In this document: piece by piece, positions 1 through 60,064 of the stretch
How the letters are laid out: the number at the start of each line of letters is the position of its first letter
How positions within the stretch are numbered: position 1 is the stretch's first letter
Source: a virus
Virus record (IMG/VR): IMGVR_UViG_3300048818_000149
Coordinates: 1 to 60,064 of that record
Reading direction: 5' to 3' (one strand)
DNA: 60,064 nt
Made by a program: the position numbers and the translations under genes
The notes under the pieces: generated by a model
Told to the model about the DNA's origin: nothing
The model's database searches: none
What the model saw: only the letters and a program-made list of their open reading frames with translations

Positions 1-127
1 GGGGAGAACCGCGTTCAGACACTTACAGGCTCCACGACCTCAGCCACAAGTTGCCATTCACCATTCTTCATACCGCGCCAAGCACGCACGATGTACTTAT
101 TACTATGCGTAGCGAAGCTAACCAAGT
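1..127. repeat. Terminal overlap; identical to 59938-60064 (circular assembly closure)
   Basis: Read both ends base by base: ggggagaaccgcgttcagac...agcgaagctaaccaagt occurs at both termini. The portal ORF reads through the junction. Confidence 0.95.
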
Positions 128-347
128 TGTTGACTGCAACTTTATACTGTTCTGAATTTGGACTCTTAGCCAGCACTACTGAGATAACATTCGCACCATC
201 AGTCCAGGTCGGAGCCTCTTCGCTCTTCTCGCAGCGCAGTCGGCGCTTCTGTGCCTCGATAAAGTCGTGATGGGTCGAGAGCGCAGCCATATAGCGCTCA
301 TTAAAGCCGCCAAAGTCTTTGGTCTCAGGAAATTTAACGATTTGCAT
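15..347 (-). CDS. Hypothetical protein, 110 aa, wedged between terL and portal
   Basis: Open frame. Its stop overlaps the portal GTG start by 8 nt (GTGTCTGA) and it begins 5 nt after the terL stop. Visibly lower G+C than its neighbours. Confidence 0.6.
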   Translation of the reverse strand: MQIVKFPETKDFGGFNERYMAALSTHHDFIEAQKRRLRCEKSEEAPTWTDGANVISVVLAKSPNSEQYKVAVNNLVSFATHSNKYIVRAWRGMKNGEWQLVAEVVEPVSV

Positions 348-351
348 GGTG

Positions 352-1779
352 TTACCTCATCCAGCCCGAAGAGCTATCAGAACGGCTACCGAACGCACCG
401 GGAACGAGGGCGTTCAGGGTGCCCAGCATGGTACTTCTCGGTCGGGCAATCTTGCAGACTGCTCCGACAACTTTCATGCCACAGCCCACAGCGAAGTCAT
501 TGAACGCGCTGGCGGCGTGAGAGTGCTCATCATGCTTGGGCTTGTCCGCAGTCTGCAGAATGAGCCCCGTCCGCGGATCAGTCTTGCGCACTTCATACTG
601 AAAATGCTTGAGCGCATGCAGACCCTCGTGGCAGCGCTTCTCGTCAAACCAGCAGCGTGGAAAGATCGTGCGCCCAGCGTTGATCTTGTCCAGATGGCTC
701 AGGCCAGAAACCACTGTGGTCACGTAGCCTCCGCCCTTGATTTGCTCCTCAATGCTCATCTTCGTCCCCAACGTCTTGGCCTTGGCGTCTGGGGGCAGCC
801 AGATACGAGAGTACAAGTATTGTCTCTGCTGCATAACCTTCAAGTAGTGGTCAATATGCTTCAGGCGATTTTGGTAAAAGTCAATAAAGTGATACTCGAA
901 GCCGACGCGCTGGACGAACCACATACTGGTATCGTCCCCTCGCCCCAAGTCGAAAGAGACCTCGACCGGCACAGTGCGGTCATATGGCACGCTCGTAATG
1001 CGATCTTGGATGAACGCCTCGCGTAGCTCATCGGCGAAGATAGCTCCTTCGAGCGTCTTGCGCGTATGGCCTTCCCACACATGCAAGTAGCCGTCCAGGT
1101 CTCTGCGCTTCAGTTCCTCAATTTCTTGGCGTACTTCCTCGCTGAGCCAGGGGTTATCTCGCCAGGTGGCCTTGACGACAAATGCGCGCGGGTATTCCTT
1201 GCAGACCCAGCCGCCAGGCACTTCGCTCTCAGTGGTCTTGACTTTCTCCAGACCCTCGGGTGAGATGACGAAGCGCTGATAGACTTCGTCATCCTCCTGA
1301 TCTGGATTGAATGTGAACCAGATCTCGCTCTCTTCGGCGCGAATTGTTGGGATCAGAATCTCTAGCGAGTAGCGCGTCAGCTTGTCGGCCTCTTCGAGCC
1401 AGCACTTCGTAACGCCCTCGTAGGACTTGATCTTGGTAATATTATGCCTAATACCCTCGAAGGAGAATTCAGTCCCCCTAGCCTGCCCTAGCCCGTAGAT
1501 GCCTTGTTGTTGAACATCATAGAGATAATTCATCCCCATTCGAGTTATCTGGTCTCCAAGCAACTTATGCACAGAGTCCTTTATGCTGGCCTGAAGCTCG
1601 CGGGCACAGAGTATGCGCTCGCGGCCATTGAGGCCCTGAATCAGTAGGGCACGTGCTACGCCCCAGGAACGGCCAGCAGATCGACCGCCATATAGCACTT
1701 TGAAGCGTTTTGGCTTGAACAAGCACTGAAGCGCCTCGGGGAAGGCAGGGCTTATGCTGGCCGTTGCGACTTCGGGCAC
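352..1779 (-). CDS. terL: Terminase large subunit (PBSX/Terminase_3-like)
   Basis: 475 aa. Walker-A-like KVLYGGRSAGRSWGVA near the N-terminus, WLEEAD Walker-B-like motif, nuclease-half-like C-terminus. Sits immediately upstream of the portal gene. GTG start with no obvious SD. Confidence 0.88.
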   Translation of the reverse strand: MPEVATASISPAFPEALQCLFKPKRFKVLYGGRSAGRSWGVARALLIQGLNGRERILCARELQASIKDSVHKLLGDQITRMGMNYLYDVQQQGIYGLGQARGTEFSFEGIRHNITKIKSYEGVTKCWLEEADKLTRYSLEILIPTIRAEESEIWFTFNPDQEDDEVYQRFVISPEGLEKVKTTESEVPGGWVCKEYPRAFVVKATWRDNPWLSEEVRQEIEELKRRDLDGYLHVWEGHTRKTLEGAIFADELREAFIQDRITSVPYDRTVPVEVSFDLGRGDDTSMWFVQRVGFEYHFIDFYQNRLKHIDHYLKVMQQRQYLYSRIWLPPDAKAKTLGTKMSIEEQIKGGGYVTTVVSGLSHLDKINAGRTIFPRCWFDEKRCHEGLHALKHFQYEVRKTDPRTGLILQTADKPKHDEHSHAASAFNDFAVGCGMKVVGAVCKIARPRSTMLGTLNALVPGAFGSRSDSSSGWMR

Positions 1780-1802
1780 GGAGGAACTCGGCTATTTGGG
1801 GG

Positions 1803-1843
1803 AGAAAAGAGGGGCCACTAGACGCGATGCCTAAAGTGGCCCC
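1803..1843 (-). terminator. Hairpin plus T-tract (minus strand) between the secreted-protein gene and terL
   Basis: 9-bp stem ggggccact (1811-1819) / agtggcccc (1835-1843) with a 15-nt loop. On the minus strand it is followed by TCTTTTCT. Confidence 0.45.
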
Positions 1844-1868
1844 CCAAGAACGTCACTACGCCATCGCC

Positions 1869-2480
1869 TTACTGAAAGCGATACCAGACAGTCCCGTTAT
1901 AGACCCAGGCGTAGCCAGTGCCAGCAGTCGTACCACTGATCGCGCCGCAAGCCGGAATGCAGGTGCTGCCTGTGCCAGCCGCAGTCGTAATGCCGGTGGT
2001 CAAATTCGCACCCAGAATGATGTGCAAAATCTGCCCCGCATAGGGCGCAGCGGTAAACGTGTAGGTCGGATTGGTCTTCGTTCCGCTGATGTATTCCCAG
2101 GCCGTCTGCGCGCCGATGGTGACAGTCGTGCTGGTCGTCGCATCGTTCACAAAGAGCCCGTTGCCGAGTGTCAGAAGAGGCACGAGCTGGGTCTGCGGCG
2201 CGATACTGGTAACGCCCTGAGCAGTCTGCTCCAGCGCGTAGCTGTCCGCCGGAACTGCTTCGTAGCCGGAGAGCGAAGTGGCGCCCGCAGGTGCAGTCAC
2301 GGCGCACTGATTGCCACTGGGCAAGCTGCCCGGAACGGTGGGACCAGTATTGTAGACGCTATAGCCCGCACAGTACGAGCTGCCGCCGAGGATCGGCAAG
2401 CCCGGCCACTGGCCCACGGCGAACGCGACAGCCACACTGGCCAGCAACGCTGACCCAGTAAGAAGAAGCTTCTTGAACAT
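1869..2480 (-). CDS. Secreted Gly/Thr/Ala-rich beta-type protein with Sec-like signal peptide
   Basis: Start moved to ATG 2480 (AGGAG 9 nt upstream). N-terminus MFKKLLLTGSALLASVAVAFAVGQ resembles the signal peptide of 50984..51859 (10/19 identical). Confidence 0.65.
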   Translation of the reverse strand: MFKKLLLTGSALLASVAVAFAVGQWPGLPILGGSSYCAGYSVYNTGPTVPGSLPSGNQCAVTAPAGATSLSGYEAVPADSYALEQTAQGVTSIAPQTQLVPLLTLGNGLFVNDATTSTTVTIGAQTAWEYISGTKTNPTYTFTAAPYAGQILHIILGANLTTGITTAAGTGSTCIPACGAISGTTAGTGYAWVYNGTVWYRFQ

Positions 2481-2557
2481 TGTCTTTCTCTCCTGGGCCG
2501 AATGTGGATCGCAGCGCGCTGGCTTGGCCCATGCCAGCCGGGGCACGCTGTTTTCAG

Positions 2558-2737
2558 TTATCTCTTGCCGTGATAGTTTGGCCCGCCGGGGGCAGCTCCA
2601 GCGGCTCGCGCCAGTGCGCCAATGACTGCATCGGGCACGCCCTTGGCCTTCAGCTGAGCGGCTCGTCCGCCGTGACCCAGCTTGTTACTTTTGCCCCTGA
2701 AGGAGCCAGATTTCTTTATGCGCGTGCTCTCGGCCAT
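2558..2737 (-). CDS. Small basic protein, 59 aa (below the ORF-track cutoff)
   Basis: Hand translation: MAESTRIKKSGSFRGKSNKLGHGGRAAQLKAKGVPDAVIGALARAAGAAPGGPNYHGKR. Fills an otherwise empty gap in the operon. Confidence 0.4.
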   Translation of the reverse strand: MAESTRIKKSGSFRGKSNKLGHGGRAAQLKAKGVPDAVIGALARAAGAAPGGPNYHGKR

Positions 2738-2746
2738 CAGAGCGCT

Positions 2747-3037
2747 CTAGCCTTTCCGAATATGCGCCATGTCGGCTTTGCCCGCACGGGCACCCGACTT
2801 GATACTCCTCGCGGCATCGCCCAGATTGCCTCCGCCAGCGCCCAGGCCCGGTTCGCAATTCGTGCCCATGCGCTTCGAGACCACGTCCATTGGGAACGCT
2901 GGGCCAGCAGGGGACTTGCGAATATCTCTTGCGCCCTTGATGACTGGCCCAAGATCGTGCCCCATCGTGCCGTGCTCGGTCTTGTCCAAGTGGCTAGCCT
3001 TCTGGAAGCGCGCCAGTCTGTCCGGGGTCTCACCCAT
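2747..3037 (-). CDS. Hypothetical protein, 96 aa
   Basis: Protein-like composition, unlike the R/W-rich alternative frame 2737..3042. Start lies 1 nt after the stop of 3039..3320 (TGAAATG). Confidence 0.45.
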   Translation of the reverse strand: MGETPDRLARFQKASHLDKTEHGTMGHDLGPVIKGARDIRKSPAGPAFPMDVVSKRMGTNCEPGLGAGGGNLGDAARSIKSGARAGKADMAHIRKG

Positions 3038-3038
3038 T

Positions 3039-3320
3039 TCAACGTCTCCTGTTCAAGAGGCCCACAGCGGCCTTCAGATGATTAACTTTGGGCTCACCGG
3101 CCAGGCCGCCAACGATAGCTGGCGCGTCCTGGGCGTCAAATTCGCTCGTCTGCGCCCCGAACGCATTATCGGCCATCTCGTCAGACGCTGGAACGGGCAT
3201 CTTTCTGGCTGGCCTCTTGCGTTCGTGCGCCGTGACCATCACGCTCGTATTCTTCCCCGGATGGGAGATCATCTTACCTTTTGCGGCCATGCTCAGAGAG
3301 CCTCCATTCGGAATGCGCAA
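3039..3320 (-). CDS. Hypothetical protein, 93 aa
   Basis: Open frame tightly coupled to the downstream ORF. No recognisable motif. Confidence 0.4.
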   Translation of the reverse strand: MRIPNGGSLSMAAKGKMISHPGKNTSVMVTAHERKRPARKMPVPASDEMADNAFGAQTSEFDAQDAPAIVGGLAGEPKVNHLKAAVGLLNRRR

Positions 3321-3380
3321 GCATGGGAGGCTGGCACGGCGCGGTCAATGGGAAAATGCACGGCGGCTGCGGGCATGGCC

Positions 3381-3863
3381 TTAGATCGGCCCCCGGCCCA
3401 GCCAGTGCAGCACCGGCACGACATCGTTCTTGGCCATTTGGAGAGCCTCCAGCAGATTGCGTGCGACTAGCGCTCCGCGCGGAAGTGCGCTGAGCGACCG
3501 CACAACGATAGCGGCCCAGGTGGGCTTAGAGTAACACGCCCGAATAACGGGCAAATAAAGCTGTACTAGCTGACCCTGAGCCTGCTCAACGTTCTTGAGC
3601 TTACATTCTAGCACAAGCACTGCCCCAGCTAGCGGAACGACCACGTCTGGCTGGCAATAGCCTTTCTGGCCATCAGCAAGATACTCATACCACTGGCCAT
3701 GTCGGGCATTGGGCAGACTTCGCAGCACGTTGTCCGCGAATCTACTTTCATAGCTCAAGCCGAAGCCCTTAGAGCCCTTGGGCTTGCGGCGTGCTTGGGG
3801 TATGCACGCTGGGCGCGCAACCTCCTTGGCCCACTGGACGTTGCAGACTACGCGATGACTCAT
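3381..3863 (-). CDS. PD-(D/E)xK nuclease-fold protein
   Basis: Start at ATG 3863 (ATGA overlap with the upstream ORF). Motif QPDVVV...VLVLECKL fits the D...E-x-K restriction-endonuclease-like core. Confidence 0.55.
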   Translation of the reverse strand: MSHRVVCNVQWAKEVARPACIPQARRKPKGSKGFGLSYESRFADNVLRSLPNARHGQWYEYLADGQKGYCQPDVVVPLAGAVLVLECKLKNVEQAQGQLVQLYLPVIRACYSKPTWAAIVVRSLSALPRGALVARNLLEALQMAKNDVVPVLHWLGRGPI

Positions 3864-4030
3864 CGTGGATAGCACCGAAAATGCTCTACTTTGTCCTTGC
3901 GCGCAAACGCAGCATTCATGAGCTTTACACATTCAGAGCAAACGACAGGCGCCTGAAACTTATCAGTAGTCACAAAGCCCAGACTCGTATCTCTCTTCTC
4001 ACGATCACAGAACACACAACGCGGGCTCAT
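3860..4030 (-). CDS. Small C4 zinc-ribbon protein (ClpX-N-like CxxC...CxxC)
   Basis: ATG 4030 has AGGAG 6 nt upstream. MSPRCVFCDRE...VVCSECVKLM. ATGA coupling to the next gene. Confidence 0.5.
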   Translation of the reverse strand: MSPRCVFCDREKRDTSLGFVTTDKFQAPVVCSECVKLMNAAFARKDKVEHFRCYPR

Positions 4031-4109
4031 GCATATCTCCTGGCCAATTCGATCAGGCCCAAGCAGCCCAGCCAAGGTGCAATTAGCAGCAGACAGATCA
4101 CAGCGCCCA

Positions 4110-4742
4110 TCAGAGCTTCCTCACGAAGCGGTCGCAGACAGCCTCGGGCGAAATGGGGCCAGCGACGAGCGTACAGGCGCTGGGCGCTCTAAACATGCTG
4201 CAGAGCGCACATTGTCTATGCCTGGCTCCGTGACCGTACATCACAGCGATCTTAGAGACTTTGCCCTCTTGCAAGTCTTCCAGCGTCACCTTCAGCTCAC
4301 CGCCATACGGACTGAGATCGAGGTCTGGGGGGCAATTCGTCAGCTTCTCATGCTCAATGGGCGCGTAGAACGGACGTAAGAGCATTCGGTATTCCTTTGC
4401 CGTATGCCCCAGATCGACAACGTAGCGATCCTCCGCCGCAGTGGCCATATGATGTCTGGGCTCGTAGCCGCTAATGTAGGGCTTGAGTGACCACTCAACG
4501 ATCTCATGCAGCGAGATCAGTCTCTTCGCCCAGTCGGGCAGAGAATGCAACTTGGGATCAAAGTAGAGCGTTTGGCCATCTAGCGAGCTGCCAGCGAGAT
4601 AGGGCACGTCATAGTCGCTGTTCCACTTGCGCGGCAGCGCAATCGTCAGTCGCAGCTCAGGCTCTTTGTAGAAGAGATCAAGAAAATGCTCCAGCGAACC
4701 TGCTGGAGGAATATCGTCATAACATGGATCTCCGCTAGACAT
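4110..4742 (-). CDS. Hypothetical protein, 210 aa, Cys-rich C-terminus
   Basis: Long open frame in operon orientation. No family recognised. Confidence 0.6.
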   Translation of the reverse strand: MSSGDPCYDDIPPAGSLEHFLDLFYKEPELRLTIALPRKWNSDYDVPYLAGSSLDGQTLYFDPKLHSLPDWAKRLISLHEIVEWSLKPYISGYEPRHHMATAAEDRYVVDLGHTAKEYRMLLRPFYAPIEHEKLTNCPPDLDLSPYGGELKVTLEDLQEGKVSKIAVMYGHGARHRQCALCSMFRAPSACTLVAGPISPEAVCDRFVRKL

Positions 4743-4947
4743 CAGTTAACTGGTCCCAGACCGTTCGCGGAAAGGCATAGAGCGGATCATCGAGCAGATA
4801 GTGCCTCAGGCCAGGACTCATCAGCGCTCTATCGCGCACAGCGCTCGTGGTCACCGCACAGTGCTCTGCTGAATGCCAGTATCGCCAGTTATGCAGCTGG
4901 GCCAGCCAGAGTGGTCTCTTCGCCCGTTGAGTTAGCTCTGCTTGCAT
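4735..4947 (-). CDS. Hypothetical protein, 70 aa
   Basis: Open frame overlapping both neighbours by a few nt. Confidence 0.4.
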   Translation of the reverse strand: MQAELTQRAKRPLWLAQLHNWRYWHSAEHCAVTTSAVRDRALMSPGLRHYLLDDPLYAFPRTVWDQLTDV

Positions 4948-5180
4948 TGAGTAAATGCCTTGCCCAGAATTGGATCGTTGCGCATCTGCTCAGCAAGTGA
5001 TGGACCATTGCTGATCATGGTAGTCCACCCCTTTTGCGGCTCACTCATGTTAGAGCAGACCGCCACGGCCTGTTGAGTCAGGCACAGCTCGTTCGCAAAG
5101 GCCAGCCGCTTGCACTGCACGCAGCGCGCGATCAGCACGTTGGGCGCCAGATCTCTAAAGTTGCGCGGAAGGGGCGTCAT
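4932..5180 (-). CDS. Hypothetical protein, 82 aa
   Basis: Open frame. Its ATG is part of an ATGA overlap with the 29-aa ORF upstream. Confidence 0.5.
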   Translation of the reverse strand: MTPLPRNFRDLAPNVLIARCVQCKRLAFANELCLTQQAVAVCSNMSEPQKGWTTMISNGPSLAEQMRNDPILGKAFTQCKQS

Positions 5181-5266
5181 TTCTTTCTCCGTTTACGCGC
5201 CATTGGTAGCGGTGCAGTCACCCACACCGCTGCCAGAATGAGTGCCACCAGAAGCACTAAGGCCAC
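5177..5266 (-). CDS. Candidate 29-aa single-pass membrane peptide
   Basis: Hand translation (GTG start) VALVLLVALILAAVWVTAPLPMARKRRKK. Exactly fills the gap: TAA-GTG junction upstream and ATGA junction downstream. Confidence 0.3.
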   Translation of the reverse strand: MALVLLVALILAAVWVTAPLPMARKRRKK

Positions 5267-5659
5267 TTAGAGAAAGCTGCTCGCGGCATTCACAGTCGTC
5301 TCGATTGCCGCGATAAGCTGCGCGATCTGCAGCGGATCGCCGGCCTTTCGCAAGTTCTCCAGCAATGGCAGCACAGTCGTCGGCAAGCCATTGATGGTCT
5401 CGATCTTTGTAATGATCGCGGGGCCAGCAGCGGCCAGCGCAGCCGGATTGTTCACGAGCGCCATCAGCTGGTTCAGATCCTGATTGACCTGAGTGCTGAC
5501 GCTACCAACCATGCTGCCCGCGACGGAGGAAAGCACACTAGTAGCGCTGGTGCCCGTAACGCCCGCAGTCGAGAGGGCACTCACGAGTGCCGAAAGAATA
5601 TTCTGACCCATTTTGATACTTCCTTGGTTGTGGCGAAGTAAGATTGAAAGATCTGACAT
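5267..5659 (-). CDS. Ala/Ser/Val-rich hypothetical protein, 130 aa
   Basis: GAGG upstream of ATG 5659. Alternative start at ATG 5611 with AAGGAAG. Confidence 0.55.
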   Translation of the reverse strand: MSDLSILLRHNQGSIKMGQNILSALVSALSTAGVTGTSATSVLSSVAGSMVGSVSTQVNQDLNQLMALVNNPAALAAAGPAIITKIETINGLPTTVLPLLENLRKAGDPLQIAQLIAAIETTVNAASSFL

Positions 5660-5670
5660 GCGTTTCGCCT

Positions 5671-5988
5671 CTAGCTTGCCAGATAATCGGGATTCAGCAC
5701 ATCGCCCAGGCTGCCATCATGCAAGTAGTTTGGAATGTACTTCGGCTGTCGGCGTTTCCAGGCATTTGTGCCAGCTGCCAGCGGGCCGTGCAACTTGAGG
5801 TCGCCAATGAGAAGGTCAAACGCTGGATGCAGCGCGCGAATGGCGGCGACCACACTGGGCTCAGCATCAACGAGCGAACCGGCAAGTCCGATCCAGTCGG
5901 AGAGACTTAGTGCTCCGAAGACGCTAGCGGCTGAGCCGCCACTGAGTAGTCCGCTGAGAATAGGCAGCAACGCGAGAAGAATGCCCAT
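5671..5988 (-). CDS. Membrane protein (holin/antiholin candidate), 105 aa
   Basis: N-terminus MGILLALLPILSGLLSGG is hydrophobic. Adjacent to the hydrolase gene block. Confidence 0.5.
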   Translation of the reverse strand: MGILLALLPILSGLLSGGSAASVFGALSLSDWIGLAGSLVDAEPSVVAAIRALHPAFDLLIGDLKLHGPLAAGTNAWKRRQPKYIPNYLHDGSLGDVLNPDYLAS

Positions 5989-6356
5989 CAGATCTGGCCC
6001 TTGCCGCTCGTATTCGCCGGAATTGCAATGACGTTAGCGGGCAACGCAGCGGCCAGCTTCGGGTCTTTCAGAACAATCTGGCCCGAATTGCCGATGACCT
6101 TGCTGGCTTGCAGCAACGTCGCAAACGGAGACTGTTTCCAGGCGGCCCAGACACCGCTGGCCGTAGCCAAAATGGTCATCGCGCCAGCGATGATACTAGC
6201 AACGCCAGTGCTGATCTGCCTAATGGCCTCGCCCAAGTCTTGACCCTGGCCAGTTGAGATAAGATGCAGCACCATGCCAGCGGAGACAGCACCAGCAGAG
6301 TACGAAATCACATGACGGCCGAAAGCGACGATTTGGCTCTGATTAGGAAGTTGCAT
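5988..6356 (-). CDS. Membrane protein (holin candidate), 122 aa
   Basis: Two or three hydrophobic helices (AGAVSAGMVLHLI, ASIIAGAMTILATASGVWAAW). Lies directly downstream of the glycosidase-like gene. Confidence 0.5.
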   Translation of the reverse strand: MQLPNQSQIVAFGRHVISYSAGAVSAGMVLHLISTGQGQDLGEAIRQISTGVASIIAGAMTILATASGVWAAWKQSPFATLLQASKVIGNSGQIVLKDPKLAAALPANVIAIPANTSGKGQI

Positions 6357-6357
6357 T

Positions 6358-7191
6358 TCAGTTCTCCTTAGAGATTGTATCTAAGATTGTTTTGGCCCGC
6401 GCGATGTGCTCCAACGCAGCACTAATGGCAATAGTCACGCTGGCGGAGTGAATATCGGGCCGCGCAGCAGAGCTGGCAGAGCTAACTGACTTGGCCATTT
6501 GCGCTTGGGCCTCAGAAATGCTCTGCGCACTGGGGGCCAGTATTTGGACTTCGCTAAAGGGAATAAATTGCCCCCAGTCAGTCCCGTTCGCCGCATTCGG
6601 ATCGCAGGCCACGCCAGCAACGTGCGTAGGCAGACCCTGGTGCAGCACCCACTTCTTGCTGACCAGGAACTCCTTAGAGCCCAGCCAGCCAGTCGGTGCC
6701 GCTAGCCAGGCAAAATCCGCGAAGTCACTGGCCAGCGCGGCATTGCAGACTGCGCCGCTGGCGTAGACGCCTACGCGATACTTGCTGGCTGTCCTGAAGC
6801 CATTAGGCGCGACTGCGCCGCCGAAGACCGCGCGAATGGCGGCGAAGTAGGGCATGACCAGTTTCGCGATCTGGGTCGCACTGGCATCAGTATCGACGGC
6901 AAAATAGACCGCCGCGCCTTCTGGCGCGCCCAGGGCGGGCAGGGCGGCCAAGGCGTGCTGGGCGTCCCGTGTGCCCGCAGCGGCGCTGATGTCCCCATGG
7001 GCGAAGTCGCCCCAGCCCTCAGAGACCAGTGTTAGCGACATCGGAACTGCTGCGATGGCCTTCGCTCGTGCGGGCGTGATGACTTTGCCCGTCTGCCCAT
7101 GCGGATTCAGATAGCCAATAACGTCGGTCACGCCAGCAGCAGAGAGCGCGTGCAAATGCGCCGTAATGTCCTCGTTAACGTCAATAATCAC
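6358..7191 (-). CDS. Glycoside-hydrolase-like protein (Rv2525c/DUF1906-like), endolysin candidate
   Basis: 277 aa with a GTG start. The pattern GVTDVIGYL...AVYFAVDTD...YRVGVYASG matches that family as I remember it. Confidence 0.6.
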   Translation of the reverse strand: MIIDVNEDITAHLHALSAAGVTDVIGYLNPHGQTGKVITPARAKAIAAVPMSLTLVSEGWGDFAHGDISAAAGTRDAQHALAALPALGAPEGAAVYFAVDTDASATQIAKLVMPYFAAIRAVFGGAVAPNGFRTASKYRVGVYASGAVCNAALASDFADFAWLAAPTGWLGSKEFLVSKKWVLHQGLPTHVAGVACDPNAANGTDWGQFIPFSEVQILAPSAQSISEAQAQMAKSVSSASSAARPDIHSASVTIAISAALEHIARAKTILDTISKEN

Positions 7192-7355
7192 TGTAAGCTC
7201 TCCTTGGGCTCCAGGCCCTCAATTCTGCGTGCAAGCACCAGATAGAAGCTCTGCATGTCCTTACTGGCGCGCTCCCAGTGAGCGTCCAGCCCGCAACGTG
7301 AACGAATCTGACTGCGTAGCTCTTTCGCCGTGGCCAGTAAGTCTTCCTCGCGCAT
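7188..7355 (-). CDS. Small hypothetical protein, 55 aa (below cutoff)
   Basis: Hand translation MREEDLLATAKELRSQIRSRCGLDAHWERASKDMQSFYLVLARRIEGLEPKESLQ. TAATG junction upstream and GTGA junction downstream. Confidence 0.4.
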   Translation of the reverse strand: MREEDLLATAKELRSQIRSRCGLDAHWERASKDMQSFYLVLARRIEGLEPKESLQ

Positions 7356-7633
7356 TATTTCGCCTTAGGCTCTGCTGGCTTCGGCGCATTCGCGGCCTTC
7401 AGATCGTCCAGCTCCTTCTTTGTGCTGGCCAGTTGGCTCTGCGTCAGCGCCAGTTGTGCTTTCGCCTGAGCCACTTCGTCCAGCGCGTTGTTGCGCTGTT
7501 GCTGCAGAGTCTGAATGGCCGCGCTGATGAACGCCGGATCGGGCGCGGGCTGGGGTACGCCAGCAGGCATCTGGGCCAGAGCAGCGCCAGCAGTCAGTAA
7601 CGAGAATAACACCGCTACAGTGAAGTTACGCAT
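7355..7633 (-). CDS. Secreted/anchored periplasmic coiled-coil protein (spanin-like candidate)
   Basis: Signal/anchor MRNFTVAVLFSLLTAGAALAQ followed by a heptad-like Q/A/L-rich helix and a Pro/Lys tail. Confidence 0.55.
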   Translation of the reverse strand: MRNFTVAVLFSLLTAGAALAQMPAGVPQPAPDPAFISAAIQTLQQQRNNALDEVAQAKAQLALTQSQLASTKKELDDLKAANAPKPAEPKAK

Positions 7634-8270
7634 GATCTTTCTTCTCCTCAGTTATGGTTAACACTTCAGCAACTTCGCCCTCGATGACTGCTCCATTGCG
7701 CGCTGGCACAAAGTTAATGTTGACGTTCAGGCCAGCAGTCTGGCCCGCGCCCAGTCTCGGATCGCCCTTGGCGGGCGCGGCAGAACGGTCCATTGTGCTT
7801 TCCACGATCTGGCGCAGTTCGTTATTCGTGAACTTATCCGGCTGGTCCTCTAGCCTCTCCTGCAGAACATCCATGGCTGTTCCGCCGAGAGTGACCAGTC
7901 GCGTGTAGGCGTCAAACTTAATTTGCTCTTGCTGTTCAGCGTAGTAGACCAGCAGTTCCTTGAACGCCGGGTCCACGCGGAGCGTTCGGATGCTCGTCAC
8001 GCTTCTGCCAGTTATCATACTGGCATCGAGATCGTTTATCCCGCTGGCCAGCAGCTGGGCCAACTGCTGGTGACCCGTGCGCAGTGTGCTGAGTGAGCGT
8101 TCGGGCGCTGAGATCTGCCAGTTCTTCTCACGCAGTTCTTGGGCGAGCAGCGGCAGGTCTCTGGGCTCGATGTTGCGAACGACTTCGCACGGCTCGACCG
8201 GCAACGTCATCTTCGCCAGAGCGACTTGCTCTAGTTGCGCCAGCGTAGTCTCTTGCGCCCGTCCGCTCAT
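7626..8270 (-). CDS. Hypothetical protein, 214 aa (possible HTH; weak small-terminase candidate)
   Basis: Open frame. The segment ITGRSVTSIRTLRVDPAFKELL looks HTH-like. It lies about 6 kb from terL, so the role is uncertain. Confidence 0.55.
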   Translation of the reverse strand: MSGRAQETTLAQLEQVALAKMTLPVEPCEVVRNIEPRDLPLLAQELREKNWQISAPERSLSTLRTGHQQLAQLLASGINDLDASMITGRSVTSIRTLRVDPAFKELLVYYAEQQEQIKFDAYTRLVTLGGTAMDVLQERLEDQPDKFTNNELRQIVESTMDRSAAPAKGDPRLGAGQTAGLNVNINFVPARNGAVIEGEVAEVLTITEEKKDHA

Positions 8271-8641
8271 CAGTAGTTGCCCCAGGCGCTGCGCGTTGTG
8301 GGCACAAAGGGCTTGGGGACTACCTCTAGGGTGACGTTGCAGAGCCCGCTGCAGCCAATGCGCTTGGCGGGCGCTAGAGTCAGATCAATCTCGCGGCCCT
8401 TCACGTATGGGCCTCGGTCATTGATGCGGACTACTACGCTGCGCTCGCCGTGTGTCACGCGAACGTAAGTGCCGAAGGGCAGCGTCTTGTGCGCAGCGGT
8501 GTTGGCGTTGCAGTCCAGTCTGCCCCCGCTGGCCACTGGCTTCCCGCAGTAGCCGTCAGAGCCGCCATAGACGCTGGCCACAGCGGCCTGTCCGCAAGTG
8601 ACGTGGCTGACTGCGAGACAGAAGACCAGAGCGCGGAACAT
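8270..8641 (-). CDS. RlpA-like double-psi beta-barrel lytic transglycosylase with signal peptide
   Basis: ASVYGG...TAAHKTLPFGTYVRVTHGERSVVVRINDRGPYVKGREIDLTLAPAKRIG matches the RlpA/DPBB signature. N-terminus MFRALVFCLAVSHVTCGQA. Confidence 0.75.
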   Translation of the reverse strand: MFRALVFCLAVSHVTCGQAAVASVYGGSDGYCGKPVASGGRLDCNANTAAHKTLPFGTYVRVTHGERSVVVRINDRGPYVKGREIDLTLAPAKRIGCSGLCNVTLEVVPKPFVPTTRSAWGNY

Positions 8642-8805
8642 CAGATGTCATGCCTTTCTGGTTGCCAAGTCCAGCGAGAGATCGGAAAGGCGAGATTGGC
8701 CATCCAGCGAAATGGATACGGGCCGCGTACCATAAACCAGCCAGGCATATCTAAGCGTGCCCACCAGCCACCTTTGCCCTCGAATACTGTGCGAGCTGCT
8801 GGCAT
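8641..8805 (-). CDS. Trp-rich small protein, 54 aa (below cutoff)
   Basis: Hand translation MPAARTVFEGKGGWWARLDMPGWFMVRGPYPFRWMANLAFPISRWTWQPERHDI. TGATG coupling to the RlpA-like gene. Confidence 0.35.
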   Translation of the reverse strand: MPAARTVFEGKGGWWARLDMPGWFMVRGPYPFRWMANLAFPISRWTWQPERHDI

Positions 8806-8809
8806 GTTC

Positions 8810-9283
8810 TCAGTCTCGAAAAGCTATGACGCCGCGCAGAGAGACGCAGCGCGTTCTGACTGCATGGCCATCGTTGCCGCTGTGCAGCATGATGTGGCCC
8901 GCAGGGCACTCTCCAGCGGCGATTTCCCCAACGTGATGCGGCCAGACGACGACGGCGCCGACTACTGGCCCGCTGGGATGCCCGTAGCTGATCCAGTTGC
9001 GCGCGAGATTATAGCTAGCGTCGCTAATGCCTTTGACTTGCCGCATGTACCAGCCGCACCAGCGACTGGACCTACCCTCGCCCACTGTGACGTGGGGGCG
9101 TTCGGCGTTCTGGGACCAACGTGGGCCAAAGGCCGTGCTATGCGGCCACTCGGGCGTCTTGGGCACACTTGACCAGTGAATGCGATGCCCGTGATGTCTG
9201 TGCGCGTAGTGGGCACTCGCTGGGCTAGCGAGGCCCGTGAGTGCCAGAAGAACAACTAGCGTGCTTAGTGCTTTCGCGTGCAT
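8810..9283 (-). CDS. Secreted NlpC/P60-CHAP-like peptidase (TIGR02594-like)
   Basis: Signal peptide MHAKALSTLVVLLALTGLASPASA. RWCGWYMRQ (Cys), VVVWPHHVGEI (His) and SGNDGHAV match the family pattern from memory. Confidence 0.6.
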   Translation of the reverse strand: MHAKALSTLVVLLALTGLASPASAHYAHRHHGHRIHWSSVPKTPEWPHSTAFGPRWSQNAERPHVTVGEGRSSRWCGWYMRQVKGISDASYNLARNWISYGHPSGPVVGAVVVWPHHVGEIAAGECPAGHIMLHSGNDGHAVRTRCVSLRGVIAFRD

Positions 9284-9489
9284 GGGGACTCCCCAGTTGT
9301 GACAACCACTTCATCCGTGGTGTCTTCGTAGTCCATGACCCAGTTGTAGAGCCGCTGGGCCTGTGCAATGTGAGAACTGAAGTCTATCGCGCCGCGATCG
9401 GCGAGTCTGAAGCACTCCAGTCTGACTGCGGCATCGTCCTGCGCGCTGATGAATTCGACGTTCTGCGTTTCGTCTGAGTCTTCTGCCAT
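9265..9489 (-). CDS. Acidic small protein, 74 aa; first gene of the leftward arm
   Basis: Open frame starting at the edge of the divergent region. Overlaps the next gene by 19 nt. Confidence 0.5.
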   Translation of the reverse strand: MAEDSDETQNVEFISAQDDAAVRLECFRLADRGAIDFSSHIAQAQRLYNWVMDYEDTTDEVVVTTGESPCTRKH

Positions 9490-9539
9490 AGAGCGTGCTC
9501 TCCTCTAGCGAAGTTGTCTGCGCCTGTCTGCGCGTGGTC

Positions 9540-9588
9540 GGGGCCAGCAGGATGCACGGGGGGACGTTGTCTGCTGGCCCCGCTTTTA
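9540..9588 (+). terminator. Strong hairpin with a 3' T-run on the plus strand
   Basis: ggggccagcag (9540-9550) / ctgctggcccc (9571-9581), 20-nt loop, followed by gcTTTTa. Confidence 0.4.
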
Positions 9589-9940
9589 CGCCGCGCGCTG
9601 GGAGATGTCGGGGGACGGGGCAATGCGCGACGCGGGGAGAGGATGACAGAGACTGGCGCGGGCGTCAAGCGGGGACGCACGGGCGGCACGGGAAAGGTGG
9701 CCCACAGACGCCGCGACGACTAGCGACTAGCTACGGCCATAAGTGGGCCGCAATGAAGTTTTTGTGCACTTCTCAGTGGGGCCCCCCCTACCCCCCCACG
9801 GACTGGGGGGTGGCTTGGGGCTCGGCCCCCCTCTCGGCGCGGGCATGGTGACGACCAGCATGGGCACCGGCCCAACGCGCCGACGCGCGACGCATGCTCA
9901 ACGCGCATGGCGGCACGCGCTAGGCGCATGCAGTATGATG

Positions 9941-9969
9941 TTGCGCGGTCGCTGGTCGCATGCTATACC
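9941..9969 (+). promoter_or_regulatory. Possible sigma70-type promoter for the rightward arm
   Basis: TTGCGC, 17 nt, TATACC, about 70 nt upstream of the first plus-strand gene. Weak match. Confidence 0.25.
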
Positions 9970-10036
9970 TATTGCACGGTTGGACGGGACGACGCGCGAT
10001 GCACCGCCCGGGACGCGACCGACAAGGAGACTATCA

Positions 10037-10594
10037 ATGACCGAAGAGACCACCACGCTATCCGCGCTCACTTGGGGCACCAAGGGCAGCGCCGACTATG
10101 TGGAAGTCGCGACTAGCGACATTCCGATCCCGAACCTGGCCATGCTGGCGTTGCAAGGCTTTCGGCACAAACTGGGCAACGAAGTCGCGGCCAAAGTGGC
10201 GGCGCATAAGAAGAGCGAAGAGGGCGCAGCCAAGGACGACGCGGCAATCGCCGAGTATGCCTCCGCGGCCCGCAAGGAGATGCTGGAGAAAATCTTGACC
10301 GGCCAACTGGGCGTGCGCGCAAGCGCTGGCCCGCGGCCGACTGGCGTCGAGGCCCTCAAGCGCAGCGTCACGATCGAGGTGCTCAAGGCGTTCCTCGCCA
10401 AGCACAATCTCAAGATGCCCACGGGCGATGGCGTTATCAAGGTCGCTGGTAAGGACATGAACCGCGAGGCGCTGATCGAGGCCATGTATCGCCGCGACAA
10501 GGCCAGCATCGACGCGGAAGTCACCCGCAAGCAAGCGTTCCAGGACGCGGCTGCCAGCGGCGCGGGCGAGATCGGCGACGTTTTTGCCGAGTAA
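10037..10594 (+). CDS. Hypothetical early protein, 185 aa
   Basis: ATG 10037 preceded by AAGGAGA. The upstream part of track ORF 9743.. is G/P/R-rich junk. Confidence 0.7.
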   Translation: MTEETTTLSALTWGTKGSADYVEVATSDIPIPNLAMLALQGFRHKLGNEVAAKVAAHKKSEEGAAKDDAAIAEYASAARKEMLEKILTGQLGVRASAGPRPTGVEALKRSVTIEVLKAFLAKHNLKMPTGDGVIKVAGKDMNREALIEAMYRRDKASIDAEVTRKQAFQDAAASGAGEIGDVFAE

Positions 10595-10617
10595 TTCGCC
10601 AAGATGCAACGAGAACG

Positions 10618-10645
10618 GGAGGGGCCAGTCGTGCCCCTCCTATTT
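10618..10645 (+). terminator. Rho-independent-type terminator
   Basis: ggaggggc (10618-10625) / gcccctcc (10633-10640), 7-nt loop, followed by TATTT. Confidence 0.5.
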
Positions 10646-10663
10646 GCATGAAAGGACAGCGTT

Positions 10664-10903
10664 ATGGCGCAGTATTATCCCGGCCAGCAGATCATAGCGC
10701 GCGACGGCGCACGCTATACGCTGACGCACTGGGCGGAGCTGACCTGGTGGGCAATTCGCACTGGGAGCGGAGCTTGTCTGCCGCAGCCCGTGGAGCCGCG
10801 CTATCCCAGCTGGGGCGGCGATGATGACCGGAGTGGAGCGGATCAGGCCAGTCGCACTGGCCGCGGTCGTCGGCGTGTTCGGGCCATGCGGAGCAATGCG
10901 TAA
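10664..10903 (+). CDS. Hypothetical protein, 79 aa
   Basis: AAAGGA upstream of the ATG. Composition is only moderately protein-like. Confidence 0.35.
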   Translation: MAQYYPGQQIIARDGARYTLTHWAELTWWAIRTGSGACLPQPVEPRYPSWGGDDDRSGADQASRTGRGRRRVRAMRSNA

Positions 10904-10945
10904 AATGGCCTGATGATGTCCCGGAGTCATGCTAACAATCTACCG

Positions 10946-11102
10946 AATTAATGTACCGGATTAATAATGCCACTATGCCTTTTCGGTCCTTTCTTCTATA
11001 TATTAATATATATATATTCTCTAAGAAGGAAGGGAGCCCACGTGGTCCACCTTTCACCGAAACGGCCGCCCATAGCCCTATTATTAATCCGGTACATTAA
11101 TT
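10946..11102. repeat. 157-bp palindromic element: 23-bp perfect inverted repeat around an AT-rich core
   Basis: aattaatgtaccggattaataat (10946-10968) is the exact reverse complement of 11080-11102. Pure A/T run at 10997-11018. Confidence 0.9.
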
Positions 11103-11146
11103 AACGTGTTATGGTCATTCCGCGCCCACCAGCGAGGAAAAACCCC

Positions 11147-11548
11147 ATGCCCATCACCGCGCAGAGACTACACGCGCTGCTTATCGAGCACGAAGATACG
11201 CTCGAACGCGCCAAGGCCCTCCACAACGTCATTCTCGGAATTATCAAAGGCCCCCAAGAGATCGAGGAACAACTTAGCGCCGAGAGCAAATTAGACGACA
11301 TTAAGGCCACGGTCAGCGTTCTGCTCAAGCTACCCCACCACGTCCATTTGCTAGAGCGGACAATGTATAACCGCAACGCCAAGCGCAACGCACGGGCCAA
11401 AATCAAGCAGGCTCACAAGCGCGAAATGCTCGGCACGAGCAAGAGACAAGCGCCGGGTTCGCCCGATCAGCTAGAGGCCCAAGTGCTAGAGGAACTAGAC
11501 TATGCACAAGCCACCACATATATCCCCTTGAAACATGTACCTAAATAG
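11147..11548 (+). CDS. Hypothetical protein, 133 aa
   Basis: Start at ATG 11147 (MPITAQRL). Weak resemblance to 16259..16561 (MPITQARM...). Confidence 0.55.
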   Translation: MPITAQRLHALLIEHEDTLERAKALHNVILGIIKGPQEIEEQLSAESKLDDIKATVSVLLKLPHHVHLLERTMYNRNAKRNARAKIKQAHKREMLGTSKRQAPGSPDQLEAQVLEELDYAQATTYIPLKHVPK

Positions 11549-11596
11549 ACCATGTTTCGCATGTGCCCCTACTAGCCCTAGGATCGGGCTAAGGAG

Positions 11597-12508
11597 ATGC
11601 ACTTGCTCTCGCGAAGAACCATTTTTGAATTGGTCGGCATCGTCGTTGGCTTCGGCAGCTTCTTGCTGCGCTACGCCAATAAGATTGCCAACGCGCTTCA
11701 GTTTATCGACCTGCCTGACGACGTTAAACAGGCGCTGATAGCAATGTCACAAATCCCGACATTGCTTGCGTGGCTGGCCTTCGTCGTAGGGCTACTTTGC
11801 CTTGGCTACCTGATACATGATTCTCATGGGAATAAGGTCAAGGCTCTTGCGACCAAGAGGGTGAAATTGCTGATTCTCGCCGCAACTTGTTCCATCGTTT
11901 GTCTCGTTGGCGCCGCCGCGAGCATCACTTGGTCTTATAGACTGTGGACAGTGGAACAGACTACCCCGACCGCCGCCACTGATGTTGCGCCAAATCCCGC
12001 GGCATCCTCAAACGCCGAGCAACGATCGGCTCAGGCCCCAGCGCAGAAGCCTGCACCTCTGCCTGTCCCCAAGCCAAAGGAAGAAAATTTAATTGGGAGC
12101 GCGACGTTGTTATTCAATGCTGACGACGACAGCTTGACCGTTCTAAAGTATGAAGGAATTAAGTCTGTGGCAGTTGAGCCCATCAATAATTTGACGGTTA
12201 TGCCGCAGTCTTACGTGGTGACTTTCATTTTCTATCCGCATCAAGGGCCATTTGATGTGCGGATTGATGGAGATGTTGGAGTATTCGGGCGGCAAGTTGG
12301 ATTATTCTATAGCGTAAGTCAAAACGATGATCGGTTTGTTTCTGTAAACGTCACAAAATCTTATATGATTCCGAGAACCCATCAGACCTTTTTTAGATTT
12401 TACCGACAAAACCAAGCTGCGCCTAGCGGAAATTCTACGGGCGACATCAAAGACAATCATGGTATCATTACGCAAGGTCAAACAGGCTCTAATAAGCTAG
12501 ACAAATGA
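11597..12508 (+). CDS. Three-TM membrane protein with Pro-rich linker and beta-rich C-domain (moron-like)
   Basis: Hydrophobic segments IFELVGIVVGFGSFLL, LLAWLAFVVGLLCLGYLI, LLILAATCSIVCLVGAAA. The 3' half is visibly AT-rich relative to the genome. Confidence 0.7.
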   Translation: MHLLSRRTIFELVGIVVGFGSFLLRYANKIANALQFIDLPDDVKQALIAMSQIPTLLAWLAFVVGLLCLGYLIHDSHGNKVKALATKRVKLLILAATCSIVCLVGAAASITWSYRLWTVEQTTPTAATDVAPNPAASSNAEQRSAQAPAQKPAPLPVPKPKEENLIGSATLLFNADDDSLTVLKYEGIKSVAVEPINNLTVMPQSYVVTFIFYPHQGPFDVRIDGDVGVFGRQVGLFYSVSQNDDRFVSVNVTKSYMIPRTHQTFFRFYRQNQAAPSGNSTGDIKDNHGIITQGQTGSNKLDK

Positions 12509-12705
12509 AAACCCCAGCGCATCTACAACGAAACGGACGAACAATTCGCCAGTCGTTACGAAGTCCGCCACTTTCGATTACAGAAATTGCGCGAACTAGA
12601 TGAAGCAATAGCGAAACTGCAAGTACAAAAGACCACCCACGAGTAGCTATGCTCCACGCGCGGGGCCACAACGCGCAAATGCATAGCTAATGTGCGCCGA
12701 CCCCC

Positions 12706-12734
12706 TTGCAACATTCGCGCGAACGTGCTACAAC
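12706..12734 (+). promoter_or_regulatory. Possible promoter
   Basis: TTGCAA, 17 nt, TACAAC, preceded by ACCCCC as at 19486-19497. Confidence 0.3.
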
Positions 12735-12804
12735 ACTCCTTGGCTCGCAACGGGCCGCACGACGCTATGCGTTCTCATGGCGAATACCCTTCGAGGATGA
12801 ACCA

Positions 12805-12999
12805 ATGCCGCGCAGGGATTACGTTCTCATCGCACACGCAATACGCGAGGCCATTGATACTGTCAGCTGTCAAGTAGACGCGCACGGGCCCTCGGTTCGC
12901 GCTAGCTTTAGTGCAGTCATTAAGGAACTGACTCGCGCCATGAAACGTATTAACGGCAATTTTGACGCTGACAGGTTCGAGACGGAGTGCTGGAAATGA
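12805..12999 (+). CDS. Hypothetical protein, 64 aa
   Basis: GAGGA 7 nt upstream of ATG 12805. Overlaps the AAA+ gene start. Confidence 0.5.
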   Translation: MPRRDYVLIAHAIREAIDTVSCQVDAHGPSVRASFSAVIKELTRAMKRINGNFDADRFETECWK

Positions 13000-14423
13000 G
13001 CGAAACGGATCAACTTACTCGCCAGCTAGACGTTGCGATCAGCACGCTCAAGAACGAGCGCGACGTTCGCTTCGCCAGAAGCCTGCGCGACCAGCACGCA
13101 AGCGGCACGAAACCCCTAAGTGCGAACCAGCTCTACTGGGCCAAGACGATGATCGAACGTTCAGGCCAACGCGCGGTCGAGACAACGTTCGCGAAAGTCG
13201 AGGATGACATCTTCAGCAGTGCTACTGCGCGCACTCCCAAGGCGCTATGCGATGTTGCCCAGACACTGTTGCGTCAAGGCAAATACCTTGAGGCCATTAG
13301 CGCGCAGGCGGAACGCCAACGAGTGCTGCGCGCTGACGCCAAGCAGGACGTAGATCACGCCAAGAGCCTCATGGTCAACGGAGAAGATCCGACCATAGAC
13401 GGCAGCACGCAGCCGCAAGTCGCTCCCACGACCGCGCCACGCCTGGTGCTGGAGGTCAAAGGAGAAGATCTCGAAGCGTGCCTCGCCAAGATCGTCACGC
13501 CCCAGATAGAGGCACTCGGCAAGCAGATCAGCGACGATGCCCAAGCGCGCCAGGAGGGCTTCAATAAAGGCGCGGCGAAAGTCATTGCGCAGCAGGTCGT
13601 CACGGAAGCGCTCAAACGCCTCGACGCGCGAGTGCCGAGACAGGTCAACATCATCATCACGCGGCCAGATGGCAGTACGCACACGGAGACTGGCCCACAA
13701 CATCCCCAGTACGAGGAACTGCTGCGTATGCTCAGTCTGCGTAAAGACGACGGCTACGTGCCGGGCATCTTTCTGGCTGGCGAGCGCGGCAGCGGCAAGA
13801 CGACTGGGCTGAAGAATGCAGCGAAAGCGCTCGGCATGACCTGGTACGCCAACGGCGCGATCAGCATGGCGCATGAGGTCCTGGGCTGGACAGATGCCAA
13901 TGGGATATACCACCGCACGCCGTTCAGAAACGCCTATGAGTACGGTGGGCTTTACACGGCGGACGAGGTTGATCGTAGTGATAACAGCGCCCTGCTCGCC
14001 ATTAACCCCCATCTGGCGAATAACGAGGCGGCGTTCCCAGACGGCATGATAAAGCGCCACCCCGACTGCATCATCACGGCAACGGGCAATACGTGGGGGT
14101 TAGGGGGCAGCCTCGAGTTCAGCGGAGCGTGCAAGCTCGACGAGGCCTTTCTCAGCAGGTTTGAAATAAAGCTGCCCTGGGATGTTGATGCCACGTTCGA
14201 GCGAAAGCTCGTGGGCAACAATGACTGGTATGAGTACGTTACGGCAGCCAGACAGCGCATTCGCGAGGCGGGCATTAAGTACACCATTGACTCGCGGGCC
14301 GCTATCGCGGGCGCGAAGATGGTCAGCCAGTTGGGCTATACGTTCGACAAGGCGGCAACGCAGACGTATCTGGCCAGTCTGAAGCCAGACCAGCGCCACA
14401 TAGTGCAGGGGTTAGCAGCATGA
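12987..14423 (+). CDS. AAA+ ATPase (MoxR/CobS-like AAA_5) with about 250-aa N-terminal extension
   Basis: Walker A GERGSGKTT, Walker B LYTADEVD, sensor region ATGNTWG and AFLSRF. Confidence 0.85.
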   Translation: MLEMSETDQLTRQLDVAISTLKNERDVRFARSLRDQHASGTKPLSANQLYWAKTMIERSGQRAVETTFAKVEDDIFSSATARTPKALCDVAQTLLRQGKYLEAISAQAERQRVLRADAKQDVDHAKSLMVNGEDPTIDGSTQPQVAPTTAPRLVLEVKGEDLEACLAKIVTPQIEALGKQISDDAQARQEGFNKGAAKVIAQQVVTEALKRLDARVPRQVNIIITRPDGSTHTETGPQHPQYEELLRMLSLRKDDGYVPGIFLAGERGSGKTTGLKNAAKALGMTWYANGAISMAHEVLGWTDANGIYHRTPFRNAYEYGGLYTADEVDRSDNSALLAINPHLANNEAAFPDGMIKRHPDCIITATGNTWGLGGSLEFSGACKLDEAFLSRFEIKLPWDVDATFERKLVGNNDWYEYVTAARQRIREAGIKYTIDSRAAIAGAKMVSQLGYTFDKAATQTYLASLKPDQRHIVQGLAA

Positions 14424-14641
14424 GCAGAGACATCATATACTATGAACTGCGCAAAGTTGTCATTACGGCCGTGCGGGCTGGTGAGTTCAGACTCAGCACC
14501 GCTGCGTGTCTCGACTGCGCACTGTGTGGTGAGAATATCGACGGCATGGGTGGTCCAGGCAATGCGCCGATATGCGAGCGTTGTGCAGGCGTTGTACGCC
14601 AGGGCGGCGCACGGGGCTGTATTAAGTGGGGGTTAGAATGA
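14420..14641 (+). CDS. Small Cys-rich (zinc-ribbon-like) protein
   Basis: CLDCALC...ICERC. ATGA overlaps on both sides. Confidence 0.5.
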   Translation: MSRDIIYYELRKVVITAVRAGEFRLSTAACLDCALCGENIDGMGGPGNAPICERCAGVVRQGGARGCIKWGLE

Positions 14642-15534
14642 GACTAGACTTCGAGGGCAAAGAGGACAATTACCAGTTCGTCGAGGCGGGCGACTTGGCC
14701 GCGCTCGCACAGACGCACAGCGCAAAGATCAAGAACTGGTCCAGCGGTTCGTGGTATGGAAACCACAGCAAGCAGACAGCGTTGCGCGCACTAACGCTAG
14801 GGGATGAGTCGCTAGTCAAGGCCAGCGATGAGTTGCTGGCCAAGCTAGAGGACAAGCTGCCCCACACGCGCAAGTGGCAAAGCCAGCGGGCGCTGACCGG
14901 CGGCCTAGTCTGCGTGCCAGAGTTCTTGACGGGGCAGCCAGAATGCATGCGCATTCGCCGCCGGATGGACAGAAATGATGCCCCAGTCACGATCTTCATG
15001 GACTTGACCAGTTCGGCTATGATACGCGGCGAGGACTTGCTCAAGCGGGGCACGGCTATCTTGGCACTCGCACGGGCGCTCTGCGAGCACAGAGTGGTCG
15101 AACTGTGGGGCGGGATAGCGCTGGGCGACGGCTCAGGCTATCGCAGCGATAGCGGCAAGGCCTGGAGCAGCACCTTCGCATGGCGTATCGACACGACTCC
15201 GCTAGATGTGGCTCGCGCGGCCTTCTTACTTTCTGCACCCGCCATGGCGCGCGGCATCGGCTACGAACTGGCCCCCACGCTAGGGGGTCACAAAAGCTGG
15301 TCAGGCAACTGGCCCTTCGGAGCCCACGACTTGCACGTCAGAACGCAGTCAGCGCGACTACGCGCCGCCATGGGCGCAGCCGAGATGCTAGTCGTGCCGC
15401 CAATCTACGGTACGGACCCACTGGTGACTGATCCACTAGGCTGGATCACGCGCGAGCTAGAACGCCTAACGGGCCAGGGTGCAGAAATTGGCTCTGAGGA
15501 CTGGAACAAGGAGGGAGATAGGAGACATGCGTAA
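14638..15534 (+). CDS. VWA-like protein (MIDAS-type DxSxS), partner of the AAA+ ATPase
   Basis: Start at ATG 14638 (ATGA overlap). VTIFMDLTSSAM fits DxSxS. The AAA_5 + VWA pairing is a known architecture. Confidence 0.55.
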   Translation: MRLDFEGKEDNYQFVEAGDLAALAQTHSAKIKNWSSGSWYGNHSKQTALRALTLGDESLVKASDELLAKLEDKLPHTRKWQSQRALTGGLVCVPEFLTGQPECMRIRRRMDRNDAPVTIFMDLTSSAMIRGEDLLKRGTAILALARALCEHRVVELWGGIALGDGSGYRSDSGKAWSSTFAWRIDTTPLDVARAAFLLSAPAMARGIGYELAPTLGGHKSWSGNWPFGAHDLHVRTQSARLRAAMGAAEMLVVPPIYGTDPLVTDPLGWITRELERLTGQGAEIGSEDWNKEGDRRHA

Positions 15535-15799
15535 TGCACAGCACGAACTTAGTCGGGCTCTTAGTGAACTCAAGTACTGGCAGCGTGAGTTGCGTTTCAG
15601 GCGCGAGGCCAGATGTCCGCGCACAGAGACCATTGCGCACGGCGAACGGAGAGTCAGGACGGCGATCCACTGGGTCTGCCACTGGCGCGGTGCGCTACGC
15701 AGCCCACAACGCCAGGACGTATGGCGTCGATGGCAACTGGATCACTGGAGCGCGTTCGTGGTGCCCACACAGTTTAGCGCACAGGGAGCAGGTCGATGA
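15527..15799 (+). CDS. Hypothetical protein, 90 aa
   Basis: GGAGGGAGATAGGAG upstream. Its stop forms an ATGA junction with the next small ORF, which favours this frame over 15534..15827. Confidence 0.4.
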   Translation: MRNAQHELSRALSELKYWQRELRFRREARCPRTETIAHGERRVRTAIHWVCHWRGALRSPQRQDVWRRWQLDHWSAFVVPTQFSAQGAGR

Positions 15800-15960
15800 C
15801 CAGACAAGAAGCTATCAATCTTATTGATAAGCACAAGAACGGGCTTCTCGATCCAGTCGAGATGCTCTCTTGGACCTGGCTTCGAGTCATCATTAAATAC
15901 GTGCCAGAAGAAGCTTGGGAGAGCGCACTGAAACGAGCTGAGGAGGTACTGTCACAATGA
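15796..15960 (+). CDS. Small protein, 54 aa (below cutoff)
   Basis: Hand translation MTRQEAINLIDKHKNGLLDPVEMLSWTWLRVIIKYVPEEAWESALKRAEEVLSQ. ATGA junctions at both ends. Confidence 0.45.
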   Translation: MTRQEAINLIDKHKNGLLDPVEMLSWTWLRVIIKYVPEEAWESALKRAEEVLSQ

Positions 15961-16211
15961 GCAACGTCATTCCCCACAGCAGGGCGCTAGAGTACCACGC
16001 AGCCGCGAGGCACGTTATGAGACTGGCCTGCGAGAAGGCCGTTATGCTGAACGCTCTGGGGCCAGATGTGGCCTATGAGCTGCAGCAGCGCGCCAGAACG
16101 AAAATGCACACGGGCGAGGTGAGGCTGGCCACAGAACTTGTGCTCCAGCTCAGCCACCCCACGCGAGAACGGCGACCACATTGTTTATCTGGAGCCAGAA
16201 GTGCTAGCTAA
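15957..16211 (+). CDS. Hypothetical protein, 84 aa
   Basis: Open frame coupled by ATGA. Confidence 0.45.
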   Translation: MSNVIPHSRALEYHAAARHVMRLACEKAVMLNALGPDVAYELQQRARTKMHTGEVRLATELVLQLSHPTRERRPHCLSGARSAS

Positions 16212-16258
16212 TCTCGTGGACTTCATCAAGAGTCTGCGCAGGGGAGAGGAACGCTGAG

Positions 16259-16561
16259 ATGCCCATAACGCAGGCCAGAATGCAGACAGTCTTGCTGGAG
16301 AACGAGTCGCTAGTGGCTCACATCGAGCAACTTCGCAGCGACGCGGAGATCATTGATAGCAGCGAGCTAGATGCTGTCACGAAGCACCAGCTCGTGATGC
16401 GGCTCTTCTTCGCCCCCAGGCCGCTGACGCCGCAGAGCAAAATCGAACGCCAGCACTTCGCCAAGTCCGGCGAGCGGAATAAACAGCAGGCTCGCCGCAT
16501 GGCGCGTCTGCGCGAACGTCAACAACTCCAACAGAAAGGGAACGAAAATGGCTTGGACTGA
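16259..16561 (+). CDS. Hypothetical protein, 100 aa, basic C-terminus
   Basis: GGAGAGGAACGCTGAG upstream of the ATG. Confidence 0.55.
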   Translation: MPITQARMQTVLLENESLVAHIEQLRSDAEIIDSSELDAVTKHQLVMRLFFAPRPLTPQSKIERQHFAKSGERNKQQARRMARLRERQQLQQKGNENGLD

Positions 16562-16943
16562 TCCGCACGCGGAAATGAGTGAGACTGAGAAGCTCGAAGA
16601 GCAACTCAAGGAATTGCCCCCACGCGACCACATGATCGTCGTGGGAGTCATGACGCTATGCTCGGCCTTCAAGCAGGCCGACAAGATCGAAATTAGTCAC
16701 TTCAGAGATCTGGCCTGGGCGCTGGCCAAGAGCACCAAACACGTTGCGGAGATGGATACGCTGAACTTTCTCATTAAGAACTTGAAAGATGCGCCAGCGG
16801 AGACCACAGTTCGCGATGTCGTGACTCTGCTGGCCATGATGAGCCTAAAGGCGCAAGAGGTGGCAGACAAATGCGTTCGAGACACCATGCGGCTAGTGGC
16901 GCTGCTGCCCAGCGAAATGGGAGAGCCAGATGCGCGCAAGTGA
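16548..16943 (+). CDS. Hypothetical protein, 131 aa
   Basis: Open frame with operon-style overlaps. Confidence 0.6.
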   Translation: MAWTDPHAEMSETEKLEEQLKELPPRDHMIVVGVMTLCSAFKQADKIEISHFRDLAWALAKSTKHVAEMDTLNFLIKNLKDAPAETTVRDVVTLLAMMSLKAQEVADKCVRDTMRLVALLPSEMGEPDARK

Positions 16944-17286
16944 CTATCCCCTCCCAGACTACGCAGTCAGCGTCTGGCACAGGGGCGATGCGTTAGCCAT
17001 CGCGCTGCCGGGACATAGCGAGGACGGATCAGCGCGCACGCTTTTCATTCCGCTGGACAAACTTCCGCTAGATGCACCAGGCTGGAGGTCATTCGTCAAC
17101 CTTCTCGCTGAACGCCGCAAGGTCTATCAGGCCAATGAACGGCCGAGGTTCAGCACAAGTGCTGAGCCAACGGAAGTGCAAATGCGGGAGATGCTCAAGG
17201 CCCACTATGCGAAGCATCCCAGGCTGGAGACAGCCATCGACGCCGACATCTTTCACACAGAGCAAGAGGAGATCAACCATGACTAA
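16930..17286 (+). CDS. Hypothetical protein, 118 aa
   Basis: Open frame with operon-style overlaps. Confidence 0.6.
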   Translation: MRASDYPLPDYAVSVWHRGDALAIALPGHSEDGSARTLFIPLDKLPLDAPGWRSFVNLLAERRKVYQANERPRFSTSAEPTEVQMREMLKAHYAKHPRLETAIDADIFHTEQEEINHD

Positions 17287-17578
17287 GTCTAACGTACTGT
17301 CACTGCGTAGTCTGTGCAACTGGCTCGGAAAGCAGCCAGCTCGCAAGACGTTTAACTTCTACGACAATAGAGACTGTGTTCTCGCGCAGTTCTTCAAGGC
17401 CAAGGGGCTCAAAGAGGTCTCCGTGAGGGGCTACCAGTTCTCTTGCGCGGGCTCTGGTGACGACCTGGATCTGCCGTTTGCATTCCGCGAAGTGGCTCAT
17501 GTGGAGCCAGCAACCTTCGGGGCGGCGCACAAGATGGCCAAGGCACTGCTGGGCCAGAGAGCAGGAGCAACGTCATGA
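17279..17578 (+). CDS. Hypothetical protein, 99 aa
   Basis: Start at ATG 17279 (MTKSNVLS), 8-nt overlap with the upstream stop. Confidence 0.55.
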   Translation: MTKSNVLSLRSLCNWLGKQPARKTFNFYDNRDCVLAQFFKAKGLKEVSVRGYQFSCAGSGDDLDLPFAFREVAHVEPATFGAAHKMAKALLGQRAGATS

Positions 17579-17973
17579 GCATTCAGCGTTCTCTCATCGT
17601 CGGGGCACACTTTCGCCCGCCAGCCAAAGGGCTTCTAACGTGCTTGCCCAGCGGCACAAAGCTCATCGCGCGCCGGGAAGCCAGTAATGCGTATGATGCC
17701 AATGCCATTCAAGTTATCTGGCCCACAATGGGCCTAGATGCCGAGACTGGCATTGGCATCAGCGCGGCAGATGTCCAGAAGGCCGTCGAGGGCTTTGGCA
17801 GCAGCGCGGACTCGGTGTTTGCGCAGCCCGAGTGGCACCTGGGCTACGTTCCACGCACGGAGGCCGCCCACCTTGCGCCCAGAATGGACCACATGGGCTT
17901 GAGCGAACTGGATGGCGAACTGACGTTCGCAGCGACTGGTGGGGCGCAGATCGCCTTCCACGTTCCAGAATAA
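17575..17973 (+). CDS. Stand-alone HIRAN-domain protein
   Basis: VGAHFRP...GTKLIARREASNAYDANAIQV...LGYVPRTEAAHLAPRMD fits the HIRAN pattern. Confidence 0.7.
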   Translation: MSIQRSLIVGAHFRPPAKGLLTCLPSGTKLIARREASNAYDANAIQVIWPTMGLDAETGIGISAADVQKAVEGFGSSADSVFAQPEWHLGYVPRTEAAHLAPRMDHMGLSELDGELTFAATGGAQIAFHVPE

Positions 17974-18019
17974 TCACGCACTACGCTAGACGTAACGTCA
18001 ACCCAATGGAGAAGAGAAA

Positions 18020-18436
18020 ATGGAAATCGCAGGCAAGAAAGTCGTCAATGCAACGAAGCCACTTTTGCTGAACATCACTAAATCCGACTGTGCTCACGGG
18101 AACGTCAAGGACCCTGGAGCCTGTGCGGCAGCGCTCGCCCTCAAACGCCAGCTGCACGTCAAGAAAGCGCGTGTCCATCTCGGCCGCGTGTATGTCGAAA
18201 TGGAGACCCAGTGGGTCCGCTACAACACGCCCCAGAGTCTGAAGCACGAAATCATCTCCTTCGACCGGGGCGGAAGTTTCGAGCCGGGAGAGTATAAGCT
18301 CTACGCCACTACGCCGCACCAGCGTAAGGGTAAACAGCAGGGCAGCAACAAGCCTTCGCCGAGAAAGAAGAGCGTCAAGATCGCTCGCATTTCGCGCCAT
18401 GTGACCACTGGCGTCAGACATACGTTGGCCCGATGA
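18020..18436 (+). CDS. Hypothetical protein, 138 aa, Lys/Arg-rich tail
   Basis: GGAGAAGAGAAA upstream of the ATG. Confidence 0.6.
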   Translation: MEIAGKKVVNATKPLLLNITKSDCAHGNVKDPGACAAALALKRQLHVKKARVHLGRVYVEMETQWVRYNTPQSLKHEIISFDRGGSFEPGEYKLYATTPHQRKGKQQGSNKPSPRKKSVKIARISRHVTTGVRHTLAR

Positions 18437-18759
18437 GCGAGAACGCTGTGATTTTCTTCTCTGATGAGTTCTACATCTCCTATGTCGCTCGCCGCAGCGA
18501 TTTGGCGAAATTGCTAGATGCCATAGTCGCTGTCGGAATGGGCAATGATGAGCCGCCAGAGAGAGACGAGACTGCACTTTGTATCAAGACTGACCAAAAG
18601 GGAATATGGACATACAAATTCTATATTCTCTATGGAGATCATCGAGAAGCTTACCGTGCACTTGTGCCAGATTGCGCGGCTTGTGTTCGATACTTTCTGG
18701 CTAATCTGGACAAGATCGCTCATTCGAGTGACAGACCAACAGAGGAAACAGTGCAATGA
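18433..18759 (+). CDS. Hypothetical protein, 108 aa
   Basis: ATGA coupling. Lower-GC stretch. Confidence 0.6.
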   Translation: MSENAVIFFSDEFYISYVARRSDLAKLLDAIVAVGMGNDEPPERDETALCIKTDQKGIWTYKFYILYGDHREAYRALVPDCAACVRYFLANLDKIAHSSDRPTEETVQ

Positions 18760-18935
18760 GTAAGAGAAAAGACTGGGCTGACAGACTGGCTGAACAGATC
18801 ATCGCGGACGTGCAGGGCATCTACGATCCTCGGACGCGCGAGGACATCGTGGCCATGCGGCTACGTATCGTGCGCCAAGAGGGCGTAGTCGCTGGCGTGC
18901 AGGAGGCCGGGGATGCGGTACAACGATCCTTCTAG
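18756..18935 (+). CDS. Small protein, 59 aa (below cutoff)
   Basis: Hand translation MSKRKDWADRLAEQIIADVQGIYDPRTREDIVAMRLRIVRQEGVVAGVQEAGDAVQRSF. ATGA junction upstream. Confidence 0.4.
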   Translation: MSKRKDWADRLAEQIIADVQGIYDPRTREDIVAMRLRIVRQEGVVAGVQEAGDAVQRSF

Positions 18936-19299
18936 GCCCACGAGCATGCTCGGCGCAGTCAATTCTCCGCTGCAGCTCAACGGCAGTCCGCTGCCGACCA
19001 TTACGCTGATGTATCCCATGCAGAATGGCGGCGACGCGCAGACAGACAGCGGTGATGCTGACTGCGATAGCGCTGTGTGGGGCTTTCTGGCGTGCATACA
19101 TGCGCACAGGGCCAGCAATAGGTTCGGCACGTATTACGGTTGGATCAGAGATCTGGGCCAGTTCCAGGCAGACTACTTGGCTGATCCCGAGAACGCTCTG
19201 CTGCAGTACTTCAAGTATTCCGGCCCGGACTGGGAAGAGACAGCGCACAGCCCGAGAGCGCCAGCGCAGGTGCAGGAAATCAACGAGGAGATATTCTGA
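18913..19299 (+). CDS. Hypothetical protein, 128 aa
   Basis: AGGAGG upstream of ATG 18913. Confidence 0.55.
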   Translation: MRYNDPSRPTSMLGAVNSPLQLNGSPLPTITLMYPMQNGGDAQTDSGDADCDSAVWGFLACIHAHRASNRFGTYYGWIRDLGQFQADYLADPENALLQYFKYSGPDWEETAHSPRAPAQVQEINEEIF

Positions 19300-19436
19300 T
19301 GCCATACGCCGCAGTAGCAGCAGCATGGATAGCCACCGCCGCAGTCGTCGCCTTTGCTATTCACATAACCGGAAGTGCCGTGCCTTTATGGGCTATGCTG
19401 CTTCCGGCCTGCATCGAGGTTAGACGTGGCAAATAG
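19299..19436 (+). CDS. Candidate 45-aa membrane peptide
   Basis: Hand translation MPYAAVAAAWIATAAVVAFAIHITGSAVPLWAMLLPACIEVRRGK. TGATG junction. Confidence 0.3.
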   Translation: MPYAAVAAAWIATAAVVAFAIHITGSAVPLWAMLLPACIEVRRGK

Positions 19437-19491
19437 GGGGTGCAAGGGGGCCATGTCCCGCGTGGCCGAATATGGCCCGTGCGAAACCCCC

Positions 19492-19520
19492 TTGACCCCC
19501 CCACACCACCATGTCACACT
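19492..19520 (+). promoter_or_regulatory. Possible promoter
   Basis: TTGACC, 17 nt, CACACT within a 106-bp intergenic gap. Preceded by ACCCCC. Confidence 0.3.
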
Positions 19521-19542
19521 TTCATCCTAACGGGGAAATTCC

Positions 19543-20040
19543 ATGCCATCAGCCAAAATTCTCGGCTTTCAGTTCGACTTGGCTACGCCATACGCAGTCG
19601 GGCATATTTGCACGTACGCGGAGGCCGAGGCGCTCAACAAGTTGCTCGTTCGCGGGCTCGCCAAAGGGCTTCACAAGGTCATCGACTCGCAACTAGCTGG
19701 GTTTGACAAAGTGCTGGATCCTGACCAGCGCGCAGCGATCACGGAAAGCGGCCTAGAGTACATCGAAGAATTCACGCTGGGCTTCAGCGCTGGCCACGAC
19801 ATAGCACGCGCCATCAGACTGGAATGTTCGCGCCTCGCCCGCCAGATGCTAGAGGTTCAGCTAAATCGAGAGGGCAGAGTGCTGAAGGATCTCACGCCAG
19901 GCGAAGTGCATAGCGCACTCAGCGATCTCATGAAGAGCGAACGTATAGTGGCTGAGGCTACGCGCCGAGTCAGCGTGACACAAGAGATCGCGCAGCGCGC
20001 AGAAGCAGAGTTACACGAGGCACTCGGAGATCTCTCATGA
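19543..20040 (+). CDS. Hypothetical protein, 165 aa
   Basis: First gene after the intergenic gap. Clean open frame. Confidence 0.65.
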   Translation: MPSAKILGFQFDLATPYAVGHICTYAEAEALNKLLVRGLAKGLHKVIDSQLAGFDKVLDPDQRAAITESGLEYIEEFTLGFSAGHDIARAIRLECSRLARQMLEVQLNREGRVLKDLTPGEVHSALSDLMKSERIVAEATRRVSVTQEIAQRAEAELHEALGDLS

Positions 20041-20372
20041 GCTTTCGCATTGGCCAGAAAGTGGTCTGCATAAACGACTCAGATACGCATACTGAGAGTA
20101 TTAAGGAACTCAGCAAGGGGCAAGTCTATACTGTTGCCCGCTGTTGGCTGTTCGTTCCTTCAAGGCTTTTGGCTCTTGCTGGTGAATTTACCCCCTACAA
20201 GGGAGTAAGTCTACACGAAGTCGGCCCACGAGTTTGGCCGATCACGGGTGAGGACATTCCATTCGACGTTGCGCGCTTCAGGCCGCTCATAGAGCGCAAG
20301 AAAGAGACCGACATTGGCTTCGCTCTAGACATTCTGGACAAAGCTAACGGCAAAGTTAGAGAGCCAGTATGA
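20037..20372 (+). CDS. Hypothetical protein, 111 aa
   Basis: ATGA coupling. Confidence 0.6.
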   Translation: MSFRIGQKVVCINDSDTHTESIKELSKGQVYTVARCWLFVPSRLLALAGEFTPYKGVSLHEVGPRVWPITGEDIPFDVARFRPLIERKKETDIGFALDILDKANGKVREPV

Positions 20373-20572
20373 ACGAGGAAGAAATACTTTATGAGGCACT
20401 CAATTCGCCCCTCGGACTCATCGTGCGCGGTAGCAAAAGCGCGCTTGCGAAAGCTAAGAGCAAGCTGGCGCAAAGCGATGCCGCTCTTAGCGAGTTGGCA
20501 CTTATTGGTCCAGACCCAAGTGGGCAGCTCTACATTCTCCGAACTGACCGAGCACGAAAGCAGTCAGCATGA
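20369..20572 (+). CDS. Hypothetical protein, 67 aa
   Basis: ATGA coupling. Confidence 0.5.
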   Translation: MNEEEILYEALNSPLGLIVRGSKSALAKAKSKLAQSDAALSELALIGPDPSGQLYILRTDRARKQSA

Positions 20573-20766
20573 CAGATAATGTGGCCCCTGAGCCCACTAC
20601 GTCAACGGGGGATAAGAAGATGCGAGTGCATATTCTGGTCTACGAAGAGGACTGGGAATGGCTAGGCATAACGTATGGGTCAGCGCTAAAGCGGGGCAAT
20701 ATCGTTCGCATGCTCTTACGCGACTTCAAACGCCGAATGGAAGCCAAAGTGGAGGGCAAGTTATGA
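20569..20766 (+). CDS. Hypothetical protein, 65 aa
   Basis: ATGA coupling. Confidence 0.5.
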   Translation: MTDNVAPEPTTSTGDKKMRVHILVYEEDWEWLGITYGSALKRGNIVRMLLRDFKRRMEAKVEGKL

Positions 20767-21032
20767 TCCAGACCGAGGAAGAAGTCGTTCAGCGGGTTGA
20801 GAGTATTCTAAAGCACATCAACGCGGCGTGCAGTGGCCAGAAGGGCGCAGATGTATATATGGCGCTCATGTTCGCGCTGGGCAAGACCATTGCCCAGTCA
20901 CATGATCCAGCGCAAGTGCTAGTTCTGACCATTCCGAAACTGGCCAGCGCGGCGGGCGTTCAGTGCCGCCAGCTAGATGAAGACACAGACTTAGAGGAGC
21001 TGGAAGATGACAACTCCGTCGCCACTCACTGA
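20763..21032 (+). CDS. Hypothetical protein, 89 aa, acidic tail
   Basis: Start at ATG 20763 (ATGA overlap), MIQTEEEVV. Confidence 0.5.
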   Translation: MIQTEEEVVQRVESILKHINAACSGQKGADVYMALMFALGKTIAQSHDPAQVLVLTIPKLASAAGVQCRQLDEDTDLEELEDDNSVATH

Positions 21033-21252
21033 GGCCGAACCACGCTCACTGGATGAGTACTTCGCGCGAAAGCCCCCATACGACGCGACCACGCTAGCGG
21101 CCATCAAGACTGAGTTCAGACGCCTACGGGCGAAGTTCGGCGAGACAGAAGCGGCTGGCGGCAGCGTTCGTGCGAAGAAAGTCGGCAAGCCCAAGGCAGC
21201 GCTAGAGGTCACAATGGACATCTTTGGAGCAGAGGATACGCCCAAGTCATGA
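21007..21252 (+). CDS. Hypothetical protein, 81 aa
   Basis: Open frame with operon overlaps. Confidence 0.5.
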   Translation: MTTPSPLTEAEPRSLDEYFARKPPYDATTLAAIKTEFRRLRAKFGETEAAGGSVRAKKVGKPKAALEVTMDIFGAEDTPKS

Positions 21253-21431
21253 GCCAAGAGCAATATGCCAGCAAGATCATGTTCGCCCTGGCCAAGCAAA
21301 TAGCCACGTATAACGGCCAAATATTTGATAAGCTGGACGAGCGCACACGGCGCGAACTGATGACGCTAGCGAACAGCCTGCTGGCCACCGTGCGGCGACT
21401 GGACATAGCCTCGCGTGAGGTGCTGGAATGA
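21249..21431 (+). CDS. Hypothetical protein, 60 aa
   Basis: ATGA coupling. Confidence 0.5.
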   Translation: MSQEQYASKIMFALAKQIATYNGQIFDKLDERTRRELMTLANSLLATVRRLDIASREVLE

Positions 21432-21559
21432 GCTACCTGCTGGCCCAAACGTTCTGCACGTGGCTAATCTGGTATCTCTGTAGCCCGCCGCCCTACTGGG
21501 TTCTGGCCACGCTGGGCGCAGTTATCGCTCTAACGGGGATTTTAGTTTATGCCAGTTAG
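21428..21559 (+). CDS. Candidate 43-aa membrane peptide
   Basis: Hand translation MSYLLAQTFCTWLIWYLCSPPPYWVLATLGAVIALTGILVYAS. ATGA junction upstream, overlaps the next start. Confidence 0.35.
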   Translation: MSYLLAQTFCTWLIWYLCSPPPYWVLATLGAVIALTGILVYAS

Positions 21560-21920
21560 ATACGGTGAGCCGCCATACTTAGAATGTTCTTCGCGAGGTG
21601 ACAAACGCTTCTCAGCCTTCTATGCCCACCTGCGCGATCCGAGGCGAAACGGTATGTCCATTGAGGAACTCTATCAGGCAAGTAAAGTCTTTGAGGACGG
21701 CAGTACCGGACTCAGCTGGCGCGACGCCAAGGGCCGCAGAGCAGTCAACGCTGATGTCTGCGCGAGCTTCTACAGCATGCTTTGGGATGAATATATTGCA
21801 GAACACCCAGAACTGCTTGCAGTGCTGAAAGCCGCCAGCGGCTTGAGCGACATATTCGGCCAATCGGGTCATTGCTGTCAGGCTACAGAGCTTTGGAGAA
21901 TACGCAATGTATCCAGATAA
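21549..21920 (+). CDS. Hypothetical protein, 123 aa
   Basis: Clean open frame. Family not recognised with confidence. Confidence 0.6.
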   Translation: MPVRYGEPPYLECSSRGDKRFSAFYAHLRDPRRNGMSIEELYQASKVFEDGSTGLSWRDAKGRRAVNADVCASFYSMLWDEYIAEHPELLAVLKAASGLSDIFGQSGHCCQATELWRIRNVSR

Positions 21921-22878
21921 TGCCGCCTTTTCCTCGAAATTACACACTTTACAAATTTTCTGGGATTCAACGAGCCTGGGCAGTCTGAAGAAGTGCCCAC
22001 GTTTCTATCAGCTGAGGCACATTGAGGGCTGGGTTCCACGAACGCGCAGTGCAGATCTCACTTTCGGCATCTTCATGCACAGTGGGCGCGAACGCTACTA
22101 CCACGCGCGGGCCGAGGGCAAGCTGCACGAAGAGGCGCTGGACTTCGCTCTAGCCTATGTGCTGGAGGCCTCTTGGGACAGCAAGACCAATAGACCGTGG
22201 CAAGGGGATCAGTACAAGAACAGGTACACCTTAGCCCGCAGCCTGGTCGCGTATTGCGACAAATGGCAGAATGATGCGTTAGTCACAGTCATAAAGAGCG
22301 ACAAGAAGCCCGCAGTAGAGGAAAGTTTTCGCTTCCCTCTGGGCTTCGGCCCGACAGACAGCAGGCCCTATGACGCGCAGAACGATAGTGGAGGCGAAAG
22401 TGAAGAATACTTCCTTTGTGGGCATCTCGACCGTCTGGTGGAGTTCAGTGACCGACTCTGGATTAGTGATCTTAAAACTACCAGACACACCATTGATAGT
22501 TACTACTTCGCCCAGTTCACACCCAGCAACCAGTTCTCAATCTACGTGCTTGCGGGTAACATCGTACTCGGCCGAAAGGTTGCTGGCCTCATTGTTGATG
22601 CCGTTCAGGTCAGCGTGACAATGGAGCCCAAATTCGGCCGAGCGCTTATTGAGCGCACTGAGGCCCAGCTCAATGAGTTCGTCAGAGGTCTCCACGTTCT
22701 TCTGCACCAAGCGGAATACTATGCCAGAAATAACTTTTGGCCCCAGAACGAGCAAGCGTGCTTCAGATGCGATTTCCGTTCAGTCTGCTCACGTGCGCCA
22801 GCAGTCCGCGAGCAATGGCTCAAGGCGGACTTTCAACGTGAGACCTGGGACCCCACCATCGTAAGAGGAGACATCTGA
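21907..22878 (+). CDS. Cas4/RecB-family PD-(D/E)xK exonuclease with Cys cluster
   Basis: GHLDRLVEF...WISDLKTT core. An N-terminal Cys (KKCPRFY) plus C-terminal CFRCDFRSVC suggest a 4-Cys Fe-S arrangement. Confidence 0.8.
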   Translation: MYPDNAAFSSKLHTLQIFWDSTSLGSLKKCPRFYQLRHIEGWVPRTRSADLTFGIFMHSGRERYYHARAEGKLHEEALDFALAYVLEASWDSKTNRPWQGDQYKNRYTLARSLVAYCDKWQNDALVTVIKSDKKPAVEESFRFPLGFGPTDSRPYDAQNDSGGESEEYFLCGHLDRLVEFSDRLWISDLKTTRHTIDSYYFAQFTPSNQFSIYVLAGNIVLGRKVAGLIVDAVQVSVTMEPKFGRALIERTEAQLNEFVRGLHVLLHQAEYYARNNFWPQNEQACFRCDFRSVCSRAPAVREQWLKADFQRETWDPTIVRGDI

Positions 22879-23081
22879 TGGACTGGATACTTATTGGCAT
22901 CGTCGGCGGCTCGCTAGTCATCAGCGGCTTCAGCACGAAAGAGGCCTGCCTAGGTCGCGTGGCCACGCTCAAGGAGCAGAAAGTCGAAGCCAAGTGCGTT
23001 GAGGCTCCAGGGAACCATCTTGGTCTCACAGGCACGGGTACGATTTGTCTTTGGGGCAATAATGGACAGAGCAACTGCTAA
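22878..23081 (+). CDS. Small membrane protein, 67 aa
   Basis: N-terminus MDWILIGIVGGSLVISGF. TGATG junction. Confidence 0.45.
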   Translation: MDWILIGIVGGSLVISGFSTKEACLGRVATLKEQKVEAKCVEAPGNHLGLTGTGTICLWGNNGQSNC

Positions 23082-23365
23082 TGCCCCGTAGCCAATTCGC
23101 CTTCAACATCGCCAGAGGCGGCTGCTGGTCGCGCAAGACCAAACGCTATCTGCGCGCGAGCGGACTGGATAAGCCAGTGTTCGTCACAGACGAGGCGCGC
23201 CAGCGGCACGTTCACCCGCGCCACAAGCGCGGTCAGACTGGTGAGGCGCCTGGGCCGTCCACGCTCGCGGCTGTACATTCTTCTAGCGCCTCCGCAAGTG
23301 GCCGTGGCCAGCCAGTTAATCCATTCGCCCAACTCAGAAAGAAGCCCGATGCCCCAACCAGTTAA
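23081..23365 (+). CDS. Doubtful ORF, 94 aa, basic
   Basis: TAATG junction, but the composition is poor. If not coding, this is a 268-bp gap. Confidence 0.25.
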   Translation: MPRSQFAFNIARGGCWSRKTKRYLRASGLDKPVFVTDEARQRHVHPRHKRGQTGEAPGPSTLAAVHSSSASASGRGQPVNPFAQLRKKPDAPTS

Positions 23366-24176
23366 ATTGATCGTCGCCAGCGACTCAGGCGGAGGCAAAA
23401 CGGGCGCTCTGGCCAGTCTGGCCGCTGCGGGCTACAGCCTACGTGTGGCGGACTTGGATAACAACAGCGGCATTCTCAAGGGTCTTCTGCTGACCGATCC
23501 CCAGTCGCCCTACATCAAGAGCAACAAGGACGTTGGCAAGATGCTGACCAGCGTGGTCGCGCTCAGTGAAGAGCGAGGCCTCATTGGCGTGCCCCCGAAC
23601 GCGAAGATGGGCATAAAGAAGGCTACAGCGTGGCTAAAGCTCAGCGCGCTGCTGGAGAACTGGGACGACGGAACGCAGAAGCTCGGGCCGATCACCAGTT
23701 GGACAACGCAAGACGTTCTAGTAATTGATACGTTCACGAAAGCCAGCCGCGCGGCAATGAACTTTCACCTTTCTCTGAACGGCAGGCTGAACCAGAAGCC
23801 CACACTCTACGACTTCGGCGATGCCCAAGAGCTACTACGGTGTCTGCTCGACATAGTCTGCGCGCCCGAGGTTCAGTGCAACGTGGTCCTCAACTGCCAC
23901 ATCGACTATGGCGAGAACAAGTCTGGCGTGCCGACCGAGTGGCCCATGAGTATTGGCAACGCCCTCGGCCCGCAGATCGCGACGTACTTCGGCAGTCTCC
24001 TGCGACTGGTCAACCAGCCCAAAGGCATGGGCAGCGCGCGCACGTATGAGCGCAAGCTGCTGACTACGCCCACGAGCCCGCTGGGTGTCAAGACCAGCGC
24101 ACCTTATAGCGCGAAGACTGAATATGGCATCGAGCATGGGCTGGCCGAGTACTTCAAGGCCGTTCGAGGTGAATAG
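23349..24176 (+). CDS. RecA-fold ATPase (AAA_24 / Sak4-like)
   Basis: Start at ATG 23349. KLIVASDSGGGKTG Walker A near the N-terminus and VLVIDTFT Walker B. Confidence 0.7.
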   Translation: MPQPVKLIVASDSGGGKTGALASLAAAGYSLRVADLDNNSGILKGLLLTDPQSPYIKSNKDVGKMLTSVVALSEERGLIGVPPNAKMGIKKATAWLKLSALLENWDDGTQKLGPITSWTTQDVLVIDTFTKASRAAMNFHLSLNGRLNQKPTLYDFGDAQELLRCLLDIVCAPEVQCNVVLNCHIDYGENKSGVPTEWPMSIGNALGPQIATYFGSLLRLVNQPKGMGSARTYERKLLTTPTSPLGVKTSAPYSAKTEYGIEHGLAEYFKAVRGE

Positions 24177-24179
24177 AGT

Positions 24180-24197
24180 TTCCGGCTAGCGCCGGAA
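24180..24197 (+). terminator. Short GC hairpin after the Sak4-like gene
   Basis: ttccggc-tagc-gccggaa (7-bp stem, tetraloop). No T-run, so the function is uncertain. Confidence 0.3.
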
Positions 24198-24263
24198 GAA
24201 ATGGGCTAGAACGCCCGAAAGGGGCTGCACGGTCCCCCCACACCAGTGCAAAGGAGAAATAAA

Positions 24264-24734
24264 ATGCCAGTTGATTTTTCTAAGTTGAATTCCAAGTCCA
24301 TGACGGACGTGAAGCGGCCGCCCAGCGCGCCCGCCAGCACGTACTACGGCAGTATCAAGGGCTTTAAGTTTTCGGACACCCGCTTCGCCAACAAGGACAC
24401 CAATCAGCCCGATGGCGCTCTCGTGCTCGAAATCACTCCGACCGAGTGCGCCGATCCGCAAGTCGAACTCCCTCCGGGCTATACGCTTCGCGGCAAGATG
24501 TTCTTCCACGAGACGGCGATCATTGACTGCAATGGCAACAGTCTGCCCGGTCAGTACTACACGAAAGTGCTCATGGAGACCCTGGGCATTCCCACCGAGG
24601 GGCGTTCTTTCGGCGAGTGCGTGCCGGATCTCGTCGGGGCGCAGGTGATGTTCGATCTGACCGCCCGGCCGGACAAGAATAACCCCGAGGTCATTTATAA
24701 CGACGTGAGAAAGCTGCGCGCGAAGACGAGCTAG
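24264..24734 (+). CDS. Probable ssDNA-binding partner of Sak4 (DUF669-like)
   Basis: AAGGAG upstream of ATG 24264. The size, position next to the AAA_24 gene and N-terminal pattern resemble DUF669. The functional call is tentative. Confidence 0.5.
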   Translation: MPVDFSKLNSKSMTDVKRPPSAPASTYYGSIKGFKFSDTRFANKDTNQPDGALVLEITPTECADPQVELPPGYTLRGKMFFHETAIIDCNGNSLPGQYYTKVLMETLGIPTEGRSFGECVPDLVGAQVMFDLTARPDKNNPEVIYNDVRKLRAKTS

Positions 24735-24916
24735 GGGCCTCCAGTTCGCTCTTTCGCTAGTACGTTCTGCGTCTAGCACCTAGCGGACTGCGCCTCTAAG
24801 GTCCCGGCCGGACAACACAGAACGCCTAGGCGCCTGTGCGGAATACAACCGGCTGGGACCACAACGACCACGATACTGCAAACGGGCACATACACGGGGA
24901 TATCAGGGAGAATAAA

Positions 24917-25135
24917 ATGGGCCACAAGCATTTTGTAGTCTGTGACGGCTGCGATGCAGAAGAATTGATCGCGCGACCGGAGGGCGAAGCGCCGCCGTCC
25001 TTTAAGTCGGTTACCATATCCCTCAACGCGGGGGCAGACGGTCTTTACGATCTGTGCCCTAGCTGCGAACGGCGCTTGCAAGAAAACGCCAATCCGAAAA
25101 AATGGCCGCGCATGGCTAGACCAGCGCCCGGTTAA
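24917..25135 (+). CDS. Small CxxC...CxxC zinc-ribbon protein, 72 aa
   Basis: GGGAGAATAAAATG (same RBS context as 24264). VVCDGCD...LCPSCE. Confidence 0.5.
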   Translation: MGHKHFVVCDGCDAEELIARPEGEAPPSFKSVTISLNAGADGLYDLCPSCERRLQENANPKKWPRMARPAPG

Positions 25136-25147
25136 CAGGACGTTAAC

Positions 25148-25333
25148 ATGAACAAGGATTGGGAAGCGATCAAAGCGTGCCTGCTAGAAGCGGCGGTCAC
25201 CATCGAAACCTTCTGTCTGCACAGCGAGCGCCTGCGCCCATACGACAACGTAAAAGATGCTGAGCAAACAGCTAAGCGATGCCGCTTCCTCGCCGCCTTT
25301 GGCCAAGAGTTTTTTACCCCGGTAGCCGACTAA
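25148..25333 (+). CDS. Hypothetical protein, 61 aa
   Basis: Open frame with AGGACG upstream. Confidence 0.45.
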   Translation: MNKDWEAIKACLLEAAVTIETFCLHSERLRPYDNVKDAEQTAKRCRFLAAFGQEFFTPVAD

Positions 25334-25371
25334 CCGCCGATTAACAGGAAACTACAACGTATCATGAATAT

Positions 25372-25845
25372 CATGCTTATCCGGTTGCCACACACAAACG
25401 CTGAGACCTACTAGATGTTGAAGCTCTTGTTTGGAAACGATTGGTTGCGGCGAAAGATTGCCGGCGACCCCGACGTAGAGACCGAGGCAGGCAAGCTGCG
25501 CTTCGGTCCTGATCCTGATTACCGCGAGCCAGAGCCGGACTGGCAAATTCCGCCAATTGAACGGCCCCGGCAGCCGTTTTTCACGATCAACAAGGAAAAA
25601 CCCATGACCACCTCCATAAAGGTTCACGTCAACGGAAAATACCGCGCAACCGTAAAGCAGAGCGGCAACGATCCGGTGACCGTCGAAGGCAACTACAACG
25701 GCGGCAGCGGCGAAAAGACGTTCTATTTGCCCCACCCGGCCAAAGCGACTTTTGAGATTTCGGAAGAGCAGGTTGCCGTTGGCGACGAGCGGCCCGCTAC
25801 GTGACCACAAGATGTAGGGCTGTGTGTCTAAACCGGATAAGCATG
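25372..25845. mobile_element. 474-bp element with terminal inverted repeats, flanked by an 8-bp direct repeat (ATGAATAT)
   Basis: catgcttatccggtt (25372-25386) is the reverse complement of 25831-25845. ACACACA continues the match after 3 mismatches. ATGAATAT occurs at 25364-25371 and 25846-25853. Confidence 0.6.
25415..25804 (+). CDS. Hypothetical protein inside the TIR element (129 aa, or 66 aa from ATG 25604)
   Basis: Internal ATG 25604 has AAGGAAAAACCC upstream (MTTSIKVHVNGKYRATV...). The true start is uncertain. Confidence 0.5.
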   Translation: MLKLLFGNDWLRRKIAGDPDVETEAGKLRFGPDPDYREPEPDWQIPPIERPRQPFFTINKEKPMTTSIKVHVNGKYRATVKQSGNDPVTVEGNYNGGSGEKTFYLPHPAKATFEISEEQVAVGDERPAT

Positions 25846-27309
25846 ATGAATATCATCAGTGACCAGTATGATCGGCTAGCGCCAGGAGACATCGTGGTGC
25901 TAGATGCCCGCCAGCGCAGCGAGCTTCAAGTGGACGAGGAGTTCGTCAGCTCTCTGCGGCACAGAGGCGTTCTAGTGCCGCTGCTGGTCACGCGAGCCCG
26001 CGTGCTAGTCGCCGGTGGCCGCAGGCGCCAAGCGGCCCTCAGCGCTGGGCTAGAGACCGTACCAGTTAGGTACGTGGAGGACCACGCAACGCCCAGCGAA
26101 CTGCGTCTGATCGAACTCGAAGAGAACATCAGACGCGCCGAGTTGCCCTGGCGAGATGAGTGTCGGGCAGTAAGCGAACTGCACCAGCTGTGGTGTGGCA
26201 CGCGAGAGAACTGGACCGCAGAGAAGAGCCAGAGCGTTCTGGGTCACGACATGGGCAGATGGCTACGGGTGGCCAGGGACCTCGACAATCCACGACTCGC
26301 TACGGCTACCAGCCTCTTCAGCGCATTTAATATCTGCCAGCGAATAGACCAGCGCGCAGCCGACGCGGCAATGGAAGACATTACGTATGCCAGCACAGCT
26401 CTGCTAGATGGAGCCACAGAGGAGAGCGTTGGCACAGACGAACTAGGAACGTTAGACGAATTCTCCGAGGTCACTTCCCCTCCCGGTGAAGCCTCGGAGA
26501 TAGGAGAGGCAGCTTCGGGCACTGGATCGCCCCCCGTCCCCACAGCTCGGGCTGCCTCTCCGACTTTGCGCAGACAGCCCACGAACGCTGGCGCTGCCCT
26601 GCCACCAGAGGATATTATCTGCACGGATTTCATGAAATGGGCCAGCAACTATGTCGGGCCGAGGTTCAACTTTATTCATTGCGATTTCCCTTATGGCAAG
26701 AAGGTCTTCGGCGGCCAGTGGGGAGGGAAGAACGACACAGGCTTTCAGTATGACGACTCGCCCGATGTCTACTGGGAGCTAGTTGCTAGTCTCTGCAAGA
26801 ACCTAGACAGGCTCATGGCTCCCAGTGCGCACCTGATGTTCTGGCTTAGTAGCGAAATCGAGATGCAGCATGCCACAATCGCCCGCTTTCGTGAACTGGC
26901 ACCCGAGCTTATATTCCAGCCTCGCGCTCTTGTATGGCTCAAGTCTGACAACGTCGGAATCGTGCCAGACCCCAAGCGCGGTCCGCGCTGGATCACAGAG
27001 TTGGCCCTTATGGCTTCTCGCGGCGATCGCGTGCTCGTGCAGCCGCTAGCGAATGCGTACAACGCGCCCACAGCGCGCACTCTTCACCCCAGTGCGAAGC
27101 CCGAGCCAGTTCTGCGGCACTTCTTCAGAATGTTCGTGGATGACACCAGCAGGGTATTAGACCCAACGTGTGGGGCAGGAAGCTCTTTACGTGCCGCTGA
27201 GAGTTTGAATGCACTTCAAGTTCTGGGAATTGAGAAAGACGAAAATTATGTCTTGGCAGCCAGAAAAGCTCTTCGTGAGTTCAGGACTTTGCGAGAACTG
27301 ACCAAATGA
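25843..27309 (+). CDS. ParB-like nuclease domain fused to a beta-class N6A/N4C DNA methyltransferase
   Basis: ParB box VAGGRRRQAA. Motif IV IHCDFPYG precedes motif I VLDPTCGAGSS. Start at ATGATG 25843/25846. Confidence 0.85.
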   Translation: MMNIISDQYDRLAPGDIVVLDARQRSELQVDEEFVSSLRHRGVLVPLLVTRARVLVAGGRRRQAALSAGLETVPVRYVEDHATPSELRLIELEENIRRAELPWRDECRAVSELHQLWCGTRENWTAEKSQSVLGHDMGRWLRVARDLDNPRLATATSLFSAFNICQRIDQRAADAAMEDITYASTALLDGATEESVGTDELGTLDEFSEVTSPPGEASEIGEAASGTGSPPVPTARAASPTLRRQPTNAGAALPPEDIICTDFMKWASNYVGPRFNFIHCDFPYGKKVFGGQWGGKNDTGFQYDDSPDVYWELVASLCKNLDRLMAPSAHLMFWLSSEIEMQHATIARFRELAPELIFQPRALVWLKSDNVGIVPDPKRGPRWITELALMASRGDRVLVQPLANAYNAPTARTLHPSAKPEPVLRHFFRMFVDDTSRVLDPTCGAGSSLRAAESLNALQVLGIEKDENYVLAARKALREFRTLRELTK

Positions 27310-27794
27310 GGAAAGCTGTTGGAAGTTGCATCGTAGACGGCTGTGAAAAGCCTAAGTATTCTCGTGGCTGGTGTCAGGCACACTATCAGCGCTGGTATCA
27401 TACTGGTAAACTTGAGACCGAACGACAGCCAGCAGGCGCTTGGAGAGACAAACTCTGTACAGTCCCGGGTTGCACTCGCCCGATGTGGATGGCAAAACAG
27501 GGAGTCTGTCAAGTTCATTATCACAGACTGATGCAGAATGGCACAACAGAAATATCACGTAATCCACCTGGAGCAGGTTCATTACAGGGTGGCTATCTCT
27601 GTTTTGTAGAAGACTATGAGCGAACATTCGATCATCGGCAAGTTGCAGCCAAGAAACTCGGCCGTGAGTTGTTGCCGACTGAGGTTGTTCATCACAAAGA
27701 TGAAAACAAGCTCAACAACGATCCAGATAATCTGGAAGTTTGCTCTTCTCAAAGCGAGCATATCTCAAAATTTCATGGAGGTCAATCAAAATGA
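27306..27794 (+). CDS. HNH homing endonuclease with two GC...G.C..HY.R zinc modules
   Basis: VVHHKDENKLNNDPDNLEVCSSQSEH (HNH). N-terminal CIVDGCEKPKYSRGWCQAHYQRW and CTVPGCTRPMWMAKQGVCQVHYHRL. Confidence 0.85.
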   Translation: MRKAVGSCIVDGCEKPKYSRGWCQAHYQRWYHTGKLETERQPAGAWRDKLCTVPGCTRPMWMAKQGVCQVHYHRLMQNGTTEISRNPPGAGSLQGGYLCFVEDYERTFDHRQVAAKKLGRELLPTEVVHHKDENKLNNDPDNLEVCSSQSEHISKFHGGQSK

Positions 27795-28039
27795 CAGACT
27801 TTCATTGGTGCTGGAGTTATAGACCACAAACTGACACTATGTGGGCTGTTGGTGTACGAGAACCGGCTGATAAAATAAGGCCGGGATTAATTATTTCTGC
27901 TGAGTCAGATCTGGCCCAAGAGCTATCGCGTGAACACGCTGCAGAAGTTGCAGCCTTTATCGAAGCGCCCCGCCCAGCCGTTGCGCCAGGCTATGAAGTC
28001 GATTTAACTCGCTTCGACGGACAAGGGAACTTACGATGA
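27791..28039 (+). CDS. Hypothetical protein, 82 aa, in the HNH cassette
   Basis: ATGA junctions at both ends. Confidence 0.5.
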   Translation: MTDFHWCWSYRPQTDTMWAVGVREPADKIRPGLIISAESDLAQELSREHAAEVAAFIEAPRPAVAPGYEVDLTRFDGQGNLR

Positions 28040-28203
28040 GGACGAGGATGCTGGACCCGACCTGCGGCGCCGGCAGCAGCCTTCGCGCTGCCGAGTCGCT
28101 GAACGCAGCGGCAATCTTGGGTATCGAAAGAGATGAGAACTATGTGCTGGCCGCACGGAAGGCGCTGAGAGAATTCCGAACACTTAGGGAGTTGACGAAA
28201 TGA
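28036..28203 (+). pseudogene. Stranded native 3' end of the methyltransferase gene (55-codon ORF still coupled by ATGA)
   Basis: MRTRM-LDPTCGAGSSLRAAESLNAAAILGIERDENYVLAARKALREFRTLRELTK. 46/50 aa identical to the end of 25843..27309. Confidence 0.7.
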
Positions 28204-28577
28204 AACAATGTTCAGTCTGTAACTGGCCACTCGAAACCGAGGGTGATCGTAGGGCAGCACGTACATGTAAGATACAGAATTGTCCGGGCCAGTTAGCTTA
28301 CACAGAAAGCCAACTCTCTGCCGATCCCAGCCGGGGCATTCTGAACGAGCGCAGAAAGACGCACGGTAGCTTCAAGGAGAGTGCCATAATCAGTCAGCAG
28401 ATCAAGCACGTCTTTCACTCATACGGACAGTATCCGACTGAGAACCCGATTTACTGCGAGGCGCTCGACATGATCGCGCTGAAACTTTCGCGCATCCTGT
28501 CCGGCCAGGCCAACTATAAAGATCACTGGACTGACATCGCGGGCTATGCCAAGCTGGCCGAGGAGGCGTGCAAATGA
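28200..28577 (+). CDS. DUF6378-like protein (dATP/dGTP diphosphohydrolase N-domain-like)
   Basis: RKTHGSFKESA...EALDMIALKLSRILSGQANYKDHWTDIAGYAKL matches that phage family as I remember it. Confidence 0.5.
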   Translation: MKQCSVCNWPLETEGDRRAARTCKIQNCPGQLAYTESQLSADPSRGILNERRKTHGSFKESAIISQQIKHVFHSYGQYPTENPIYCEALDMIALKLSRILSGQANYKDHWTDIAGYAKLAEEACK

Positions 28578-28900
28578 CAGACTTTCTTCTCACACTACGT
28601 CAAGCCGACATCGAGCGAGACAAGATTTGGAACCCCCAGAAACTTCTCTCGCTCAGCTTTCGCGGGAACGAACTGGGCGGTGAAATCGGTGAAGCCCAGA
28701 ATATTCTTAAGAAGATCGAGCGCGAGCGACTGGGTCTGCGTGGCAGCAGAGCCACGCCCGAGATGCTCGCAGAAGAGCTGGCGGACGGCGTAATCTGTAT
28801 TGATCTGATCGCGATGGAGTTCAATATCGCACTGGAGCAGGCCATTCGAGCCAAGTTCAACAAGACCTCGCGCGAGAGGGGACTGGACGTGCTGTTGTGA
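28574..28900 (+). CDS. MazG-like all-alpha nucleoside triphosphate pyrophosphohydrolase
   Basis: ELGGEIGEAQNILKKIER...EELADGVICIDLIA...KFNKTS. ATG 28574 (ATGA overlap, GAGGAGG upstream). Confidence 0.7.
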   Translation: MTDFLLTLRQADIERDKIWNPQKLLSLSFRGNELGGEIGEAQNILKKIERERLGLRGSRATPEMLAEELADGVICIDLIAMEFNIALEQAIRAKFNKTSRERGLDVLL

Positions 28901-29349
28901 AATGTTATATCTTCGACCTAGATGGCACGCTGGCCGACGACAGCCATCGCTGGCATCATGTCACCAAGACTGGTGACTGGGAGGCGTACTACGCGGCGGC
29001 CACAGAGGACAAGCCCATCAGTCACGTCATCGAAGTGGCCAAGGCGCTGCAGAGCGCAGGTTTCTTCATTGCTATCGTCACTGGGCGCAGCGAGAGCATA
29101 CGTGCTGAGACTGAAGACTGGCTTCTCGCGCACGGCATACTTTTCCAGGAACTCATTATGCGCAAGCGGACAGACCGCAGGCGAAATAGCGAACTGAAGC
29201 TAGAGGCCCTAGAGACTCTGCGCGCGAAGGGCTACATGCCGCTCATGGTCTTTGAGGACTTACCAGCCGCCGTTCGCACGTACAGACTGGCGGGCGTTCC
29301 GTGCGCGCAAGTGGCGGACCCAGAAGATTGGGATCATAAGCATCCATGA
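28897..29349 (+). CDS. HAD-superfamily phosphatase
   Basis: Motif I FDLDGTLAD, motif II VTGR, and a downstream VFEDL-type acidic motif. Confidence 0.75.
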   Translation: MKCYIFDLDGTLADDSHRWHHVTKTGDWEAYYAAATEDKPISHVIEVAKALQSAGFFIAIVTGRSESIRAETEDWLLAHGILFQELIMRKRTDRRRNSELKLEALETLRAKGYMPLMVFEDLPAAVRTYRLAGVPCAQVADPEDWDHKHP

Positions 29350-30476
29350 CCGCAGCGCCATTCGCCCACACGGCAGGACCGCAGCGCGCGCACACAGTCT
29401 TCGTGGGCGAAGCGTTCGGCGCTGAGGAAGAAGAAGTCGGCCAACCGTTCGTCGGCCAGTCTGGCCGCGAGTTCGCCCGTATGCTAGGGGAAGCTTGGCA
29501 GCAGCCCGCACTGCTCGCAGCGGCCGCTTCGCCCGCACGGGCAGACTTCATCGCACTGCGCAATGATTGGCTCAATGAGCACGGAGTGCTCTTGACGAAC
29601 GTCTTCGCCCTGCGGCCGCAGAATAATAACTTGGCCTACTTATGCTGCAGTAAAGAGGAACTCCCCAATGACTACACCCTCGGCCCGGTTAGAACGGAAG
29701 CTCCTCGCTACATACGGGGTGAATTCCTGCCTGAACTTGAGCGCCTCAGATCAGAAATCATGGCTGCTCAGCCAAACCTCGTCGTTGCTCTTGGCTCCAC
29801 CGCGCTCTGGGCGCTCCTCGGCACCTGCGGAATTGGAGCGCACCGCGGAACGACTACGATCAGCCAGCTCGTACCAGGACAGAAACTACTGGGGACGTAT
29901 CACCCAGCGGGAATAATGTACCAGTGGTCGCTACGCAGCACGATGCTGGCGGACTTGATGAAGGCAGAGAACGAGGCGAGACACGCAGACATAATTCGCC
30001 CCGTTCGTCACATTCATGTCTGCCCGGACATAGAGGATGTGGAGAGCACGACGCAGTGGCTGCTGGAGAATGCGAAGATACTCTCACCTGACATCGAGAC
30101 GATGAAGGGCCAAATACGCTGCATTGGCTTCGCGTGGACCAGAAGCGATGCCATCGTGATCCCCTTTATCCACAACCTTTCTGGTAAGAACTATTGGGAC
30201 TGGGAAGAGCACGAGATGCGCGCCTGGGCGTGCGTTCGGCGGCTACTGGAGAGTGACGTGCCCAAAGTGGGCCAGAATTTTATCTTCGACTTGCAGTATC
30301 TGACTCGCGCGGGCATACGACCGAAGAACTGCCAGCACGATACGATGTTGCTGCATCACGTACTTTATCCAGAACTACCAAAGGGACTCGGCTTCTTGGC
30401 CAGCATCTACTGTAATGATTTCGCCCACAAGCTGCTCCGAAAACGTGGCGAGGAGGAGTTGAAGCGCGATGAGTAA
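29346..30476 (+). CDS. DNA polymerase part 1: family-4-UDG-like domain fused to the front of the PolA 3'-5' exonuclease domain
   Basis: GEAFGAEEEEVGQPFVGQSG and TYHPAG (UDG-like). SPDIET (Exo I). VGQNFIFDLQYL (Exo II). Confidence 0.8.
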   Translation: MTAAPFAHTAGPQRAHTVFVGEAFGAEEEEVGQPFVGQSGREFARMLGEAWQQPALLAAAASPARADFIALRNDWLNEHGVLLTNVFALRPQNNNLAYLCCSKEELPNDYTLGPVRTEAPRYIRGEFLPELERLRSEIMAAQPNLVVALGSTALWALLGTCGIGAHRGTTTISQLVPGQKLLGTYHPAGIMYQWSLRSTMLADLMKAENEARHADIIRPVRHIHVCPDIEDVESTTQWLLENAKILSPDIETMKGQIRCIGFAWTRSDAIVIPFIHNLSGKNYWDWEEHEMRAWACVRRLLESDVPKVGQNFIFDLQYLTRAGIRPKNCQHDTMLLHHVLYPELPKGLGFLASIYCNDFAHKLLRKRGEEELKRDE

Positions 30477-31068
30477 AATCTGCAAAGTTGAAGGATGTAC
30501 TAATAGTGCTGGTTCATCACGCGGCCTGTGCAATACACACTACTTGCGTCTCATGCGACATGGAGATGTCAATGTAGTCAAAAAGAAAACACGGACTGGA
30601 GCCTGTACAGCAGCTGGCTGTTCTGAGCCAAGATACGCAAAGGCTCTGTGTAAGAAGCATTACTATGCTCAGTTCAAGCTCTGCGTAGTGGAAGGCTGTA
30701 ATGAGCCCGCCCGGTATGGAGGTGGCCTGTGTCTTGCCCACGGACGAAATTTGAAAAGAAATGGAACTGTTGATTATATTCGTAATACTCTTGCTGTCGG
30801 TGAAACAAGAGAAAGAAAAGACGGCTACATTGTCATCAATCATAGTGGAGAACGAAAATTAGAGCACATAGTTCTGGCTGAAAAGGCTCTTGGCAGACCG
30901 CTGCCATCGAAAGCTGTTGTTCATCATATAAACGAGGATAGAGCAGATAATCGAACTCCGTTCAACCTAATAATCTGTCCTAACCAAGAGTATCACATGC
31001 TCTTACATAAAAGAGCACGCGCACTCGGTTATCGTGGCAAGATTTACGAAATAGATGAGTTATTCTGA
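30469..31068 (+). CDS. HNH homing endonuclease (paralog of 27306..27794) interrupting the polymerase gene
   Basis: Three GC...C..HY modules and VVHHINEDRADNRTPFNLIICPNQEYHMLLH. Markedly lower GC. Overlaps the pol part 1 stop by 8 nt. Confidence 0.85.
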   Translation: MSKICKVEGCTNSAGSSRGLCNTHYLRLMRHGDVNVVKKKTRTGACTAAGCSEPRYAKALCKKHYYAQFKLCVVEGCNEPARYGGGLCLAHGRNLKRNGTVDYIRNTLAVGETRERKDGYIVINHSGERKLEHIVLAEKALGRPLPSKAVVHHINEDRADNRTPFNLIICPNQEYHMLLHKRARALGYRGKIYEIDELF

Positions 31069-31427
31069 TGACTGAGAAATGCTGGTGTGGTAGGCAGATA
31101 CTTGTACGAACTGAATTGGCCAATCGCCGAGGAGGATATAATTTTGACTTTGTGCATGATAATATGCAGTATAATGCGAGCGTTCGTACTCACAAAGGCA
31201 TTCCAGTAGAAGTTTTTCTGAATGCCAATAAAATAGATAGTTCCGCCGACATGGTAGCTCGCGACGCAGCAATAATGCTCAGTATCATGCTTCAGTTTGG
31301 AGTTCCACTCAGCGCGCTCGCGGACAGCGCTCTAGGCAAGAATGCGGACGGTAGCAGCAGCTCTCCCATCGGGGCGCTCATAGAGATACTGGCGAAAGGA
31401 GAGCGCGGTGGCGAGCAACAGAAGTAG
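31068..31427 (+). CDS. TSCPD-domain-like protein
   Basis: PVEVFLNANKIDSSADMVARDAAIMLSIMLQFGVPLSALADSAL...SSSPIGALIEIL resembles the TSCPD pattern. Tentative. Confidence 0.45.
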   Translation: MTEKCWCGRQILVRTELANRRGGYNFDFVHDNMQYNASVRTHKGIPVEVFLNANKIDSSADMVARDAAIMLSIMLQFGVPLSALADSALGKNADGSSSSPIGALIEILAKGERGGEQQK

Positions 31428-31728
31428 AACTAGCGAGAACGAGATGCGCACGCAGCTCGACGCGGCCAATTCGCGCGTGCAGCGCAGAGGTAAGATGCTG
31501 CGCCTGTGCCAGACGCTCTTCGCGACCATTATGCACGCCAGTAACGAGTCAGTTCGCCGCTCTGGCGTCGTGCGTTCTGGTGAGGCTGAGGCGCAGTACG
31601 AATTGGCCAAAAGTTTCGTCGCCAGCATAGAACAGGAGATAAAGAACGATGAGCGAGACAGTCCCAAGTGGAGAAAAGGACGACCAGCCAGACGGGCCGA
31701 TACCGGCGAAGCCCGTTGCGCTAGCTGA
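31408..31728 (+). CDS. Hypothetical protein (GTG 31408 or ATG 31444)
   Basis: Open frame. An 80-nt overlap with the next ORF makes the extent uncertain. Confidence 0.35.
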   Translation: MASNRSRTSENEMRTQLDAANSRVQRRGKMLRLCQTLFATIMHASNESVRRSGVVRSGEAEAQYELAKSFVASIEQEIKNDERDSPKWRKGRPARRADTGEARCAS

Positions 31729-31924
31729 GATACTACCAGCCGCGCCGGGTGAGCCCGCAATAACGTGCGAACTGACGCTGACCGAAGTGGGCTGCATAGC
31801 GGCGAGTATCCAGACTGCTGTGCGCTCCGGCTGGGTCCGCGAGCCCAGTCACCTGAACGTGGCCAATAGCGTGCTGCGAAAGTTCCACGAGGCGAAGCTC
31901 AAGCTGGCGGAGACTCTGCCATGA
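31649..31924 (+). CDS. Hypothetical protein, 91 aa
   Basis: Open frame with ATGA junction downstream. Confidence 0.45.
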   Translation: MSETVPSGEKDDQPDGPIPAKPVALAEILPAAPGEPAITCELTLTEVGCIAASIQTAVRSGWVREPSHLNVANSVLRKFHEAKLKLAETLP

Positions 31925-32106
31925 AGCGTGGATCAAGACCACAGTACACGGTATGTCCGTTTGATCTACCCCTCCATGCTTATTTGCTGCATCGTGAGCA
32001 GGTACTGATCTATCAGATCGCTGCAATCAAAGGTGCTATTCGTGCTGCAGAGCAGGAATTAGAAAATACCACGCAAGCACAATATGCCTTGCAGAGTGCG
32101 AAATAA
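31921..32106 (+). CDS. Hypothetical protein, 61 aa, lower GC
   Basis: ATGA upstream and TAATG downstream junctions. Confidence 0.45.
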   Translation: MKRGSRPQYTVCPFDLPLHAYLLHREQVLIYQIAAIKGAIRAAEQELENTTQAQYALQSAK

Positions 32107-33650
32107 TGCTCATCCAGACTGACACACTCGATGCAGCGAAACTGAAGACGCTCGACGAGCCCACGACGCATCAGCTCTATTGCGGGCTAGATTGCTGCCT
32201 GACGCTAGAGGTCTTCGAGGAACTTTCTGCGCTCTGCACTCCAGCGGGCGCGGAGTCGACCGAGTGGCCCGTGTGCTACACGTTCGAGCGAGCGTTACAG
32301 GCGCCAGCGCTCGACATGATGCTTAGGGGCTTCAAAATAGATCAGTACGCGCGCTATGAGGGCATCGAGCGCACGAAAGCTGAGAGCCAAGTTATTCGCG
32401 GCCAGCTAGACGAGCTGGCCGAGTCGCTATGGGGAAAGGGCCTCAATCCTGGCTCGCATAAGCAGCTCAAAGAGTTCTTCTATGGCGCGATGAAGCTGCC
32501 CCCAGTCGTCACGAGCATACATGGCGAGAAAAAGACCAGTCTCAATCGTGAGAGCTTAGAGAAACTTGAGCAATACTTTCACGCGAGACCCATCGTCGCA
32601 CTGATCATTGAGGCCCGCGACTTGCAGAAACGTCTGAGCGTCCTCGAAACGGAGATTGGTCATGACGGCCGAATGCGGACCAGTTACAACATTGCTGGAA
32701 CTAACACAGGTCGATGGTCTTCTAGCTCGGACGTTACGGGGGCTGGAACAAACCTGCAGAATATCACGCCCGAACTGCGTCGGATGTTCGTGGCAGACAG
32801 AGGCTGGAAGCTCTGTGGTATTGACCTTGAGCAGGCTGAGTCACGCGAGGTGGGCTGGTTGTGTGGAATTCTTTTCGGCGACTGGAGGTATCTCGACGCC
32901 TGCGAGGGTGGTGACCTTCACACTACGACCGCCAAGCTCATATGGCCCTACTTGGCCTGGACGAACGATGCAAAAAAGGATCGCGAGATTGCTGACAGAG
33001 CATTCTACAGAGGCTTCAGCTATCGCGATATGAGCAAACGCGGCGGGCACGCCACAAACTATCTGTCAACACCATGGACAATGGCCAGAAACTTGAAGAT
33101 ACCTCTCGTGCTGGCTGAGAACTTTCAAGACAGCTACTTCGGAGCCTTTCCAGCTATTCCGCAATATCATCAGTGGACAGCAGAGCGGCTGCAACTAGAG
33201 GGCAGCATAACGACTCCATTCGGCCGAAAGAGACAATTCTTTGGGAGAAGAGACGATGACACGACTCTGCGTAAGGCCATTGCTTTTTCCCCTCAAAGCG
33301 CCACCGGGGACCGGCTTAATTTGGGTCTGTGGCGCATCTGGAAAGAGATGCCACAAGTTCAGCTGCTGGCTCAGGTTCATGACGCTGTGTACTTTCAGTA
33401 TCCTGAGACCCAGAATAGTGAACAGGAAGCGGCGTATGTACAACAGGCCTTGAGTCTTATTGAGATCTCGACCACGTCGAACGGACGAACATTCTGCGTG
33501 CCGGGAGAGGCCAAGATTGGTTGGAACTGGGCGGCAAGTGATCCGAAGAATAAACTTTTCGCTGACGGTAATCCCGAGGGCTTGCAGAAGTGGTCAGCCA
33601 CTCTGCCCGACACGAGAAGACGCAAAGCAGACATGGAGAGAACGTTATGA
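32106..33650 (+). CDS. DNA polymerase part 2: Exo III motif plus family A thumb/palm/fingers
   Basis: LYCGLDCCLTLEV (Yx3D Exo III), GRWSSS...TNLQNI, GIDLEQAESRE (motif A), KRGGHATNY (motif B), LAQVHDAVY (motif C). Confidence 0.9.
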   Translation: MLIQTDTLDAAKLKTLDEPTTHQLYCGLDCCLTLEVFEELSALCTPAGAESTEWPVCYTFERALQAPALDMMLRGFKIDQYARYEGIERTKAESQVIRGQLDELAESLWGKGLNPGSHKQLKEFFYGAMKLPPVVTSIHGEKKTSLNRESLEKLEQYFHARPIVALIIEARDLQKRLSVLETEIGHDGRMRTSYNIAGTNTGRWSSSSDVTGAGTNLQNITPELRRMFVADRGWKLCGIDLEQAESREVGWLCGILFGDWRYLDACEGGDLHTTTAKLIWPYLAWTNDAKKDREIADRAFYRGFSYRDMSKRGGHATNYLSTPWTMARNLKIPLVLAENFQDSYFGAFPAIPQYHQWTAERLQLEGSITTPFGRKRQFFGRRDDDTTLRKAIAFSPQSATGDRLNLGLWRIWKEMPQVQLLAQVHDAVYFQYPETQNSEQEAAYVQQALSLIEISTTSNGRTFCVPGEAKIGWNWAASDPKNKLFADGNPEGLQKWSATLPDTRRRKADMERTL

Positions 33651-42569: not shown

Positions 42570-43981
42570 TCTTTGGTCTCTCGCGCGTCGAGGTAACTGT
42601 TCAGCGTATTGGCCCAATCATTCCGCACATTGGCCATGTCGTAGATGCCTAGTTTCTGCTGCTGCATTCGACCGTAGAAATGTGCGCGCTCCATGTCAGT
42701 CACATTGGCCATCTCGCGCATGGCGGCCATGATTTTGCTAATGGCTCCAGGCGTCATGTCAATATTCGGCGAGCCAGTTTCGAGCGTCTTATTCCACTCT
42801 GTCTGCGTCACGCGGCCACCACCAGCTTTAATGAGCTGACTGGCCATCTGCGAGCCGATGCCGAAGAACAATTTCTGCGCCGCCTGAACGCTATCAATGC
42901 TGCCGTTGGCCAGCGCATCTTGAATGTCCTGCGATACTCCCATGCCGCTGGCAATTCGGCCCAGTTTCTCCCGTATGCTCGCCGCGCCGTTCGGATCGAA
43001 GTTCTTCAGCAAGCCTTGAGCCTGCTTCATCTGGAGCAGCAGCGCCTGGGCCTGGCTCTCTCGCGCATCGATGTCTTGCTTATAGTCCGCAGTGTCTTTG
43101 TAGATCGCCTGCTGCATCGGGCCAGCAGCGCCCAAGCGCGGAGCAGCCGGAGCACTATCAGGCGCCAGAGCGTTCTGGCTCGGCGCAGGCTGAGCGGGCG
43201 ATAGCGCGTTGCCAGCATCTGGTGCTGGAGGTCCTGCATTCGCGGCAGCAGCCCCAGCAGTCGGCCCCGCAGACATCGCACCAGCCGTGCCACTCAGTGC
43301 CGCTGGCGTCGCCGTCGCCCGCGCAGGATTCATCCAGGCGCCGCTGGTCGAGCCATCTGCATTGACGATAGCATTTGGATCATAATTGCTCGTCAGGGCG
43401 CTCAGCGCACTAGAGCCCCGCTGCATCGCAATGGCGTGAGGCAACAGCACCTGATTTCTGAAGTCCGCATCCTTCAGGCCAGCATATTTCGGATCGCTCA
43501 TAAAAGCAATGGTTTCTTTGTACTTGCTGGGCTCAATGGCCCCAATGCTCATTGCTTGAGAGAAATACGGCGTCATGTCGCTCATGTCTTTAACGCCTGG
43601 ATCTTTCGCCGCCGCGCCCCAGATGCCAGCCATCATATCCATACGCTTGCCGGTGGCCTCAAGTTTTGCATTAGTGGTCTCGGCGTCGAGCAACTTCTTC
43701 TGAGCAATGTTGTTCAGAAACTCTGGAGCCATGAAGCTAGTCTCTGGATGAGTAGCGACTAGCGTAGCGGCTTTGTCCCAGTCCACTTGGCCCGACTGTG
43801 GATCAGTCGCCTGCTGCATCAGCGGTCCCATCGCTTGTCGTGCGCGATAGGTCTGCTGGAACAACTGGTTCTGATTGAGCTGATTCTGAATGCCCGCGAA
43901 CTGGCCCACCATAGCCAGCGGGTTCTGCTGCTGTTGGCCGATGCCAGCCACAATGCCTGGATTAATCGTATCGACGGGCAT
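42566..43981 (-). CDS. Q/N/A-rich internal virion (ejection) protein, 471 aa
   Basis: The composition and the position between hub and SLT protein are typical of podovirus ejection proteins. Confidence 0.6.
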   Translation of the reverse strand: MPVDTINPGIVAGIGQQQQNPLAMVGQFAGIQNQLNQNQLFQQTYRARQAMGPLMQQATDPQSGQVDWDKAATLVATHPETSFMAPEFLNNIAQKKLLDAETTNAKLEATGKRMDMMAGIWGAAAKDPGVKDMSDMTPYFSQAMSIGAIEPSKYKETIAFMSDPKYAGLKDADFRNQVLLPHAIAMQRGSSALSALTSNYDPNAIVNADGSTSGAWMNPARATATPAALSGTAGAMSAGPTAGAAAANAGPPAPDAGNALSPAQPAPSQNALAPDSAPAAPRLGAAGPMQQAIYKDTADYKQDIDARESQAQALLLQMKQAQGLLKNFDPNGAASIREKLGRIASGMGVSQDIQDALANGSIDSVQAAQKLFFGIGSQMASQLIKAGGGRVTQTEWNKTLETGSPNIDMTPGAISKIMAAMREMANVTDMERAHFYGRMQQQKLGIYDMANVRNDWANTLNSYLDARETKE

Positions 43982-43984
43982 CTT

Positions 43985-44371
43985 TTAGCCTCCGAAGCCA
44001 GTTGGCTGGCCACTGGTTAGCGAATTGTTCTGCAGACCAGTCATTAGTGAACTCCAGAGGCCTTGCATGCTCTGTGGCGCGCCAGTGGGACTGATCTGGT
44101 TCTGCGGACTCGGCACAGCGTTGGGATCAGCAAAGCCCGTTCCCGCGCCCGTTACTGGTGTTGCACCGCCCACGACGCCGCTCGGAGCCTGCACGCTGCC
44201 GCCAGTGGGCTGTAGAGCATTTTGAGTCCCAGTGGGCTGTGCGCTTTGCGCGAGCGCGTTCTGCCCATTCTGGCCGAACATGGAGGTCAGCGGACTTTGG
44301 CCGCCAGCGCCACCTTGGCCGAAGAGCTGCATCAAGTAGGGCAGGAGCATTTGCAGCAGTTGGGGGTTCAC
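43985..44371 (-). CDS. Low-complexity Q/G-rich protein, 128 aa
   Basis: GTG start with GGAG upstream. Low-complexity composition. Confidence 0.5.
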   Translation of the reverse strand: MNPQLLQMLLPYLMQLFGQGGAGGQSPLTSMFGQNGQNALAQSAQPTGTQNALQPTGGSVQAPSGVVGGATPVTGAGTGFADPNAVPSPQNQISPTGAPQSMQGLWSSLMTGLQNNSLTSGQPTGFGG

Positions 44372-44387
44372 TTATAACTCCGAAGTT

Positions 44388-44413
44388 GGGAGAGCAGAGA
44401 TTGCCGCTCTCCC
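44388..44413 (-). promoter_or_regulatory. Hairpin just downstream of the mini-coat gene
   Basis: gggagagc (44388-44395) / gctctccc (44406-44413), 10-nt loop. Confidence 0.5.
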
Positions 44414-44424
44414 ATTGTCACTAA

Positions 44425-45015
44425 CTAGGACGTAACTTCCCATTGTCTGTGGCCAGCAGCAGCGAAGATGACATCCATTCGAGAAACTAGCTCATCACTA
44501 CCTGGAATGTATGCCTCTATGGTCCGAACAGCTACTTCACCGAAGTAATGCTGCTCTGCCTGTATTACTCCAGCGCTTGGTATAACCAGCTCAGCGAATA
44601 CCAACGCCAGTCTCGTCTCGAACGGCGAAGCGCGTTCCTCAGCAAGAGCAATGGCGATGTTATCTGCAAGCAACTCGACCTGGACCTGCCCAAAATCATA
44701 GTCTGGGTGCATTGATATATTTCTTTGCAGAAACTTAGTTCCAAACTCTGATTCAATGCCCATCTTCGCTCCTTCTTTCGAGAAGCGCCGATCCATCTGG
44801 CCGACAAGGATTCCGCGCTCTTTGATCGCGAGATAAAGCATCTTGGCAAGTGATTTCTTTACCCAGATGGTGCCACCAAGTCTTCGGACTGATCCGACTT
44901 CCGAAGGATGCACTGGATGCTCTAGTATGCTTCGAGAATCAGCCTGCACTGTTTTAGCTGCTATCGGTATCATTGTTGCTGCAGCTCCTCCAAGTAACAC
45001 ATCTCGTCTCTTCAT
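44425..45015 (-). CDS. Truncated coat-protein paralog with twin-arginine (Tat-type) signal peptide
   Basis: MKRRDVLLGGAAATMIPIAAKTVQA-D. C-terminus GVIQAEQHYFGEVAVRTIEAYIPGSDELVSRMDVIFA versus coat GVEESAREQFDGIAMRMLTAYVPGTDQLITRLDVLYG (14/37 identical, ungapped). GAGGAG RBS. Lower GC. Confidence 0.7.
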   Translation of the reverse strand: MKRRDVLLGGAAATMIPIAAKTVQADSRSILEHPVHPSEVGSVRRLGGTIWVKKSLAKMLYLAIKERGILVGQMDRRFSKEGAKMGIESEFGTKFLQRNISMHPDYDFGQVQVELLADNIAIALAEERASPFETRLALVFAELVIPSAGVIQAEQHYFGEVAVRTIEAYIPGSDELVSRMDVIFAAAGHRQWEVTS

Positions 45016-45034
45016 CTTAGTCTCCTCGTGTTGT

Positions 45035-45057
45035 AGATAGCTCGGAATGAGCTATCT
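45035..45057 (-). promoter_or_regulatory. Hairpin just upstream of the mini-coat gene
   Basis: agatagctc (45035-45043) / gagctatct (45049-45057), 5-nt loop. Confidence 0.5.
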
Positions 45058-45067
45058 GAATAAACTT

Positions 45068-45814
45068 CTACCCCCAGGGGGAAGACTGATATGGAATTGG
45101 CGTATCGCCTGCTCCAGGCCAGCCGCCAGAGGGAATGGCATTATTGACCGTCGCAGCGGGATTATTTCTGGCCTGAATGAGCTGCTGCAGCAAGTTATAT
45201 TGCAACGCGCTGTTCACGCCACCAGTAACCGAGTTGCTGACGCCCGCACCGCCAGCCGCCAGCGCGTTGCCCTCTCCGACCATGCTAGAGCCTATGCCCT
45301 GGCCAGTCTGAATGGCCGCGCCCGTGAGCGCGTTCGCGGCATTCGCCCCCGTCTGCACGGGCTGATAGAGCAGACTGGCAATCTGTTGGTTCTGGGCCAG
45401 ATAGTTCTGCAGCTGTTGATTGTAAGTGCTCTGGGCGAGCCCGGTCGTATAGTCACTCGCACCCTTCATTGCTGCGCCAGAAGAGCCCAGGCCCTGGGCG
45501 GCGTAGCCATTCTGGACGCCCTTTTGTCCTTGGTTCAGCGTGAATTGATAGCCCGGTGTGCTGGGCAGCGTGGCGGCCGTGAACGGCTGAGTCAGCCCCG
45601 GCAGACTTTGCATGTATTGCTGCAGTGCGTTCTGGCCGGTCTGAATGAACGGATTCTCATAGCCAGAGGCAGTATTGAACATCTGCATCTGGGCATTAAT
45701 GGCATTCTTCTCAGCACTGGCCTGCTGCCCGCTGCCATAGAGGCTCGTGCCAGCGCCCACGAGGCTACTGAGCCCGGTGCCGAGAAGCATAGCTGTACCG
45801 ATACCTATGGGCAT
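45068..45814 (-). CDS. G/Q/N-rich internal virion protein, 248 aa, hydrophobic N-terminus
   Basis: MPIGIGTAMLLGTGLSSLVGAG followed by a Q/N/G-rich body. Ejection-protein-like. Confidence 0.6.
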   Translation of the reverse strand: MPIGIGTAMLLGTGLSSLVGAGTSLYGSGQQASAEKNAINAQMQMFNTASGYENPFIQTGQNALQQYMQSLPGLTQPFTAATLPSTPGYQFTLNQGQKGVQNGYAAQGLGSSGAAMKGASDYTTGLAQSTYNQQLQNYLAQNQQIASLLYQPVQTGANAANALTGAAIQTGQGIGSSMVGEGNALAAGGAGVSNSVTGGVNSALQYNLLQQLIQARNNPAATVNNAIPSGGWPGAGDTPIPYQSSPWG

Positions 45815-46509
45815 TACTGTAGCGCCTCCGGCGCAGCGTTAGTCGCAAGATGCTTGAAGTAGCCCTGACGGCCCAGTTTGAACATCATATGGCGGCATTC
45901 TTTGCCCAGGCCCAGGATTTCGTTCTGCCGCTGTTGGTACAGCGTGGCCAACTGGCGCACGTCGGGATTCAGGTTCTTTTCGGACAGGAACTCCCACCAG
46001 CCGCTGTCGTGCTTATAGGGCAGACAGTGCTCGAAGATTGCCGCGCAGACAGACTCCTGTGCTAGTTCGTGAAAGTCCACCGTCAGCGTCTGCGGCTGCA
46101 ACGCCAGCTTGTCCAGAGCACGCCGCACGTATTCCAACAGGTGACGCAATCTCGGCAGATCAAGCTCCAAGTGGTCCTTCTCCGTGGCCGCCACCAAGCT
46201 CGCAAGTATCTCATCTATTGGCCTCCGGACGACCACAGTGCGCAGACGCGGCTCCGCAGTCAGCAATAACGGCCACGCGGGGGCGGCTAACGTCTCCGCA
46301 GCGCCCATTCCTGGTATGGAGAGCATCGTGAGAACTTCTTGCAACGAGCTGACCTTGGCCGTTGCTTCAAAGTTACAGACGCAGATCCCATACGTCAAGA
46401 ACGCTGAAAGCCACATCGTGCGACTTCTGCCTGCGCTGAAGACCATATACGGCAGCAGCTGAGCATCGCCGCGAAATTTCAGCTGGAGTTCATCTAGCGT
46501 CTCGCTCAT
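45814..46509 (-). CDS. Hypothetical protein, 231 aa, with sulfotransferase-like motifs
   Basis: FSAGRSRTMWLSAFL (5'-PSB-like) and VVVRRPIDEILASL (3'-PB-like). Tentative. Confidence 0.55.
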   Translation of the reverse strand: MSETLDELQLKFRGDAQLLPYMVFSAGRSRTMWLSAFLTYGICVCNFEATAKVSSLQEVLTMLSIPGMGAAETLAAPAWPLLLTAEPRLRTVVVRRPIDEILASLVAATEKDHLELDLPRLRHLLEYVRRALDKLALQPQTLTVDFHELAQESVCAAIFEHCLPYKHDSGWWEFLSEKNLNPDVRQLATLYQQRQNEILGLGKECRHMMFKLGRQGYFKHLATNAAPEALQ

Positions 46510-46814
46510 TGGCCCACTACTTTGCTCAACGCCGCCACTTGGTTAATAAGTGCTTGTATCTGAGTCTGGCTATACGTCACACTTGCTGTGTCGCTATATG
46601 TGCTGCTGACGCTTGAGCTGCGCACGACGAACGTGCCGAAGAGATAACGCCATGCGGGCGTCACGTAGGCCATCATGGCTTGCAGCTTGCCTGTTATGGG
46701 CTTTCCGGCGGAGTCGTAGAGGCCCATCACGTCCTCTTCGCCGAAGCTCGCAATGGGCGCGCTTGTATTGGGCGTCTGATTCGGTAGAGTATTCGCTGAT
46801 CCGGGAGCGGCCAT
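46506..46814 (-). CDS. Hypothetical protein, 102 aa
   Basis: Open frame with ATGA coupling. Confidence 0.55.
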   Translation of the reverse strand: MAAPGSANTLPNQTPNTSAPIASFGEEDVMGLYDSAGKPITGKLQAMMAYVTPAWRYLFGTFVVRSSSVSSTYSDTASVTYSQTQIQALINQVAALSKVVGQ

Positions 46815-46815
46815 T

Positions 46816-49287
46816 CTAGGTCTCCGCCAATGAGTCGTCTATCCAGGCGCCAGAGATGCCAGTGAAGACTGCATTGCTCCACGTTACGCGGAACACGAAG
46901 TCTCTAGACTGGCCAGTCACCTGTCTCCATTGCATCTGGAAAAGGTAGTCTCCCTGGGCTCCCATGGACTGCGTCGGAGCCACGAAGTACGTCCGGCCTC
47001 GGTCGATGCTGACCTCCAGTGTGACCAGCTCCTGAGCCGTAATGTTGCTGGCATCTCCGTCGCCGCATTCCATGTCCAGCGCGAAACGGTCAATGCTATG
47101 TCTCTTGCCATCATTTAGCAAATGCGGAAAGCCACGTCGCCGCGTAATTGGCCCGCCGAAGTCGGTGTCCGCGCTCAAGTCCAGCGTGTAGATGTTGCCG
47201 TTCTGCCAGTCGCCGATCACGTTCACGCCATAAGCAAACGCGGCACAGTTCGCACGCACGCGATTCAGTATGCCGCTATTCGGATCAGTCCAGGCCCGCT
47301 CGTGCCAGAGGTTCTCCGTGACATCGAAGACGATAGTGGCGTTGGCGCTAGCCGAACTGAGCACGTAAAAGACATGATCCTCTTGCTTATAGATGAAGCC
47401 CACGGCATCGCTGATGTTCGCCCCGGCTTTGACCCAGTTACTGACGATCTTCTCAATCGCGTAAGTGCTGATCCTGCGCGCCGAATAGCCCGCTCCCATG
47501 AAGACTGTCCCCTGGCCAGCTTGGTCAACGCCCAGCCAGAACACGTTCAAGTCATGCGTGGTCACAGAGTACGCCGCGATGCAGCCGTGCTGAATAAAGA
47601 CCCCAGGCATAATTTGAAACGGAAAGCCAGTATTGCCTGCGTCATACCAGACCTCAGTGGACTGATACGCCCCCATAAGCCAGACTTCTCTGTGGACCAC
47701 GACTAGCGTACTGAGCAGATCTGGATACCCAGTCTTGGCTGCCACGTATGTCGGATCGAATGCGGGCGGATTGACAGCGACTAGCGAATACTGGAAGCCG
47801 AAGAGCGTATTGCTGAGCGACGCACTGAGCACGTCCCCAGCGTTGTAGCCCAGGCCAGTCTGCAGCGGCACCACATTCGTGACTGCTCCGCTGACAGTCG
47901 TAATATCTGCCGTCGCGCCCGTTCCACTGCCGCCCGTGAGCGCAACTGCGTTGAACGTCGCGGAACCCGCAGTGCCTGCGCCAGCGGCAATGATCGTACC
48001 CTGAAGAGGCTGCCCCGCCACGCCAGTCAGTTCGCTATACGTGATGTTACTTAGCGTTGAATACCAGTTGCGCGTATTGGGCTGAGAGATCACAATGAAC
48101 GTATCGAGATAGCCAATGCCGACGCCGCCCAGAAAGTTCGGGTCCGTAATGACCGCGAAGGCATTAAGCGCCGCTCCCACATTGGTCACGCGAAACGCGA
48201 AGCTGCCCAGGCCAGGAATAGCACTCGTTCCCAGTACGTCTCCCACTACGTAATTGTTGCCGCTGTTGTCCAGTGAGAACTGAATGACCACTCCGCCACT
48301 GACGAGAAACTCTCCCGTAGCCCCAGTGCCACTACCGCCAGAGAGCGGCACATTGCTATATGTCCCACTGACCGCACCGATAGCAGTTACAGTAAACTGT
48401 TCACTCGTGAGTCCTGAGACTGCGCTCGTGGCCAGCACATCACCGACAAGATAGCCCGTTCCGGTAGGGTTGAGCGAGAGGCTCGTCACCTCGCCCGTTC
48501 CGCCTGTCGTTAAGACTCCTTCGTTGTTCGGAAAGCTACCTGAGCCGCCCACAGAGACTGTAAATTTAAGTGTTGTCCCTGTTGTGCCTGCTGCGCAGAT
48601 CCAGTTGCCATTAATGGCTGGCGCAGTGCTATAGCCCGAGATTGTAACGGGATCGCCAGGAGAAAGTCCGTGCGCGACTGACGTGGAGGCGGAGACGACG
48701 AAACCGAGAATAGAAGAAGATACGAAGGGATTAGAGACGACGAGTGCCGCAGTCGCCCCTGTGCCGCTGCCACCAGTCAGCGCCGCACTGGCATATGTCC
48801 CGTTCGTTCCGCTGTGGCCAGCATTTGTTATTGTCACCGAGCCCGGAGAGCCCGAGGCTGTGCTGCCAGCGTCTGTCACCTGGCCCGCAAGCGGCTGGCC
48901 CACGATGCCAGTCTGCAAGTTGATCGCGTAGCCCGCAGTGGTGCCGTCAACGAGAATGATGACTAGTCCATTGTCCTGCATGGCGACGGGCGTTGTCAGA
49001 TTTGCCGCCAGTGTGCCCAGTAGATGTAACGTCCATGTGCTGTCGATGTAATAGACGTTCTGTCCGCAGACGTAATAGAGGCTGCCATTCGTCGCAGTAT
49101 AGAGGCAGCGCGCAACGCCAGCGGTCCCAGGCGTAGCCTTCAGCACCGTGCCGGGCGTGAGCAAATTCGTATACGGCGCGCTGGCATCTTCTGGGTTCTT
49201 CTCGGGATAAAGATTCAGACAGCGTTGAGCATCTGCAATAATGCTCCGCGCTTGGTACGTGCCACCGAGAAGATTAATCCGTGACAT
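46816..49287 (-). CDS. gp10-like tail hub (P22 'DNA stabilization protein' type) with inserted repeat modules
   Basis: N-terminus CLNLYPEKNP...LLTPGTVL and the C-terminal half resemble P22 gp10-type proteins. 823 aa because of the insertions. Confidence 0.65.
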   Translation of the reverse strand: MSRINLLGGTYQARSIIADAQRCLNLYPEKNPEDASAPYTNLLTPGTVLKATPGTAGVARCLYTATNGSLYYVCGQNVYYIDSTWTLHLLGTLAANLTTPVAMQDNGLVIILVDGTTAGYAINLQTGIVGQPLAGQVTDAGSTASGSPGSVTITNAGHSGTNGTYASAALTGGSGTGATAALVVSNPFVSSSILGFVVSASTSVAHGLSPGDPVTISGYSTAPAINGNWICAAGTTGTTLKFTVSVGGSGSFPNNEGVLTTGGTGEVTSLSLNPTGTGYLVGDVLATSAVSGLTSEQFTVTAIGAVSGTYSNVPLSGGSGTGATGEFLVSGGVVIQFSLDNSGNNYVVGDVLGTSAIPGLGSFAFRVTNVGAALNAFAVITDPNFLGGVGIGYLDTFIVISQPNTRNWYSTLSNITYSELTGVAGQPLQGTIIAAGAGTAGSATFNAVALTGGSGTGATADITTVSGAVTNVVPLQTGLGYNAGDVLSASLSNTLFGFQYSLVAVNPPAFDPTYVAAKTGYPDLLSTLVVVHREVWLMGAYQSTEVWYDAGNTGFPFQIMPGVFIQHGCIAAYSVTTHDLNVFWLGVDQAGQGTVFMGAGYSARRISTYAIEKIVSNWVKAGANISDAVGFIYKQEDHVFYVLSSASANATIVFDVTENLWHERAWTDPNSGILNRVRANCAAFAYGVNVIGDWQNGNIYTLDLSADTDFGGPITRRRGFPHLLNDGKRHSIDRFALDMECGDGDASNITAQELVTLEVSIDRGRTYFVAPTQSMGAQGDYLFQMQWRQVTGQSRDFVFRVTWSNAVFTGISGAWIDDSLAET
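47802..48912 (-). repeat. Three in-protein repeats centred on L(T/S)GGSGTGAT...G(Y)..GDVL
   Basis: AALTGGSGTGATAAL, VPLSGGSGTGATGEF and VALTGGSGTGATADI at residues ~168, ~314 and ~448 of the hub protein. Confidence 0.7.
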
Positions 49288-49293
49288 AAGTGC

Positions 49294-50487
49294 TCACCAA
49301 GAATATCCGGTTAGAATAACAGACGTGCTGGGCGATGTCCCCGTAGTCTGGAAAAACCAATAGAGCGTTTGTGCAGTAGGCATTCTCGCATTGGAGAAAT
49401 TGCCGATATATGTCAACGCGGCTGCCGAGGTTGGTGCGGCTAGAAAAACCGGATATTGTCGGCCTGCCCCACCTGCGGCATCCGTAGTAATAGTCATCTG
49501 GATGACGGCGCCTAAAGTAACAGTAGTTCCAGTTGTCATTAACCCTACACCGGAGACTGAAACCGCATTGGGCGGAACGCCAAGACAACTGCATGTACCG
49601 GGCACAAGCGAAAGTGACGTATAGGGCGAATTCGATCCCGCACTTGAAGTAACTGCGGCAGAGTTTGAATAAGCAATAGTGCGCCCAAATACGTAGGCAA
49701 TAACTAATGCGGGCGTCGAGTTTGTAGGCCACACCGCAAGTAATGCCGAAGCTGTGTACCCAGCAGGCATGTGTGCGCCAGGATAGATCGTGCCGCAGGA
49801 TGACGCGCAGCTATAGCCCAGAATCGACGTGCCGGATGTGCCGTAAATGGCATAGATGGCGACAAAGCCGCTGGTCGGCGTTGTGCCAGTATCCATTCCA
49901 CCGGCACCAGTCGTAGAGGTATCAATCTGTTTTGAATAACTTGGCAGATTATACGCAGTTCCGTTCAATGCCGTCGCTACGACGATACTATCGGCAGTAA
50001 AAGTTACGGCTGTCCCCGCTGTTGCAAGAGATGCCGCTACATTGATGGCACTACCAATGGCCGGATTTACAAAACGCGAGTCATTGCCCTGAGCCGCCGT
50101 ATTTGCTGCCGTGCCGTAAGTGACCGAGATTGCGCCAGAAGAATTAGTAATCGTCGTACCGTCTGGCTTAACGGGGCCGAGGACAGATGATGTTCCCGCA
50201 GTCAAATTCGCCGCAGAACCAGATGCTGGTGTACCAAGAGCACCGCCGTTAACGACGAATGCGCCTGCTGTTCCAACATTAACACCTAAAGCTGTAGCTG
50301 CGCCGGTGCCAGGAGTGACACCAGCAACTTTTGCAACGCCGGGATTTGGGTAAGTACCAGATAAATCACCGCCTGCCGCGCCCCCAGGCGTGCCACCATT
50401 CGCGGTGCCTGTCGGTAGCACGATCTGGGCACACACAGGCCCAGTCAGCGCAGCGAGAACAGCCAGCGTTGCAAGAAATTTCTTCAT
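49294..50487 (-). CDS. Tail-fiber-like protein with Sec-type signal peptide
   Basis: MKKFLATLAVLAALTGPVCAQ. The fiber motifs GGDLSGTYPNPGVAKV, LGPVKPDGTTITNSSGAISV and GNDSRF are present. Confidence 0.75.
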   Translation of the reverse strand: MKKFLATLAVLAALTGPVCAQIVLPTGTANGGTPGGAAGGDLSGTYPNPGVAKVAGVTPGTGAATALGVNVGTAGAFVVNGGALGTPASGSAANLTAGTSSVLGPVKPDGTTITNSSGAISVTYGTAANTAAQGNDSRFVNPAIGSAINVAASLATAGTAVTFTADSIVVATALNGTAYNLPSYSKQIDTSTTGAGGMDTGTTPTSGFVAIYAIYGTSGTSILGYSCASSCGTIYPGAHMPAGYTASALLAVWPTNSTPALVIAYVFGRTIAYSNSAAVTSSAGSNSPYTSLSLVPGTCSCLGVPPNAVSVSGVGLMTTGTTVTLGAVIQMTITTDAAGGAGRQYPVFLAAPTSAAALTYIGNFSNARMPTAQTLYWFFQTTGTSPSTSVILTGYSW

Positions 50488-50496
50488 CGGAGAGCC

Positions 50497-50958
50497 TTAG
50501 TTGTAGTCGGCCGAAATGAAGCCAGTATCGGTGCCCGTCGTGTACGTGAACGGCGTGCTCGCACTGGTCATTAAGATCACGATGCCAGCGGAAGTGAGAA
50601 TGCCATTCGGAATATGAGCCAGCGAACAGCCATGCGCGCTCGTGTCGAAGTAGCAAGTGTCGAGCACTAGCGCGCCGGTGAGCGCGCCTGTGCCAGGTAC
50701 TGCCGTCGCGTCGTAGGCCACGCAGTAGCCAGCAGCGCCACCAGCGATCGCAGTGCAGTTAAAGCCAGCAATAGTACCAGGCAGATCTTTCACGATGAGG
50801 CTCGTGCCCAACGAACTAACATGCTTGTGCTGCACGGGGCCGCCAGAGCCGTTGGGCTGCTGCAAGTAGGGCGTCACTGGTTGCTGCGCGTGTGCATGAC
50901 TTAGAAGTAACGAGAGCGCAACAAGCGCTCCCACCACGATGTCGATTATGAGGCGCAT
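50497..50958 (-). CDS. Secreted beta-rich protein, 153 aa
   Basis: Start at ATG 50958 (AAGGAG 7 nt upstream). MRLIIDIVVGALVALSLLLSHAHAQ. Confidence 0.6.
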   Translation of the reverse strand: MRLIIDIVVGALVALSLLLSHAHAQQPVTPYLQQPNGSGGPVQHKHVSSLGTSLIVKDLPGTIAGFNCTAIAGGAAGYCVAYDATAVPGTGALTGALVLDTCYFDTSAHGCSLAHIPNGILTSAGIVILMTSASTPFTYTTGTDTGFISADYN

Positions 50959-50983
50959 TGGAGCGCTCCTTATACCTACTGGC

Positions 50984-51859
50984 TTAGAGACAGATGTAAG
51001 ACCAATTCGTGCTCGCAAGCACAGCGCCATTCAGCACAACGCTAGTCGTGCCCGGAGTGCCGACATATGGCAACGTAGTCGCCGCAATAGCTGCCGCATT
51101 CATCGCCATGAAGACGCAGGCTTTCGGCGCGCTGGCCAACGTGGCAGACCACGAAATGGTGCAGCTCGTAGTGGACGAACTGCCGATCGTAATGCTGCCA
51201 GCTTGGTTCGTGCTGCCAGCAACCACTGCGCCATTAGAGCCCGTTCCGCAGGCGCTAGAGGCAATCGTCGGCAAGCCCTGGCCAGTAACGACAATCTGCC
51301 CCGAGAGTGTTGCCACGCCAGTTGCGCTGAGCATAGTGAATGTTCCGGGGTTCGCCGTGCCGTTGCTGGGCACAGCACAGTTCCATGCGCCGCCAGTTCC
51401 GACGATGCACTGAGCTTGCTGGTGACTACCGATGGCGAACGCAGTAGAGCCCACGGTGCCGTTAATGGTGTCCTGGGTGCCCGGAGCGTACTGGTAACCC
51501 GTACCACCACCATAGAGATTGATGGTCTGCGCAGTCTGGTTCAGAATGTTCTTGTAGTAGCCGGGGATCGCTGCGGGCAGACAGACGTAGCCCGTGCTGG
51601 CGCTAGTCGTAACATTGTGGATCATATTGACGTTGCCCAGCTGCGTACAGTTGCTTTGCCCGCTGGACTGACTGACGCTGAGCGCAGTGCCGACGCCGAC
51701 AGTGCTGCCAGCCTCGACGCCTTTCGTCAGCGTATAGAGGTTGGTGTTGAAGTCGCCGAGACTCGGTCCGGGTGTGCCCGGCAGCGGCAGCGTCTGGGCG
51801 TTGGCAAGCGAGAGACTCGCCAGCAGGCCGAGGGTCGAAAGAGCAAGTCGCTTGAACAT
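50984..51859 (-). CDS. Secreted Gly/Thr-rich fiber-like protein, 291 aa
   Basis: MFKRLALSTLGLLASLSLANAQ. GGAG upstream of the ATG. Confidence 0.7.
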   Translation of the reverse strand: MFKRLALSTLGLLASLSLANAQTLPLPGTPGPSLGDFNTNLYTLTKGVEAGSTVGVGTALSVSQSSGQSNCTQLGNVNMIHNVTTSASTGYVCLPAAIPGYYKNILNQTAQTINLYGGGTGYQYAPGTQDTINGTVGSTAFAIGSHQQAQCIVGTGGAWNCAVPSNGTANPGTFTMLSATGVATLSGQIVVTGQGLPTIASSACGTGSNGAVVAGSTNQAGSITIGSSSTTSCTISWSATLASAPKACVFMAMNAAAIAATTLPYVGTPGTTSVVLNGAVLASTNWSYICL

Positions 51860-51895
51860 AGTGGGTTCTCCGTTGAGCGTGCTAGATGCTAGATG

Positions 51896-52639
51896 CTAGG
51901 TGATCTGATCGCTATAGACGTTATAGGTCCCTGGCCGGATCAGATCGGCAGGCATTCTCAGTCTCGCGATGGCCGCGCTGGCATCGCGCAGAACTTCACG
52001 GCTTTCTTTCGCACGGCCAGACAGCGCAGCATCAGGGGGCAATCTGTACGCACTGCGCAAGATCTCGGCCAGCGACTCGTAGATGGCCTTGAAGTACTCG
52101 TTGGGCAGCGTGGCGTCCAGGGGCGTCGTCAGCGCGCTCGCCGTGATGATGTCAATCAGCGTGGCCTTCACGAGTACGTTAATGCTGTAGATATTCGCCT
52201 GCGGGACGGGCCAGACGTAGAGCAGGCCAGTCGGATACGCCGGATCGAGAAAGATATAGCCAGGGAACGTAGTCAGCTTTTTCAGCGTAATGGTGTTGTA
52301 GTCCTCGAAACTTTCGAGCAACTCCAGCGGATAATCTACCTGGTTCGGGCTACTCTGGACCAGTTGCCTGAAGAAGCAGCCATTCTCCAGCTTATCCGGC
52401 CGCGTGCCGATTTGAAACTGCTGGCCCGGCCCGATGGTGTACGGAGTCGTCTGGCCAGTTGACGTAACGGCAATGTTGACCAGATGGAAAACGAGATAGC
52501 GTTTGCGTTGCCACTGCTGGATCATCCACTGCATGCGCGTATAGGCGTTGTTCACGTCCTCCGCGCTCGCAGTCTGACCCTGCCCGATGATGCCAGCATC
52601 GAGCAGGGCGAGATTGATGATGTCCAGCGTGGTCGTCAC
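51896..52639 (-). CDS. Head-to-tail adaptor (P22 gp4-like)
   Basis: N-terminus LDIINLALLDAGIIGQGQTASAEDVNNAYTRMQWMIQQW parallels P22 gp4 DLVRAALRKLGV...DAVDDLEAMMAEW. Confidence 0.6.
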   Translation of the reverse strand: MTTTLDIINLALLDAGIIGQGQTASAEDVNNAYTRMQWMIQQWQRKRYLVFHLVNIAVTSTGQTTPYTIGPGQQFQIGTRPDKLENGCFFRQLVQSSPNQVDYPLELLESFEDYNTITLKKLTTFPGYIFLDPAYPTGLLYVWPVPQANIYSINVLVKATLIDIITASALTTPLDATLPNEYFKAIYESLAEILRSAYRLPPDAALSGRAKESREVLRDASAAIARLRMPADLIRPGTYNVYSDQIT

Positions 52640-52646
52640 GTAGTGG

Positions 52647-53174
52647 TCACTTCTTGTTGTTCAGTGCGCGCTGTTCAGCCAGCGCAGCGATGCCTGACTG
52701 CGTGCCCTGTTTCTGTGACACAGAAGTATCGACTTCTGGTGGCGGCGGTGCTCCCGCCGAGAGCTTCTCGACCTTATTGGCCAGCTCGCTCAGGCGAGTG
52801 AGTGCGCTTTCCAGCTGATTCGCCAGCTTGCCGTTCATCTGTTGCTGCGTGCTCAGTTCCGTCGCCAACTCATCGCGTTCGCGCTCAAGCGGACTACGCG
52901 GAACGTCCATCTCGACCGTATCGCTCATGATCTTCAGCTCTTCGCTCTTGCTGCCCGCCACGAGCGTCACTATTTCCTCAGTCACTTTGCCAGTTTCGGC
53001 ATCTGTATGCATCTTGACGCGGCGGACGGCCTTCGGGTATTCGCTGAACGGGCGTTCCACGAGCCGACCCGGCAGTTCTCCGCCTGGATCAATAATGGGC
53101 TTGCCAGACGGGTCCACTTTCATCAGGCGACCAATTACGCCGTTGGCCTCGAGCTTCTTATAAGCATCTAACAT
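52647..53174 (-). CDS. Hypothetical coiled-coil protein, 175 aa, downstream of coat
   Basis: Open frame with a heptad-like ELATELSTQQQMNGKLANQLESALTRLSELANKVEKL. Confidence 0.6.
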   Translation of the reverse strand: MLDAYKKLEANGVIGRLMKVDPSGKPIIDPGGELPGRLVERPFSEYPKAVRRVKMHTDAETGKVTEEIVTLVAGSKSEELKIMSDTVEMDVPRSPLERERDELATELSTQQQMNGKLANQLESALTRLSELANKVEKLSAGAPPPPEVDTSVSQKQGTQSGIAALAEQRALNNKK

Positions 53175-53211
53175 TGTTCAGTCCTCTTTCCTCGGACTAC
53201 GTGGGGCGCTA

Positions 53212-53241
53212 CTGGGAGAGGCCGAGGAAAACCTCTCCCAG
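53212..53241 (-). terminator. 10-bp GC hairpin immediately after the coat gene (attenuator candidate)
   Basis: ctgggagagg (53212-53221) / cctctcccag (53232-53241). No clear T-run. Confidence 0.4.
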
Positions 53242-53294
53242 CGCCATCAACGAGGCCAGTTTCCCACTTGGGGTCTGGCCCCGGAGACTTTGCG

Positions 53295-54578
53295 TTAGAC
53301 GATGTCGGCGACGGTACAGGCCCACTCCGGGCGAACCCAGAGATAGCCGTACAGAACGTCAAGTCGAGTGATCAGCTGGTCAGTGCCCGGAACGTATGCA
53401 GTCAGCATACGCATCGCAATGCCATCGAATTGCTCACGAGCGGACTCCTCAACGCCCTTGGTCGGCATGATCAGATCGGCTGTCGCCATCGTCACTGCTT
53501 CCGGCGCAAAGACGAAGTTCTTGCGATACGTCGTGCTCGCCGGGTTCACAATGTTGATCTGAGCTGCGTTGATCGGACTGTTATCCACAGTCTGATATTG
53601 CTGCTGAGTGCTGCCAGCTCCGAACGGGATGAGCGCCGGATAGATGCTCAGCGTAGTAGTCGTACCGGCGGTGAACGCCGCAGTCACAACGAACTGCTTG
53701 AGTTGCCCGATACTGGTCTTGAAGACCTTGTTGACCGCGTGGACGTCAGTGGTGAGCGCTCCCGTGCCGAACGTCACGATGTCGCCCACGACGAGCGTGC
53801 CAGAGCCGTTGGTGTTGACAGTGATGTTCAGCCCGGTCTGGTTCGCGCCGTTCACAGTAGTCGCGCCGTTGTACGTGCCTGCGACGTGCTGGAGAACCGT
53901 CTGGTCCATATACCAGTCGAAGCCGAGCGTATCACTGGCCATCTTGCCAGACTTATATTGCTCGCTGATCTTCGGAGCCGGATTGAAGAGACCAGCCAGA
54001 GACGCCACTGTGCGGCTCTGCGTGACCGGATCGAGAATGGCCTTCCAGGCATCGGTCGGCGCAGAATTCTGATGCAAGAATGCGCCAGCGGTCAGCCAGG
54101 TCTGTGCCACAGGCGAAGAAGTCAGTGTCGTCCAGGCACCGTCTGCAGCCTGCGAACCATTCTGCACATAGTTACAGATGCCCGCGCCGTTGGTGCCGCC
54201 GGAGTCCACGCCGGACATGACATCCGCGGCGACTGCGCCCGCGAGGTTGTTGACCATCGGAGCGAGAACACGTCGGCTGAAGTCATCCAGCGACATGGTG
54301 CGATCGACGGAATTGAAGCTAACGTCCACGCCCTTCTGGGTAGCCAGCACGAGGGTCGTGCTCTGCTCCGCAGTATCTTGGACCTGCGCGGCGGGGCCAG
54401 AACGAACGGTGAAGTCGTTCGGCAGTCTAATTCGCAGCGAAGAGCCAATCTTCGCGCCAGTCTTGGCGAAGTTGTCGTCGTATTGCATATCGACGTGCTG
54501 GATGAACGCGTTGCTGTTCTTCCAGAGACGAACTGCCTCTCGGGTAATCATATTGATAGTAAGAAGTGAGTTGGCCAT
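53295..54578 (-). CDS. Major capsid protein, P22 coat (gp5) family
   Basis: 427 aa. N-terminus NSLLTINMITREA, then DDFSRRVLAPMVNNLA, and C-terminus LDVLYGYLWVRPEW. Follows the scaffold gene. Confidence 0.88.
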   Translation of the reverse strand: MANSLLTINMITREAVRLWKNSNAFIQHVDMQYDDNFAKTGAKIGSSLRIRLPNDFTVRSGPAAQVQDTAEQSTTLVLATQKGVDVSFNSVDRTMSLDDFSRRVLAPMVNNLAGAVAADVMSGVDSGGTNGAGICNYVQNGSQAADGAWTTLTSSPVAQTWLTAGAFLHQNSAPTDAWKAILDPVTQSRTVASLAGLFNPAPKISEQYKSGKMASDTLGFDWYMDQTVLQHVAGTYNGATTVNGANQTGLNITVNTNGSGTLVVGDIVTFGTGALTTDVHAVNKVFKTSIGQLKQFVVTAAFTAGTTTTLSIYPALIPFGAGSTQQQYQTVDNSPINAAQINIVNPASTTYRKNFVFAPEAVTMATADLIMPTKGVEESAREQFDGIAMRMLTAYVPGTDQLITRLDVLYGYLWVRPEWACTVADIV

Positions 54579-54743
54579 TTTGCGCCACGCTCCCAGTTAG
54601 TCGCAACGCCATCAGGCATCTAGCGACTTGTTACCGGGGCCGAGCGGCTAATACGGCCAGAGCGCCATAACGCTGGCGAGCGGAACGGGCGAGGTTCAAT
54701 ACGCCCAGTGCGGCAGACTTAACGCCCTGCCGAAGCGTTTAAC

Positions 54744-55583
54744 TCAGCGAGAAGTTCTATTCTCTTTGACTTGCTTCTCACGTTGACGTATCCACTCCTC
54801 AGTGGAGAAATTGTCAGTGTCCTCAGCTTTCCAGCTGGGCTTTACAGCGCTCTGCTTCACGCGAGGCTTAATGGGGGCGGGGGCGCGGGAGACATTCGGG
54901 ATAATGGGCTTGCCGTCATCGTCAACTTCGGGCTCAGCGGGCGCAGCGGCAGTCTGCAGCTTGTTCGCGAACTTGGCCAGTTCCACGGCCTGCGCGACGG
55001 GCCGCAGGCCCATAATGCGACTGGCCTCGTTCACGTCTTGCCCCAGCGCGTAGAGCACTTCGCTAGCTTGGCCGGTTTCGAGTGCGGCCTCCAGAAGCGT
55101 AACGGGCAGAACAGGTCGGCCATTCTGGCCCACCACGGGCGAAATGCTAGTCAGATCACCAAGAACGACTTTGTCGAAATCTGCATGGGCTTCGCGGCCA
55201 GCCACAGCCGCCGTGTTGCAGCGCTCGTTGAAGTTCTGCCTAGTCGCTTCCTCAGCGACGAGCGCCTGAAGCTCCTGTGGACTCGGTGCGCGCTCAGCAG
55301 CAGTACGCGCTGCGGGCTGGGCATTCGGGTCAACAGCACCTGGGCGCGTGCTCAGCGCCTTGTGCTCAGCTAGCGTATCGTTCGCCAGCTTCAGCTCGCG
55401 CAAGAGGGCCTCTTTCGCTCGCTCGCTCTCGGCCTTCTGGGCAATAACGGCCTGCAGACGCGAAAGCGGCACCGTTTGCTCTTTCGGTGGTTCCGCCGGA
55501 GCAGGTGCAGGTTCAGGCGCAGCAGCTGCTGGAGCCGGTGCAGGCTCCGGTGCAGGCGCTGGTGTCTTGTTGTCCTCAGTCAT
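54744..55583 (-). CDS. Scaffolding protein
   Basis: Pro/Ala-rich N-terminus, long helical A/E/L/K-rich body, basic C-terminus. Position between portal block and coat. Confidence 0.7.
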   Translation of the reverse strand: MTEDNKTPAPAPEPAPAPAAAAPEPAPAPAEPPKEQTVPLSRLQAVIAQKAESERAKEALLRELKLANDTLAEHKALSTRPGAVDPNAQPAARTAAERAPSPQELQALVAEEATRQNFNERCNTAAVAGREAHADFDKVVLGDLTSISPVVGQNGRPVLPVTLLEAALETGQASEVLYALGQDVNEASRIMGLRPVAQAVELAKFANKLQTAAAPAEPEVDDDGKPIIPNVSRAPAPIKPRVKQSAVKPSWKAEDTDNFSTEEWIRQREKQVKENRTSR

Positions 55584-55951
55584 TCAGTCCTCGTTGCCGC
55601 TCGAATTTCGTCCTCAGTAGGCAGACTGAGCTTCGGTCGCCCGTTGGCCCGCAGTCTGTTCGCGCGAATTGTGTTGTCGAGAAGCATGGAGTCATAGATC
55701 GTTTCGTGCAAGTGTTCTTTTGACTTGTCGCCTAGCATCGCCGCCAAAATGGCCCGTGCGGGCTCCAAGAGCTTAGGCGCAATAAGTGCAACGAACAGCC
55801 GCTGACTTTCCTCACCAGTCAGCCCGCGCTTGATGGTCATCTCCTTCCAGCCAGCGTACATCGCGTTGCCGGACATGACCTCGTCGTAGAGTTCTCCCGC
55901 CATCTTCTGGGCAGTCTCCAGCACTAACTTGTGCGCCGCTACGTTAGCCAT
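55580..55951 (-). CDS. Hypothetical protein, 123 aa
   Basis: ATG 55951 overlaps the upstream TGA by 1 nt. ATGA junction to the scaffold gene. Confidence 0.6.
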   Translation of the reverse strand: MANVAAHKLVLETAQKMAGELYDEVMSGNAMYAGWKEMTIKRGLTGEESQRLFVALIAPKLLEPARAILAAMLGDKSKEHLHETIYDSMLLDNTIRANRLRANGRPKLSLPTEDEIRAATRTE

Positions 55952-56130
55952 CACTTCTTCCCCATTGCGCGCTCGATTTGCTCATCACTCATCCCGTAGT
56001 GCTCTTTCGCGCGCTTGCGCAGACGAGCTTGCTCTCTGCGTTCCGCGCGCTTGGAGCCCTCTCGCAGCATGGGCTCATGTATATGCGCGTCGTACTTCAC
56101 GCCATCCTCTTCGCTATAGGTCTCGGTCAT
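55951..56130 (-). CDS. Small basic protein, 59 aa (below cutoff)
   Basis: Hand translation MTETYSEEDGVKYDAHIHEPMLREGSKRAERREQARLRKRAKEHYGMSDEQIERAMGKK. ATGA junction upstream. Confidence 0.45.
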   Translation of the reverse strand: MTETYSEEDGVKYDAHIHEPMLREGSKRAERREQARLRKRAKEHYGMSDEQIERAMGKK

Positions 56131-57653
56131 TTCATTTTACTCTTCACGTAATCGTTGAACCTCTGCATGGAGTCCTCGCCGTTCAAGTCCAGCTTGCCCG
56201 ACCAGCTCTTGTTCATCAGCAGCGCCTTGCCAATAGTCGTATTGTCATCTCGCCCGAAGCCCTGCGGAGCCTTATACGGCACATCGCTCAGATCCCAGAT
56301 CGCATGCGGATCTGGATCAGCCAGAATGCGATCAACGTGGTCAGCCTGCTCTGGATCGACACGAGGTTTCATCTGCTGCCAGTCTCTATTCATGTTGCGC
56401 TTCAGATAACTCCAGTCCCCCTCCGTCTTCGGCACAAAGCCGTATTTGGCCCAGGCGTAAGAGCCCACGTCGATGTTGGCGCCGAGCTGCACGTTGCTCA
56501 AGCCCATCTTCTTATAGAGGTCGATCTGATTGCTCAGCATGGCTGGCACCGCGCCAGTTCCGCGCGCAGACGGATTAACTTTCAAGAAGCCGTGATAAGC
56601 ATAATCTGGATTGATCGTGCGATCTATGGTGCCGATGTTCTCACCGCTCACGGGATCACGCAGGCGGCCAGAGAACTTTAGGGTATTACCCACACTGCTG
56701 ATCTCACCGCCATTGTCACCAGTGAAATTGTCCGGGTGGTACATCCCGCCGAAATACTTATCAGCAAACTCCCGCTCGTCCATATGTGGCCCGATGCGCT
56801 CGGCAATTTTATTACGAATAGTGGCTGGCAGATCGCCCAGTGGCCCACTAGTTTGCTCCGTCGATACCTGCGGCGTATAGCGTGCACTGGGCGCTGCAGG
56901 CTGACTGACTCCCGCCACGTCAGCAATACTGGCCCCTGGATTCAGCGCAAGTATTCTCTTCTGCTCCATAGCCGCCGGATCGCGCGAGCCAGTCATTTCA
57001 CCATAGTAGTGATCCATCCAGTTATCGAAATTCGGCGAGCTACTGCTGTTTAACTCTCGTCCTGCAGCGCGCTCACCCAACAAATTCTCCATATGAGCAG
57101 ACAACGTAGAATATGGTCCATTCGGCGCATTGAAGAACACGCGGCTCATATAGTCCTGTCGCTCAGGCGCACTGAGAGCATTATAGCCCTCTTTCGTCGG
57201 GCTGGCCAGAACGTCCTCGACGCTAGTACGAACAGGAGCAGCTGGAATGGGCACATCTCGCCCACCGACGCTGACAGACGAAGAGGCTGTTGGTGGCGTA
57301 CCCCAGCTCGACTCTCCAGTCTGCGCATGTCTAAGCGCACTTGCCTGCAATGTCGGCATGTGACCAGAATAATCAATTATCTCGTCATTTGGCGTATGCA
57401 GATAGTGTCCAGCGCCAGAGAGACCCAGCTCAAGCGAATAGCCTTCTGGTACTCCCTCAGTCGGTGGAAGCGCCGTATGACCGGGTGGTATAGAGCGCTG
57501 CACAGGTGCCGCTACGCCTGCTGCCGGAAGCCCGCTCGGCACAATTTGCAGCGCAGGATGGCGAGAGATCAAGTCCTCTGGCTTCGTGCTCTGAATGCCC
57601 AGCGCGTGATGAATATCAGCGAACTCATCATCGTTGTAGTCCCGCTCAGCCAT
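56127..57653 (-). CDS. Post-portal protein, 508 aa, with C-terminal GNAT-like acetyltransferase motifs
   Basis: FLKVNPSARGTGAVPAMLSNQIDLYKKMGLSNVQLGANIDVGSYAWAKYGFVP fits the R-x-x-G-x-G/A CoA loop and ...Y.k.GF. Confidence 0.7.
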   Translation of the reverse strand: MAERDYNDDEFADIHHALGIQSTKPEDLISRHPALQIVPSGLPAAGVAAPVQRSIPPGHTALPPTEGVPEGYSLELGLSGAGHYLHTPNDEIIDYSGHMPTLQASALRHAQTGESSWGTPPTASSSVSVGGRDVPIPAAPVRTSVEDVLASPTKEGYNALSAPERQDYMSRVFFNAPNGPYSTLSAHMENLLGERAAGRELNSSSSPNFDNWMDHYYGEMTGSRDPAAMEQKRILALNPGASIADVAGVSQPAAPSARYTPQVSTEQTSGPLGDLPATIRNKIAERIGPHMDEREFADKYFGGMYHPDNFTGDNGGEISSVGNTLKFSGRLRDPVSGENIGTIDRTINPDYAYHGFLKVNPSARGTGAVPAMLSNQIDLYKKMGLSNVQLGANIDVGSYAWAKYGFVPKTEGDWSYLKRNMNRDWQQMKPRVDPEQADHVDRILADPDPHAIWDLSDVPYKAPQGFGRDDNTTIGKALLMNKSWSGKLDLNGEDSMQRFNDYVKSKMK

Positions 57654-57655
57654 GA

Positions 57656-59959
57656 CTACGCTACGGGCCTAAAGTTCTTGGCCTGGGCAAAGTCTCGCAC
57701 GTACCACTGGCCATTCTCGGCCTGCCGCGCGCCAGAGAGCGGTGGCCTCGCGCGTGTGGCAGCCTCGGGCAGCCCGGCAGGCACAGACTGGTCCAGCACG
57801 TCAGTCGTCGTGGCCTCAGCGGGATTAACTGTCGCCGTAAGTGACTCCGCGATGGCAGCCTCGACGATGGGTCTCAGCGTGTCCGGCGTAATCTCAGCCT
57901 CGCCCTCCTTCGCGGCCTCGATCAGCACAGCGAGCCTCTTCGTCAGAGCCTCAAAGATCGCGACTTCGTTCTTCTCCTCTTTGCCCCTCAGCTTAATGCG
58001 CAGAGTGGTCTGATCCTCTAGGCTCTTGCTGAAGAGATTCTGCAAGTTCTGAACTTGCTGCATCAGAGCTTGCTCGGTGGCCGACGGGCCTTCTCCGAGC
58101 GCATGAGGCGGCACCATGCGGCGAAGCCGTTCGGCAGCTTCTTCTGCATGCGGGAAGTCTGCGGCGCGGAATAGTATGTCGCCCAGTATGCTCGCCAGCT
58201 GCGGGCTCTGGGTAAGAACCAGCTTAAAGGCCTCGAAAGCCTCTTCACGCTGAGTGGCATAATTCGGCCCGATGTCAGCCTGAACTTCATACTTGCCCAC
58301 GTTCGGCGCCAGAACGTGGATGACACTCTGCTGATCCTCCATCATGACCTTCTGATACGCCTGCTTCGCCTGCGGGTCAATCGCGACGTTCATGGTAGTT
58401 CCGTCGTCAGCAAGGATCTGCATAAGGCGCTGCGTATCGTAGATATAGGGAAAGAGGTCCAGAACGATCTTCCCAATGTGCCGAATTGCAATGGCCAGAT
58501 TGTCTATGAAGTGGTAAGTCGCCGTGCTGGCTTGTCTCGTGCGCTCACCGATCTGCTTGGGCGTTCGCGGAATGCCGCCCTGCATACTCGCAGCGTACTG
58601 CCCACTGACCATAAGCAGGTCTTGCAGTGAACTCTGCATCTGCGTCGCATAGATTGGGGCGGCAGCGGGGGGCTGTATCCGCTGAGGAGGCGGGATAACG
58701 CTACCATCTTCCCGGAGGGACTTATACGGGAGGATACTGGTGTTAATTCGATTAGCATCGTTCCAGTAGGTTTCAAGCTCTTCCACTGCTTCAACAGGGG
58801 CAATCCACGGAGTCTTCGTCTGAAGACCCATAAATTCCACTGCCGAGCTAGCTGCATAGTTATACATGCGTTGGGCATCGAGCATGCTCCTCGTGTGGCT
58901 CTTACAGTCCCAAGTGCCCTCGATAATAGTCTCCTCTCCCCAGACGGGCACGATGGGAATATACTGTCCGGGCCAATCTTTCTCCTCAACGACTTGCCAG
59001 CCGATAATGAGCTTCCACTCGACCTGCTTGCGAATTAGTTCGCGCGACTGGACCAGGCCCTCTTCCTCATCTTGCCGGATCTGCTTCAGCAGGACAGCGC
59101 TACGGCCAGTCTTGACTTTCTCCAGTAGCGACTTCGCAATAAAGCCCCCTTGGAAGTCCTTCTGGCCAGCGTAGCCCGCAGGCAACGCATAGAGCACATC
59201 CTTGCGCTCTACGACGCGCCAATATTCCGCCACTCGAACGTAGTCATCATTGACCCAGCCTACAGTGCCCGCACCCATCGGGCTAGCAGTGGCTAGGTCT
59301 TTGTACTCAGCGTACTGGGGGTCCTTGTCGAACTCCTTACGCTCAATGTCCTCGAAGACAAAGGCGAACTTCATATCGCTGCGATCTGGCTCCTTCGCAT
59401 CGGGGTCGAGGTAGACGTTCAGCGGGTCCGCTTGCCGCTTAATGTAGATGTCTTGGTCGAAGTTCTTCTCGTTCGAGTAGTCCGTGGCCACGCGTATGTA
59501 GCCCCAGCCAGCGTTGACCTGAAAGTTCGTCGCGTGGTCGTAGGCCGCGCTGGCGTTGCTGATGTACTCGATGTGCTTCACAAGGGCGTTAAGAACTTTC
59601 GCAGAGTCAACTGAAGCTCCATCTGCCACCGGAAGAATTTTAATACCAGGTTTATTTTGCTTCGCGTCATTAACAATCTGTAAGTTGTGTTGCCGCGCCC
59701 CGTTGAGGGTGAGACTGGGACGATCATCCACCTCTCTTGTGCGGCGTAGGCCGTTGGGCCACTGGTAGCCGTTGTACGCATCCGCATGGGCAAACTTGTA
59801 ATCATCCAGAAACCTCGCTCGGGCAACTTTCTCGCGACTTACACAACGCTCGAAGCGATCCATGCCCTCGCGAACGGCATCGCTGACGCCAGCAGGAGCA
59901 TCGCCGGAGCCAAACGCTGGCGGGTTCGCATCGCGTGGGGGAGAACCGCGTTCAGACAC
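57656..59959 (-). CDS. Portal protein (P22 gp1-like)
   Basis: 767 aa. FLDDYKFAHADAYNGYQW...RPSLTLN...GWGYIRVATDY parallels the P22 portal N-terminal pattern. GTG 59959 lies inside the terminal overlap. Alternative start at Met33. Confidence 0.88.
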   Translation of the reverse strand: MSERGSPPRDANPPAFGSGDAPAGVSDAVREGMDRFERCVSREKVARARFLDDYKFAHADAYNGYQWPNGLRRTREVDDRPSLTLNGARQHNLQIVNDAKQNKPGIKILPVADGASVDSAKVLNALVKHIEYISNASAAYDHATNFQVNAGWGYIRVATDYSNEKNFDQDIYIKRQADPLNVYLDPDAKEPDRSDMKFAFVFEDIERKEFDKDPQYAEYKDLATASPMGAGTVGWVNDDYVRVAEYWRVVERKDVLYALPAGYAGQKDFQGGFIAKSLLEKVKTGRSAVLLKQIRQDEEEGLVQSRELIRKQVEWKLIIGWQVVEEKDWPGQYIPIVPVWGEETIIEGTWDCKSHTRSMLDAQRMYNYAASSAVEFMGLQTKTPWIAPVEAVEELETYWNDANRINTSILPYKSLREDGSVIPPPQRIQPPAAAPIYATQMQSSLQDLLMVSGQYAASMQGGIPRTPKQIGERTRQASTATYHFIDNLAIAIRHIGKIVLDLFPYIYDTQRLMQILADDGTTMNVAIDPQAKQAYQKVMMEDQQSVIHVLAPNVGKYEVQADIGPNYATQREEAFEAFKLVLTQSPQLASILGDILFRAADFPHAEEAAERLRRMVPPHALGEGPSATEQALMQQVQNLQNLFSKSLEDQTTLRIKLRGKEEKNEVAIFEALTKRLAVLIEAAKEGEAEITPDTLRPIVEAAIAESLTATVNPAEATTTDVLDQSVPAGLPEAATRARPPLSGARQAENGQWYVRDFAQAKNFRPVA

Positions 59960-60064
59960 TTACAGGCTCCACGACCTCAGCCACAAGTTGCCATTCACCA
60001 TTCTTCATACCGCGCCAAGCACGCACGATGTACTTATTACTATGCGTAGCGAAGCTAACCAAGT
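59938..60064. repeat. Terminal overlap, second copy of nt 1-127
   Basis: Exact identity with the window start. Confidence 0.95.

Follow-up and report, generated by a model that had tools for sequence, protein, structure and literature searches.

The window analysed here is a whole stretch of 60,064 nucleotides of viral DNA (IMG/VR virus record IMGVR_UViG_3300048818_000149, positions 1 to 60,064). An intact DNA methyltransferase gene is followed in it by an HNH endonuclease gene, a second small gene (orfX) and a displaced further copy of the methyltransferase 3' end, here called the orphan. The features of the locus are:

25843..27309, + strand: intact gene of a ParB_N and N6/N4 DNA methyltransferase (Pfam ParB_N, N6_N4_Mtase)
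27088..27140, no strand: 53-nt conserved stretch directly left of the insertion point (alignment of the window with the second genome, L144)
27148..27309, + strand: tail A, AT3-rich 3' end of 53 codons and a stop that replaces the native one, left part of the insert
27306..27794, + strand: HNH_3 endonuclease gene, 162 aa (Pfam HNH_3, PHROG)
27789..27803, + strand: 15-nt exact repeat AAATGACAGACTTTC at the junction of HNH stop and orfX start
27791..28039, + strand: orfX, 82 aa, second cassette gene (homologues P0217-P0224)
28036..28203, + strand: orphan ORF of 55 codons, the native B-class methyltransferase 3' end
28186..28191, + strand: AGGGAG, Shine-Dalgarno-like, for the DUF6378 gene, within the last codons of the orphan
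28200..28577, + strand: DUF6378 gene, the native right neighbour (Pfam DUF6378)

The methyltransferase has 488 aa from the ATG at 25843 (P0001, 488 aa), the longest ORF starting from a GTG at 25801. The Pfam matches to ParB_N and N6_N4_Mtase each exceed the cut-off, and the latter enters the tail (residues 425-488 of 502). Motif I (DPxxGxG) lies at the C-terminus, and its LDPTCGAGSS is kept in all relatives; close homologues of the protein are 81-85% identical. The final 53 codons of the gene are an A-class tail, as defined below.

The original prediction held that this gene end is present twice, the two copies being alike in protein and recoded in DNA, and alignment of the two 153-nt segments, 27157-27309 and 28051-28203, confirmed it. 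Both encode LDPTCGAGSS...REFRTLRELTK and a stop, with 46 of 50 aa identical (92%), and the codon differs at 39 of the 46 conserved residues. Nucleotide identity is 95/153 (62%), with 16, 5 and 37 mismatches at codon positions 1, 2 and 3, respectively. The copy at 28051-28203 is as predicted, except for its left edge: homology of the orphan reaches 28042, three codons further (TRML). The ORF of the orphan matches the intact protein in BLASTP at E=1.6e-27, and the two form the only diverged partial duplicate of this kind in the whole window. The duplication is not an assembly artefact, since L139, a separately assembled version of this phage, agrees with the window at 100% identity over 8762 nt, and the second genome, L144, is arranged alike. 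The contrast in codon usage was also as described, A/T-ending codons prevailing in tail A and the HNH gene and G/C-ending codons in the orphan. GC3 is 0.37-0.41 in tail A, 0.39 in the HNH gene and 0.37 in orfX, versus 0.67-0.70 in the orphan, 0.655 in the 5' part of the methyltransferase gene and 0.64-0.67 in the genes downstream.

The window was compared with six close relatives (L140-L143, L145 and L147), two at mid-distance (L250 and L251) and 58 distant IMG/VR loci. In all six close relatives an uninterrupted methyltransferase gene with a single tail runs directly into the next gene, and neither an HNH gene nor a second tail follows the methyltransferase in any of the six close, two mid-distance or 58 distant relatives. 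An empty site therefore exists, because the six close and 58 distant relatives are single-tailed and nuclease-free there, and the comparison with cassette-free phages suggested in the original prediction defines it in the close relatives. L144 has the same architecture with an identical junction, and among the relatives examined the HNH gene is present at this site in the window and L144 only; the L144 copy of the nuclease surfaced only via its methyltransferase. When the tail of each IMG/VR locus was compared with its own downstream DNA no further orphan was found, and exact-pattern scans of IMG/VR with an A-class tail signature and with the conserved left flank gave no match. No GenBank phage matched the window in DNA, and the only matches among GenBank phage proteins were methyltransferases, at 26-42% local identity with less than half of the query covered; the clade is without a cultured relative.

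Because arrangement and junction are common to two genomes, both tails might be thought ancestral, as an old tandem partial duplication of which most relatives have lost one copy. We consider this extremely improbable. Such an ancestral tandem, raised in the original prediction as the observation that would speak against it, was not seen, as 64 of 66 related loci have one copy. In addition, the copies differ in allele class and base composition, and the intervening genes are foreign in composition and absent elsewhere.

The tails fall into two classes, separated in the tail tree with 100% bootstrap and 61-65% identical in nucleotides across classes. The AT-rich A class consists of the intact genes of the window, L144, L141 and L142, and the GC-rich B class of both orphans and the intact genes of L140, L143, L145 and L147. 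Tail A of the window is 76-81% identical to the tails of L141, L142 and L144, versus 61-65% to B-class tails. For the orphan, identity to the tails of the intact B-class genes (L140, L143, L145 and L147) is 78-84%. The orphan is hence of the same GC-rich class as the intact genes of nuclease-free phages, in agreement with its proposed native origin. That tail A arrived with the nuclease is likewise supported, as both are AT-rich and the A tails of the window and L144, the ones linked to a nuclease, are sisters (80% bootstrap). The recoded tail is AT-rich and foreign, as expected of a part of the cassette; it is not tailor-made, since the nuclease-free L141 and L142 carry this allele too, bounded on the left at the same point. 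Three states are thus found in this group: a naive one with the B tail alone, an invaded one (the window and L144) and one with the A tail but no nuclease (L141 and L142). The last is as a stage of nuclease loss would look, although the common A/B boundary is then the only sign of a loss, since no nuclease remnant was found in L141 or L142.

The boundaries of the insert follow from the distribution of fixed A/B differences, of which there is one in the 440 nt upstream versus 17 in the last 158 nt. The first lies at 27149, in codon 27148, which aligns with the first native codon of the orphan at 28042. As these differences start at the codon that matches the orphan start, the insert is pinned to 27148-28041, i.e., 894 nt comprising tail A, the HNH gene and orfX. 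The insertion point lies between the codons for ...DDT and TRML..., four codons ahead of the AdoMet-binding motif I, and the native GC3-rich 3' end is displaced 894 nt downstream. Codons 1-2 of the orphan (ATG AGG) are junction sequence, and 28042-28203 is native (TRMLDPTCG...ELTK*). The claim that the cassette entered inside its target gene accords with this, the left edge of the foreign segment being equal to the orphan start. Directly left of the insertion point, positions 27088-27140 are 100% identical in the window and L144 (background ~80%) and form the longest perfect run of the alignment; other relatives differ from the window at 7-16 of 60 nt around this stretch, which is a candidate for half of the nuclease target site. 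RNA structure was rejected as the cause of the two perfectly conserved stretches, this one (z = 0.07) and 28186-28203 (z = -0.67).

A single illegitimate (unequal) crossover, with no targeted cleavage, could also have joined the end of orfX from an A lineage to the middle of a B-lineage methyltransferase gene. The left side would come from the donor, an A-lineage phage with an ordinary intergenic HNH-orfX pair, and the right side from the recipient. The intact gene of the window could be an ordinary A-class gene, because L141 and L142 have the 5' part and tail A contiguous without a nuclease. Free-standing nuclease genes are described as mostly intergenic (PMC10448857), and the genomes of the clade are mosaic, as exemplified by a low-GC3 patch in L140. 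We nevertheless regard such a crossover as improbable, because a random point in a gene of ~1460 nt must then hit the existing A/B boundary to the codon. A-class and B-class genes are not diverged upstream of this boundary, so the A-class genes are themselves recombinant exactly there. Left and right flanks show no difference in lineage signal, and neither can be assigned to a lineage, since in the flanking genes all relatives stand at about the same distance; nor did any genome with tail A and the HNH gene lack the orphan, as a donor would.

The HNH gene has its own start and stop codons, the start overlapping the methyltransferase stop (ATGA). Its product has a C-terminal HNH domain and two N-terminal Cys/His repeats, scores 38.8 bits against Pfam HNH_3 (cut-off 24.8) and matches 16 PHROG families at E<=0.01, 14 of them annotated as HNH endonuclease. 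It is 93% identical in amino acids to the L144 copy, with an omega of 0.013 and the HH...N...N...H motif kept. Besides L144, no relative closer than ~40% over most of its length was found in IMG/VR, JGI metagenome contigs, GTDB genomes or a database of 5.8 billion proteins, and no solved structure matched it in sequence. The product of orfX is a member of an uncharacterised domain family; elsewhere a domain of this family is fused C-terminally to an unrelated HNH endonuclease. This is so in P0218, where residues 245-325 match orfX and residues 1-228 align with HNH endonuclease families of PHROG (phrog_374, E=1.6e-66). The nuclease part of P0218 was considered as a homologue of the cassette HNH protein and rejected: it has no BLASTP homology to it and is of a different HNH family. 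For the C-terminal 33 codons of orfX, pN is 0.15 and pS 0.79 relative to L144. A self-splicing intron was rejected, since Rfam gave nothing in 26800-28400 at E<=1, and a group I intron or intein was discarded on the further grounds that the methyltransferase ORF stops before the HNH gene and that selection acts on tail A as coding sequence (omega 0.059 versus L144).

Taken together, the 894-nt segment is probably a mobile cassette in the ParB-methyltransferase gene that spreads by homing into the B-class allele. The methyltransferase stays intact without splicing because the cassette brings a complete replacement 3' end. We infer that the HNH enzyme would cut B-class alleles that lack the cassette, at the insertion point or close to it, and that the break would be repaired from a cassette-bearing genome; the left homology arm would be the 5' part of the gene, and the right arm the orphan together with the downstream genes. 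Invaded genomes would be without the target, and the A allele therefore immune, because the replacement tail differs at most synonymous sites. The very first insertion would require a non-homologous join on the right-hand side. Indirect hints of one-way transfer into naive genomes are that the orphans form no clade and that the flanks adjoining the insert are unusually conserved. Judged from these comparisons, the original prediction of a homing-endonuclease cassette that would have replaced the cleavage-site region of its target gene is supported. On the other side, only two invaded genomes were found (n=2), and no donor in which tail A and the HNH gene occur without an orphan. The cassettes of these two, the window and L144, are ~80% identical in nucleotides, a divergence equal to that of their flanks, and so bear no mark of having spread horizontally in recent time.

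The original prediction further saw in the orphan the original 3' end left behind. It is indeed the native B-class allele, and it is not a decaying leftover, because its omega between the two invaded genomes is ~0.05 (0.053 for the window versus L144). Four amino acid changes were observed where 19.3+-2.2 are expected under neutrality, and 0 of 200,000 runs of a neutral simulation had as few. The predicted ATG at 28036 within an ATGA junction was confirmed, overlapping the orfX stop codon, and AAGGG lies 8 nt upstream of it. The orphan sits in an unbroken chain of ATGA-coupled ORFs, with ATGA overlaps at all five junctions from the methyltransferase through the MazG-like gene, and carries the ribosome-binding site of the next gene. 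This AGGGAG is found in B-class tails and missing from A-class tails, and 28186-28203 is an 18-nt perfect run versus L144. A search with the orphan peptide returned only the orphan of L144 and one gene truncated by the end of its contig.

Under homing, the orphan would be kept coding either by repeated homing into intact genes, each event replacing it, or by direct selection, and its condition may reflect either. A related reading makes the orphan a functional gene at a stable domesticated locus, either through its 55-aa product (AdoMet-binding motifs I-III) or because its translation is selected; this overlaps the homing explanation and differs from it only in the reason for the conservation of the orphan. 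The omega of 0.053 at a dS of ~1, close to saturation of the synonymous sites, with no stop, indel or orphan-specific amino acid change, would be as expected, as would the retention in L144 of the ATG, the ATGA overlap and the upstream AAGGG/AAGGA, and the ribosome-binding site at the 3' end. Equal divergence of cassette and flanks is what vertical co-inheritance predicts. Still, a need for coupling or for a ribosome-binding site explains the open frame and the 3' end, not amino acid conservation over 50 codons, and a 55-aa fragment of a Rossmann fold is without obvious independent function. Separate origins or renewal fit better, because the two orphans form no clade (21% bootstrap) and the L144 orphan is nearer the intact L140 tail (87%) than the window orphan (81%). 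On balance a functional orphan seems rather unlikely, though less so than the crossover.

Among known elements, the homing cassette proposed here most resembles in working, without homology, the mobile ORF elements (mORFs) that form hybrid genes in fungal mitochondria, described for atp6, atp9, cox2 and nad3 of Glomus sp. (PMC3630166) and for atp6 of Allomyces macrogynus (cited in PMC3630166). As in mORFs, a foreign in-frame C-terminus precedes an endonuclease ORF, the native C-terminus is displaced downstream and the native copy matches endonuclease-free relatives. The copies are also diverged in DNA and conserved in protein, with 62% and 92% identity here and 63.5% and 91% for the Glomus atp6 copies (PMC3630166). 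The differences are that the host is a phage and not an organelle, that the nuclease is of the HNH_3 type instead of LAGLIDADG or GIY-YIG, and that it is a separate ORF with an ATGA overlap instead of being fused in frame. Here, moreover, the cassette includes a further gene, orfX, a DNA methyltransferase is the target, and the displaced end is an intact ORF with a start codon and an omega of ~0.05 across two genomes. No phage precedent for a cassette that replaces a gene end was found in the literature.

For the free-standing homing nucleases of T4-like phages, polymorphism of the flanking sequence is expected to shield the carrier and flanking markers to be co-converted, and the same would hold for the cassette; the T4-like genes are intergenic, and homing replaces flanking sequence. 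They are not known to bring along a substitute gene end with the native one persisting behind it as a tandem duplicate. The cassette shares with them the lack of an intron or intein and the presence/absence polymorphism between related phages. SegB and mobE of T4-like phages are described in terms of 'intronless homing' and marker exclusion (PMC2330249, PMC2790892, PMC2988022). Other genes are split by the nuclease: a nucleotide reductase gene interrupted by a homing endonuclease gene yields two working peptides (cited in PMC10448857), and 'fractured genes' are described in PMC2677866. As there, the nuclease interrupts, at a conserved motif, a gene that is essential or conserved, with no self-splicing element; the host protein in those cases is made of two fragments or by split-intein trans-splicing, whereas here it is completed by the duplicated end and the second fragment is redundant. 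Homing endonuclease genes reportedly pass through a cycle of invasion, degeneration and loss, in the model of Goddard and Burt. The coexistence of naive, invaded and nuclease-free but converted alleles among close relatives is consistent with such a cycle of invasion and loss, although no degenerate nuclease stage was observed here. More tentatively, the cassette might be regarded as a splicing-free 'intron' with a replacement terminal 'exon', the native end being kept as a right arm renewed by homing or as a translated 55-aa product and coupling relay for the next gene.

Gene-end replacement, which lets a selfish nuclease reside in a conserved gene with neither intron nor intein, would then not be limited to fungal mitochondria, and would occur in bacteriophages too with an unrelated nuclease family. 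The locus offers a concrete candidate target site around codon 27148, which, if this reading is true, would be a defined homing site. With naive, invaded and converted alleles side by side in one small clade, it could also be a natural system to follow the homing cycle in viruses. A redundant gene fragment that evolves like a working gene is a puzzle in itself. For annotation, short 'methylase-like' ORFs beside HNH genes may be footprints of such cassettes, and abrupt switches of codon usage within a gene may mark them.

No promoter or terminator above background was found at the locus. ATGAGGA, a 7-nt sequence that occurs at either end of the HNH-orfX pair, is probably not meaningful, since stop/start junctions of the AAATGAG type are common here. 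The start of the DUF6378 gene overlaps the orphan stop (ATGA), and in L143 and L145 it overlaps in like manner with the stop of the uninterrupted methyltransferase gene; in L142 a 4-nt spacer separates the two genes with no overlap. DUF6378 also occurs in the distant relatives L021, L042, L046 and L049. The 15-nt repeat at the HNH/orfX junction is also present in L144 at the same junction, and its second copy in the window lies at 28572-28586, where the DUF6378 gene stops and the MazG-like gene starts.

The methyltransferase gene is followed by a nuclease gene, a small ORF and a second copy of its own 3' end, as listed here.

25843-27309, DNA methyltransferase gene (ParB_N and N6_N4 domains by Pfam; the match extends into the 3' end, or tail)
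27306-27794, HNH_3 endonuclease gene
27791-28039, orfX, an ORF of 82 aa without Pfam or PHROG match
28036-28203, orphan, a 55-aa ORF holding the displaced methyltransferase end
28200-28577, DUF6378 gene, with a MazG-like gene next

Stop and start codons overlap as ATGA at all five junctions of the run from the methyltransferase to the MazG-like gene; the orphan ATG (28036) overlaps the orfX stop in this way, as originally predicted. No promoter or terminator signal rises above background at the locus, and a self-splicing intron was ruled out because there is no Rfam match.

Both 27157-27309 and 28051-28203 translate as LDPTCGAGSS...REFRTLRELTK followed by a stop. The two copies share 46 of 50 residues and 95 of 153 nucleotides, the codon differs at 39 of the 46 conserved residues, and the mismatches at codon positions 1, 2 and 3 number 16, 5 and 37, which bears out the recoding that had been counted by hand. 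The predicted difference in codon usage also holds across the locus: GC3 is 0.37 in the upstream copy, 0.39 in the HNH gene and 0.37 in orfX, against 0.67-0.70 in the downstream copy and 0.64-0.67 in the surrounding genes. L139, which is this phage assembled independently, carries the same sequence (100% over 8,762 nt). No other diverged partial gene duplicate was found in the whole 60-kb window.

Homologues of the methyltransferase (81-85% identical in amino acids) occur on contigs of about 60 kb. In six related phages (L140, L141, L142, L143, L145 and L147) the gene is unbroken and the next gene follows directly, this neighbour being the DUF6378 gene in L142, L143 and L145; these loci provide the empty site. 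Two mid-distance relatives and 58 IMG/VR relatives likewise have a single tail with no nuclease gene after it. An ancestral tandem duplication of the tail is thus contradicted by the 64 of 66 loci that have one tail, and base composition also stands against it.

The second composite locus is L144, an NCBI metagenome contig of 3,068 nt. Its HNH protein (162 aa) is 93% identical to that of the window (81.5% in DNA), the record shows a stretch of N within its orfX homologue, and its orphan, also of 55 aa, has the same junction. Beyond L144, searches of IMG/VR, JGI metagenome contigs, GTDB genomes and a large protein database gave no further close homologue of the nuclease. Background identity of window and L144 is about 80%. 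Their longest perfect run, of 53 nt (27088-27140), adjoins the insert on its left, and the second longest, of 40 nt (27789-27828), covers the HNH stop and the orfX start; neither has unusual RNA structure. Other relatives differ in the region of the first run at 7-16 of 60 nt, and it could be half of the nuclease target, or an operator. An exact repeat of 15 nt, AAATGACAGACTTTC, marks two places where one gene stops and the next starts (27789-27803 for orfX and 28572-28586 for the MazG-like gene), so that these two genes both start MTDF; L144 shares the copy between HNH and orfX.

By nucleotide sequence, the tails split into two classes with 100% bootstrap. Class A (GC3 0.38-0.43; 75-81% nt identity within the class) comprises the intact genes of the window and L144 together with L141 and L142, and class B (GC3 0.68-0.80; 75-93%) comprises both orphans, L140, L143, L145 and L147; identity between classes is 61-72%. 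The replacement tail is therefore diverged and AT-rich as claimed, but it is not specific to the cassette: L141 and L142 carry it without any nuclease, so that what was called "recoded" is an allele in natural circulation.

The class boundary also locates the insert. Over the final 600 nt of the gene, the two classes show a single fixed difference within the first 440 nt, against 17 in the last 158. The series of 17 opens at 27149, within codon 27148-27150, which encodes Ser in A and Thr in B. The orphan codon aligned with it is 28042, the first native one, where homology to intact genes begins with ACG AGG ATG CTG (TRML); the two preceding codons, ATG AGG, are junction sequence. From these alignments the insert is placed at 27148-28041 (894 nt), consisting of tail A, HNH and orfX, and its excision would give back ...FVDDT|TRMLDPTCG..., a B-class protein sequence. 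The A segment of L141 and L142 begins at the same codon, so recombination has joined their genes at this point too. The methyltransferase gene of L140 shows the opposite of the A-class pattern, with a GC3-rich tail and a low-GC3 patch (0.36-0.44) shortly before the insertion point, in the columns aligned with window 26971-27090, which suggests that tracts of recombination stop close to one point from either side.

A single unequal crossover without targeted cleavage could also join the two tails, but its coincidence with the A/B boundary would have to be due to chance. Most likely the insert is a free-standing HNH homing cassette with a replacement 3' end: within the methyltransferase gene it sits at a conserved, motif-proximal site, and the end that it carries would spare the gene from being killed. 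Alleles of three kinds (naive, invaded, and converted but nuclease-free) are found across eight close relatives, in agreement with the invasion-and-loss cycle of homing elements, and we infer that the B allele is cut near 27148, that the A allele is resistant and that the cassette homes. As far as sequence reaches, the empty site, allele classes and boundaries support the original prediction of a cassette that entered the gene and displaced its native end; to this are added the circulation of the tail without the nuclease, codon-exact boundaries and a conserved orphan.

Selection was estimated between the window and L144 (Nei-Gojobori). Omega was 0.057 in the 5' part of the methyltransferase gene (dS 1.2), 0.059 in tail A, 0.013 in HNH and 0.053 in the orphan (dS 1.0); the C-terminal 33 codons of orfX gave pN 0.15 and pS 0.79. 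The orphans differ by 23.7 synonymous and 6.3 non-synonymous changes. Their 30 nt differences cause 4 amino-acid changes, against 19.3±2.2 expected in a neutral simulation (none of 200,000 runs had so few), and every amino-acid state of both orphans also occurs in intact B-class tails. By these measures strong constraint acts on the nuclease, and the orphan is conserved, not decaying.

Two explanations of the conserved orphan can be weighed. With the composite in place, the orphan and downstream genes would serve as right-hand homology arm, so that the cassette, each time it homes into an uninterrupted B-class gene, would leave a fresh orphan behind. Such renewal agrees with the absence of a clade of the two orphans (21% bootstrap), in contrast with the two nuclease-linked A tails, which are sisters at 80%, and with the identities of the L144 orphan, 87% to the intact tail of L140 but 81% to the window orphan. 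However, the cassettes have diverged as much as their flanks and so give no hint that transfer was recent. The alternative, selection acting on the orphan itself, agrees with its place as one link in a chain of coupled ORFs, with the conserved ATG, the AAGGG motif 8 nt upstream and the ATGA overlap, and with AGGGAG in its last codons, the ribosome-binding site of the DUF6378 gene, which is present in B-class tails and missing from A-class tails. These features account only for the open frame and the conserved 3' end, and not for amino-acid conservation throughout 50 codons.

OrfX belongs to a real domain family. In the database protein P0218 the orfX domain forms the C-terminus, and residues 1-228 match PHROG HNH endonuclease families (phrog_374, E=1.6e-66) different from that of the cassette HNH. 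This independent link to another nuclease points to orfX as a working partner of the HNH enzyme; signal peptides on other family members indicate that the domain is not nuclease-specific.

The anatomy of the cassette is that of the fungal mitochondrial endonuclease "mobile ORF" elements (hybrid atp6, atp9, cox2 and nad3), and the divergence of the two tails is nearly equal: in Glomus atp6 the two C-termini are 63.5% identical in nucleotides and 91% in amino acids (PMC3630166). Unlike those elements, the present one has a phage host, an HNH_3 nuclease, separate ORFs, a second cassette gene and an intact orphan. Phages are known to have free-standing intergenic nucleases, nucleases carried by introns or inteins, and genes divided into two parts (PMC10448857, PMC2988022, PMC2677866); a limited literature search found no phage example of gene-end replacement, which does not prove absence. 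The cassette is another example of an already known element type.

Other mobile or unusual genes occur elsewhere in the window and in its relatives. A second HNH_3 gene of the window (30469-31068, GC3 0.36, 32% identical to the first) lies between a UDG-exonuclease gene and a DNA_pol_A gene, a slot with other small ORFs or HNH-like genes in L142, L147 and L251, which makes it another nuclease site that varies. Two separate genes encode the family A DNA polymerase, 29346-30476 (UDG-like domain and 3'-5' exonuclease) and 32106-33650 (polymerase domain), separated by 3-5 small ORFs in the window and all close relatives; in L251 UDG and exonuclease are also separate genes. Among the relatives there are an IS1595-family transposase gene (L147, 2492-3415), an intein-type homing endonuclease (Hom_end_hint) within a 597-aa gene (L250, 190-1983) and an HNH_3 gene following a PD-(D/E)XK nuclease gene (L142, 1694-2179). 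A 120-aa ORF of the window without Pfam match (39449-39811, GC3 0.38) may be a further foreign insert. Comparison of 1-130 with 59935-60064 reveals an overlap of the contig ends, as the last 30 nt of the window are found again at position 98, and the window appears to be the complete genome of a phage with no cultured relative, circularly closed or terminally redundant.

Follow-up and report, generated by a model that had tools for sequence, protein, structure and literature searches.

The mini-coat locus and its genomic contexts

We examined a 60,064-nucleotide stretch of viral DNA (IMG/VR record IMGVR_UViG_3300048818_000149, hereafter the window), in which a small gene on the minus strand lies among genes encoding ejection-type proteins. 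The gene product begins with MKRRDVLLGGAAATMIPIAAKTVQA in the ORF translation and is related to the major coat protein encoded in the same window. We refer to it as the mini-coat (P0001; an identical entry is present in the protein collection). The features of the locus, together with two further coat-related genes, are collected in Table 1.

Table 1. Features of the mini-coat locus and of related genes in the window
Feature	Position	Strand	Details
Major coat protein, P22 type; parent-like homolog of the mini-coat	53295..54578	-	PF11651 E = 1e-29 (103.9 bits); phrog_283 E = 1.5e-53; >7900 homologs
Hairpin just 3' of the coat gene	53213..53240	-	Stem GGGAGAG..CTCTCCC; same class as the mini-coat 3' hairpin
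Upstream neighbor, 248-aa ejection-type protein in gp7-like position	45068..45814	-	phrog_598 "DNA ejection" E = 1e-19; 63% identical to a 281-aa protein of L005
Upstream hairpin	45035..45057	-	Stem 45035-45043/45049-45057, 9-bp perfect; loop AUUCC; between the gp7-like stop codon and the mini-coat RBS
GAGGAG ribosome binding site (RBS)	45022..45027	-	6 nt before the mini-coat ATG
Mini-coat pre-protein (P0001) CDS	44425..45015	-	196 aa; stop codon 44425-44427; from the ORF list
Predicted twin-arginine-type signal peptide	44941..45015	-	Mini-coat aa 1-25; predicted cut after VQA
Poorly conserved linker, aligned to the coat N-arm, predicted disordered	44860..44940	-	Mini-coat aa 26-52; from pLDDT and dN/dS
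Compact α/β domain, equivalent to coat F-loop plus P-domain (strand, spine helix, C-terminal strands)	44428..44859	-	Mini-coat aa 53-196
FSKEGAKMG motif	44758..44784	-	Mini-coat aa 78-86; matches coat FAKTGAKIG, coat aa 37-45, F-loop in P22 numbering
Segment homologous to coat C-terminal P-domain strands	44428..44610	-	Mini-coat aa 136-196, coat aa 362-422; BLASTP, tblastn, hhalign
Downstream hairpin	44387..44414	-	Stem 44387-44395/44406-44414, 9-bp perfect (11 bp in RNA fold); begins 10 nt past the stop codon
128-aa Q/G/P-rich gene	43985..44371	-	Found with the mini-coat in both the window and L001; missing from this site in the sister phage
471-aa protein in gp20-like position	42566..43981	-	Ortholog directly 3' of the gp7-like gene in the sister phage
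Second protein built from coat pieces, signal-less	35645..36529	+	N-arm piece E = 1e-9; C-terminal piece E = 3e-7

A preliminary description of the locus, made from the sequence alone, had credited the gene with its own ribosome binding site and with a higher AT content than its neighbors, and both observations hold. The ribosome binding site sits in a 16-nt block, ACAACACGAGGAGACT, that is identical in L001, a genome carrying an ortholog. The gene has a GC content of 0.49 and a GC3 of 0.45, compared with a GC3 of 0.65-0.72 in the neighboring late genes, and its GC content is 4-8 points below that of the surrounding locus in all four genomes compared. We scanned positions 43800-45400 for sigma-70-like promoters and for terminators. 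No such promoter was detected, nor any terminator-like site in the gene or on either side of it. The sole match was a plus-strand site at 44001-44021, opposite the genes. The mini-coat gene lies in the late operon, with which it is probably transcribed.

Two hairpins flank the gene. Both had been described as perfect, with stems of 9 and 8 bp; the perfect stems exist, and the downstream one is 9 bp rather than 8 bp long. RNA folding yielded a free energy of -13 kcal/mol (z = -8.2) for the upstream hairpin and -20.4 kcal/mol (z = -4.6) for the downstream hairpin. Perfect hairpins of this kind occur six times in the 60-kb window, whereas 2.35 are expected by chance. The loop of the upstream hairpin is kept in L001, where its stem carries three double compensatory changes and one wobble, and the downstream stem carries two double compensatory changes. 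As judged from this preservation of pairing, both hairpins are selectively maintained. The downstream stem is also nearly identical to that of the hairpin 3' of the coat gene (two matches versus 0.01 expected). Neither hairpin is followed by a U-tract, and we therefore rejected the idea that they act as intrinsic terminators.

Comparison with related phages bears out the view that the gene was inserted among ejection genes. In L005, a sister phage whose coat protein is 94% identical to that of the window and whose 214-aa neighbor is 87% identical, the gp7-like gene is followed by the gp20-like gene after only 5 nt. The same two genes are separated by 1,086 bp in the window, and this insert holds the mini-coat and the 128-aa gene, the latter with a GC content typical of the phage. 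The L001 mini-coat occupies the same interval, between these two genes. The copy of the sister phage is elsewhere, beside its lysis genes, where it separates two genes that are neighbors in the window. Plain displacement of one ortholog between the sister phages was rejected because the two copies (P0001 and P0003) share 33% identity, compared with 87-94% for the flanking core proteins. In L002, the gene lies among signal-peptide and lipoprotein genes adjoining the lysis cassette, and L003 provides a third context, beside a primase gene and a Wzy-like gene. On the basis of these genome comparisons, the mini-coat is a dispensable, mobile accessory gene that occupies different sites in closely related podophages of approximately 60 kb.

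Morons are independently acquired accessory genes described for HK97/HK022-type phages, and the preliminary description had seen a classic moron layout here. The mini-coat resembles morons in being present or absent at the same site in close relatives, in its deviating, lower GC content, in its insertion between otherwise adjacent genes, and in its flanking stem-loops. Unlike morons, it has neither a detected promoter of its own nor a factor-independent, U-tract terminator, no integrase or lysogeny genes were found in the phage, and it derives from a phage structural gene rather than a host-like one. The term was therefore an overstatement.

The family is very small. Searches among 5.8 billion protein clusters recovered five members only, of which just P0003 and P0005 were contributed by phmmer, run exhaustively against 1.8 billion representatives. 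Another phmmer match, P0004, was discarded as a spurious, repetitive eukaryote-like protein. We found no further relatives in IMG/VR viral contigs, GTDB genome contigs, or JGI metagenome contigs, no match to 50,697 phage records by megablast of positions 42000-47000 or by tblastn of the mini-coat, and no family for the mini-coat in PHROGs or NCBIfam. With five members, the power of comparisons within the family is low.

Relationship to the P22-type coat protein

The coat peptides quoted in the preliminary description lie in the ORF of the major coat protein (Table 1), and the proposed alignment of the mini-coat C-terminus with the C-terminal coat strands proved to be far beyond chance. The aligned segments share 33% identity and 67% positives (BLASTP, E = 6e-12), and a six-frame tblastn of the whole window with the mini-coat recovers the same relationship (E = 3e-9). 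When the five-member family was aligned with 35 coats by hhalign, the match had a probability of 97% and an E value of 7.9e-11 over 47 columns. Each of the four members tested individually also matched the C-terminal part of the P-domain (BLASTP, E = 6e-12, 2e-11, 3e-7, and 1e-7). By contrast with these alignments, the PF11651 family HMM does not match P0001, for which hmmscan at E ≤ 10 reported only TAT_signal; at the same cutoff, P0002, P0003, P0005, and P0006 had nothing coat-related in Pfam.

A weaker, collinear match spans the coat N-arm, F-loop, and spine helix. Residues 34-99 of P0002 align with coat residues 2-60 (E = 3e-5), and the N-terminal part alone gave an hhalign E value of 6.5e-4 with a probability of 28%, indicating modest homology. 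The FSKEGAKMG motif, which had been singled out as a match to the coat, is weak by itself (E = 0.01) and gains its support as part of this collinear match. Its G82 and G86 are invariant in the mini-coat family.

Taken as a whole, the alignment is collinear with coat residues 2-122 and 357-422, jumping from approximately 122 to approximately 357. This break coincides with the boundaries between the P-domain and A-domain of P22 gp5, which lie at 127/128 and 357/358 (PMC9965877). The family-invariant mini-coat residues L143, P146, R164, Y169, D174, R179, and D181 align with the invariant coat residues L369, P372, R390, Y395, D400, R405, and D407. The GAK-I/M-G, L-x-x-P, and R..Y....D....R.D invariants are thus shared with P22-type coats (PF11651), including P22 gp5, Sf6 gp5, and the CUS-3 coat. 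Mapped onto P22 gp5, the mini-coat sequence is that of a P22-type coat lacking the A-domain, the I-domain, and most of the E-loop. The reading of the gene as a truncated coat paralog therefore stands, with P-domain homology detected pairwise, between profiles, and separately in four members. So does the statement that a full HK97 fold would need a longer protein, as the folded part of the mini-coat comprises approximately 140 residues. Unlike P22-type coats, it carries a predicted signal peptide and lacks approximately 235 residues of E-loop, A-domain, and I-domain, so the mini-coat cannot form capsomers as coats do.

The window contains a third coat-related gene, as the preliminary description had suggested, which encodes the signal-less protein built from an N-arm piece and a C-terminal piece (Table 1). 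Coat paralogs are known from other phages: the T4 vertex protein gp24 is a capsid paralog of gp23, and such paralogs retain a complete HK97 fold and are building blocks of the capsid. Like gp24, the mini-coat adds a second coat-derived gene to its genome. Unlike gp24, it has only about a third of the fold left, bears an apparent export signal, is dispensable, and shifts its position between sister phages.

We modeled the mini-coat using AlphaFold2 with the family alignment of five sequences. The model had a pLDDT of 76-94 over residues 53-190 and a pTM of 0.66, with two helices (56-66 and 110-127), a strand at 96-102, and four further strands; residues 1-52 had a pLDDT below 50. Secondary-structure elements in the mini-coat and coat models are the same in order and kind, a comparison for which alone the full-coat model, poor at a pLDDT of 50, was used. 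Foldseek aligned 52-55 residues of the mini-coat model with solved coats at an E value of approximately 2, a local match only. Against the PDB, no match reached E ≤ 0.001 and there was no global match to solved capsid proteins; the best-ranked hits, lambda gpU and thioesterases, were rejected with TM scores below 0.25. A PDB sequence search with the family profile returned only noise (E ≥ 0.06). The closest predicted folds are small uncharacterized phage proteins rather than capsids (BFVD A0A6J5NY35, E = 1.9e-4).

The mini-coat gene is under purifying selection. Its dN/dS relative to the L001 ortholog is 0.19, with dS saturated, and the ratio is 0.14-0.16 in the folded domain compared with 0.47 in residues 26-55.

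The predicted signal peptide

The preliminary description had regarded the N-terminus as a textbook Tat-type leader. We compared the five family members with the consensus sequences (S/T)-R-R-x-F-L-K and Z-R-R-x-hydrophobic-hydrophobic. All five begin with M-x-R-R-[DE]-[VL]-L, in which M1, R3, R4, and L7 are invariant, and their motifs (KRRDVLL, KRRDLLL, LRRDLLR, NRREVLI, and NRREVLI) conform to the twin-arginine consensus. In every member, an uncharged stretch of 15-18 residues follows and ends in a small-x-small site (VQA|D, AAA|K, VKA|D, AIA|T, and STA|S). This arrangement of an uncharged h-region with small residues at -3 and -1 and no lipobox cysteine, or any other cysteine, is that expected for signal peptidase I. 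A c-region lysine precedes the cleavage-type site in four of the five members and lies at +1, after the site, in P0002. A crude Tat-like pattern found only three distinct sites among the 1,481 start sites in the window.

Despite pairwise identities of only approximately 30%, the family members conserve these signal features, which is hard to explain without export. Pfam TAT_signal (PF10518) matched P0001 with 13.5 bits and P0002 with 10.8 bits, below the cutoff of 22.7, and did not match the other three members; no NCBIfam model, including TIGR01409, matched any of them. The leader is like the signals of these families in its R-R-x-hydrophobic-L at residues 3-7, its moderately hydrophobic Gly/Ala/Thr-rich h-region, its c-region lysine, and its AxA-type site. 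It differs in its subthreshold scores and in a very short n-region, with two residues before the arginine pair. The Tat-type assignment is supported at the level of the motif only, by the invariant RR-x-hydrophobic-L, the uncharged h-region, the c-region lysine, and the AxA-type site.

The crude filter also flagged FSRRVLAPMVNNLAGAVAA within the coat protein, raising the idea that the leader is a copy of the coat spine helix. This idea was rejected because the leader and FSRRVLAPMVNNLAGAVAA do not align and the mini-coat equivalent of the spine helix is found at residues 105-129. From the conserved N-terminal features, the mini-coat is likely to be exported to the periplasm, and export by Tat appears somewhat more probable than export by Sec. 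Our literature search found no described case of an exported capsid fragment.

Possible roles of the mini-coat

The mini-coat probably represents a capsid piece that was turned into a secreted protein. The best overall explanation, which we put forward tentatively, is an exported periplasmic accessory protein formed from the coat F-loop and P-domain, perhaps acting as an anti-entry mimic. The pre-protein would consist of a signal peptide of the twin-arginine type, 25 residues long and cleaved at an AxA-type site, a degenerate, disordered remnant of the coat N-arm of approximately 27 residues, and a compact α/β domain of approximately 140 residues that represents the coat F-loop and P-domain with the E-loop, A-domain, and I-domain removed. 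This domain would fold in the cytoplasm, be exported, most likely by Tat, and be set free in the periplasm of the infected host, where it may keep a putative partner-binding surface of the capsid P-domain and could serve as a molecular mimic in the envelope that blocks the ejection-protein conduit when related phages superinfect. A role as a mimic or against phage entry is in itself possible but doubtful. A more specific scenario, in which the Tat-exported folded P-domain mimics the inner capsid surface in the periplasm, traps the ejection proteins (or a different partner that binds capsids) of related phages as they arrive, and so blocks genome delivery, within a lineage that repeatedly recycles coat pieces into accessory proteins (the signal-less protein being another example), is fairly unlikely to hold in full.

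Small phage-encoded proteins that exclude superinfecting phages at the level of the envelope include P22 SieA, T5 Llp, and T4 Imm/Sp. The mini-coat, which is predicted to be extracytoplasmic, resembles them in size and origin and has no sequence or fold relationship to them; searches of Pfam, PHROGs, and NCBIfam likewise linked it to no known exclusion family. P22 SieA targets the ejection-protein conduit, and escape mutations map to gp16 and gp20 (PMC10883804). Ejection proteins are known targets of exclusion, which provides a precedent for an anti-entry role. Since no integrase was found, a prophage-style exclusion role is not evident.

The same export signal would equally suit a protein of the periplasm or envelope that does something else, for example timing or regulating lysis, masking a receptor, or interacting with the cell wall or outer membrane, and in which the coat fold serves as a stable scaffold and not as a mimic. 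Consistent with this, the L002 copy lies inside a block directly upstream of the endolysin gene and adjoins a gene for a secreted coiled-coil protein, the L003 copy is near a Wzy-like O-antigen gene, and the nearest predicted folds are the small uncharacterized phage proteins mentioned above. However, no known lysis, spanin, or receptor-blocking family was matched in Pfam, PHROGs, or NCBIfam, the gene is not near lysis genes in two genomes, and its invariant residues are those that are invariant in coats. We regard such a role as conceivable, if on the doubtful side. The position between the gp7-like (phrog_598) and gp20-like genes in the window and L001 suggests instead a virion-internal or ejection-associated protein, whose leader would be a processing or membrane-insertion segment and whose P-domain remnant would dock to the inner capsid lattice, to be packaged and ejected. 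The co-inserted Q/G-rich protein is typical of ejection proteins, the gene shares the late strand and no separate promoter was detected for it, and P22 gp7 reportedly loses an N-terminal leader during assembly. Nevertheless, the gene lies outside the structural module in two other phages, and it is missing from the ejection locus of the sister phage with a 94%-identical coat, which argues that it is not a core part of the virion. The leader is also built like a canonical tripartite signal peptide, AxA-type site included. In addition, arginines of the mini-coat align with R13-E14 of the coat, in a stretch predicted to be disordered; the invariant coat E14 presumably corresponds to the acidic scaffold-binding residues of P22 gp5. 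A virion role is distinctly unlikely.

If the N-terminus were not an export signal, the mini-coat could be a cytoplasmic coat mimic, acting as a decoy for capsid-sensing abortive infection or as a poison or modulator of capsid assembly in its own phage or a competitor. The F-loop and P-domain, through which subunits contact one another in P22 capsids (PMC9965877), are both retained in it, and the same genome encodes the signal-less protein built from coat pieces. Conservation of the arginine pair, hydrophobic stretch, and cleavage-type site among members that are so divergent speaks against a cytoplasmic location, and we consider it very unlikely. Coat fragments elsewhere in the genome and the small size of the family would also be expected of a decaying, functionless remnant of a coat gene duplication or of a recombination scar. 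That origin is extremely improbable given the low dN/dS (with dS saturated), the intact reading frames in five divergent members, the conserved ribosome binding site and the flanking hairpins with their compensatory changes, and the confidently predicted fold.

Capsid proteins are usually counted among the most constrained phage genes. The mini-coat appears to be a clean, datable example of the birth of a phage accessory gene from the major capsid gene, in which the capsid gene was cut at the equivalents of the P22 gp5 domain boundaries to leave a P-domain core, a secretion signal was added, and the product became a mobile cassette that differs in site between sister genomes. If the mini-coat binds partners from the capsid interior, it would offer a handle on how ejection proteins are held and released in P22-like virions, and would represent a new exclusion strategy. 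A P-domain that folds alone would constitute a minimal HK97-fold module, useful for the engineering of P22-type nanocages.

Coat homology and predicted fold of the mini-coat

The window is probably a complete ~60-kb podophage-type genome that is circularly permuted, because its length equals that of the source record and the late operon leaves the low end and re-enters at the high end. A family A DNA polymerase, a primase-type protein, and an Rv2525c-like endolysin are also encoded, and no integrase was detected among the ORFs scanned. By coat sequence, the nearest cultured relative is Pseudomonas phage PAE2, at an identity of only 53%. The late-strand genes encode, in order, an 823-aa head-closure-like protein, proteins of 102 and 231 aa, a 248-aa "DNA ejection" protein (phrog_598), the 196-aa mini-coat, a 128-aa Q/G-rich protein, and proteins of 471, 645, and 842 aa. 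In terms of a P22-style ejection cluster, the mini-coat is thus flanked by the gp7-like position on one side and the gp20-like position on the other.

Coordinates of the features discussed (window positions unless another locus is named)
Feature	Position	Strand	Remarks
Large terminase	352..1779		Low end of window
Secreted coiled-coil protein, 91-92 aa	7355..7633	-	Sister phage, locus L002: 10567..10842 (+)
Counterpart of sister's 213-aa gene	7626..8270		87% identical to sister gene
294-aa coat-mosaic ORF	35645..36529	+	Homolog at L001 11294..12133 (-)
128-aa Q/G/P/T-rich low-complexity protein	43985..44371	-	Inserted together with mini-coat relative to sister phage
Mini-coat ORF	44425..45015	-	Intact, 196 aa; N-terminus MKRRDVLLGGAAATMIPIAAKTVQA
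Tail-fibre-like gene, 397 aa	49294..50487	-	phrog_11518
Hairpin immediately 3' of coat gene	53213..53240		ΔG -27.5 kcal/mol
P22-type coat	53295..54578	-	PF11651, E=1e-29; phrog_283
P22-type portal	57656..59959		High end of window
Lipoprotein/signal-peptide gene cluster	L002 8010..9050	+	Upstream of sister's mini-coat copy

The similarity between the mini-coat and the coat is real by several independent sequence measures. BLASTP aligned mini-coat residues 136-196 with coat residues 362-422 (33% identity, 67% positives, E=6e-12), and a tblastn search of the window in six-frame translation gave E=3e-9 (reciprocal search, E=6e-10). Other members of the five-member family also matched a coat individually (P0002, E=2e-11; P0003 against the coat of its own phage, E=3e-7; P0005, E=1e-7). 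A profile of all five members aligned with a profile of 35 coats at a probability of 97% and E=7.9e-11, bearing out the truncated coat paralog of the preliminary description. The N-terminal match was weaker but collinear (P0002 residues 34-99 versus coat 2-60, E=3e-5); in hhalign, this part alone (residues ~34-129 versus coat 2-122) reached E=6.5e-4 with a probability of 28%. The residues GAK-M/I-G, L143, P146, R164, Y169, D174, R179, and D181, invariant among mini-coats, align with coat-invariant residues. The mini-coat is thus homologous to PF11651 coats yet not a member of that family, as the HMM had no match and the fold is incomplete.

In P22 gp5, the N-arm spans residues 2-30, the F-loop 34-50, the E-loop 51-78, the P-domain 31-33, 79-127, and 358-416, the A-domain 128-221, 346-357, and 417-430, and the I-domain 222-345 (PMC9965877). 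Residues 1-421 of the window coat match positions 1-419 of the Pfam model nearly residue for residue, and offsets to the solved CUS-3, Sf6, and P22 coats were a few residues. Given these limits and the near-identical numbering, the mini-coat appears to retain the N-arm in degenerate form, the F-loop (FSKEGAKMG versus coat FAKTGAKIG), the strand of the P-domain together with its spine helix (coat ~76-122), and, from the C-terminus, further P-domain strands (coat 357-422). The alignment skips from coat ~122 to ~357, coinciding with P/A domain boundaries, and the E-loop is mostly absent too.

AlphaFold2, run on the five-sequence alignment, predicted residues 53-190 as confident and compact (pLDDT 76-94, pTM 0.66) and residues 1-52 as disordered. 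The model elements (H56-66, E96-102, H110-127, E137-141, E150-158, E161-169, and E178-186) agree in order and kind with the aligned elements of a low-confidence coat model (H5-38, E81-89, H97-125, E387-396, and E401-410). Foldseek found no global match among solved structures; local matches of 52-55 residues were to Sf6 gp5 and predicted "Major capsid protein Gp5" entries, and the nearest predicted-structure neighbour was a 116-aa uncharacterised phage protein (E=1.9e-4). In our reading, the mini-coat derives from a P22-type coat of which only the P-domain remains; this origin is firmly established for its C-terminal third and plausible, with less certainty, for the N-terminal two thirds.

The window holds a second coat-derived gene, the 294-aa coat-mosaic ORF, which lacks a signal peptide and consists of out-of-order coat pieces. 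Residues 7-31 resemble coat 385-409, residues 86-134 fuse a coat 26-58-like segment, IGSQLRVRLPENYQV, to a coat 392-419-like segment, IDRVDVLYGRTYVRPEW, and residues 254-291, at the C-terminus, are a copy of the coat N-arm (50% identical) that includes ITREA. We take ITREA to be the counterpart of the stretch of the P22 N-arm that binds scaffold; the protein might bind scaffold or coat. Its homolog at locus L001, on a second phage contig, is 60% identical; there the N-arm copy is missing and RLPNDFRV is duplicated in tandem.

A conserved leader peptide

All five mini-coats begin with M-x-R-R-[D/E]-[V/L]-L; next comes an uncharged stretch of 15-18 residues, rich in Gly, Ala, and Thr, which leads to a small-x-small site (VQA|D, AAA|K, VKA|D, AIA|T, and STA|S). 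M1, R3, R4, and L7 are invariant despite only ~30% protein identity. A c-region lysine is present in four of the five, and in P0002 a lysine lies at +1, directly past the cleavage-type site; the family leaders contain no lipobox cysteine. A crude Tat-like pattern occurred at only 3 distinct sites among the 1,481 candidate start sites of the window. The superficial fit of FSRRVLAPMVNNLAGAVAA, in the spine helix of the coat (54296, minus strand), to a Tat-like pattern was judged coincidental. The form and conservation of the leader make a signal peptide well supported, and a Tat type is likely. The Tat-type leader of the preliminary description stands as to its RR motif, h-region, and cleavage-type site, but Pfam TAT_signal scored two members below its cut-off of 22.7 bits (13.5 and 10.8) and the others not at all, and NCBIfam had no match.

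Mobility, selection, and flanking hairpins

A 60.3-kb sister phage has a coat 94% identical to that of the window. In its ejection locus, a gp7-like gene (63% identical) is followed, 5 nt on, by a gene orthologous to the 471-aa gene of the window. Because these flanking genes nearly abut, the window and L001 carry a 1,086-bp two-gene insertion comprising the mini-coat and the 128-aa gene, as the proposed insertion among ejection genes implied. The 128-aa gene has a phage-typical GC content, an L001 counterpart 48% identical, and no matching family. The sister phage carries its own mini-coat (P0003, 33% identical) on the lysis side, exactly between a 213-aa gene and the 91-aa secreted coiled-coil gene; in the window, the counterparts of these two genes lie side by side, shortly upstream of the endolysin gene. 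In a third context (L003 and L004), the gene follows a primase, near a Wzy-like gene. The mini-coat is therefore dispensable and mobile.

The conserved coiled-coil protein carries a Sec-type signal peptide; its gene is shortly followed by a 55-aa gene and that for the Rv2525c-like endolysin, and it may serve as a lysis accessory or be spanin-like. Among the products of the lipoprotein/signal-peptide cluster of the sister phage are an RlpA-like DPBB_1 protein and one of 163 aa that has an LWSC lipobox.

P0002, from a 61.7-kb contig (locus L001), is a syntenic ortholog (62% identical). Nei-Gojobori dN/dS was 0.19 overall, lower in the folded domain (0.14-0.16), and higher in the linker (0.47), ratios that are approximate because dS is saturated (~1.7); they indicate purifying selection. 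Searches of 5.8 billion clusters and 1.8 billion representatives yielded only five family members, with no further relatives in the phage, viral-contig, genome, and metagenome collections searched. In four of four genomes, mini-coat GC lies 4-8 points under its own locus. In the window, mini-coat GC3 is 0.45 versus 0.65-0.72 in neighbouring late genes, and a GAGGAG RBS lies 6 nt 5' of the ATG, in keeping with the AT-richer gene and the RBS of the preliminary description. The tail-fibre-like gene has the same GC3 of 0.45 among neighbours at 0.65-0.72, which suggests horizontal exchange of a host-range module.

Both reported hairpins exist, as perfect 9-bp stems (upstream and downstream ΔG, -13 and -20.4 kcal/mol; z, -8.2 and -4.6); the window contains 6 such hairpins versus 2.35 expected. 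Pairing is kept in L001, where the upstream stem shows three double compensatory changes, one wobble, and an identical AUUCC loop, and the downstream stem two double compensatory changes. A 16-nt block carrying the RBS is also identical. Neither hairpin has a U-tract. A simple scan of 43800-45400 detected no promoter, and its sole terminator-like match (44001-44021) was on the opposite strand, with none at the mini-coat gene. The hairpins look like RNA-level elements (attenuation, processing, or stabilisation) rather than a promoter-terminator pair. The mini-coat is moron-like in presence/absence and composition but lacks a promoter and terminator of its own, and the label "classic moron layout" is too strong. 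The downstream stem, GGGAGAG..CTCTCCC with a 10-nt loop, almost equals the coat 3' hairpin, with nearly equal loop lengths; GGGAGAG-N12-CTCTCCC occurs twice in the window versus 0.01 expected. Either both hairpins belong to one class of element, or the mini-coat arose as a copy that took the coat 3' flank along.

Possible roles of the mini-coat

While the domain architecture and coat homology are shown, the role can be proposed only tentatively. The pre-protein would be made late in infection and fold, then be exported, probably by Tat, and a mature protein of ~170 residues would be released into the periplasm. Among virion components, only the ejection proteins, the needle, and the DNA are known to enter this compartment naturally. 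P22 ejection proteins are proven exclusion targets, via SieA (PMC10883804). In P22, the regions that the mini-coat retains (F-loop, spine helix, and P-domain sheet) are turned towards adjacent subunits and the interior of the capsid (PMC9965877). We therefore favour, as a doubtful reading, a periplasmic mimic that interferes with the entry of related phages. Arginines of the mini-coat align with the invariant R13-E14 of the coat, whose glutamate is presumably the counterpart of acidic scaffold-binding residues in the P22 N-arm.

Four rivals to a periplasmic mimic were weighed. A periplasmic protein with a different envelope or lysis role would share the predicted export, a packaged, ejection-associated protein would suit the ejection-cluster position, and a cytoplasmic decoy would stand against the conserved leader. 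A dead remnant is to be set against the intact ORF and low dN/dS. Between the sister phages, mini-coats share 33% identity versus 87-94% for core genes; such wide divergence would fit an arms-race role or may reflect mere independent acquisition. Predicted location is the one feature that the mini-coat shares with envelope-level exclusion proteins, and no exported capsid fragment was described in the literature searched. Collectively, with caveats on the terms Tat and "moron," our results support the mini-coat as a coat-derived, mobile accessory gene with a predicted secreted product.
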